DNA of 37,393 nucleotides from a virus. Taxonomy: Duplodnaviria; Caudoviricetes. The stretch spans positions 1-37,393 of the IMG/VR virus record IMGVR_UViG_3300012038_000026; one strand, 5' to 3'. Both the position numbers and the translations under genes were made by a program. Below the pieces are notes generated by a model, which did not search any database, was not told where the DNA came from, and worked only from the letters and a program-made list of their open reading frames with translations. This document shows positions 1 through 37,393 of this stretch, in pieces; the stretch's first letter is position 1, and each line of letters opens with the position of its first letter.

Positions 1-2
1 AC

Positions 3-83
3 CAATGCGTCACCATCCTGCTGAATGAGCGTATCGCACAACTGGTGAAGGAGATAGACAGTGATAATAAAGCCAACAAGTGA
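3..83 (+). CDS. 3' end of a hypothetical protein truncated by the window edge
   Basis: Open frame QCVTILLNERIAQLVKEIDSDNKANK* ending at TGA 81-83; overlaps the start of the next gene and contains its AGGAG RBS. Confidence 0.45.
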   Translation, partial: QCVTILLNERIAQLVKEIDSDNKANK

Positions 84-1125
84 CCTGACGCTGCCGTGGG
101 TAGACTTCTCGTCACTCACCGCTGTCAACACATGCCCACGTTGGGGCATCATTCACAGCATACACGGCAAGCGCTTGTCTGCTGGTGTTGACCGTGTACT
201 GCCGCTTGAAGCTGGTAGAGCTATGCACGATGTGTTCGCATGCTGTCGCTTCTTCGACTTGATGACAGCTACTGACGCTGACGGTGATGTAGGTGACCGC
301 GTTACCGAGTATGCAGATAAGTTGTTCAAGAATGCAGAACACCCAGATCGCTGGCATCTGGCGTTGAAGTACTTCTTCGGCAGTGAAGATGCAGAAACAC
401 GTTGCATGCAGATGTGCCTCAACCTACTCGAAACATCAGGCTACTACGACGATCCACGTGACAATAAGCGTACGATGACTAACCTCGAAACTGCAGCCAT
501 CAACTACATACAACGCTACCCACTAGGCCGCTTCATCCCCATCATGACTGACAAGGTGATAGGCATTGAGGTGCCAATCGACGTGACTGTGTATAGTCTA
601 GAAGATGTGCCACTTGTACGCATCATCGGTCGCGTTGATGGTGTGTGCATTGATACACTGCGCCCTAATGATCCTGTACCAGAGGTGCATGAGAACAAGA
701 CCGGCTCACGCATTGACACCGTATGGAGTAGCAGCTTCGACACCTCACACCAAGTGACCACCTACTGCGTCGCCATGTCTTGTATACTCGGTATACAGAT
801 AACCAACTGCGTCATGTGGGGATTGCAGATACCAGTGCCGAAGTCATCCATGTACAGCGACGGCATCATGCGCTATCCAACAGCGCGCAACAGTGAAGCA
901 GTCGTCGAGTGGGCTGAGTGGATAATGCATACACTCAATGTCATCGACCAGTACAAAGACGACCCCACTAATGCACCTATGTACACACATAGCTGCAACC
1001 GCTACTTCCGTAGCTGTAGCTTCATCCCTCTGTGTGTGGAGAGTAGAGAACAGCGTAAGCACATATACGAACATGAGATGACTGTAGATAGGTGGTCACC
1101 TCTAGCTGACTCGATTGGTGAGTAG
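61..1125 (+). CDS. PD-(D/E)XK exonuclease, Cas4/AddB-like with probable 4Fe-4S staple
   Basis: N-terminal TCPR cysteine; G-x3-H (GRAMH); GRVDG; ENKTG; QxxxY (QVTTY); three C-terminal cysteines (CNRYFRSCSFIPLC); AGGAG RBS before the GTG start. Confidence 0.8.
   Translation: MIIKPTSDLTLPWVDFSSLTAVNTCPRWGIIHSIHGKRLSAGVDRVLPLEAGRAMHDVFACCRFFDLMTATDADGDVGDRVTEYADKLFKNAEHPDRWHLALKYFFGSEDAETRCMQMCLNLLETSGYYDDPRDNKRTMTNLETAAINYIQRYPLGRFIPIMTDKVIGIEVPIDVTVYSLEDVPLVRIIGRVDGVCIDTLRPNDPVPEVHENKTGSRIDTVWSSSFDTSHQVTTYCVAMSCILGIQITNCVMWGLQIPVPKSSMYSDGIMRYPTARNSEAVVEWAEWIMHTLNVIDQYKDDPTNAPMYTHSCNRYFRSCSFIPLCVESREQRKHIYEHEMTVDRWSPLADSIGE
781..797. repeat. Dispersed palindrome copy 1 (TGTATACTCGGTATACA, one mismatch)
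   Basis: Read directly; lies inside the exonuclease gene. Confidence 0.6.
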
Positions 1126-1176
1126 TAAGCGTGAGGATGCAACTTGTGTCGGGCTACGCCCTCTGGGGTATAGCTG

Positions 1177-1205
1177 CTTGCGTCTACTATAGCATGTGAT
1201 ATACT
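1177..1205 (+). promoter_or_regulatory. Sigma70-type promoter of the CTTGCRTCTACTA family
   Basis: TTGCGT (1178-1183), 16-nt spacer with TG, TATACT (1200-1205); same 13-nt element at 36218 and 37121. Confidence 0.65.
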
Positions 1206-1232
1206 TCTTACTACAACAACACGAGGTGAGGT

Positions 1233-2015
1233 ATGGAAATCAAGATAGAGAAAGCAGCAGACACGCCTAGTCGCTTGTCAATGATCCTATGGGGTGACAG
1301 CGGGTGTGGTAAGACTACACTAGCTGCAACAGCACCGGGTAAGAAGCTGTTTGTCGCCTTCGATCCAGATGGTGACATGAGCATTCGCAACATGCCTGAT
1401 TGGGATCGCATCAACCTGACGCATGAGAAGTCCAACGACATCGTCAAGGAAGGTACTAAGCCGGACCCGTATACTCTGTATACACTCATTGAGAAGTACG
1501 ACACCGTAGTTGTCGATAGCCTCACTAAGTTCAGCGAACATGCGCTTGTCTACGCAGTGATGATGAATGCTATGCGCAAGTCAACAATGGAGAACCCCGG
1601 TCTTGTCGGCTACGGTGCACGCAACATCTACGTCGGTGCGTTCGTGAGCAACATGATCCGCATCACCAACATGCTGAACAAGAACATCATCTTCATCACT
1701 CATGAACGTGCACCAGAGATGAACGCTGATGGCGCAGTTGTCGGTGTCAACATGATGCTCGGTGGTCAGCTGCCTAACGTCACTAGCAAGGACATCAGCG
1801 AAGTGTGGAACATGCGTGATCATGGTGGCAAACGCTACATCGCCATCCGTCCAGAACGCAATCGCTCACCGATGAAGTCGCGTATGTTCGACATGACAGC
1901 GGCTACCAGCTTTGAGTGGAAGTACAACGCCAACAAGCTTGAAGGTGACACCATCGCAAAGTGGTGGGAGCTATTCCAGCTTGGTCAATACACCAAACTT
2001 TCACTACCGAAATAG
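1233..2015 (+). CDS. Sak4-like / AAA_24 P-loop ATPase (single-strand annealing recombinase)
   Basis: Walker A WGDSGCGKTT, Walker B VVVDSLT, IFITHE, C-terminal MKSR; located between an exonuclease and an SSB gene; GAGGTGAGG RBS. Confidence 0.8.
   Translation: MEIKIEKAADTPSRLSMILWGDSGCGKTTLAATAPGKKLFVAFDPDGDMSIRNMPDWDRINLTHEKSNDIVKEGTKPDPYTLYTLIEKYDTVVVDSLTKFSEHALVYAVMMNAMRKSTMENPGLVGYGARNIYVGAFVSNMIRITNMLNKNIIFITHERAPEMNADGAVVGVNMMLGGQLPNVTSKDISEVWNMRDHGGKRYIAIRPERNRSPMKSRMFDMTAATSFEWKYNANKLEGDTIAKWWELFQLGQYTKLSLPK
1468..1484. repeat. Dispersed palindrome copy 2 (CGTATACTCTGTATACA, degenerate)
   Basis: Read directly; lies inside the ATPase gene. Confidence 0.5.
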
Positions 2016-2064
2016 CCCACTACATCTAGTAGTGCGGTTGTAACCACAGGGCTAGCTATGGTGG

Positions 2065-2093
2065 CTTGCTCGCTCGCCAGTGGTGTGTACACT
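2065..2093 (+). promoter_or_regulatory. Putative sigma70-type promoter for the SSB gene
   Basis: TTGCTC (2066-2071), 16 nt ending in TGTG, TACACT (2088-2093); intergenic. Confidence 0.45.
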
Positions 2094-2122
2094 TCACAGC
2101 CACCTTAACAAGGGAGACTACA

Positions 2123-2530
2123 ATGGGACTTCTTAACTTCAGTGAGAACATTGCGGATGCAGAAGCGCCTCCGCAGTTGCCGCAGGGTGAGTACAAGTGC
2201 ATCTGCACTGCTGCCGTTGACAAGATGGCTGCAAGCAGCGGCAACCCGATGTTGACGCTCACTCTGCAGATCGCGAAGTCGGAATTTCCTGCTGACTTCG
2301 ACGCTGGTGAGGGTGTCGATGCGCAGACGTTCACGTTGAACGTGGTGTGCCGCGACATCCCCGCTGATCGCTACCGCATGAAGCGTACATGTGCAGCGTT
2401 CGGTGTGCCGATGTCGAACGTCATCAACCCTGATGACTTCGTTGGCAAGGAGGCTCGCGCTCGCATCAAGATGGGGAAGGACTTGGAGAACAATCCCCGT
2501 GCAGAAGTTGGACAGGTGTTGCCACTCTAA
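2123..2530 (+). CDS. DUF669-like single-stranded DNA-binding protein
   Basis: LPQGEY...SSGNPMLTLTLQI...DDFVGKEARARI pattern typical of phage OB-fold SSBs next to Sak4; start reassigned to ATG 2123 after an AGGGAG RBS. Confidence 0.7.
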   Translation: MGLLNFSENIADAEAPPQLPQGEYKCICTAAVDKMAASSGNPMLTLTLQIAKSEFPADFDAGEGVDAQTFTLNVVCRDIPADRYRMKRTCAAFGVPMSNVINPDDFVGKEARARIKMGKDLENNPRAEVGQVLPL

Positions 2531-2550
2531 CACCTGTAGTGTAGTGTGTG

Positions 2551-2582
2551 TGTGGGAGGTGGCAATACCGTCACCTCCCACA
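2551..2582 (+). promoter_or_regulatory. Strong intergenic hairpin without a U-tract (processing, stability or termination element)
   Basis: TGTGGGAGGTG (2551-2561) is perfectly complementary to CACCTCCCACA (2572-2582). Confidence 0.55.
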
Positions 2583-2611
2583 AGTTCAACTCTTAATAGA
2601 GGATGCTCGTT

Positions 2612-2902
2612 ATGGCTACATCTCCCTCTCGCTCGCCTTCATCCATCTCAAGCGCGAAGAAGCAAGTCAACCGCGCACCACAGAAGCGCACCTTCCACTT
2701 CTTCTTGCGTGTCACCGACGCCAACGGCACTGTCATTCCCGGTGCCAAGCTGCAAGTTGACCGCATCATGACTGACGCACGTAAGGTTGTCGAGTTTCTC
2801 GACACTCCCGAGTATGCGAACAGCGGCCTCACTCGCGTCAAGCATGAGATCATCGCCAACACGCGCGGTGAAGAGAAGGATGGTGCTACGTCTGTTGGCT
2901 GA
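2612..2902 (+). CDS. Hypothetical protein (96 aa, basic N-terminus)
   Basis: ORF with AGAGGA RBS that fills the gap in the operon; no recognisable motif. Confidence 0.7.
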   Translation: MATSPSRSPSSISSAKKQVNRAPQKRTFHFFLRVTDANGTVIPGAKLQVDRIMTDARKVVEFLDTPEYANSGLTRVKHEIIANTRGEEKDGATSVG

Positions 2903-2973
2903 GCCTTCCCCTTGCTATAGCTGACTGGCGAGCAGCGCCGTGCACATCACGTCCCCGTAGTGTGCACGGCGTT

Positions 2974-2990
2974 TGTATACTGAGTATACA
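2974..2990. repeat. Dispersed palindrome copy 3 (perfect, TGTATACTGAGTATACA)
   Basis: Intergenic, 5 nt upstream of the AGGAG RBS of the 3007 gene. Confidence 0.85.
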
Positions 2991-3006
2991 GCAACAGGAG
3001 ACGACA

Positions 3007-3252
3007 ATGAGCGAAGTCAAAGGCAGCATCGGTGCGTATCGCGTTCGTGAGAGTTTCAATCCTAGTGGTGAAAACATCGTTGACAAGATCAAGCGCTACA
3101 CTGCTGATCTGATCGACATTTGCGAAGACTTCAAGAAGTCTAGCAGAGACGACGTGAATAGCGATGAACAAGCACGTCTTGCTGCACTTGCGCAGACTGC
3201 ATACGAGGAAGCAGCTATGTGGGCAGTGAAAGCAGCTACCACCAACAAGTAG
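3007..3252 (+). CDS. Small helical-hairpin protein resembling the Acb2/Tad1 nucleotide-sponge family
   Basis: 81 aa; FNPSG...VDKIK...ADLID and RLAALAQTAYEEAAMWAVKAAT, matching from memory the R-x2-A-L-A-x-T-x2-E-E-A-x-M-W-A-x-K-A signature; AGGAG RBS. Confidence 0.6.
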   Translation: MSEVKGSIGAYRVRESFNPSGENIVDKIKRYTADLIDICEDFKKSSRDDVNSDEQARLAALAQTAYEEAAMWAVKAATTNK

Positions 3253-3300
3253 TACTATCCACTAAGCTGCGAAACATGGCAGCGTATAAGGAACATCGCT

Positions 3301-4632
3301 ATGGACTTAGACGCAGAGCAACAGCGTGCAGTTGATCTATGCACGGACATGAGCAAGCGCCTCGTCGGTGTGACAGGTGAGGCGGGCACTGGCAAGACGA
3401 CGATCATCAAGCAGACATGCGACATACTTGTAGAGCATGACATTCCCTTCGCTGTAGCTGCACCCACTGGCAAAGCAGCACGTCGCATCAGAGAAGCAAC
3501 AGGCTACCCAGCAACTACAATTCACAAGCTGCTGGAGTTCAATCGTCCAGACTTTGACGATGAAACTGGTGAGCCTACTTCAGTCAGCGCACCAGCACGT
3601 ACAGCACGCAACCCACTCGATGTAGACGTTGTCATCATTGACGAGTACGCAATGGTGCCAACTGGCTTGCACCGTGATCTCATCGCGGCGCTTGGTAGAG
3701 GTGCTATGCGTGTGTTCGGTGATGTGCGTCAGCTACCACCCATTGAGAACGCTGACCTAGTAGACCCAACATCACCGTTCATGCGATGCTTGGAGATGCC
3801 ACACACCGTGACGCTTGACAACATCTACCGTCAGGCTGAAGGCAACGGCATCATTGAAGTAGCACGTCGTATCAACCGCGGTCAGTTCTTTGGCAGCAAC
3901 ACTGATGTGAAGGTGTTGCTAGGCGATGCTGTACTACACACCATGTACGGCATGCTTGAGAACAACAGCACAGACTGGACCCTACTCAGCAACCAGATCA
4001 TCTCACCCGCTAGGAAGTCAGACATAGGCACCATGCGGTTGAACAGCATACTACAGGCTCGCTTCAACAAAGACATGATCGGTCGCGTTGAGCTACCACG
4101 TAACAAGTGGGAGCAGAAGAACAAAGTCTTCGTTGCTGTAGGTGACAAGGTTGTATGCAACACCAACAGCTATGACCTGCGTGACTACGATCAGCGCTTC
4201 AGTGAGTACTACGACGGCGTCGGTGTGCTTAGCAGCTTCATCCCTTGTCCAGAGACAAAGCAAATGTTGAACGGGGAGGTAGGCAAGATCATCGACATAG
4301 ACGAGTTCGGTGTACTAGAGATTGACTTCGGTGATCGTGTCGTTGAACTGCCACCAGCGGTAGGTGAGTACAATGCACGCAAGCGCTACCACTTCACATA
4401 TGATCCGCGCAAGGTGATTGACCTTGCCTACGCACTCACTACGCACAAGTGTCAAGGCTCACAATATGACCATGTCGCATACGTGATGGCATCATGTGCG
4501 TTCTTCAACCTGAGTAGACCTAACTTCTACACCGGCATCACACGTGCTGCTAAGCATGCAACCATACTGACTGACCAACGCAGTATGGCTACGTCACTCA
4601 AATCAATGGGCTGGAAGAGGAAGAAGTCATGA
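3301..4632 (+). CDS. RecD/Dda-like superfamily 1B DNA helicase
   Basis: GEAGTGKTT, AAPTGKAARR, TIHKLL, IIDEYAM, GDVRQLPPI, IYRQ, LNGEVG, AYALTTHKCQGSQY, YTGITRA. Confidence 0.92.
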   Translation: MDLDAEQQRAVDLCTDMSKRLVGVTGEAGTGKTTIIKQTCDILVEHDIPFAVAAPTGKAARRIREATGYPATTIHKLLEFNRPDFDDETGEPTSVSAPARTARNPLDVDVVIIDEYAMVPTGLHRDLIAALGRGAMRVFGDVRQLPPIENADLVDPTSPFMRCLEMPHTVTLDNIYRQAEGNGIIEVARRINRGQFFGSNTDVKVLLGDAVLHTMYGMLENNSTDWTLLSNQIISPARKSDIGTMRLNSILQARFNKDMIGRVELPRNKWEQKNKVFVAVGDKVVCNTNSYDLRDYDQRFSEYYDGVGVLSSFIPCPETKQMLNGEVGKIIDIDEFGVLEIDFGDRVVELPPAVGEYNARKRYHFTYDPRKVIDLAYALTTHKCQGSQYDHVAYVMASCAFFNLSRPNFYTGITRAAKHATILTDQRSMATSLKSMGWKRKKS

Positions 4633-7163
4633 ACACCATCGCTGAATTGCGTGAACGGTTCTGTCGTCAAGCTGAACAAGCACAGCTATCCGTCGAGTGT
4701 GCAATGGGTGGCATAGTCAGTGGCACCATAGCGATCATCGCTGAAGCACCCGGCATCAATGAGGTAGCACAAGGCATGCCGCTTGTCGGCGGTGCAGGTA
4801 ACATCCTGTGGAAGTCACTGCGCACATACTGCCCAGAGGTGAAGCGCGGTGAGTGCTACATTACAAACGTCGTAAAGCGTCAAGTATCATTCGGTGTTGG
4901 GGACTCAGCAAACAGGAAGCCTGTCGGTAAGCATGAGCTTGTTGCGTGGCAGGAGCTATTGCTGTGGGAGTTGTCACATCTGCCGAACTTGCGACATGTA
5001 CTTCTGCTTGGCAACTATGCGATTGAAGCTGTTCTAAGCAAGAAGGGCATAACAAATTGGCGTGGCTCGGTACTCGATTGCAGCGTGGGCAATAAGCAAA
5101 TAACTGCAGTGTGCACATACAACCCTGCCTTCTGTGCGCGTGATCCCATGTCGCACATCATATTCGACATGGACATAGCTGACAAGCTACGCCCGGTTAT
5201 ACGCGGGGAGTACGCACCTCATGAAGTCGTCACACACATCAACCCCACGAAGCAGCAAGCAATTGACTACATTCGTCATTGTCAAGCCTCACGTGATCCT
5301 GTCGCCAGTGACATTGAAGTTGTCTCTAATGAAACAGCTTGCGTCGGGCTTGCACATTCACACACCGAAGCGATGTGCATCGCATTCAGAACTGAAGACG
5401 CGAATGTATACTCAGTATACGACGAGGCAGAGATACGTCGTCATCTCCAACGCTTATACGCTGCGCCTACTACGCGCATGGTGTGGCAGAATGGAGGCTT
5501 TGACATGGCGTGGCTTTGGTTCAAGGACCGCATTCTTTGTCGCCAAGCATACAGCGATACGATGCTTGGTCATCATGTGCTATACCCAACAATGCCCCAT
5601 GACCTCGGCTTCATTGTCAAGCAGTACACGATGCACCCCTTCTACAAGAATGAGAAGGATGAATGGCGGCATACTGGTGGCATCGACAACTTCTGGATAT
5701 ACAACGGTAAAGATTGTGCACTCACACTTGCGTCGAATGCTAGCATCGTTGCAGAGCTACGTGAACAGAAGCTAGACAAGTTCTACTTCGAGCACGTGAT
5801 GCGCTTGCAAGCACATCTAGTGTGGATGACAGTCGGTGGCATCCTCAACGACATGCCTATGCGTGAGCGCATGCTTGATGAGAACACACCGGGCAATCTG
5901 TATGATGACCTGCAGCACAAGCTGACTGCGTTCTATGAAGCTGTACAGGAGGCAACAGGTGACAAGCTGTACACTCCTAACCCCAACAGCCCGAAGCAGA
6001 TGGCTGACTTGTACTTCACTAAGCTGAAGCTAGTAGGCAGGGGCGTGAGTACTGACTACACCAACCGCGGATTGATGAGAAAGCACCCACGCACCACCGC
6101 TGCAGCACGCAAAGTCTTAGACGCCGTTGATGCTTACATCGAAGATGATAAGTTCTTCAGTGTCTATGCCAGTGCGCGCCCAGACGCTGACTCACGCATG
6201 CGATGTGACTACCGACAGACAGGTGTTCGCAACGCGCCGGGTCGCTTGTCTAGCGCGCAGACGTTGTGGGGTAGCGGCGGTAATCTGCAGAACATTCCCG
6301 ACCGTGCGAAGGAGATGTTCATCGCTGACCCTGACTGCTGCTTCATATATATCGACGGCAGTCAAGCTGAAGCACGTGTCGTCGGTTGGCGCTACAACAT
6401 CGGCACATGGATCAGTCAGTTCGAGCGTGCGCGGCTCGATGGCAGCTATGATTGCCACCGCGCTCTCGCCGCAGACATGTTCAATGTACCGTATGCAGAC
6501 GTTCCCGCCTTCGACCGTTACCCCTTGGACGAAGCTGCCGCGCTGCGTGATGGCATTGATTTTGTCGCTGACCAAGCGGGCAAGCCCACCATCAGGTACA
6601 TCGCTAAGAGGTGCAGACATGGTCTTAACTACCGCATGATGCCGGATAGACTAGCCCTAACCACAGGCTTGCCACTCTCTACAGCAAGTGAAGCATTTGT
6701 CAAGTATCACAAGCTCACGCCTGAAATCAAGGTAGGATGGCAAGCTGACCTCGACCGGGTGCGCAATGATCGCTCTATCTACAACGCCTATGGTAGGCGA
6801 TATGTTCAACTAATTCCGGTGACAGAGGAGAGTACTGAAAGCATCGTCGCTTTCTACCCACAATCCACGGTTGGTGACCACGTATGTCGCGTCATCTACA
6901 AAGCACATGACGATCCGAAGTGGCCCAAGGGTAAGGCACGTATAGCTTTGAATACACACGATGGGTTGATAGGCATCGCTCACAAGTCAGTGGCGAAGCA
7001 GGCTCTGCGTGTGCTAGTCAAGCACGCAGAGGCACCCATCGTGATTGAAGGCAGAGAGCTGATCATCCCTGCTGAGTGCGGCATCAGTGTAGCTGGTGCT
7101 GATGGAGTACACAGGTGGAGTACGATCAAGAAGATCAAACGACAGGAGGTGTTCCGTGGCTAA
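4629..7163 (+). CDS. polA: Family A DNA polymerase with N-terminal uracil-DNA glycosylase-like domain and 3'-5' exonuclease
   Basis: UDG-like AEAPG..E...PLVGGAG, YITNVVK, LLLGNYA, TYNPA; Exo I SDIE, Exo II QNGGFD, Exo III YNGKD; GRLSS, NLQNIP; motif A DGSQAEAR, motif B RYIAKRCRHGLNY, motif C THDG. Confidence 0.92.
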   Translation: MNTIAELRERFCRQAEQAQLSVECAMGGIVSGTIAIIAEAPGINEVAQGMPLVGGAGNILWKSLRTYCPEVKRGECYITNVVKRQVSFGVGDSANRKPVGKHELVAWQELLLWELSHLPNLRHVLLLGNYAIEAVLSKKGITNWRGSVLDCSVGNKQITAVCTYNPAFCARDPMSHIIFDMDIADKLRPVIRGEYAPHEVVTHINPTKQQAIDYIRHCQASRDPVASDIEVVSNETACVGLAHSHTEAMCIAFRTEDANVYSVYDEAEIRRHLQRLYAAPTTRMVWQNGGFDMAWLWFKDRILCRQAYSDTMLGHHVLYPTMPHDLGFIVKQYTMHPFYKNEKDEWRHTGGIDNFWIYNGKDCALTLASNASIVAELREQKLDKFYFEHVMRLQAHLVWMTVGGILNDMPMRERMLDENTPGNLYDDLQHKLTAFYEAVQEATGDKLYTPNPNSPKQMADLYFTKLKLVGRGVSTDYTNRGLMRKHPRTTAAARKVLDAVDAYIEDDKFFSVYASARPDADSRMRCDYRQTGVRNAPGRLSSAQTLWGSGGNLQNIPDRAKEMFIADPDCCFIYIDGSQAEARVVGWRYNIGTWISQFERARLDGSYDCHRALAADMFNVPYADVPAFDRYPLDEAAALRDGIDFVADQAGKPTIRYIAKRCRHGLNYRMMPDRLALTTGLPLSTASEAFVKYHKLTPEIKVGWQADLDRVRNDRSIYNAYGRRYVQLIPVTEESTESIVAFYPQSTVGDHVCRVIYKAHDDPKWPKGKARIALNTHDGLIGIAHKSVAKQALRVLVKHAEAPIVIEGRELIIPAECGISVAGADGVHRWSTIKKIKRQEVFRG
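5405..5421. repeat. Dispersed palindrome copy 4 (TGTATACTCAGTATACG)
   Basis: Read directly; lies inside the polymerase gene. Confidence 0.75.
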
Positions 7164-7344
7164 TGGCGAGCAGTGTACGGTGTGCGGCTGGACACAGACA
7201 GCACACGACATGGCAGTAGTGTACAAGGAGCTTTGCTGGTACTGGTGGTGCTTACATCCATTCACTACTGAGCCACAGCCTGAGCCTGCTCAGGAGGCGC
7301 ACCACCAGCATCAGCGTGCATCAACTGATCTAGCGTCTTCATAG
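7156..7344 (+). CDS. Small Cys-rich hypothetical protein (possible zinc finger)
   Basis: AGGAGGT RBS at 7144-7150, GTG start, CTVC...CWYWWCLH; 3' part overlaps the convergent 1443-aa gene. Confidence 0.4.
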   Translation: MANGEQCTVCGWTQTAHDMAVVYKELCWYWWCLHPFTTEPQPEPAQEAHHQHQRASTDLASS

Positions 7345-10300
7345 AGAACTCACGACCACCCAACAACGGAGCAAGAACTTGTCCATACTTCTTGGCGAGT
7401 TCTTGCTCCATGTATTGTATAGCGATCTGCTGTTGCTTCATGTTCGCTTGCTGCGCTTGGATCGTCTTGTTGACGCGCTCTTGTTGCACTTCAGGTGGCA
7501 AGCCACGTGTAGGCTTCAACGATGCGGCGTCCTTTGCGTAGTCACGTTGTGCCTTGCGCAGTTGACCAAGCGGACCTGTCTCCTTGCTGAAGTCAGCTAC
7601 CTCATTAGAGATTTGCAGCAGCACTCTATTAGTGACAGGATTGACGGGCGTACCACCTATCTGCACATCACGTGCGCGGCGTGCTTGGTTAGTAGGACTA
7701 AGCGACGTATCACGTGCACCCACCACGCTCCTGATGTGGTTGTTACTCTCCTGCACATACTGCCACGACGGCGTCATGACAGAGTACTTCTCTCTGCCTT
7801 GCCATAGTGGCACTACATCAGGGATGTTCTTCGTTGCATTGTTGAACGTAGTAGTAAGCGCTGCATTCAATCCCCTACCGAAGTCCATGCTCTGTCGCTG
7901 TGTCAGCACACTGCCGGGACGTATAGAGCTATCGAACTTCGCAGCATGCATCATCACTTCAATGCCTTGTGCTATGTGACTACCCATTGCACCACCGAGT
8001 GCGTTGGCTAGCAGCATCTGCGTGTTCGTAGCTTGTCCTAAGTTAGTAGCAGCTTCAGCTTGCGGACCAGCGCGGAAGTTCTGGTTGAAGCTGCGGAAGA
8101 TATTGCCACCTCTAGTATCAGCTGTCTGCGGATCGAGCTTGATACCACCCATAGCAAGCAGCGCTTGGAATGCTGGTGGCATACCCGGCATCAAGTTGTC
8201 AGCGAATGTGGGCCACACACCTTCACTCAGTGGTCGCGGTGTGATGCCACTAGGTAGTGCACCCATCGCCTGCGCCAGTGCACCTGTTGCAGCAATGATG
8301 CCTGCAAAGTCAGGAGCGATAGGCAGCTTCCAGAACATGTCACGACTAAACGGTGTGTCCCATCCTTGAATGAATATCTTAGGATGAGGTATGTCTACAT
8401 AGCGCCAGATGTCATTAGCGCTTGTCTCCTGCCACAAGTTCCTAGCACTCTCCTCATTCCATGTAGTGCGCCACCACAGCGACGTGCCTATTGCACCCAT
8501 CATCATCACCAGCCGAGGCATCACTATATGTGCAGTCTCTGGACTAGTTAAGTTGCGCAGTAGATGATACGTTCCCAACTTAGTCTGCGTCAGGTAAGGA
8601 GTGACAGCTTCAAGATCACGCATCAACTTGCTGCCAGCCACCTTAGTCATATCGCCGCCTAGATGGCGTGTCGCATTGATGAGCCTATCCATCTCAAACT
8701 GCGGTATGTTGCCTCCATAACGACGGCTAAGTATGCCGTAGTTCTGTGCATAGAACATACGCTGCGGTGCAAGGTATATCTGATTGATGACATCCTTGTA
8801 GAACCCGTACATGCTACGCATGACGCTAGGTATCTGTGCATTCATCACATCATAAGCATCGCTAGCCTTGCGCACACCTTGATGGATGCTGTGGTTGTTG
8901 ACCATGCCAGCATCACGCAGCCTGATTGAATGTAGCTCATGCGTATAGTTGGCAGCACGTGTCACACCGCGGAGCATAGCATCGTACGTTGGCTGACCAA
9001 GCGCTTGACGCAGCACGCCGAATGCACCGCTCTCAGCATGCAGGTTAGCACGTAGCCAACGGAAGCTGTTATCAGCCATGACTTCAGCGATGCCGCGTAT
9101 AGCATGCCACGGCATTTCAACGATGGCAGTAGGATCAACTATCCTGCCTAGCGTCTGGTTAGCAAAGCGCTCTGGCAGTACATGTCGCAGTGCTGTATCT
9201 ATACGACCGAATGCATAACCAACAGGCTTCGTCACCATGCCAACCACTAGATTGTACATAGCTGCCTTCGGTGCAAACGCTGGATTGCCGAAGCCAGTGG
9301 TGAAGTACTTGAACCACTTCGACATCTCACTGCCGAAGCGCACCATGCCGCTATACGTGTGTGGCTGATGACGCATGACACGTGCCATGTCTACATCACC
9401 TAGCTGCCACAAGCGGAAGCGGCCTTGATGCCACTCAATGACAGTGTCAGCCTTACGCAGTGCCTCCTTCACGAAGTCGCTAGTTTGCAACATGCTGCGA
9501 TTGTACCACTGGCGACTAGCTACATCAGTGACAGGTCGCACCTTGCCTGCAAGCTGGAAGCTAGAAGGCCCGCCATACACAGGGTCCACTGCTAGTGCAC
9601 GCACACCAGCATTGCGAGCATGTGTAAGCGATACATCAATGTCCACGTACTTGTGATAGAGCCGCAAGCTAGTCATCACATCAAGCGGGTGTGTGACACG
9701 TGTCTCAGTTCGACTAGCACCCTGTCGCACACTCCTATCGAGGCTGTGAATAGCGCTCTCATGGCCGACTACGCTAGCTGCGTTGCTATGCTCCTGTGCA
9801 TACGTGTCCTTGAATGACTCACGCAGGCCACGCCACATGCGTCTGACACCACCTAGCCCTTGCAGTGGATCGTCCATCAGCGGTATGTGATATGGATTGC
9901 GTGTGCGCCATGCAGTGTATGTCGCTTGGTCGATCTTGCCTACGTTGAGCAGCTTGCGTGCAGCGTCATCAGCAGCACGGCTGACGGCGTTCCTGATAGC
10001 AACAACGAATGGTCGCTGATCACTGGCAACCTGATTAGCTAGATGCCGCATGCGTGGCATGTCAAACTCAGGCAGCGATGTACGTGCACTAGGCACATCT
10101 TGTGCGACACGTTGGAAGTCAGCACGACGCAAGCGCAGAGTACGCTGCGCCATAGCTAGACGCATACGATTTGCGCCTTGCTGCTGTAGCCTCTGCAAGT
10201 TCTGCTGCGCACGCTGCACCTGCTCTAGCAACGAGTCATGCAGTATGTCTCGCTTCGCCACCTGCGAGTGCGCACGCAGTGCTTCAAGTACACCACGCGC

Positions 10301-11596
10301 ATTCGGTCCATTAGCACCACCGGGTGCTGCTGCTACTGCATCCTCAATAGGTCGCACAGTAGCATCGCTGCTACCACGCACGCGATCTTGTAGCACTGAT
10401 GTGAAGTTGTCAGAGAATATCTGCTCTATCTCATTGGCTTCAGCACGACCAGCTTGTAAGCTACCACCTTGATCAGCTCGATTGACATCACGCACAGCAT
10501 CGACAGTGCTAGCACCTTCATCCATCGTCTGCGTCTCGATGTGACGCTTCGCTGCTATAGGTGTGAAGATGTCATCACTATGTGCATTAGGTGTAAGCTG
10601 ACGAGGATCACCAGCACTCACGCTAGCTTGACCGGGTACTACAGGATTGGCTATCCTGCTATCAACGGGTGCCATGTTTGGCTGCTGTAGTGCTCTCGCT
10701 GCATCAGACAACTGCGCACCTTGCAGAGCATGCGTTCGTCCTCTGGTAGCAGCTATGACGGCACCCAGTGCAGCCGCTACACCTCCAGTTGCTGCTAAGG
10801 CACCAATTCCATGATCATCTGTTGCATCAGGTGTGAATGCAGTAGGCTTGCCTTGCAGTCCTCGACCAGCTTGATCAATTGCTACACCAGCAGCAGCGTT
10901 AATCGCTACATTTGTTCCAGTGTAAGGCATGGTGAGAGGTGTGAATATCTCGGCAGTGCGCAACGCACCGCGCCCGATAGCACTATTAGCAGCACGACCA
11001 ATAACAGGCACGCCAGTGACAGCAGCACGTGTTGCATTAGCCCAACCAGTAGGTCCGGGTACAAGCGCTCCACCAATCGCTTCAGCAGCACCTTCAGTCC
11101 AGCTACGCTCGCTCTCAGGTCTTTCATCACCTAGCGCTCCACGCACAACGTCTTTAGCTTTGCCAGCTAGCCAGTGCGTGCCACCCTTCTGCTGAAGTGC
11201 GAAGTCTTCATACTCCTTAGTCTTCTGGTAGTCCTGCAAACCAGCGAGTATGTCAGCTTCACTAAGCGCTGGGTTCTGTTGCTTCCATGCAGCAGCTATC
11301 TCTTGGAAGTGCTTCTGTCTATTAGCATCAGCTTCAGGTATCTCCTGCTGCTTCTGAAACTCCTCCATGAATGGAGTGCCTTGAGTATATGAGCGTATAG
11401 CAGCGCCTGCTGCGCCGGTGACAGTGGGGAATAGATTGATGAAATCAGTGGGTATAGTAGCAGCACCAGTAGCTGCTGACTTCAGGTGATCAAGAACACC
11501 ACCACCACGTATAGATGCATTGAGCTTCTCAATCCCACCCTCTTCTTCAGGATCAATGCCTGTTTCTGCAATCATCTCCTCGCGTGTGAGTGGCAT
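7265..11596 (-). CDS. Large internal virion / DNA ejection protein (1443 aa)
   Basis: Last and largest gene of the structural operon; Ala/Gly/Gln-rich and helical; position typical of podovirus ejection proteins; no catalytic motif recognised. Confidence 0.7.
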   Translation of the reverse strand: MPLTREEMIAETGIDPEEEGGIEKLNASIRGGGVLDHLKSAATGAATIPTDFINLFPTVTGAAGAAIRSYTQGTPFMEEFQKQQEIPEADANRQKHFQEIAAAWKQQNPALSEADILAGLQDYQKTKEYEDFALQQKGGTHWLAGKAKDVVRGALGDERPESERSWTEGAAEAIGGALVPGPTGWANATRAAVTGVPVIGRAANSAIGRGALRTAEIFTPLTMPYTGTNVAINAAAGVAIDQAGRGLQGKPTAFTPDATDDHGIGALAATGGVAAALGAVIAATRGRTHALQGAQLSDAARALQQPNMAPVDSRIANPVVPGQASVSAGDPRQLTPNAHSDDIFTPIAAKRHIETQTMDEGASTVDAVRDVNRADQGGSLQAGRAEANEIEQIFSDNFTSVLQDRVRGSSDATVRPIEDAVAAAPGGANGPNARGVLEALRAHSQVAKRDILHDSLLEQVQRAQQNLQRLQQQGANRMRLAMAQRTLRLRRADFQRVAQDVPSARTSLPEFDMPRMRHLANQVASDQRPFVVAIRNAVSRAADDAARKLLNVGKIDQATYTAWRTRNPYHIPLMDDPLQGLGGVRRMWRGLRESFKDTYAQEHSNAASVVGHESAIHSLDRSVRQGASRTETRVTHPLDVMTSLRLYHKYVDIDVSLTHARNAGVRALAVDPVYGGPSSFQLAGKVRPVTDVASRQWYNRSMLQTSDFVKEALRKADTVIEWHQGRFRLWQLGDVDMARVMRHQPHTYSGMVRFGSEMSKWFKYFTTGFGNPAFAPKAAMYNLVVGMVTKPVGYAFGRIDTALRHVLPERFANQTLGRIVDPTAIVEMPWHAIRGIAEVMADNSFRWLRANLHAESGAFGVLRQALGQPTYDAMLRGVTRAANYTHELHSIRLRDAGMVNNHSIHQGVRKASDAYDVMNAQIPSVMRSMYGFYKDVINQIYLAPQRMFYAQNYGILSRRYGGNIPQFEMDRLINATRHLGGDMTKVAGSKLMRDLEAVTPYLTQTKLGTYHLLRNLTSPETAHIVMPRLVMMMGAIGTSLWWRTTWNEESARNLWQETSANDIWRYVDIPHPKIFIQGWDTPFSRDMFWKLPIAPDFAGIIAATGALAQAMGALPSGITPRPLSEGVWPTFADNLMPGMPPAFQALLAMGGIKLDPQTADTRGGNIFRSFNQNFRAGPQAEAATNLGQATNTQMLLANALGGAMGSHIAQGIEVMMHAAKFDSSIRPGSVLTQRQSMDFGRGLNAALTTTFNNATKNIPDVVPLWQGREKYSVMTPSWQYVQESNNHIRSVVGARDTSLSPTNQARRARDVQIGGTPVNPVTNRVLLQISNEVADFSKETGPLGQLRKAQRDYAKDAASLKPTRGLPPEVQQERVNKTIQAQQANMKQQQIAIQYMEQELAKKYGQVLAPLLGGREFSMKTLDQLMHADAGGAPPEQAQAVAQ

Positions 11597-11597
11597 G

Positions 11598-14500
11598 TTA
11601 CTTCACCTGTTGTGCACCAGCTGGCGGGTCTTCACCGGGCTTAGTGTGCACTATGCGGCCATCAGGCAGCTTCCATGAACGGTAGCTATTCTTGTCACCA
11701 AGCGGCTTAGCACCAGCACCAGCTTTAGGTGCAGCAGGCATAGGTGGCTTAGCAGCACCAGCAGCAGGTGCAGCGGTGTCATACGGTATAGGTGTAGTAG
11801 ATGTAGTAGTCCTACCCGGCATAGGCGGTATCTCAATCTTGTCATCACTGCCAACAGGCAGACCGTTGCGGAAGCGCTCCACCTTCACAGGCTTGCCAGC
11901 TAGTGGCGCTGCTGCTGGCGATGGCTTAGCAGTTGCTGCACTTGGCTTGCTCTTGAACAAGTCAGAGATAGCGTTGTAGCCAGTGCGTGCAATCTGCACT
12001 GGCGCAGTACGTTGCAACACCTCCATCATTGTCTGCGGTGTGACGATAGGTGCTTGTGCTTCCTGTGGCTGTGCAGCAGGAGTGCCACCTTGCGGCGCAA
12101 TCGCCTGCTTGAATGTGTTGTACAACTTGTCAACAGCAGGACCAGCTTGCGACGGCTCTATAGGCACTTGCGGTGCAGCTACTTGTGGCGCAGCTTCTTC
12201 ACCACCACTCGGTGGCAGTGGTATGTCAGACACCGTACCACCTTGCACAGGTGTAGATGGCAGCGAAGGCAGCGACGGGACTTGTACACTGTCCCACTTG
12301 CCTTCCTTCTGCGAGAAGATCGCCTTAGCAAGTTCAGCAGCACGCTGTGCAGCACTCATGCCAGCTTGACCAGCACGCAGCGATGCATCAGCACTGACAC
12401 GGCCAATCTGCTCTAGCGCAGTACCAGCCTGATTGCCCATGCGTTGTGCTTGAGAACCGATAGCACTGCCGATCTTGCCGTATGGCACCTGCATGTACGG
12501 CAAGTACTGGTTGACATCACCAGCGTCTGGCAGTGGTGGTGCACTAAGCTCGGGCATTCCTCCTACATTAGCAGCATCAGTGCCGGCGTTGTATGGCTGC
12601 TTCATCGTGTTGAACAATGCATTGCGCACATCGTTCTGCATCTTGTAGCGTTCATGTGGAGGTGGCCACCCTGATAATGCAGACTTTATACGACTACCGG
12701 GTGAGATGTAGTCAGCTGGCAGTGTAGGCTCACGCGGTGCTTGCATGCCTTCAGCACGTTCACGCCTGCTGAACGGTTGTGTAGGCATAGTCAAGTTAGC
12801 ACCCGGTAGTCCGCGTGGTGGTGCGAACTCATTGCCTGCAGCAGCCGCCATGTTAGGCACTTCAAACTCATTGCCTTCTGGTGCAGCCATCACATCACCG
12901 CCGAACTCAGCGGTTTCAGGTATAGCCATGTTGGGCTGTTCGTATTCATTGCCAGCAGGCATAGCCATTGCATCAGGTGCAAACTCATTGCCTGAAGGCA
13001 TCGCCATCGGTGATGGAGCGAACTCATTCTCTTGTGGCATAGCCATCTCAGGCATCATGCCAGCTTCATCGAATGATTGTGCACCATCCTGTGGACGTGC
13101 ACGTGGCATAGGCACATCAAGCTGCGCTTCACCAGCTTCACCGAATAGACCGCTATAAGCACCCGGCTGTTGCATAGCATCAGTAGCTACAGCCTGCATG
13201 TCAGCAGGACGTGGCCTAGGCATAGGCATCTGCACTTGTGGAGGCTCTGGATAGTTAGCTTCAAACGGCAGATCATGCGGCACTGTAGTAGGATCAGGTG
13301 CATACGGCTGCTGCGGCTGCTGTATACCCGGTATACTATCAGGCCGTATACCCGGTGGCAACGCTGGTGGAGTAGGTGCAGGCATAGCTTGCGCTGCGCC
13401 CGGTGATGGCGCTTGTGGTGCTTGTGGTGTAGCTGCTACCTGCGGTGCACCCTTCGGAGTGACAGCAGCACCAGCAAAGATGTTGCCACCAGTGACATCA
13501 ACATTAGTCTCACTAGGCTTGGGCGATGGACGTGGATATTCAGTCAGCGGCTTGCGTGCTTGTGACGATGCTTCAGTAGGCTTAGCAGGTGCTTGTGCTA
13601 CTTGTGTACGCTGCGGCAACTGTCCTGCAAACTTAGGACCACCGCGTGTTTCTGATGCTTCAACATGCCACGGCTCATGGCCGAGCGGGAATTTCAGTCC
13701 GAATTGGCGCGCATTGTTATGCACCCACTGCTTAGCTGCTGGTGTGCCGTAGTGTAGATCAGTAGCGTTGCCACGACCATGTTCACTGCGGCCGGGAGGA
13801 GCGACCCACTTACGTGCAGCTTCAGGTGAGCCGTACTTGCGTACAGCGTCATTCCATAGTTGTGCTTGACGTTCAGGACTGCGATAGCCTGATATAATGC
13901 CAAGCGCTTTACGTATCTCAGGAGGCGCAGCGTCAAACATAGCTTGCAGACGTTGCTGCATCATCTGGCCTAGACCAGTGACATGTTCAGGAGGCTTGCC
14001 ACGCAAGTAGCCTGTGAGCGAACGACCTTGCATACCTGCATTAGGCACATCGGCAGGAGGACGTGGAGGCTGCTCACCACCTGCTACTTGCGGACCAGCA
14101 GGTGTAGCTTGCGACTGTTGCGTGGGCTGTCCTGACGTATCAAGCCCCTTGCCTTGCACAGCAGCAGTGCGCCACGGATGCATCCTACTATCAAGTATCT
14201 TCTGTCCTTCAGCTATAGTAGCTTCACCGTGGTAGCCGTTGTTTGTAAGCACCCTAGCGAAGTCAACAGGCTTGCCATTGGCATCCTTCAGCCCAAGCTT
14301 ATCAAGTACTTCAACCATCTTCATAGTAGGATTGATCTTCACAGCAGCGACAAGCGCTGGTCCTCCCTTCACACCGAATTGGTGTAGCCAATGCCAGTTG
14401 CGCATGTCATTGACACTGTCAGTCAGCTGCACAGCCTTGCCGCCAAGCGTAGTACGCCTGACCATCTCACTGTGATTGTGCGCCATGTTCTTAGCAGTAG

Positions 14501-15272
14501 CATGGCCCATCTTCACAAGGTCATATGCATCTTGTACAGTAAGACCGTTCTGCCGCAGTAGCTGTGGTGTCCACTGAAATGGTCCCTTCGGACCCTTGTT
14601 AGGATCAGGGTTGTCTTGATTGCGACCACCACCTGTTTCCATGCCGTAGGTCATAAGCAGCTGACCTTCAGGTATGCCGTACTGCTTTTCAGCCTTGCTC
14701 CATTCAGCAAGTACTTCAGGAGTGACACCTCTGAATATGACTTGCGGTGCAGGCTTACGCCTTGCAGCAGGCAGTGATGTAGTAGGTGTCTTAGCTGCAC
14801 CACGTGGATGCACCTTGGCATCAGCTTTGGCAGCAGCTACTTCCTCTGGGCTGGATTGTGCAAACGTGTCCATGCCAGCACCACCAACCATAGTGTTGCT
14901 GCCGCCTGATGTATTCATCGAGAAGGTGTCTGGATTGAGTATAGGCGTATCACCCATCGTGCTGCCGTCATTAGCAGGAGCGGCAGGAGCGGCAGGTGTA
15001 GCTGTGCCCATAGACCCATCATGTGCACCAGTGCTTGGCGTGTATGCAGCTTGACCTGTCCTGCTAGACGTGATCGCATCACGTCTATCCCACTCAGCAT
15101 TGCGCAGGCCGAACATCTTCAATTGCAGAGCTTCAGCACGTTCGCGATCCATGCGACGTGCCAGCAGTGTGTAGAACAACTGCGCAAGCTTGTCGTTAGC
15201 TTCAGCTTCACGCCGAGCTATAGCACCTGTCTCATCTTTGATGCTGGTAGGTATGGTGCCAGCTTGTGCCAT
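11598..15272 (-). CDS. Internal virion protein with M15 peptidase and probable lytic-transglycosylase-like domain; long Pro/Ala-rich regions
   Basis: ISGYRSPERQ...VAPPGRSEHGRGNATD...EPWHVE (peptidase M15); AEKQYGIPEGQLLMTYGMETGG...GPFQ (SLT-like catalytic Glu and G-x-x-Q). Confidence 0.75.
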   Translation of the reverse strand: MAQAGTIPTSIKDETGAIARREAEANDKLAQLFYTLLARRMDRERAEALQLKMFGLRNAEWDRRDAITSSRTGQAAYTPSTGAHDGSMGTATPAAPAAPANDGSTMGDTPILNPDTFSMNTSGGSNTMVGGAGMDTFAQSSPEEVAAAKADAKVHPRGAAKTPTTSLPAARRKPAPQVIFRGVTPEVLAEWSKAEKQYGIPEGQLLMTYGMETGGGRNQDNPDPNKGPKGPFQWTPQLLRQNGLTVQDAYDLVKMGHATAKNMAHNHSEMVRRTTLGGKAVQLTDSVNDMRNWHWLHQFGVKGGPALVAAVKINPTMKMVEVLDKLGLKDANGKPVDFARVLTNNGYHGEATIAEGQKILDSRMHPWRTAAVQGKGLDTSGQPTQQSQATPAGPQVAGGEQPPRPPADVPNAGMQGRSLTGYLRGKPPEHVTGLGQMMQQRLQAMFDAAPPEIRKALGIISGYRSPERQAQLWNDAVRKYGSPEAARKWVAPPGRSEHGRGNATDLHYGTPAAKQWVHNNARQFGLKFPLGHEPWHVEASETRGGPKFAGQLPQRTQVAQAPAKPTEASSQARKPLTEYPRPSPKPSETNVDVTGGNIFAGAAVTPKGAPQVAATPQAPQAPSPGAAQAMPAPTPPALPPGIRPDSIPGIQQPQQPYAPDPTTVPHDLPFEANYPEPPQVQMPMPRPRPADMQAVATDAMQQPGAYSGLFGEAGEAQLDVPMPRARPQDGAQSFDEAGMMPEMAMPQENEFAPSPMAMPSGNEFAPDAMAMPAGNEYEQPNMAIPETAEFGGDVMAAPEGNEFEVPNMAAAAGNEFAPPRGLPGANLTMPTQPFSRRERAEGMQAPREPTLPADYISPGSRIKSALSGWPPPHERYKMQNDVRNALFNTMKQPYNAGTDAANVGGMPELSAPPLPDAGDVNQYLPYMQVPYGKIGSAIGSQAQRMGNQAGTALEQIGRVSADASLRAGQAGMSAAQRAAELAKAIFSQKEGKWDSVQVPSLPSLPSTPVQGGTVSDIPLPPSGGEEAAPQVAAPQVPIEPSQAGPAVDKLYNTFKQAIAPQGGTPAAQPQEAQAPIVTPQTMMEVLQRTAPVQIARTGYNAISDLFKSKPSAATAKPSPAAAPLAGKPVKVERFRNGLPVGSDDKIEIPPMPGRTTTSTTPIPYDTAAPAAGAAKPPMPAAPKAGAGAKPLGDKNSYRSWKLPDGRIVHTKPGEDPPAGAQQVK
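12821..13047 (-). repeat. About six tandem 39-bp (13-aa) coding repeats, consensus MAMPxGNEFxPxx
   Basis: MAMPQENEFAPSP/MAMPSGNEFAPDA/MAMPAGNEYEQPN/MAIPETAEFGGDV/MAAPEGNEFEVPN/MAAAAGNEFAPPR. Confidence 0.85.
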
Positions 15273-15276
15273 TGTG

Positions 15277-16305
15277 CTACCCTAAGTTCTCACCTTGTCG
15301 ATAGTAGCTGTTGCTGCCACCACCACTGCTAGAACCACTGAAGCCACCTACGCCGCCACCGCCGTTGTATGCGTTCTTAGCACCTGCCATCCTGAATGCA
15401 CTAGCAAGCGCAGAGCCAGCACCAGCAACAGCGTTGCCGTAGCCTAAGTTAGGCTGTACGTAGTCAAGCGTGCCACCCTTTGCACCGTAGCGCTCAGTAG
15501 CGAGTGCACCTGTAGTCAGGTCACCCTTTGTAGCACTCTCAAGTTGGCTAGAGTTGTCGATGTTCTGTGGCTTGTAGCTGACATCAGGCAGTGCAGCAGC
15601 GCGAGTGGCGAACATGTTGTACAAGTTGGCAAGCTGATTACGTCTAGAGTCAACTTCCTTCTGACCAGTGCCACGTGCCATCAGCTTCGCTTGCAGTGCT
15701 GCCTTGCGATAGCTCTCATCGTTGGCATTGCGCATTGCTTCAGCTATGCGAGGGAAGTTAGAGTTATTCCTAGTACGGAAGCCTCGTGTGTATGCACCAG
15801 TCTCAGCAGCTGCAGCGCTCTCACGAATAGCGTCAGTCTGCGCACGCATCAACTGCGCTTCAAATGCACGATCACTGCGCGCTGGGCCTGTGTTTATGAG
15901 CTGACGCTTGAATGTGTCAGCTATGCCTTCTTCTTCTAAGCTACGAGCGTAGTTGCGCTCCATAGCCTTACGACGCATTGGCAAGTCTTGAGTGAGCACC
16001 TTGCGCTGCTCAGCGTCTTGGAGCTTCATCATCTCCAAGACTTCGGGTGAGCCAGTAGTGACCCACCCCTTGCCCGGTACGAAGCGTACACTAGTGCCGC
16101 GTATATCAGTGCTACCAAGCTTCTGTTCACGTCGCAGCTTGTTAGCCATAGCAATAGCTTCAGCACGCTCACGCTCGCGTTGCTGATAGTTCATGACGTT
16201 GACAGCCCAATTCATGCGGTTGGCGTCTTCTTGCGCCTCCGCTTGTAGGATGCCACCGTATAGAGACGCGCCAGCGCCTAGTACGCCGCCTAACATCTCA
16301 ATCAT
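15277..16305 (-). CDS. DNA ejection/pilot protein (P22 gp7-like N-terminus)
   Basis: Gly/Ala hydrophobic N-terminus MLGGVLGAGASLYGG followed by coiled coil; TAAGGAG RBS; position among ejection genes. Confidence 0.65.
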   Translation of the reverse strand: MIEMLGGVLGAGASLYGGILQAEAQEDANRMNWAVNVMNYQQRERERAEAIAMANKLRREQKLGSTDIRGTSVRFVPGKGWVTTGSPEVLEMMKLQDAEQRKVLTQDLPMRRKAMERNYARSLEEEGIADTFKRQLINTGPARSDRAFEAQLMRAQTDAIRESAAAAETGAYTRGFRTRNNSNFPRIAEAMRNANDESYRKAALQAKLMARGTGQKEVDSRRNQLANLYNMFATRAAALPDVSYKPQNIDNSSQLESATKGDLTTGALATERYGAKGGTLDYVQPNLGYGNAVAGAGSALASAFRMAGAKNAYNGGGGVGGFSGSSSGGGSNSYYRQGENLG

Positions 16306-16316
16306 GCGCGTACTCC

Positions 16317-17435
16317 TTAGAAGATACCCTCATTCGCGCGTGTGTTCTCGCTGTTGCGCTTGGCTTCATTCTCGAACGTGTCGTACAGCGATGTAGTACC
16401 TGTCGTACCAGTGCCCGGTGTCGATGCATTGCCAACACGTGACGCCGCCTTGCCGAGCAGTGAGTTGACATCAAAGAACTCACGACCACCGACTGCACCG
16501 CGGATGTCACCTTCAAGGCTTTGTTGACGTTCGCTGGCGTAGTCACGAATACGACCAGCTTCACGACCCGGATCGTAGGTGCCACCGAAGTCCCACGCAG
16601 CCGCTTGATCGAGTGAACCTTGACGGCGCGTGTTGATGTCACCTGTGATGTCTTCAAGCACGCCACGACCGATGCCTTGTAGATCGGTGTTAGCAGTAGC
16701 GCGGCCTGTTTGTAGATCACGCAGTGCACGATCATACACTACGTTGCTAGCTTGACCACGATCACGTGCAGCAGTCAGGTCAGACATAGCGTCATTGTAC
16801 TGCTGATCGAGGATGCTATTGAGAATGGCGTCGTCAGATGTGCCACTGAATGTGGTTTCAGCATAGTAGGGGTCGATCTGACTACCGAACTGCTGCGAGT
16901 ACTTGTTGCGCTGACCAGTGCGTGCAGAGCCAAGTATCTCATCTAGAATAGTAGAGTTGAATGCACCGCTGTAATCACCGCCGGTTTGCAGTGCAGAGTT
17001 CGCGTTGTTGATACGACCTGTGAACTGGTCATACACACCGTATGGATCACCTGCTTCGATGCCCATAGAACGCAGCCTGCTAGTGCCAGTAGACAGCGCG
17101 CCTGTATATGCAGCGTTCTTACCACTCGTCCAAGCAGCGTCAGCTACGCGCTTCTCTTCGTCACGTATAGCCTTCTCACGATCAGCGCGGCGCTGTTCAC
17201 GCTCAAACTCTTGAGCAGCTTCCCACTCGCGAGCTTGTGCTTGCTCTTGTGGCGATGGTTGCGGAGGTGGAACATAACCACCACCACCTTTAGTCTCAAG
17301 CGCAGGAGTTTCAGCCTTCTTCTTGCGCTTCTTAGCAGTAACAGTAGTAAGCTGTGTGGCAACCACGGCCACACGCGGCTCTTCATTTGACTTGCGCTTC
17401 GTCTGCGCCCAATGTGCGATGTGTGCCGGGATCAT
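16317..17435 (-). CDS. Putative internal virion protein (372 aa)
   Basis: KGGGG..PPPQP motif followed by a helical region, typical of the first ejection protein after the GNAT gene; exact start uncertain. Confidence 0.65.
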   Translation of the reverse strand: MIPAHIAHWAQTKRKSNEEPRVAVVATQLTTVTAKKRKKKAETPALETKGGGGYVPPPQPSPQEQAQAREWEAAQEFEREQRRADREKAIRDEEKRVADAAWTSGKNAAYTGALSTGTSRLRSMGIEAGDPYGVYDQFTGRINNANSALQTGGDYSGAFNSTILDEILGSARTGQRNKYSQQFGSQIDPYYAETTFSGTSDDAILNSILDQQYNDAMSDLTAARDRGQASNVVYDRALRDLQTGRATANTDLQGIGRGVLEDITGDINTRRQGSLDQAAAWDFGGTYDPGREAGRIRDYASERQQSLEGDIRGAVGGREFFDVNSLLGKAASRVGNASTPGTGTTGTTSLYDTFENEAKRNSENTRANEGIF

Positions 17436-17925
17436 GTGTCTCGTCCTGTTTGATGTTGGTCACCTTCACAGCGATATAGCCCTGCTTATTATAACCTAAG
17501 AAACCGAGGAACTTAAACACGCGCTCTGTAACGGATGGATCGCTATCATGCTCAACTTGAGTATAGATACGTTCGCAATGACGTTTAATAGCCCACTCTT
17601 CATATGCCATAATGAGTGCGCTAGCAGCTTGACCTGTACGATACTGCGGTACTACGTACCACATCTGCTGCACGGCGTAGTGACGAAAGCTGTAGAAGCT
17701 GCGCTCGATGGTAGCTGCTAGATAGCCAACAGCTTCACCTTTGGAGTTGTACGCTATCCAACAGTTTACTTGCTCACGCTGCTTATCGAGCGTGAAGTTG
17801 AAGCATGTAGCAGCTACTGCTGCACTACTAAACTCACGCACACCACCGAACTCGACGTGATGCAGCTGCGCCAACATCTCGATGTCAACGCCGTGCGTCG
17901 GTGTTTGTAGCTCTTCTATATGCAT
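17383..17925 (-). CDS. GNAT-family acetyltransferase-like protein
   Basis: GEAVGYL...WYVVPQYRTGQAASALIMAYEEWA...FLGFLGY; start set at ATG 17925 overlapping the upstream TGA. Confidence 0.8.
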   Translation of the reverse strand: MHIEELQTPTHGVDIEMLAQLHHVEFGGVREFSSAAVAATCFNFTLDKQREQVNCWIAYNSKGEAVGYLAATIERSFYSFRHYAVQQMWYVVPQYRTGQAASALIMAYEEWAIKRHCERIYTQVEHDSDPSVTERVFKFLGFLGYNKQGYIAVKVTNIKQDETHDPGTHRTLGADEAQVK

Positions 17926-18119
17926 CAGTACAAACAAGCATCCGTTGTGATGACAGTGTTACGCAGCCTACCTGCTACATTAGTGTCAGTGATACGCTTC
18001 GTCGTATTGATCCTACCACCAATGCAAGCATCAGCGGCTAGCTCTAGCTGCGTGCGCTCACGCCATGTCCAACAACCACCGAGTAGCACGCATATACTGA
18101 GTATAGACAAGCTACGCAT
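17925..18119 (-). CDS. Small lipoprotein (o-spanin or exclusion-protein candidate)
   Basis: Signal peptide MRSLSILSICVLLGG-C with a lipobox; overlaps both neighbours. Confidence 0.6.
   Translation of the reverse strand: MRSLSILSICVLLGGCWTWRERTQLELAADACIGGRINTTKRITDTNVAGRLRNTVITTDACLY
18091..18107. repeat. Dispersed palindrome copy 5 (core TATACTGAGTATA at 18093-18105)
   Basis: Read directly; just inside the 5' end of the lipoprotein gene. Confidence 0.7.
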
Positions 18120-18285
18120 GTATCACGAAGCCGAACACTTTCCAGCCAAGCAAGAACAGCAGCACGAAGAACAGCAGTGTGCTAGCATGAATAGCCCACG
18201 GCCATTGTCCCGGTGCATACGTCGTACCGAGCCATGAGAAGAACCACAGCACCATCAGCACCCAGAAGAGTAAGCCGATTGACAT
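18112..18285 (-). CDS. 57-aa two-TM membrane protein (holin candidate); not in the ORF track
   Basis: Manual translation MSIGLLFWVLMVLWFFSWLGTTYAPGQWPWAIHASTLLFFVLLFLLGWKVFGFVIHA; GGAGG RBS at 18292-18296. Confidence 0.75.
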   Translation of the reverse strand: MSIGLLFWVLMVLWFFSWLGTTYAPGQWPWAIHASTLLFFVLLFLLGWKVFGFVIHA

Positions 18286-18295
18286 GACGTTCCTC

Positions 18296-18484
18296 CTATT
18301 TGCACTTCTGTATTACTTCAGACAACAACTTGTCACGCTCAGTAGCACGCGATGCTACACTGTAGAGAGTGAAGCCTACTATCACCATGCACAGCAAGTT
18401 GATCACAACAACAGCGAGCGTGATAGGCTGGCTCTTCAACGCCTCCGCTACAGTGTGAGCAGCTTTGCCTGATGCTTGGATCAT
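18296..18484 (-). CDS. Single-TM membrane protein (lysis-associated candidate)
   Basis: Hydrophobic ITLAVVVINLLCMVIVGFTLY; ATGA overlap with the upstream gene. Confidence 0.7.
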   Translation of the reverse strand: MIQASGKAAHTVAEALKSQPITLAVVVINLLCMVIVGFTLYSVASRATERDKLLSEVIQKCK

Positions 18485-18672
18485 GTTGGCGGCGGCAGTG
18501 TTCGCAGTGTCAGCTCTACTTCATCAGGGTCTAACGCTACATTGCCTTCATCAACCCACGCTAGATAGAGCAAGTAATCAGCGTTGCCTAAGTCAAGCGG
18601 AATGACAGCTTCATCGCTCAAGCGCCTGATAGTGCCGTGCACTGTGATCATGTATTTAGGTTCAGCCATCAC
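18481..18672 (-). CDS. Tail-fibre-associated small protein (chaperone-like), paralogue of 19840-20199
   Basis: IRRLSDEAVIPLDLGNADYLLYLAWVDEGN versus [29 protein letters not shown]. Confidence 0.7.
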   Translation of the reverse strand: MMAEPKYMITVHGTIRRLSDEAVIPLDLGNADYLLYLAWVDEGNVALDPDEVELTLRTLPPPT

Positions 18673-18677
18673 ATCAC

Positions 18678-19835
18678 CTAATATATTGGCATCTCAGCAT
18701 CAGCTATCCAACCAGAGTTTGCGTTCATGAACCAGTAGCATACTAGTGCGCCTGTTTGTGATTGGAAAATGCCAGCATGTGATCTCGCTGGCTGTATACT
18801 GAACGAGTTTGTTGTATTGTTAGGTGTATATGAGCCGAAGTATGACACAGTAGGCGTTGCACGCTTCGTCACTTGATACAACCAATCCCAAATAGGATTG
18901 CAACCATTGTTGATAGCGAAGATTGATTGGCTTGCTGCCTCGTTGTCAGTACGTTCGTAGTAGCGCATACACCTGTGCATCTCTAATGCTCTATCAGGCG
19001 GGATGAATGGTGTTGCTACTGAACCTTCTTCAAGTTTGACACCTGTCATGTAGAGATCGAATGCAGCAGCTGGTGGAACGTCCAAACGAATGCGTACACC
19101 GCTGGTGTTTGGAGTAGTACCTAGTGTCTTGCCTGCAATGCTACCGATGTTGAAGACAGCTTGAAAGCGTTGCCACGTTGTTGTAACAGCAAACGTGTTG
19201 TTTCCTACAAGCGTAGCAACATCGCTAGCAGACGGTGAGCCACCTAGGCCAAACTGGCGGTCGAGGCTTACAGACATGGTGAAGTTTGCAGCACCTTTAG
19301 CATAGAACGATATTGTCATCGTCTTGTTAGCGAACTTTGTAATGTCCTCAACCAGCTGCAACAGGCGGCGGAATGAGCTACCACCTGAACCAGTCTGGTT
19401 CCAGCGTAGACATACGCCAAAGTTTGCTAGCTCATTAGCAGCAAGCGGTGTCTGTGAAATCGTGTAAGTACCAACACTGCCATCGAATGATGTGAAGTAG
19501 CGATCTAATGTATACGTGCCTGATGCCACGTTTGAGAATGAAGTAGCACGCTGTGCAACATACATATCACCGTTGATTGCGTAGTTGAAGCCACCACCAG
19601 CGGCACCATCGACATATTGCTTAGTAGCAGCTTCCAACGCTGCAGTAGGATCGGCTGGTAGCACTAGTGCGCCAGTCATAGTGTCGCCAGCTTTAGCAAC
19701 AAACACACCGCTAGTGCTGCTGATACCAGTGATCCACTTCTCACCGTCCCATGTGTAAGTAGGCACACCTTCTACAGGTGTAGTAGGATGCTTCTGACCT
19801 ACAGTTAGTGGTGGACCGGGGAAGTCGATAGCCAT
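18678..19835 (-). CDS. Second tail fibre / receptor-binding protein
   Basis: MAIDFP...YTWDGEKW adaptor; VAKAGDTMTGAL..PADPT..LEAATKQYVD fibre repeat; INGDM.VAQR...GVKLEEGSVATPF...EMHRCMRYYE carbohydrate-binding-like module. Confidence 0.8.
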   Translation of the reverse strand: MAIDFPGPPLTVGQKHPTTPVEGVPTYTWDGEKWITGISSTSGVFVAKAGDTMTGALVLPADPTAALEAATKQYVDGAAGGGFNYAINGDMYVAQRATSFSNVASGTYTLDRYFTSFDGSVGTYTISQTPLAANELANFGVCLRWNQTGSGGSSFRRLLQLVEDITKFANKTMTISFYAKGAANFTMSVSLDRQFGLGGSPSASDVATLVGNNTFAVTTTWQRFQAVFNIGSIAGKTLGTTPNTSGVRIRLDVPPAAAFDLYMTGVKLEEGSVATPFIPPDRALEMHRCMRYYERTDNEAASQSIFAINNGCNPIWDWLYQVTKRATPTVSYFGSYTPNNTTNSFSIQPARSHAGIFQSQTGALVCYWFMNANSGWIADAEMPIY

Positions 19836-19839
19836 TGCA

Positions 19840-20199
19840 CTACTCCGCAGGCGGTGTTTGTTGCGCTTGCAGCATTGCTACAAATGCATCGCTTAGTATC
19901 TTCGCTTGCAGCAGGAATTGTTGGAAGTTCGCGGCGCTCAATCCAGTGGGTATGAGATGCAATGTATCACGCACATTCTGTGCAGCAGTGATAGCAGCAC
20001 TAATGCCAGCATCAATACGCACATTGGCATCTACAACAGGCGGCACAGGTGGTGGTACTACATAAGGATCAGGCACACCACCATCTGCTAGCCACTCATT
20101 GTACTCAGCGCGATCACGATTGGCTGGATCATTTGGTATGTACGCACTATCACTAGTGCGGATCACAGCGTCGGTGTCGGTGAGTTGATACTCAGCCAT
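19840..20199 (-). CDS. Tail-fibre-associated protein (chaperone-like)
   Basis: Start reassigned to ATG 20199 (TGATG overlap); [24 protein letters not shown] motif commonly follows fibre genes. Confidence 0.7.
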
Positions 20200-22802
20200 C
20201 ACAACCTCGCATCCGCGATAGAATTTGCAGCTATTACAGCAAATTGAGAAGAAGCTGTTTGGTTGAGGCCAGTATAATCCACACAAGTAAAGACAGGGGT
20301 TCCAGCACTGCCAGCACCCCAATACATCGTTGGAGTAGCACGCTTTTGAACCTTAAAGAACCACGTTGTGGCAGATGCATAAGTGCCTGCTGGTGTCGTT
20401 TGCAGACCAGCCAATGTTTTTTCATAATACCGCTGACACGTCAGCAACTCCTCACCATACGGACGCATGAGCAGCGGCGATTGTGCAGCAGCAATAGTGT
20501 GAGTGCCGGGGAGGACGACAACGCCTGTAAAGCGGCATGCGTTATTCGCGTCCGCGACACCATTAACTTGTGTAGATGCACAGAAGAGATTGCCAGCTAC
20601 CCAAGTGTTCGGAGATGCAAACCAACTACTTCCAGCAGCCATCGTAAAGTATACATGCAATCCTGTCGTGTTATCCGCTGTCCATGTACCAGTTACATCA
20701 CCTGGAATTGTGACGGTGTTATATTGAGGGACGTTTGCAGCGGCCTGAGTGTATGTGGTGATGTATGCACGGGTGTTACCACCATTCGCTACAGATACGC
20801 TGTAAACTCCGGGTTTGGTGTGATTTGTCCAAAATCCTATGGTGATAGGTTGAGCATCTGCCGCGCCCCACCCTAGTTTAGCAATGCGAAAACCTTCAAT
20901 CCGCTGATACAGGATGACATAATCACTAGCAGCGAGAGATGCTTTTGCTGTTGTTATGGCCGTGTAAGCGAACCATCTAAATGGTTGTCCGAATGATGAT
21001 CCAGCTGCTAATTGACCGCCTGTTATAGTGATGCTAATGCTCGATGCAACCAACCAACCATCACAAACATAACCGTTAGTCGTTCTACCAGCTGCGCCGA
21101 TTTCCTGACTAATCTCCATCCCACCGTTGATCTGCATACCATTAGCAGCAAGTGCACTAATAGGTGTAGCTTCAACCTTAGTAACAAGCATCGACGTATC
21201 AGGCACAGGTACAGCAGGCACCCACTGCGACGTGTTGCCGTCATTGTAGTACAGATACAGATTGCCCTTATCACTCTCCCACCACAGCGTGCCAGCAGTA
21301 GCACCAGCGGGTGGTGTATCACTGACGATGATCTTCGCACCAAGCGCGATTGCAGCATCTACATACGCAGTCGTTGCAATGCGCGTGCTGTTGTTATTAG
21401 CACTAGCTGTTGTTGAAGTGGGTGAGCCTGTGAGTGCTGGTGATGCTAGCGGCGCTTTAGCAGCGAGGTCTGTAATTAGGTCAGTGACATCACCTTGCGC
21501 GTGTGTATGAGCAAAATCAGTGATGTCAGCTTTCACATGCGTGTGCGTTGCAGCTGCACGTGATGTATCAGTTGGATGCTTATGATCCTCGCGTGCATAC
21601 TTAGTAGCAATACCAACAGCAGCAACGCCGTCCATCAGCGGCACGACTGTAGCAGCTGGCACAGTAATAGCGTCTACGTACTCTTTAGTAGCACCGTGTG
21701 TAGGGCTAGCTGGTGCAGCAGTGAGGAGGATTTGGTTGAACGTCGGTGTACTAGTGTCACCTACACCTAGATTAGTTCTAGACGTTGCTTTGTTCTCAAC
21801 GTCATTGAGGTTCTCAGTAGACACCATGTCACCGCCACCAGTGCCACTGATACCAGCGTCACCAGTACGCATGAATGCTACTAGTATGTCATCACCGTTA
21901 GCGAGTGAGCCACCATGTGTAATTTGTGTGACAGGCACCTCTTGCCACGTGCCATTGTCAGTGACAGGACCGTTGACAGTCAACACCATGAAGTTCGCAG
22001 GTGAGTCTTCACGGCGTAGGTACAAGCTACCCCTAGACGTTGTATTAGTGCTATCATCCCACGATAGCGTCCACGGCGACACATCAGGATTGCCCGGATC
22101 ACCGCTGAAGCTGCTGATGTAGACGCGCGTTATGAGATTAGGATCGTGTGAATTGAACTTAATGTTGCCAGCTAGTGGATCAGATGATACAGTGTTGTCA
22201 TCATACGTCCACTTGAATGAACTCTGAATGGATGTAGCTTCATCAGCTGCAGCCTGCGCTATATCAGCGGCAGCTTCTGCATCAGCGGCGTCTTGTGCAG
22301 CTTCAGCAGCGGCAGTGTTGACAGTATCTACAGCAGCCGTAGCATCAAACACCTGCGCCCACGGCGGGTCTGCAAACACCGCACCGGATGTGTGATGCTC
22401 AGTACACAAGTAGTAGCGATACTCATCTACATATACAATGTCACCCATTGCATACGCAGTGTTCGCTTGCCACTGTCCACGGAACAGAGGCACGCCAAGT
22501 ACTTGTACTGTCCAATATGTGGGATTGGCTGCACGCTCGTCAGCGAATGAGCCTGTTGCAGCGCTTGTATGTGATACTAAGCAACGATATAAATCACCGC
22601 TTTCAACTTCAAAAACACGATCACCTTCTACATACATAGTAGAGTTGAGCCACTCACCTTTAATAGGTGGAGTGCCCAACTGTGTGAACATGTTATCAAG
22701 CTGTGACCAGTTCGCATACTCTAATGTATGCCAACGTGGTGTGTCGAAGTTTATGAGTTTGAAGTTATAGTTAGGTGTGTAACCACGTATGTTACCTACC
22801 AT
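20199..22802 (-). CDS. Major tail fibre protein
   Basis: N-terminal anchor, two W..ntaY..GD.V repeats, fibre motifs ([24 protein letters not shown] repeats, [21 protein letters not shown]), C-terminal [10 protein letters not shown]...[11 protein letters not shown] module. Confidence 0.85.
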
Positions 22803-22873
22803 TATAGCCACCATTTTTAATGTGGCTATAAAGCCGCCGCTGTCTGTTATTATACCGCTGCGCGGGCAGAAGA

Positions 22874-22902
22874 CGAATAGCACGAAATCTCGACATTGTC
22901 AA
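22874..22902 (-). promoter_or_regulatory. Putative internal sigma70 promoter for the fibre genes
   Basis: Minus strand TTGACA-17 nt-TATTCG with TGC before the -10; same architecture as 36097-36125. Confidence 0.55.
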
Positions 22903-25403
22903 CCCCTTACAACGCTTCCTTTTTGATATAAGAAGCTGATGCCACTTATTGACAACGGGCCTGTAGTAGCACCGCTGATACGTGTCTTGATGATCTTGTG
23001 CTTCACAGGTACAGTCCACAGCTTCTGCTCACGTGTGCGACGACCTGCGCCGTATACTTGCTGACCAGCACCGAATGCACCTGCTTCATTAGGCACGAAT
23101 GTGAGTGAGCGTGCTGGCATGTATTGTCCTGTTGCTGCGTCTTTATAGATGTTGTCAGCAAACACCTCTAGCTTGAATGGTGCTTCACCGTTTGCATCAA
23201 TGTGTACAAAGCGCAGCGACTTTGTGCGCTGTCTAGCACCGAAGTCAGCCCACGGTAATTCCCAATCGAACTTGATAGGCTCACCTTTGTACTCTTCCCA
23301 ACTGTCAGGTGCTAACTCACGCGCATCAGGGAAGTCACCAGCTATAGTCTGCACATCAGCTATACACTTATATACAAGTCCGTCGATGGCATCATACACG
23401 CGCTCGCCAGCGAAGTACTCTTGACCGCTCACCCATGATGCATAGTCGTACATACCAAACCAATCACCGTGCACTTGATGATCTGGTGAACCATAGCGCA
23501 TCATGTAGCCGTCTTTAGTGAACAAGAACGAACGTCCCTCAAGCGTGCCACAGCCACAGTTGAATTGCATGTTATTAGGCAGCTTGAAGCGTGACCATGC
23601 GAATAGCTTCAACTGCGGCACATAGTGATATGCGTAGCCAATAGTGCTATTCACTACAGGATCAATGCGCACATTGATGCCACCACCGCCAACTTCAGTC
23701 ATTGTTGATCCGAGTGGCAGCGTTGTACCTATAGTCATCAATATGTAGTTCTCATTCAGCACGCTCAGCACACGGCGACGACCGTTGATGAAGTTGTCTG
23801 CATCAATGCCTGCGAAGTCAGTGGCATTCGACACGTCAAGCATGTCGTTCTCTTCAAACTGATGATCATCTATACGCACGATGAGTGAGCTTTGCGTATA
23901 CTCATTCTCTGCCATGTCACTGTCGAAGTAGAATGGATTGCTTGTCAACAAGCGCGGATCATCAGCGTCGAACTTCGGCATGTAGAAGTGCACAGTGCGG
24001 TTCTTGCTGTCATAGAAGCCGAATGTCTTCAACCGCATTGTTTCTTTTTTCAACCTGCCGATGTGCTTCGACATCATCGACTCGATGTAGTTGCTCACTC
24101 GCTCATCTTGCACAGCATTGCTCACTGTGGAGAGCTTAGCAGAAGGCACACCGTTGAAGTCGATCATGAACACATCGCTGCCTATCTCCACGATAGAACG
24201 CGGTGCGTTGCTGCCGAAGCCACTCAATGTGTCTACAGGTATAGGATCGTGTGAGCCGTCTTCTAGTACGTTGCCTAGCTTCATCAATGTCGTAGCTGTA
24301 GGCGTGATGACTAGCAGTGCATCTTTAATGACTGCAAACCCGCGCACAGTCTGTTCAGGACTAGCAGTGACCTTGCTCATGTCAACGTCAACTGCATCGT
24401 TGGTAACAGCACCAGAGTCCATGCCTGTGAACAGCGTGGCAGAGTCCTTCGATGCTATGCGTATCTCTGTCTTGTGATCTGGATACGTCGTTGGTTCTGT
24501 GTCATGTATAGTGAAGTACCTGAATGCTGACTTGCATGCATCAAATGCAGGCGCAAGTGCTGCATTGTCTGGATCAGGGTCAATGAGATATATGACAGGC
24601 GGACCTACTGATGCATCACGTGTGAAGTCGATTGACAGCGGCTTGTCATGGCCATTGCTGCACACCAACTCTGCACCGAAGATGTCCTGTGCTACTAGCT
24701 CTGTATGTGACCAGCCAACAGGATTACCAGCGCGTGCATACGCAATAGCAGCGCTCCATATACGCTGCACACTTCGCTCTCTATCCACTGTGAAGATGTC
24801 ACCAGTACTTGTCCACACGATAATGAGATTGGCGAAGTAACGGCACTCGACAGGCTCACCACCCATCATGTGCGTATCTTGTACCCAATTGATTGTCTCT
24901 ACTACGCTAGTACCTATAGCTGTCGATGCCGTAGCTAGCGCGATCTCAAAGTGATCAGCATCAACGACATGTCGCACACTGTGCGTACGGTTCATCTGTT
25001 CAGGCGTCACACCGTTGAATGTCTGATCCCAACCGCTGATAGTGACGTGCTGTAGTGGCTTAGCTTCAACGAACGGGTGTCCTGCCCAATTGATAGTAAT
25101 GATGTATGCTGCAACTGGAAACACGTTAGACGTAGTGATGCTCACACTTGCGGAGCCGAATGTCTGCTCACCTTGCTTCAGCTTCAGAAACATCTCATAG
25201 CCGTTGCGCGGTCCTACACGTCTGTCTGTGTAGGTGATCATATTGTCAAACACAGGCGAGAACTTGCTAGTCAAGTTCTGCTCACTGTCTACTACGTTCA
25301 GCCCACCACCGAAGTCACGTACTGTGGTGTTCTCTAACTTCGCAGTAGGTCTTGGTTGTTTAGGACGACCGAGTGGCTTCAACTTTGTGAGCATCTGTAC
25401 CAT
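22899..25403 (-). CDS. Tail tubular protein B / nozzle-like protein
   Basis: VRDFGGGLN N-terminus, beta-rich, YVPQLKLFAWSRF, DFGARQRTKSLR; follows the adaptor gene with a TAATG overlap. Confidence 0.75.
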   Translation of the reverse strand: MVQMLTKLKPLGRPKQPRPTAKLENTTVRDFGGGLNVVDSEQNLTSKFSPVFDNMITYTDRRVGPRNGYEMFLKLKQGEQTFGSASVSITTSNVFPVAAYIITINWAGHPFVEAKPLQHVTISGWDQTFNGVTPEQMNRTHSVRHVVDADHFEIALATASTAIGTSVVETINWVQDTHMMGGEPVECRYFANLIIVWTSTGDIFTVDRERSVQRIWSAAIAYARAGNPVGWSHTELVAQDIFGAELVCSNGHDKPLSIDFTRDASVGPPVIYLIDPDPDNAALAPAFDACKSAFRYFTIHDTEPTTYPDHKTEIRIASKDSATLFTGMDSGAVTNDAVDVDMSKVTASPEQTVRGFAVIKDALLVITPTATTLMKLGNVLEDGSHDPIPVDTLSGFGSNAPRSIVEIGSDVFMIDFNGVPSAKLSTVSNAVQDERVSNYIESMMSKHIGRLKKETMRLKTFGFYDSKNRTVHFYMPKFDADDPRLLTSNPFYFDSDMAENEYTQSSLIVRIDDHQFEENDMLDVSNATDFAGIDADNFINGRRRVLSVLNENYILMTIGTTLPLGSTMTEVGGGGINVRIDPVVNSTIGYAYHYVPQLKLFAWSRFKLPNNMQFNCGCGTLEGRSFLFTKDGYMMRYGSPDHQVHGDWFGMYDYASWVSGQEYFAGERVYDAIDGLVYKCIADVQTIAGDFPDARELAPDSWEEYKGEPIKFDWELPWADFGARQRTKSLRFVHIDANGEAPFKLEVFADNIYKDAATGQYMPARSLTFVPNEAGAFGAGQQVYGAGRRTREQKLWTVPVKHKIIKTRISGATTGPLSISGISFLYQKGSVVRG

Positions 25404-26044
25404 TAGTTCCACCTATTGACAGTGCTACGAGTGGACATGATGGTGTCGAGTGGGATGTTGTGTGCTTGTCTGTTGAACTGGCTTAGTGCATCTTGAAACA
25501 AGATGCGAAACTTGTCACTCGCACCGGGATTGGTGCCATCGTCTTCTAACACATCCCAACATGTGCCTAGCAGCAATAGCTGCGTATCCATGTGTATCTC
25601 ATCGCCGTCCTGCTCGAAGTCTTCAGGCTTCGTGCGATATGTGATCCACACCTTGCCACTTGTTGTAACTGGTAGTATCTTGAACCACTTCGCTGTGTTA
25701 GTAGCGAGTGGTCTAAGTGACGGATACGAAATGTCAACATCACGCGCATTGCGTGGTGCGAGTGCGAGCGGCTTGTGTGAGCCTTCCCACATGACGCTGT
25801 GTATATCACGCCAGTCTTTGATCTTGTCTCCTAGATCACCTACGATGACACCTGATGCACCATCAAGCACATGCTCTTCTTGATATACAGTGTACTCAGG
25901 GTGCCAGTACTCACGGAATAACATGTCGAACTTGTGCTGCACTGCTAGCTGTATGCGTGGCTCAGCGTATATCTGCGCATCCAAGCCTTCAACGAGTGCG
26001 AGCCGCTGCAACACCTTCGTGACGATCTGTCCGAATGTGATCAT
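25403..26044 (-). CDS. Tail tubular protein A / head-tail adaptor
   Basis: MITFGQIVTKVLQRL N-terminus, ~213 aa, located between the head genes and the nozzle. Confidence 0.65.
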   Translation of the reverse strand: MITFGQIVTKVLQRLALVEGLDAQIYAEPRIQLAVQHKFDMLFREYWHPEYTVYQEEHVLDGASGVIVGDLGDKIKDWRDIHSVMWEGSHKPLALAPRNARDVDISYPSLRPLATNTAKWFKILPVTTSGKVWITYRTKPEDFEQDGDEIHMDTQLLLLGTCWDVLEDDGTNPGASDKFRILFQDALSQFNRQAHNIPLDTIMSTRSTVNRWN

Positions 26045-26077
26045 GGTTTGTTCCACACTCTATATATAGCAGCGTGA

Positions 26078-26108
26078 AGTCCCCTCAGTTACGCACGCTG
26101 AAGGGACT
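26078..26108 (-). terminator. Intergenic hairpin, possible terminator or attenuator
   Basis: AGTCCCcTCAG...CTGAaGGGACT inverted repeat; no clear U-tract. Confidence 0.35.
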
Positions 26109-26124
26109 ATGCTGTTGAGAACAT

Positions 26125-26340
26125 TCACACTTGTGGTTCGTACAGGTCGCTACTCTTGACGACCTTCTCACTGCCGTCTTCAAAGATGATCGTCACTTGA
26201 TCGTAGATGGTAGACAGCTGATAGCCATCATCACCTTGACGTGCTGCTCTGGTAGCTACGATCTTCTTGTCTTGATACGTAGTGCGCAGCTTCGGCGCAG
26301 CTACAGGTGCAACATACGGCTCAGCTTTCTTGTCAGCCAT
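26125..26340 (-). CDS. Hypothetical protein (71 aa)
   Basis: GAGGAG RBS; lies in the operon. Confidence 0.7.
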   Translation of the reverse strand: MADKKAEPYVAPVAAPKLRTTYQDKKIVATRAARQGDDGYQLSTIYDQVTIIFEDGSEKVVKSSDLYEPQV

Positions 26341-26370
26341 TGTAATCTCCTCTACTTGTTGATAGCAAGC

Positions 26371-26400
26371 AGCCTGCGCAGTAGTGGTACTACGCAGGCT
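26371..26400 (-). terminator. Hairpin after the head genes, possible terminator
   Basis: AGCCTGCGcAGTA-gtgg-TACTaCGCAGGCT inverted repeat. Confidence 0.45.
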
Positions 26401-26434
26401 ACCCGTTCGTACCTAGCTCTTGCACCGCTAAGTA

Positions 26435-27076
26435 CTACGCAATAACGTGCGCGCTTCCGTGCAAGTTATTGCGATCCACAACGCAAGTGAAGCGATACGC
26501 TTTCGTGCCATCGGGTGCTGCCGCTGGGGTATAAGCACCACGCGGATCACCGCTTGTGAGTGACTGTGTAACTACACCCGCCAACAAGGCACCAGCTGCA
26601 GCGGTAACATCGTTTGTCAATTCAGCAATCAAGCCAGTGTGCAGCACCTTATACGGCACACCGAGGATGACGCCAACACCAATGCTGATCGTTGCTGCCA
26701 CAGGGCTGATGACGTGTGACACGTCTTTGAACATCTTCTTACCAGTGACGACACCTGCGATGAGTGTAACACTCTCTCGCATGGCTTGGCCGAGATAGTC
26801 GTAGCCAACAATCACACCAGCACCACCGACAGTGGAAGTGACGGTGACGTTACGACCATAGCGGCCCATGATAGCATCAGTCTGTACCACTGTTGGCGCG
26901 ACGTTGCCAGCAGCAGCAAGAACGACACCGTTAGCAAGCACAGTGGCACCTGCTGCAACGCACGCAGGGATGTCAACTGTAGTGTGTCCGTCGATGCTCA
27001 CATCACTCGCGTACATGCAATCTGCAACGCGGTGACTGACACGCCGAGTGGACGGTACGGCGACTTGAACAGCCAT
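26435..27076 (-). CDS. Putative capsid decoration / minor capsid protein
   Basis: Ala/Val/Gly/Thr-rich beta protein ending in GDPRGAYTPAAAPDG, downstream of the capsid gene. Confidence 0.6.
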   Translation of the reverse strand: MAVQVAVPSTRRVSHRVADCMYASDVSIDGHTTVDIPACVAAGATVLANGVVLAAAGNVAPTVVQTDAIMGRYGRNVTVTSTVGGAGVIVGYDYLGQAMRESVTLIAGVVTGKKMFKDVSHVISPVAATISIGVGVILGVPYKVLHTGLIAELTNDVTAAAGALLAGVVTQSLTSGDPRGAYTPAAAPDGTKAYRFTCVVDRNNLHGSAHVIA

Positions 27077-27078
27077 AG

Positions 27079-27525
27079 TTATTTATCCTCTTCGTCTGTT
27101 TGCTCGTTGCTCGCAAGCAAGCGTTCGACAAGCGACGGATCGCTTTCTACTAACTTAGTCAGAACATCGAGCGCGTTCTTTTGCTTCGATGACAATGCAG
27201 CATTTGCAGGCTGCATTCCGACTGGTGTATCATCGCCGCCTTCGTACAGCAGCGGAATGAGGTTGCGGTTCAACTTGAGGCGCACAACGTCTTCGTGCGT
27301 GAGAAACACACTGTCACCGCGTAGAGTGCGCACCATGTAGCCATCAATCTCTACATCAGTAGGCACCACACGGAAGCCGATTTCGTCTTTCACAGTGCGA
27401 TTGACGACAGTCTTACGCTTCATCGGCTCGATGACGTAAGCAGGCACAGCTTGTTTAGTCTCATGCATGCTCAGCGCTTGCATGGGACGTTCTGTGAAGC
27501 TTACTGACTGTTTCTCATCTGGCAT
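27079..27525 (-). CDS. Hypothetical protein (148 aa)
   Basis: AAGGAGG RBS; directly after the capsid gene. Confidence 0.75.
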   Translation of the reverse strand: MPDEKQSVSFTERPMQALSMHETKQAVPAYVIEPMKRKTVVNRTVKDEIGFRVVPTDVEIDGYMVRTLRGDSVFLTHEDVVRLKLNRNLIPLLYEGGDDTPVGMQPANAALSSKQKNALDVLTKLVESDPSLVERLLASNEQTDEEDK

Positions 27526-27539
27526 TGCAGCCTCCTTGT

Positions 27540-27556
27540 TGTATACTCAGTATACA
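27540..27556. repeat. Dispersed palindrome copy 6 (perfect, TGTATACTCAGTATACA)
   Basis: Fills the gap between the capsid stop codon (27558) and the next RBS. Confidence 0.85.
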
Positions 27557-27557
27557 G

Positions 27558-28508
27558 CTAGTCGTTGACCACAGCGTGCGTGCGGTACTGCTTCCACGTG
27601 CAGAACTGGCACTGCGTGATGACACGCTGACCATAGCCGTCGATAGTCCACGGCGCAGTCAGGTCAACATTCTTCATGTTGTTGTCACCAAGGATGTGCA
27701 GTCGCAGGTACGTGTCGTTAAGGAAGTACGCACGATCAACGGGGCAGCTTTCATCGTAGATGATCGGCACACCGTTGTGCGACACACCATCGAAGCCGAG
27801 GTCCATCATGCGCTTGCCGCTGCTTGTGTTCGTCAGCGGGATGGTGAGCTTAGCACGCACCGCAGCACGATACAGGCGATAGTGATTGCGTCCTGCAATG
27901 ATAACTTTAGGACGCTCTGTGCCCTGTTTGAGATCGAGGAGGACATCATCATATGCCTCTTCGATGTTCGTGGCGTTGAGAGTACCCGCGAAGTCATATG
28001 ACGAAGAACGCCATTGCACTTCGGCTGCACGATCAACACCAGCAAGTGATCCAGTGGTAGGATCATCAGGTACAAGAATGGCAAGTCCATTCGGATCATT
28101 GCCGCCACCAAGTCCGTACAAGTAAGCAGAGAACTTCTCCTTGATGGAGAGTTCAAGTGCTTCCAACTTGCCCTGCAGCAGCTTGACAGCAGCAGCTTCA
28201 CCCTTGTTCTCATCTTCCTCTTGATTGGAGATGATCACAGTGCCTGCAATACGCGACCAGCGGTATTCAAGCTTGATGAACTCCTGCGTCTGCACAACTG
28301 GCAGTGCATCGTAGTACGAGTAGCTGCCCACTGTCGGATTGCGTCCGGTCATCAGTGGATTGGTGATGTTGTAACCGCTTGGTTCATTCTCAATGCGGTC
28401 ACGTGCAAAGCACCACGCCATAAGCGCGTTGCTCTGCATGGCGGCGATGATGAGCTTCTTACGACTACGCTCAATCGTCGTCGCGAGGACGTTCTGAAGT
28501 ACAGGCAT
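27558..28508 (-). CDS. Major capsid protein (HK97 fold)
   Basis: 316 aa after the scaffold; LATTIE...SNALM, GSYSYYD.L, DPNGLA.LV, LAGVDRA..QW, LGFDGV..NGVPIIYDE.CP, YFLN..YL patterns. Confidence 0.85.
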   Translation of the reverse strand: MPVLQNVLATTIERSRKKLIIAAMQSNALMAWCFARDRIENEPSGYNITNPLMTGRNPTVGSYSYYDALPVVQTQEFIKLEYRWSRIAGTVIISNQEEDENKGEAAAVKLLQGKLEALELSIKEKFSAYLYGLGGGNDPNGLAILVPDDPTTGSLAGVDRAAEVQWRSSSYDFAGTLNATNIEEAYDDVLLDLKQGTERPKVIIAGRNHYRLYRAAVRAKLTIPLTNTSSGKRMMDLGFDGVSHNGVPIIYDESCPVDRAYFLNDTYLRLHILGDNNMKNVDLTAPWTIDGYGQRVITQCQFCTWKQYRTHAVVND

Positions 28509-28520
28509 CGTTCACTGATC

Positions 28521-29591
28521 CTATTTGTTGTTAAGTTCAGTGAAGACAGCACTAGCAATGTCACGCCACGGCGTGTTGCTCTTGAAGTCTCCACGCGAGT
28601 TATCAGTTCTGTGCGTTGGGAGACTGCCGTTTGGCTGCATACTGCGCATATCACCCGGTGTGGACGGTCTGCGCTGCTGACCACCACCATTACCGCGTTG
28701 GCGCTGCATAGCTGCTTCAATCTGCGGTTTGAGTGGTGAAGTGAAGTCAAAGCCACGGCGTTCTACCCAACTGCGTAGTTCAAAGTACGCTCGTTCCGGC
28801 GTCAAGCCATGATTTGCAACTAATCCGCTGATTTCGTTGCCATGCGTGTCAGCATGTGGGTGTGTTTGTATGAATTGTTCAGCCTGCTCTACAGCACGCT
28901 CATTTAGTTGCTGTTCTTGCTGTCTCTGCTTGGTTTGTTGCTCAAGCGGACCTAATCTACGGTCCAATTCGTTGGTAATGACGCGCGCATTGATAGCTGG
29001 CACCGCATCATGACCAAACAAGTCGTCCATAGTGACGCCCGTGGCTAAAACACGCGCAACAATGTCACGCACAGCCATGATCGGGTCTTTTTCAGCCATT
29101 GCACGAAGCTGAATAGCTTCTTGTGCCATCTGTGGTGAGATGTTGTTCGTCTTCATCAGCCCATCGAGGGCTTGGAAGCTCTGAACATGCTCCTGCAGCT
29201 TGCGCAAGTCACGATGCGCTTGATTTGCAGCGTACTGCGCACGATTGAGGTTGTATGCTAGCTGCTTTTCGCGCCGTGTAGTAGCAACGATGTTGCCATT
29301 CTTATCAAGTAGCTCGCCACGCGCGCCCTTACGGGGTTTGTCTGGGAAAAGTTGATCGTCCTTGGTGTCTTTGCGTGGAGTGTGACGATCACTTCCGGTT
29401 TCTTTTCGCTGCTCTCCTCCGTCTTGACTAGCAGCACCTCCAGTATTGACGTCTTGTGGCTGTGCGCCGTCATTCGTGACGTCAAGCTGACCACCCTCTC
29501 CACCGTCTCCTGCATCGGGCTGCTCCTGCGGCGCTTCTTTGATACCGAAGCTGTCGCCTACTGCTGACATCAAGTCTTTTTCTTCGGCCAT
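28521..29591 (-). CDS. Capsid scaffolding protein
   Basis: Acidic disordered N-terminus, Gln-rich coiled coils; located between portal and capsid; GGAGG RBS. Confidence 0.7.
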   Translation of the reverse strand: MAEEKDLMSAVGDSFGIKEAPQEQPDAGDGGEGGQLDVTNDGAQPQDVNTGGAASQDGGEQRKETGSDRHTPRKDTKDDQLFPDKPRKGARGELLDKNGNIVATTRREKQLAYNLNRAQYAANQAHRDLRKLQEHVQSFQALDGLMKTNNISPQMAQEAIQLRAMAEKDPIMAVRDIVARVLATGVTMDDLFGHDAVPAINARVITNELDRRLGPLEQQTKQRQQEQQLNERAVEQAEQFIQTHPHADTHGNEISGLVANHGLTPERAYFELRSWVERRGFDFTSPLKPQIEAAMQRQRGNGGGQQRRPSTPGDMRSMQPNGSLPTHRTDNSRGDFKSNTPWRDIASAVFTELNNK

Positions 29592-29603
29592 TTAAGCCTC
29601 CTA

Positions 29604-31931
29604 CTAAGCAGCAGCACCACGCTGCATTCCACCGATCAGCTGCGAAGCTATATCAGCTACACTACTACCACGTGCAAGCTGTACACCGATTGTCTGCTTT
29701 AATTCAGGTGGCAAACCGTCAATAAGTCGTGCTACCTCTTGCACAATTGAGGCTATGTCGTCAACCTGTGGCCCACTTCCTCCACCACCTGCTGCGCCAC
29801 CACCGCCTTGCGATGCGCCCTGTGCTTGTGCACGCATCTTTGCCATTTCAAGCATGCGCTGCTGTTGTCTATCAGCGCCCTGCTGTGCGCCTTGCTGATC
29901 CATCTGCTCAGCCTGCTGTTGTTCAGGCGACGGACCTTGCACTTCCTTCATGATGCCTTTGTATATCAGCTCCCAATCTTCCTGCGAGACAGTGACGTTG
30001 TCGAACGCTTGTGATAGGACTTTGAGAGCGACAACTGCAGCAATAGGAGTTGCACGTGTAAATTGACCAATGATTTGTGAAATCTGGAGTGCTTGCTCCT
30101 TCTTCGCTCGCGATGTCGGCTTAAGTGTAGAACCGCCCACGACACGCGGAGTAAACAAGCGACGAATGTCTGTTGCATTCATCGTCTCCCATTGTGAACC
30201 TAGTTCTTCACCTACAAGTGTGATGACTTCTTGCTTCTCCATGAACTGCATGCACATCTGCGCAGTGAGCCACAGCACTGTGCCTACGCTGTCTTCAATA
30301 GCGTCCATCTTCTCATCAGCGCGTGTTTGTATCTGTGACTCGTAGCTCTCAATTGCTTTGTTGGTGGTGTTTGTCTTGTACTCTACACCACGCTGCACGC
30401 TAGCTACACCTGACAAGCGGTCGATGGCTTCAAGCGTTGGTTTCTTGTCGAAGAACTTCATCGCATCGGCTGATGGAGGTAGCAATGGGCCTAACACATC
30501 ACCGAGCTTCTTACCTTCAGGCAGGTCAACACCAATGGTGTTGCTGTCATGCGTGCCTGCTACTAGTGCTTCAAGCACGCTGTTGTCTTTCAGCGAGTTC
30601 TTATCATACACCACTTTGCCTGCGGCGAACTTACGGACTTTTGCCCATTCATTGTTGATAATGTTGATGTCATCCTGTTGATCCAAGTAGTAAGTAACTT
30701 CTCCCTTCGCATACATTGTAATTGGGTCTGTGTGGAACTCCATTGGCACAACACTGAAGAACTGGTCGAGCGAGTAAGGATCGTCCCACACCCACAACGG
30801 ATAACACCAGTCGTTGCAATTATAGAGTTCAACTCGTCTGGTAACTTTGTCCCACACATATACTACCTTCGTCATCTGCGCTGCGAGGAAGCTGCGTTGA
30901 TCTGCGTATCCGTACTTGCTGTACTCGGAAGTTGAATAGCTAAATAGTTGGAAGTTGTCTGTCTGACCACGTTCACCTTGGTCTGGGCTGACACCTGCCT
31001 TGATGACGTTGGTTGGTGAAAATACAGACTCCCACTCGTCGCTATCTGGCTTCTTCCGTCCATAACGAGCGCGTAGTAATGAAGTATACATGAGGTCTTC
31101 AATCATCACCCAATTGCAAGGACCACTAAGATCAAGGTCAGTAGCTGTAGGATCAACAATGATTTGATCAGGACGGCGCACCTTGCACCACGGTCCACTA
31201 GGTGAGAGCATGTCGATGGTTTCTTCCAACGCAAGTAGCTTGCCTTCACACTCTTTGATGTCTTTCTGTGAAGTTGCCTTCTCAAGCTCCAAGCTGAGCT
31301 TCTGTATCTCCTCAAGTGCAGCCTCACTGCTTTGTTCGCGGAGTGTATATCCAACCTCGAACCAGCCTAGGTTTGTGAGACTTGTGCTTACGATGTTGCG
31401 CTTCACCTTGCGCTTGAGGTTCAATCCCGGTGTTGTCTTCTTTGCAGCCAGTACGTTGACAAGCTTCTCTACCACTCTTGCTTTTTGTTGATCGGCTTTG
31501 TCTTCGCACGTAAACTCCGCATCAGGGTTCTTCGTGAATAGTAGTGGAACGAGTGCGCTGACGTTGGCAAAGACAATGTTCTCTGTACTGTCGAAGTTGC
31601 CAGCGAGCGACTTACCTGCAGCGGTGTTGTCTTCTTCATGGCGGCTACCTGCACCTTGACGTGTGTGATCATGGCGGTAGTACCTGTATGCTTCATTCCA
31701 AGCGTCGGTGTTCTTGCTCATCGCTGCGCGGCCTTGATCGTAGCGTGAGTGCCACAACGGCCCGCGATGCTTGCTGACAGGTATCTTGCTCTCACCTATA
31801 ACGCGGTATATAGGAGCGTCATCAGCAGGAGCAGCACCGTCAGACATAACACCGTCATAGCTATTAAACGCTTTGTCATCCTCTGAGGTGCCCGGCGTAG
31901 CGGTGCGTTCCTGCTCATAATCATCAGCCAT
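29604..31931 (-). CDS. Portal protein
   Basis: 775 aa after the terminase; NIVFANVSALVPLLFTKNP, IDRLSGVASVQRG...TT, Gln-rich C-terminal extension (P22-like portal barrel). Confidence 0.85.
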   Translation of the reverse strand: MADDYEQERTATPGTSEDDKAFNSYDGVMSDGAAPADDAPIYRVIGESKIPVSKHRGPLWHSRYDQGRAAMSKNTDAWNEAYRYYRHDHTRQGAGSRHEEDNTAAGKSLAGNFDSTENIVFANVSALVPLLFTKNPDAEFTCEDKADQQKARVVEKLVNVLAAKKTTPGLNLKRKVKRNIVSTSLTNLGWFEVGYTLREQSSEAALEEIQKLSLELEKATSQKDIKECEGKLLALEETIDMLSPSGPWCKVRRPDQIIVDPTATDLDLSGPCNWVMIEDLMYTSLLRARYGRKKPDSDEWESVFSPTNVIKAGVSPDQGERGQTDNFQLFSYSTSEYSKYGYADQRSFLAAQMTKVVYVWDKVTRRVELYNCNDWCYPLWVWDDPYSLDQFFSVVPMEFHTDPITMYAKGEVTYYLDQQDDINIINNEWAKVRKFAAGKVVYDKNSLKDNSVLEALVAGTHDSNTIGVDLPEGKKLGDVLGPLLPPSADAMKFFDKKPTLEAIDRLSGVASVQRGVEYKTNTTNKAIESYESQIQTRADEKMDAIEDSVGTVLWLTAQMCMQFMEKQEVITLVGEELGSQWETMNATDIRRLFTPRVVGGSTLKPTSRAKKEQALQISQIIGQFTRATPIAAVVALKVLSQAFDNVTVSQEDWELIYKGIMKEVQGPSPEQQQAEQMDQQGAQQGADRQQQRMLEMAKMRAQAQGASQGGGGAAGGGGSGPQVDDIASIVQEVARLIDGLPPELKQTIGVQLARGSSVADIASQLIGGMQRGAAA

Positions 31932-32116
31932 CAGATAAGTCCTTTGGTATTAGCGAGCCACTCTGGCATTGTGAATGTGCCATCGCCATTGTCAGTAGTC
32001 TTTGACTTAGGCACCCACACCTTTTGCTCACCATCGTCTATCAGATAAGCGAGAGCTGTTTCATGTTCTAACTCTGCAGTGATAGTGCACGTCTCTTCCT
32101 CTCTTACCTTACCCAT
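31931..32116 (-). CDS. Hypothetical protein (61 aa)
   Basis: HETALAYLIDDG..KVWVPKS...FTMPEWLA..KGLI; overlaps both neighbours; AAGGAG RBS. Confidence 0.75.
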   Translation of the reverse strand: MGKVREEETCTITAELEHETALAYLIDDGEQKVWVPKSKTTDNGDGTFTMPEWLANTKGLI

Positions 32117-33710
32117 AGCGGTGTCTCCTTGGGTTCTCTGCTTCGTGATCGCGCTCTTGCCAAGTCATATAACTCGGTATGCGATCAGCAGCAGAAACGA
32201 TATACTTGCCAATGTCAGGCATATCACTGAGTAGGTAGCGTACGTTGTCCATTGCATGGTCGTTACGATCTACTGGTTTGTCTATGCGCTCACCTGATGT
32301 TGACTGCTGCCAGAAGTAGCCAGTTATCTCATCAGTCCACCAGTCAAGCTTAGAGTTAACGAATAAACGAGGTGAGCCAGCAGTACGCTGCACGGGATGC
32401 AGAAGGCGATGATTGATATTGAGATAACTGCCCACCTTAACAATGCCATTGGCGATGTCATTGTTACCTCGACGCATGTAGATGCCGTCTTCTTTGAACA
32501 TATCTGCTATAGTCTTACCAACGGTGCGCTTGTTGACTGTACGTCTACCGAAGATTGATGGATCGGCGATGCACTTGTGCATTTCGTCAGGCGTAAACTC
32601 CCACTTCTGTCTAATGCGCTTGATCTCATGTATTTGTTCATCAAGCGAGAACTCCTTTCGATAGAAGCCATCGCAGATGATGACGTGCTGTTCAGGAGAT
32701 ACAAATGCAAGCGTGTAGCATGAAGGCTGCGCTTGGCCGTAGTCATATGCTTCGATCCAGTTTGGCTGATAGTGTGTTTCGATGTATCCATCCAACAATG
32801 CACGGATGTTTCCTTCTTGCAGCAAGTGGACGCTATTGTCGAACTGTGGGTAGACAAGTCCTTCGTATGCAACCCATCTTCCAAGCAGAAAACGGTCACG
32901 TTGTTGACCACTGTACATTGTTTCCAATGTTTGGATAAAGTCGCCTCCTTCAGCTTCGTGTACATGTCGTAGCTCGTACGTGCTGCCTTCAACGACTTCA
33001 ATTAATAACTGCGGTTTGCCGTCTACGCCTAGCACAGGTCTGCGTTCTTTATCACGCACACAGATAAGGTCATCTGTTATTACGCCAGTGCGTTGGTACT
33101 GCTGCAAGGGACGGACTAGTTTAGTGTACACCCAATTGCCTGTTGGATTGCACGTGAGCATCATCCAACGTGGGCCTGTCACAGGCATTGCAGCATCTTC
33201 ACCTACATAGCGCGCTCTACCACGCAAGCGACCGAACAAGTCGAGAAAGTCCTTATGTGTTATCTCTGGGTCTTCTACTTGATCGACGATGACCCAATCG
33301 AATGTTGCGCTTAGAAGGTTGGAAGAACTGCTCTCCGTCTTCGTCCCCTGTTGCGCTATGTATCTGAAGTAGATCGAAGTCCCATTCTTGAGGTGACAGA
33401 TGTTGTCTCCGTTTTGTCCGACGCTGAAGGAGACGATCCACTTTGGGGGACACCACTTGATGAACTCCTTCCGAATAGTATCGTTGAGCTTTGGATAGGT
33501 AGATCGTGAAATAAGTCCAGTTGAACCGGGATACTTGTCTGCAAGTTGCAAGGCTTTGATGACGGCTGCTGTTGTCTTGCCATTGCCAAATCCTCCACCG
33601 TAGATTTGTAGCTTGGCAGTTGATTGCAGGAAGCGATCCTGCAAGCTGCCTTCCTTAAGCAGCAGTTCAGGTCGTTCAGCTACGTGTACAGTACGCGGAC
33701 GACTAGCCAT
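32109..33710 (-). CDS. terL: Terminase large subunit
   Basis: YGGGFGNGKT Walker A, WVIVDQVE Walker B, LTCNP motif, RFLLGRW..YEGLVY, AYDYG, IADPS, NDHAMDNVRY nuclease motif. Confidence 0.93.
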   Translation of the reverse strand: MASRPRTVHVAERPELLLKEGSLQDRFLQSTAKLQIYGGGFGNGKTTAAVIKALQLADKYPGSTGLISRSTYPKLNDTIRKEFIKWCPPKWIVSFSVGQNGDNICHLKNGTSIYFRYIAQQGTKTESSSSNLLSATFDWVIVDQVEDPEITHKDFLDLFGRLRGRARYVGEDAAMPVTGPRWMMLTCNPTGNWVYTKLVRPLQQYQRTGVITDDLICVRDKERRPVLGVDGKPQLLIEVVEGSTYELRHVHEAEGGDFIQTLETMYSGQQRDRFLLGRWVAYEGLVYPQFDNSVHLLQEGNIRALLDGYIETHYQPNWIEAYDYGQAQPSCYTLAFVSPEQHVIICDGFYRKEFSLDEQIHEIKRIRQKWEFTPDEMHKCIADPSIFGRRTVNKRTVGKTIADMFKEDGIYMRRGNNDIANGIVKVGSYLNINHRLLHPVQRTAGSPRLFVNSKLDWWTDEITGYFWQQSTSGERIDKPVDRNDHAMDNVRYLLSDMPDIGKYIVSAADRIPSYMTWQERDHEAENPRRHRYG

Positions 33711-33897
33711 TAGCGAACCACAACGGACGTGGGCGTCTCCATTCGCTACTATACGATGGTCGCACAGCACCACAGCGCCGACAGTACTTTACCTCTACAC
33801 CGCTGCCGTCACCTTCCAGAATGTCAGCAGCTACATGCGCGCCATCGTGGGGACAGCGTTGCATCCAACGATCAATTAACCAGTCAACGATCTGCAT
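33703..33897 (-). CDS. Small putative zinc-binding protein (64 aa)
   Basis: CPH...CRRCG; overlaps the terL start. Confidence 0.55.
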   Translation of the reverse strand: MQIVDWLIDRWMQRCPHDGAHVAADILEGDGSGVEVKYCRRCGAVRPSYSSEWRRPRPLWFANG

Positions 33898-33900
33898 TGT

Positions 33901-34035
33901 TCAACACCTGATAGCGTCAACACCGACGTTGCATGGTGATGCAGCGATGAAGATGGCGATCATGATCACTGCAATAGCCATGCCTACTACAGCACCTACA
34001 GCGATGACGCCTGCACCTACTACAAGTCGATCCAC
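33901..34035 (-). CDS. 44-aa membrane peptide; not in the ORF track
   Basis: Manual translation MDRLVVGAGVIAVGAVVGMAIAVIMIAIFIAASPCNVGVDAIRC from GTG; fills the gap; weak RBS. Confidence 0.45.
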   Translation of the reverse strand: MDRLVVGAGVIAVGAVVGMAIAVIMIAIFIAASPCNVGVDAIRC

Positions 34036-34223
34036 TTGTTGCCGCCGATGTTGCGATACACATCGCCTGTTGCGCTGTCTGCTCTCAACTCACTGGCGTA
34101 GCCTGCAGTGCTAGGTACACCTGCTGCGAACGTAGTAGGCACGCAGTAGCTAACATCAACAGGACCAGTAGGATGACCGTTAGCCTTGATGCCTTGACCG
34201 TCTTTGTTAGGTACGATAGCCAT
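34020..34223 (-). CDS. Hypothetical protein (67 aa)
   Basis: Start reassigned to ATG 34223 after AGGAG; MAIVPNKDGQG...KWIDL. Confidence 0.7.
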   Translation of the reverse strand: MAIVPNKDGQGIKANGHPTGPVDVSYCVPTTFAAGVPSTAGYASELRADSATGDVYRNIGGNKWIDL

Positions 34224-34233
34224 GCTACTTCTC

Positions 34234-34320
34234 CTACTTGATGAATATAAAGAACAACACAATGGTGATAGCTGCACCAGTGAGCGCACCACCGAAGAAC
34301 TCTACATCGAAGCGCATCAT
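34234..34320 (-). CDS. 28-aa single-TM peptide; not in the ORF track
   Basis: MMRFDVEFFGGALTGAAITIVLFFIFIK; ATGA overlap with the terS stop; fills the gap exactly. Confidence 0.5.
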   Translation of the reverse strand: MMRFDVEFFGGALTGAAITIVLFFIFIK

Positions 34321-34970
34321 TCTTTAATCACCTGAACGGTGATGTCTTTAGCATCAACGTCGATGGTAGGCATCTGCTTAGGCTTCGCCACTTCGCGTAT
34401 GTGACGAATAGTAAGACCGCCCTCTAATGAGTGACGATGCTCTAGCACCTGCTTAGGTGAGAAGCCTCCGCGGTCGAGCATGTTCATCAGGATGCGAGAC
34501 TTAGTAGCTGGGCGTGTATCTTCGTCTTCCAGCAAGTCCTCTAAGCCGTCGAGTGCTTTGCCACTCATAGCGTCGATGCGCTTCTGCACATCATCAGCGG
34601 TGAGAGCGGCGAGGTTGTCTTTGATGAGTAGATCAAGCTGCTGAAACAGCTGCAGCCCTTTGATCATGTCAATCTGGCTAAGCTTCAAGCCAGTAGCGTC
34701 TGCAATCTCAGCGTCGTTGATGCCTAGGGTGAAGTACAGCCACACTACACCAGCAGTAGTAATAGCTTTACTGTCAGCAGGGAGATCAACAAGACCACGA
34801 CGCACCACGCGATTGTTACGATCACGTCCCCTAACTGTAGCAGCTTGCTTTGTCTGTTTGAACTTGTCGGTCTGCTGTTGAATAACGGCTTCAGGCGACG
34901 TAGTCGGCAGTATTGCCTGACCCGTGCGTGTATCAATGATAAGACCATTTGCAAGTGGTAAGTCTGTCAT
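34317..34970 (-). CDS. terS: Putative terminase small subunit
   Basis: HTH-like GINDAEIADATGLKLSQI, helical ALDGLEDLL...MLDRGGF, beta-rich tail; upstream of terL. Confidence 0.6.
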   Translation of the reverse strand: MTDLPLANGLIIDTRTGQAILPTTSPEAVIQQQTDKFKQTKQAATVRGRDRNNRVVRRGLVDLPADSKAITTAGVVWLYFTLGINDAEIADATGLKLSQIDMIKGLQLFQQLDLLIKDNLAALTADDVQKRIDAMSGKALDGLEDLLEDEDTRPATKSRILMNMLDRGGFSPKQVLEHRHSLEGGLTIRHIREVAKPKQMPTIDVDAKDITVQVIKE

Positions 34971-35230
34971 CGCCCCTTGCCACTGCCTGACATCTTTCTG
35001 TACATCTCAGCAATCATCTGCTGCTGTTGATCACGTGGGTCTGTACTAACTCTGCCTCCTCCCTCTACACCGCCACCCTTCTGTGGTGTAGCTGGACCTT
35101 TGACAGTGCGGAATGACTTAGCACCTCTCACTTGCGGTGTAGGAGCCTGTGCACCTTTCATCACAGATGCACTGACAACGTCATCCATCTCAGGCATCTG
35201 TACTTGCTTCTTACGAAATGGCTGCGCCAT
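34967..35230 (-). CDS. Hypothetical protein (87 aa, low complexity)
   Basis: AGGAG RBS; ATGA overlap with the next gene. Confidence 0.65.
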   Translation of the reverse strand: MAQPFRKKQVQMPEMDDVVSASVMKGAQAPTPQVRGAKSFRTVKGPATPQKGGGVEGGGRVSTDPRDQQQQMIAEMYRKMSGSGKGR

Positions 35231-35280
35231 ATGTGTAGCTCCTGTGTAAGTGCGCCGGATGTGACATAAGCCGAGGGAGG

Positions 35281-35634
35281 TTACGCTTCATCATCATCCG
35301 GCGCTGCGACCTCTTCCTCCTGCTCGCCAGTGGGAGGAGTGCCGCCTACTTCATTCAGCATCTGTTGCACTTCATCAGGATCAGCTTCAATGCCGTACTG
35401 CTGCATGAGTTGTTGCAACTGTTCAGGGTCCATCTGCTGAAGCTGCTGGATCATCTGTGTAAGTTCACCACCACTGATGCCGCTCTGCTGTATCAGCTGC
35501 AAGATGCCCGGTGGCAATGATGTCAAGTCTACACCATTCAACTCAGCAGCGCTTGTACTAGCATCACCGCGCCCGACAGGCATATCACCGCCGACAGGCA
35601 TTTCAGCGAACTGGTCTTCAGGTGTAAGAGCCAT
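35281..35634 (-). CDS. Hypothetical acidic, Gln-rich protein (117 aa)
   Basis: AGGAG RBS overlapping the upstream stop. Confidence 0.7.
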   Translation of the reverse strand: MALTPEDQFAEMPVGGDMPVGRGDASTSAAELNGVDLTSLPPGILQLIQQSGISGGELTQMIQQLQQMDPEQLQQLMQQYGIEADPDEVQQMLNEVGGTPPTGEQEEEVAAPDDDEA

Positions 35635-35642
35635 GCTAACTC

Positions 35643-36065
35643 CTACTTGTTGACAGTGCCTAAGATGCCACCGCCACTGTTGCCGCTCTTCTCAACCGGG
35701 TAGCCGCTTGTCGCTACAGTAGGTGTAGCTGGATTAGGCATTGGCATGAAGTAAGGAGTCATCTGTGCTTGGAATGCTTCCTTCTCAAGGATGGTGGTAG
35801 CATGCAGCGGCACGATTGCATAAGGCACGATGGGTATCTTACCACCCATGTCCATGTTGTTGTGCTGCCGTGCTTGCACTTGAGCGACGGTGTACTCAGC
35901 ATTAGCACCGACACCGTTAGCAAGCGCACGGCCAATCTCACCGAATGCTTGACCACCATATGATGCAGTGAGACGTGCTACACTACGCATCGTGGAGTTG
36001 GCTTGCTTCGTGAGTGCGTGAGGCTCACCGAATGTGTGATCCCAACCGCCTGCCCATGCTGGCAT
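35643..36065 (-). CDS. Hypothetical protein, first gene of the late operon
   Basis: Start reassigned to ATG 36065 after AGGAG, downstream of the predicted promoter. Confidence 0.7.
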   Translation of the reverse strand: MPAWAGGWDHTFGEPHALTKQANSTMRSVARLTASYGGQAFGEIGRALANGVGANAEYTVAQVQARQHNNMDMGGKIPIVPYAIVPLHATTILEKEAFQAQMTPYFMPMPNPATPTVATSGYPVEKSGNSGGGILGTVNK

Positions 36066-36096
36066 GATGTACACTCCTGTTGAAAGCTGATCATCG

Positions 36097-36125
36097 CGCA
36101 TAGCACAAAGCTACAGATTTGTCAA
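36097..36125 (-). promoter_or_regulatory. Putative promoter of the structural operon
   Basis: Minus strand TTGACA-17 nt-TATGCG with TGC before the -10. Confidence 0.6.
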
Positions 36126-36136
36126 TGGCTTACAAG

Positions 36137-36153
36137 TATATACTCAGTATACA
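36137..36153. repeat. Dispersed palindrome copy 7 (TATATACTCAGTATACA)
   Basis: 11 nt upstream of the -35 of the structural-operon promoter. Confidence 0.8.
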
Positions 36154-36217
36154 GCAACGGTTGAAGTGACATCCGGCCCGAAGGGCCGGTCCTGAGCCTT
36201 CGTCCGATTGTAAGTGA

Positions 36218-36246
36218 CTTGCATCTACTAACACACATGCTATAAT
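36218..36246 (+). promoter_or_regulatory. Strong sigma70-type promoter (CTTGCRTCTACTA family)
   Basis: TTGCAT (36219-36224), 16 nt, TGC-TATAAT (36241-36246). Confidence 0.75.
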
Positions 36247-36251
36247 ACAAG

Positions 36252-36325
36252 TGTTGTGTTGTTGTAGACATGACATGGTAACTTACGCTCGTTGCAGCTT
36301 AACAACTGCAACGGGCGTCTTTTTA
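36252..36325 (+). ncRNA. Candidate ~70-nt small regulatory RNA
   Basis: Bounded by a consensus promoter and an intrinsic terminator; no RBS-led ORF inside; GU-rich single-stranded 5' seed. Confidence 0.6.
36285..36324 (+). terminator. Rho-independent terminator
   Basis: ACGCTCGTTGCAG / CTGCAACGGGCGT 13-bp stem (one G-U pair) followed by CTTTTT. Confidence 0.8.
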
Positions 36326-36830
36326 TATACAGCGAAGTTTATATGGCAGTACTTAAGTACTCAAACACGCAGCCGTGCAAGCGCTGCTATTAGCAATTTC
36401 ACTGCCACGGTGAGTGGGTGTCAGCGCTCCTACTCAGCTGGCTGCAGCAACAGCTACAGCCCTCTTTTCCTTTCGCACGGGGAGCACCAGTCCGCCGCTG
36501 CAGTTGCAACGCATTCGCATCACGATCGGCAGCGATGCGGTGCGCTGTGCTGTGCTGCTATCTACACAGCATCAATGTGGAATAGGTGCGCTTGGGCCGC
36601 TGCCTGCCTGCACATTGCAGTCGGCAGGTTAGGTTGTACTACATCACATTACACTTGTGCACTGCACCATCATGACATATCAATAATATGAATATGAGCG
36701 CTGATGCGATTGCAGCGCAAGGATGATGCTAGGTAGCGGCTAGAATACAGCGCATCAGTGAGCGGCGCTGCAAGAATGCGGGCACATTGAATTAGAACAC
36801 AACGTGCACGAGTTATGGAATATCTAGCGC

Positions 36831-36839
36831 TTATCCACA
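36831..36839 (+). promoter_or_regulatory. DnaA box (TTATCCACA)
   Basis: Exact match to the R1-type consensus in the non-coding region. Confidence 0.45.
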
Positions 36840-37046
36840 GGACAGGTTGTATATCTGCCGCATGCAATTCGATGCATGGACGGCGGCGCATCGACCACCA
36901 CGCAAGCTAGCGACTGCTAGGCTATATGTGCCGCATGCGCTGGCGGCATGCGGCGCTGTTTGAGGCTTGTTTAGCTGGCAGCTATATGGGCAAGTGCTTG
37001 TTTTACATAGGCTATTTATGTGCGGTGTGTAGTAGCTATAGCCTGA

Positions 37047-37063
37047 TGTATACTGAGTATATA
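37047..37063. repeat. Dispersed palindrome copy 8 (TGTATACTGAGTATATA)
   Basis: Non-coding region, ~58 nt upstream of the 37121 promoter. Confidence 0.8.
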
Positions 37064-37086
37064 GCTGCATATGGTGTGAACATGAG

Positions 37087-37095
37087 TTATTCACA
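37087..37095 (+). promoter_or_regulatory. DnaA box (TTATTCACA)
   Basis: Matches TTWTNCACA; same orientation as the 36831 box. Confidence 0.4.
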
Positions 37096-37120
37096 GCTAG
37101 ATATAGTATGAAATACAGCG

Positions 37121-37149
37121 CTTGCATCTACTATTGCAGGGTTTAAGAT
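37121..37149 (+). promoter_or_regulatory. Sigma70-type promoter (CTTGCRTCTACTA family), probable early promoter
   Basis: TTGCAT (37122-37127), 16 nt, TAAGAT (37144-37149). Confidence 0.6.
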
Positions 37150-37345
37150 GTGCTTAGTTGGATGGACTTTCGGCATGAGCACCTGCGTTGCAGGCAGCGC
37201 CCGGCGGTTTCACCGATCAGCGTGCCGTCAGCTTAAGGATGGTCGCGCTAGCCTACGCCATGCAGGCGAAACATGCATGGGGTCCATGAGACTTTCTACC
37301 GTAGCCAATGCGGAACATTGGTAATTCCATGTAAGGACTACAACA

Positions 37346-37393
37346 ATGAACACGACCAACAACACCGCGCCCGCCACCACCGCTACGTTCAAC
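37346..37393 (+). CDS. 5' end of a hypothetical protein truncated by the window edge
   Basis: TAAGGA RBS, ATG 37346, MNTTNNTAPATTATFN... Confidence 0.6.
   Translation, partial: MNTTNNTAPATTATFN

What the first reader, a model, noticed from the sequence alone, without database searches (positions are those of the whole stretch)
36218..36325. Self-contained phage sRNA with a GU-rich seed antisense to phage translation-initiation regions
Seen: a consensus promoter and a clean intrinsic terminator delimit ~70 nt. Its GTGTTGTTGTAG (36256-36267) is the exact 12-nt complement of CTACAACAACAC (1211-1222), just before the Sak4 RBS. Positions 36251-36278 pair in three blocks (CCATGT 37327-37332, CTACAACAA 37338-37346, AACAC 37349-37353) around the RBS and start codon of the 37346 gene. 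Shorter CA-rich matches precede the RBSs at 2996 and 27535. From memory, TGTTGTGTTGTTGT (36252-36265) also matches the R1 seed of enterobacterial GcvB, which represses CA-rich translational enhancers. Inference: a trans-acting sRNA that shuts off early genes and possibly host mRNAs (GcvB-like), forming a switch at the early/late divergence.
Basis: partly seen in the sequence, partly recalled or inferred. Interest (0 to 1): 0.85.

Follow-up and report, generated by a model that had tools for sequence, protein, structure and literature searches.

The report
Phage sRNA co-evolving with early genes
An uncultured phage and its relatives carry a short promoter-to-terminator unit whose front end changes in step with the ribosome-landing sites of three of their own early genes, so it likely makes a small RNA that would switch those genes off, although no transcript or repression has been observed.

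Summary
Window 36219-36325 is a promoter (TTGCAT, extended -10 TATAAT), about 72 nt and an intrinsic terminator; the complements at 1211-1222 and 37327-37353 and the 14-nt identity with E. coli GcvB are real. The same unit sits at the same place in 26 distinct versions across this uncultured podovirus-like clade. Its 5' part varies, and changes in step with the start region of the first early gene (the 37346 gene, a 260-330 aa protein of unknown family): longest perfect complement 9.9 nt in own pairs against 6.2 nt in swapped pairs, 0 of 20,000 permutations. Of 38 gene families tested, only two more co-vary (a ~150-aa protein and a ~414-aa GHKL-ATPase-like protein), both early. Sak4 pairing is confined to the window's lineage; the 2996 and 27535 matches are unsupported. 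Best reading: a trans-acting antisense sRNA that dampens the phage's own earliest genes, working like P1 c4 with GcvB-style enhancer masking, but a member of neither family. GcvB mimicry is probably convergence on ACA-rich leaders. No transcript, host or repression shown; the unit is lost in at least three lineages.

The parts
36219..36246 (+). Promoter of the unit: TTGCAT, 16-nt spacer, extended -10 (TG-C-TATAAT); clade-typical early promoter motif
   Evidence: Sequence; motif precedes 26 of 26 distinct syntenic units; not listed by the generic scanner; activity inferred
36251..36325 (+). Predicted small RNA, about 72-75 nt (start site inferred near 36251-36253)
   Evidence: Fold z -5.7, 0 of 200 shuffles; syntenic homologues; no transcript data
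36251..36284 (+). Variable 5' pairing region (GU-rich seed, CATGG block, then an AACTT linker); folds into a GU-rich hairpin with loop 36261-36266 in the window
   Evidence: Co-variation with targets; fold
36285..36325 (+). Intrinsic terminator: 13-bp stem, 8-nt loop, T-run
   Evidence: 8 of 8 consensus pairs have double-sided changes in 19 aligned units (on a poor sequence-only alignment)
37122..37149 (+). Predicted promoter of gene 1 (same motif), so gene 1 has its own transcript
   Evidence: a match 78-256 nt upstream of gene 1 in 21 of 22 records examined
37327..37353 (+). Main target: ribosome-binding site and start codon of gene 1
   Evidence: ranks 1 of 29 window start regions in accessibility-aware binding, -11.4 kcal/mol
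37346..37393 (+). First 16 codons of gene 1, first early gene, family of unknown function (cut by the contig end)
   Evidence: P0016 (301 aa), a hit of the gene 1 profile, begins with exactly these 16 residues
1178..1205 (+). Predicted promoter of the Sak4 gene; puts the 12-nt site at the very 5' end of the mRNA
   Evidence: Sequence; motif conserved upstream of Sak4 in 14 of 15 relatives printed
1211..1222 (+). Lineage-specific second target: 12-nt perfect complement in the Sak4 leader, just before the Shine-Dalgarno
   Evidence: -9.7 kcal/mol from the predicted start; at most 7 nt in 11 other records holding both parts
1233..2015 (+). Sak4-like ssDNA annealing protein
   Evidence: phrog_124, E 1.2e-20

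Best explanation
The unit at 36219-36325 likely makes a ~72-nt small RNA whose 5' part, which changes in step with the start regions of three early gene families across related phages, would pair in trans with those mRNAs and block their translation. Shown: the promoter-like motif, terminator, synteny, complementarity and its co-variation. Inferred: host sigma-70-type polymerase transcribes the RNA and the early genes from the same promoter class right after entry; the hairpin-protected RNA accumulates and then shuts down gene 1 (always), the ~150-aa and ~414-aa GHKL-like genes (often) and Sak4 (window's lineage), acting as a delayed brake on the earliest proteins. It works in two ways seen in different relatives: covering the Shine-Dalgarno/start codon (window, L040, L070, L078, L080, L084, L090, L091, L095, L098, L105, L115) or covering the ACA-rich stretch just upstream (L045, L050, L052, L054, L067, L068, L075, L081, L103), as GcvB does. 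Hfq dependence is plausible from the anatomy (5' seed, U-rich linker, hairpin, U tail; recalled) but untested.
For: Unit conserved and syntenic: 27 distinct promoter-terminator matches in 139 sources, 26 at the same site 140-210 nt from the 35643-36101 homologue. Swap test on 21 records: duplex energy own -21.0 vs swapped -14.8 kcal/mol, 0 of 100,000 permutations; longest perfect complement own 9.9 vs cross-group 6.2 nt, 9 nt or more in 17 of 21 own and 44 of 400 cross pairs, 0 of 20,000 permutations in 20 of 20 draws of 13 seed-group representatives; with folding costs, own -14.3 vs cross -7.8, 0 of 10,000 in 20 of 20 draws. Blind test with automatic starts over 38 families: gene 1 0 of 10,000, ~150-aa p 0.0008, ~414-aa p 0.0016, the other 35 at 0.06 or more; exact p 0.0007-0.0013 and 0.0014-0.0016. 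Seeds differ even inside the window's own clade (SH-aLRT 97) and each matches its own target. One further pair, L171, gives 12 nt. In four unit-less records the gene 1 start region has 0-1 ACA upstream and folds on itself (-10.5 to -12.5), stronger than in 19 of 21 unit-bearing records. ACA motifs are translation enhancers silenced by GcvB (PMC3879156, passages read).
Against: The window's own seed is predicted to be folded away in a hairpin (pairing probability about 0.9-1.0), and the window's RNA binds two other phages' gene 1 starts better than its own in the model (rank 3). The unit is absent in at least three lineages that keep gene 1, with no substitute antisense element found, so it is dispensable. 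Unit-less G010 keeps an 11-nt site for a sister's seed in its ~150-aa leader and unit-less G013 has an 11-nt match to another seed type. Secondary targets are patchy (414-aa: 10 nt or more in 6 of 8; 150-aa: 8 nt or more in 6 of 11) and the 414-aa family just misses a Bonferroni bar of 0.0013. Energy was no better than shuffles for L070 (652 of 1000) and weak for L095 and L115. Seed groups and the 21 gene 1 starts were set by me after seeing some matches; one search is the blind check. The timing role is pure inference: functions of the targets are unknown.
Confidence: 0.7

Rival explanations
1. Same RNA and pairing, but its main job is RNA-based superinfection exclusion or immunity: RNA made by the resident phage silences gene 1 of an incoming relative with a matching leader, and escape plus compensation drives the fast seed-target turnover, as c4 does for P1/P7 heteroimmunity.
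For: At least 13 seed types with matched targets at varying positions, differing even between close sisters, is more turnover than a simple timer needs; cross-group pairing is mostly weak. c4 precedent (PMC12197685, passage).
Against: No integrase or repressor Pfam hit among 94 ORFs of two complete genomes, so no evident lysogenic state; exclusion would be limited to lytic or carrier infection. Many ORFs have no hit, so this is weak. Not exclusive of the best explanation.
Confidence: 0.15
2. GcvB mimic: the RNA chiefly silences host mRNAs with ACA-rich enhancers (amino-acid transporters), and phage targets are incidental.
For: 14-nt identity of the window's seed with GcvB 71-84; this is the commonest seed type (7 of 24 distinct 5' parts share 10 nt or more); 4 long forms share a further 10 nt with GcvB 111-120.
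Against: Other seed types share only 5-9 nt with GcvB; seeds follow each phage's own leaders, which a fixed host regulon would not cause; no RF00022 match; the second shared stretch is the anti-start-codon block here and part of a hairpin before a T-run in GcvB.
Confidence: 0.07
3. The pairing activates rather than represses translation, by opening inhibitory structure in the leaders.
For: In 9 of 21 records the duplex ends just upstream of, or only reaches into, the Shine-Dalgarno; the L068 start region is strongly self-folded (-21.9).
Against: In 12 of 21 records, including the window, the duplex covers the Shine-Dalgarno/start-codon region; most unit-bearing start regions are weakly folded.
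Confidence: 0.04
4. No regulatory RNA: a terminator/insulator between the divergent arms, with complementarity from shared GU/CA composition, DNA-level inverted repeats, or cis pairing in a read-through transcript.
For: Phage leaders are CA-rich, so cross pairs reach 9 nt in 44 of 400 cases; the unit is dispensable.
Against: Swap and shuffle controls keep composition yet fail; sites fall on start regions of the same three families; two of them lie 4-9 kb away behind terminators and gene 1 has its own promoter, which excludes cis pairing.
Confidence: 0.04

Closest known systems
c4 antisense RNA of phages P1 and P7 (Rfam RF01695); relatives P4 CI and N15 CA RNAs (recalled)
   Same: Phage-encoded small RNA pairing with short sites around the ribosome-binding site of a downstream phage gene; sequence differences give phage specificity (PMC12197685, passage).
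   Different: c4 targets one antirepressor mRNA in a temperate phage through loops of a processed RNA; this unit has its own promoter and terminator, a 5' seed, up to three or four targets kilobases apart, no Rfam match, and no evident lysogeny genes.
GcvB (Rfam RF00022)
   Same: 14 identical nucleotides in the GU-rich stretch; pairing with ACA-rich enhancers next to the Shine-Dalgarno in some relatives (PMC3879156, passages).
   Different: 70-115 nt vs 206 nt; no model match; seed not conserved across the clade; targets are phage genes.
SviR of Vibrio PLE satellites
   Same: Trans-acting, multi-target sRNA of a mobile element that lowers translation of phage mRNAs (10.1101/2022.04.08.487710, abstract and introduction read).
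   Different: SviR is strongly conserved and acts across two genomes; here the seed diversifies with the phage's own targets.
P22 sar, lambda OOP and aQ, 24B_1, VpdS, PreS, StxS
   Same: Phage small RNAs that tune phage development (PMC12197685, parts 1-2 of 6 and passages read).
   Different: sar, OOP and aQ are cis-antisense (cis status of sar and OOP recalled); VpdS, PreS and StxS act largely on host RNAs or toxin mRNA; all come from temperate phages.

Membership tests
GcvB (RF00022) | Match to the Rfam covariance model | tested here: not met
   0 of 1 record; the E. coli control rang; no GcvB hit at E up to 5 in 33000-37393
GcvB (RF00022) | GU-rich seed sequence (label R1 recalled) | tested here: met
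   14 nt identical to positions 71-84, but 10 nt or more in only 7 of 24 distinct homologous 5' parts
GcvB (RF00022) | About 200 nt, next to gcvA | tested here: not met
   Unit is about 72 nt between phage genes; E. coli arrangement seen
GcvB (RF00022) | Hfq-dependent repression of amino-acid transport mRNAs | not testable with these tools
   Host unknown
c4 antisense RNA (RF01695) | Match to the Rfam model | tested here: inconclusive
   No hit in the window region, in 16 relatives' loci or in 0 of 5 records, but no control genome rang
c4 antisense RNA (RF01695) | Target is an antirepressor mRNA in an immunity region | tested here: inconclusive
   Gene 1 has no Pfam or PHROG match and no clear fold match; no repressor or integrase hit in 94 ORFs
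c4 antisense RNA (RF01695) | Short complementary sites at the target's ribosome-binding region that differ between phages | tested here: met
Trans-encoded base-pairing sRNA (general class) | Own promoter and intrinsic terminator in an intergenic region | tested here: met
   Sequence motifs only
Trans-encoded base-pairing sRNA (general class) | Short seed complementary to several distant mRNAs, kept under selection | tested here: met
   Three co-varying families of 38
Trans-encoded base-pairing sRNA (general class) | Discrete transcript and measured regulation | not testable with these tools
   No RNA holder covering the unit
Type I toxin-antitoxin | Single small hydrophobic toxin (under about 60 aa; recalled) as target | tested here: not met
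   Gene 1 is a 260-330 aa, mostly helical, lysine/alanine-rich protein and there are several targets

The most novel reading that the evidence does not exclude
A lytic phage clade carries a reprogrammable, multi-target RNA immunity module: the sRNA seed and the start sites of its first genes diversify together into mutually incompatible types, so each phage both times its own early programme and shuts out relatives of its seed type by RNA alone, with an ancestral GcvB-like seed that could also silence host ACA-enhancer mRNAs.
Probability: 0.2. Interest if true: 0.88.

Novelty: new variant of a known kind. Interest (0 to 1): 0.7.

Why it matters
Described phage sRNAs come mostly from temperate phages and are either cis-antisense, single-target, or aimed at host RNAs. 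Here an apparently lytic clade shows a multi-target trans sRNA with a natural series of about 13 matched seed-target types, the kind of compensatory evidence usually made by mutagenesis. It gives a ready allele series for testing how seeds and targets co-evolve, whether RNA can time early gene shut-off or exclude related phages, and it flags three uncharacterised early proteins as ones the phage needs to hold down. Orthogonal seed-leader pairs could also serve as translational switches.

Tried and rejected
Pattern scan of viral contigs for -10 plus seed: 14 hits, all unrelated AT-rich contexts. No DNA match in cultured phages or E. coli genomes; portal no match; capsid, terminase and polymerase under 30% identity to cultured phages of mixed hosts; one MAG contig at 47%: host not identified. 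Rfam: 3 sub-threshold hits in 33000-37393, 0 in 16 loci. RNA data: no RNA holder listed; the one small-share run did not cover the unit, uninformative. Gene 1 function: no Pfam/PHROG hit, only unnamed homologues (53 representatives), model pLDDT 76 without a clear fold match (best Z 6.2 on a helical piece). The 414-aa protein had no PDB sequence match. Profile scans for gene 1 loci could not run; whole records of the new metagenome loci are not held; the metagenome scan mostly returned the same phages, adding one new pair (L171) and three variants without a gene 1 start. ORFs overlapping the unit (36251-36691 +, 36130-36276 -) have no PHROG hit and were not pursued. Sak4 as a clade-wide target rejected: p 0.004-0.048 with the window, 0.026-0.24 without, never above 7 nt elsewhere. 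No earlier notes on this genome or look-alikes. Not found in print by six relevant searches; the supplementary tables of PMC10690425 (10,006 viral candidate RNAs from IMG/VR) were not examined and may hold this hairpin as an unnamed candidate.

Full report
Setting. The window is a 37,393-nt IMG/VR virus record, 84% complete: a podovirus-like dsDNA phage with Sak4, Dda-like helicase and DNA polymerase on the + strand and terminase, portal, capsid and tail genes on the - strand. Complete relatives are 44-45 kb, so about 7 kb of early genes between 37393 and 1 are missing. No cultured relative is close and the host is unknown. Among 94 ORFs of two complete relatives none hit an integrase or repressor family in Pfam, which suggests a lytic phage; most ORFs have no hit, and one 95-aa ORF of G002 has a weak PHROG regulator hit.

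Observation. All quoted coordinates are right. The -35 is TTGCAT, so the generic scan misses the promoter while finding the terminator at 36285-36318. The 76-nt stretch folds at -31.6 kcal/mol, z -5.7, into a GU-rich 5' hairpin and the terminator. The 12-nt Sak4 complement is unusual for this composition (5 of 2000 shuffles over 29 start regions). The GcvB recollection is correct: 14 nt identical to positions 71-84.

Conservation. Terminase and Sak4 searches gave 80 and 18 loci; 40 stretches of whole records were added. A promoter-plus-terminator pattern over the window and 138 loci found 27 distinct matches: 26 lie 140-210 nt from the homologue of the 35643-36101 gene on the opposite strand (positions compared); one is the terminator behind gene 1. 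L041, L099 and L189 carry units that the pattern missed. The hairpins differ in sequence but keep pairing (8 of 8 consensus pairs with double-sided changes, on a poor alignment of 19 short forms; units were selected for having a hairpin, so this is weak alone). The unit is cleanly absent in L044, L074, L057/L058, L059/L060 and L063/L064/L066/L087, at least three places on the terminase tree (quick tree).

Main target. The first gene downstream (589-1099 nt away) is a 260-330 aa family; the window's 16 codons at 37346 equal the start of family member P0016. In 21 records holding both parts (20 of the 26 units; L038, L072, L082, L089, L094 and L116 lacked a gene 1 start in the locus), each 5' part matches its own gene 1 start: for example CTTGTGATAG with CTATCACAAG (L050), GTGGTAGTCC with GGACTACCAC (L115), TGCTTGTGTTGT with ACAACACAAGCA (L103), TGACATGGTAG with CTACCATGTCA (L078), ATGTTGCGTTG with CAACGCAACAT (L067). 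Own pairs beat swapped pairs by duplex energy (-21.0 vs -14.8, 0 of 100,000), by longest perfect complement (9.9 vs 6.2 nt; 0 of 20,000 in 20 of 20 draws of one record per 13 seed groups; with G-U allowed 0-2 of 20,000) and with folding costs included (-14.3 vs -7.8; 0 of 10,000 in 20 of 20 draws). Shuffled seeds of the same composition matched the energy in at most 13 of 1000 for 18 of 21 records; L070 (652), L095 (66) and L115 (33) were the exceptions, yet their perfect complements of 10-11 nt were reached in 2-3 of 1000. Shared ancestry cannot create complementarity between different seed types, and seeds differ within the window's own clade. I chose the groups and starts after seeing some matches, so the blind test below matters.

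Other targets. With automatic starts, 38 orthologous families were tested the same way. Gene 1 passed (0 of 10,000, despite 3 of 11 miscalled starts), as did a ~150-aa early protein (p 0.0008) and a ~414-aa early protein (p 0.0016; phrog_8203; GHKL-ATPase-like by Atlas neighbours with MPN635_N and HATPase_c_3, a lead). Exact permutations gave 0.0007-0.0013 and 0.0014-0.0016 against a Bonferroni bar of 0.0013. For the 414-aa gene the first codons themselves change to fit the seed (L054, L098, L105). The remaining 35 families, including all structural genes and the 3007 and 27525 genes, gave 0.06 or more. Sak4 is a 12-nt match in the window only among 12 records, with 11 and 9 nt matches between separate contigs of related phages (L084 with L006, L040 with L003; L040 with L007 only 5; linkage not shown).

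Against. The window's seed is predicted paired in a hairpin, leaving a 6-nt loop to nucleate, and its RNA ranks its own gene 1 start third among other groups' starts, although first among the 29 window starts. The unit is dispensable, with no substitute found in three unit-less records. In four unit-less records the gene 1 start is self-folded and ACA-poor, which fits replacement by cis control, but G010 and G013 retain 11-nt matches to seeds of other phages. Nothing shows transcription.

Mechanism. Most likely a delayed translational brake: RNA and targets share a promoter class, the RNA accumulates, then masks the Shine-Dalgarno/start codon (12 of 21 records) or the ACA-rich stretch upstream (9 of 21). 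The second mode is how GcvB silences ACA enhancers (PMC3879156, abstract and passages), which explains the GcvB likeness as convergence: only 7 of 24 distinct 5' parts share 10 nt or more with that stretch. The rapid matched turnover also fits RNA-based exclusion of relatives, as c4 underlies P1/P7 heteroimmunity (PMC12197685); the two roles are compatible. Repression, timing, Hfq use and exclusion are inferred. Gene 1's function is unknown.

Known systems and novelty. It works like c4 and GcvB but belongs to neither: no Rfam match (the c4 search lacked a ringing control). Papers seen: PMC12197685 parts 1-2 of 6 and passages; SviR preprint abstract and introduction; PMC3879156, PMC8201110 and PMC10690425 passages; others as search listings only. 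Searches listed no description of this clade's RNA; supplements of PMC10690425 were not read. Eight unchecked notes of this scan describe similar anti-start-site RNAs in other phages, none in this clade by sequence; they are not evidence, but suggest a recurrent class and lower the uniqueness of this case. Verdict: real feature, new variant of a known kind, with unusually strong comparative support; interest 0.7.

Noticed in passing
window 783, 1470, 2976, 5407, 13323, 18093, 27542, 36139, 37049: Palindrome TATAC-N3-GTATA, 9 copies against 0.02 expected; 10 to 23 copies in each of four relatives, often just before early ribosome-binding sites, right after the gene 1 stop codon, beside the late promoter, and inside coding sequence at conserved places. 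Likely a binding site for a phage protein (or a small RNA hairpin); binder unknown.
   Followed up: partly
window 36172-36190: GC hairpin CCGGCCCGAAGGGCCGG between the divergent promoters, conserved in most relatives including unit-less ones, with compensated variants.
   Followed up: partly
window 36126-36098, - strand: Divergent promoter-like site (TTGACA, 17 nt, TG-C-TATGCG) ahead of the 35643-36101 gene and the packaging/structural arm; its -35 is conserved in the relatives printed.
   Followed up: no
L070, L072, L077, L095, L104, L116, L200: Long forms of the RNA (100-115 nt) with an extra 5' hairpin; the pairing block sits in a second weak hairpin whose loop faces the start codon.
   Followed up: partly
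L084:4012-4091, L115:1630-1729: Two-seed forms: L084 has a 12-nt complement upstream of the Shine-Dalgarno and a 10-nt one over the start codon of the same gene.
   Followed up: partly
terminator loops of most units: Apical sub-hairpin with a recurring CTCA(C/T)A motif, absent in the window's version; possible protein or second RNA contact.
   Followed up: no
L006:1100-1160: The closest relative in the Sak4 region has a 13-nt complement to the window's seed in its ~150-aa gene leader and an 11-nt complement to the L084 seed in its Sak4 leader; its own unit is not on that contig.
   Followed up: partly
window 36330-37120: About 800 nt without a credible gene between the unit and the gene 1 promoter, with recurring GGGGCTTG and GGGGGA motifs in relatives; many contigs end near here, so it may hold the origin or genome ends (inference).
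   Followed up: no
window 4629-7163: Family A DNA polymerase; the relatives' orthologues carry an N-terminal uracil-DNA-glycosylase-superfamily domain.
   Followed up: no
L132:9873-10682: Early gene with signal-peptide-like start and weak PEP-CTERM hit (E 0.027) in 2 records; hints at a Gram-negative host.
   Followed up: no
L035 (G003 terminase): Two stop codons inside the terminase match; frameshift or assembly error, not examined.
   Followed up: no
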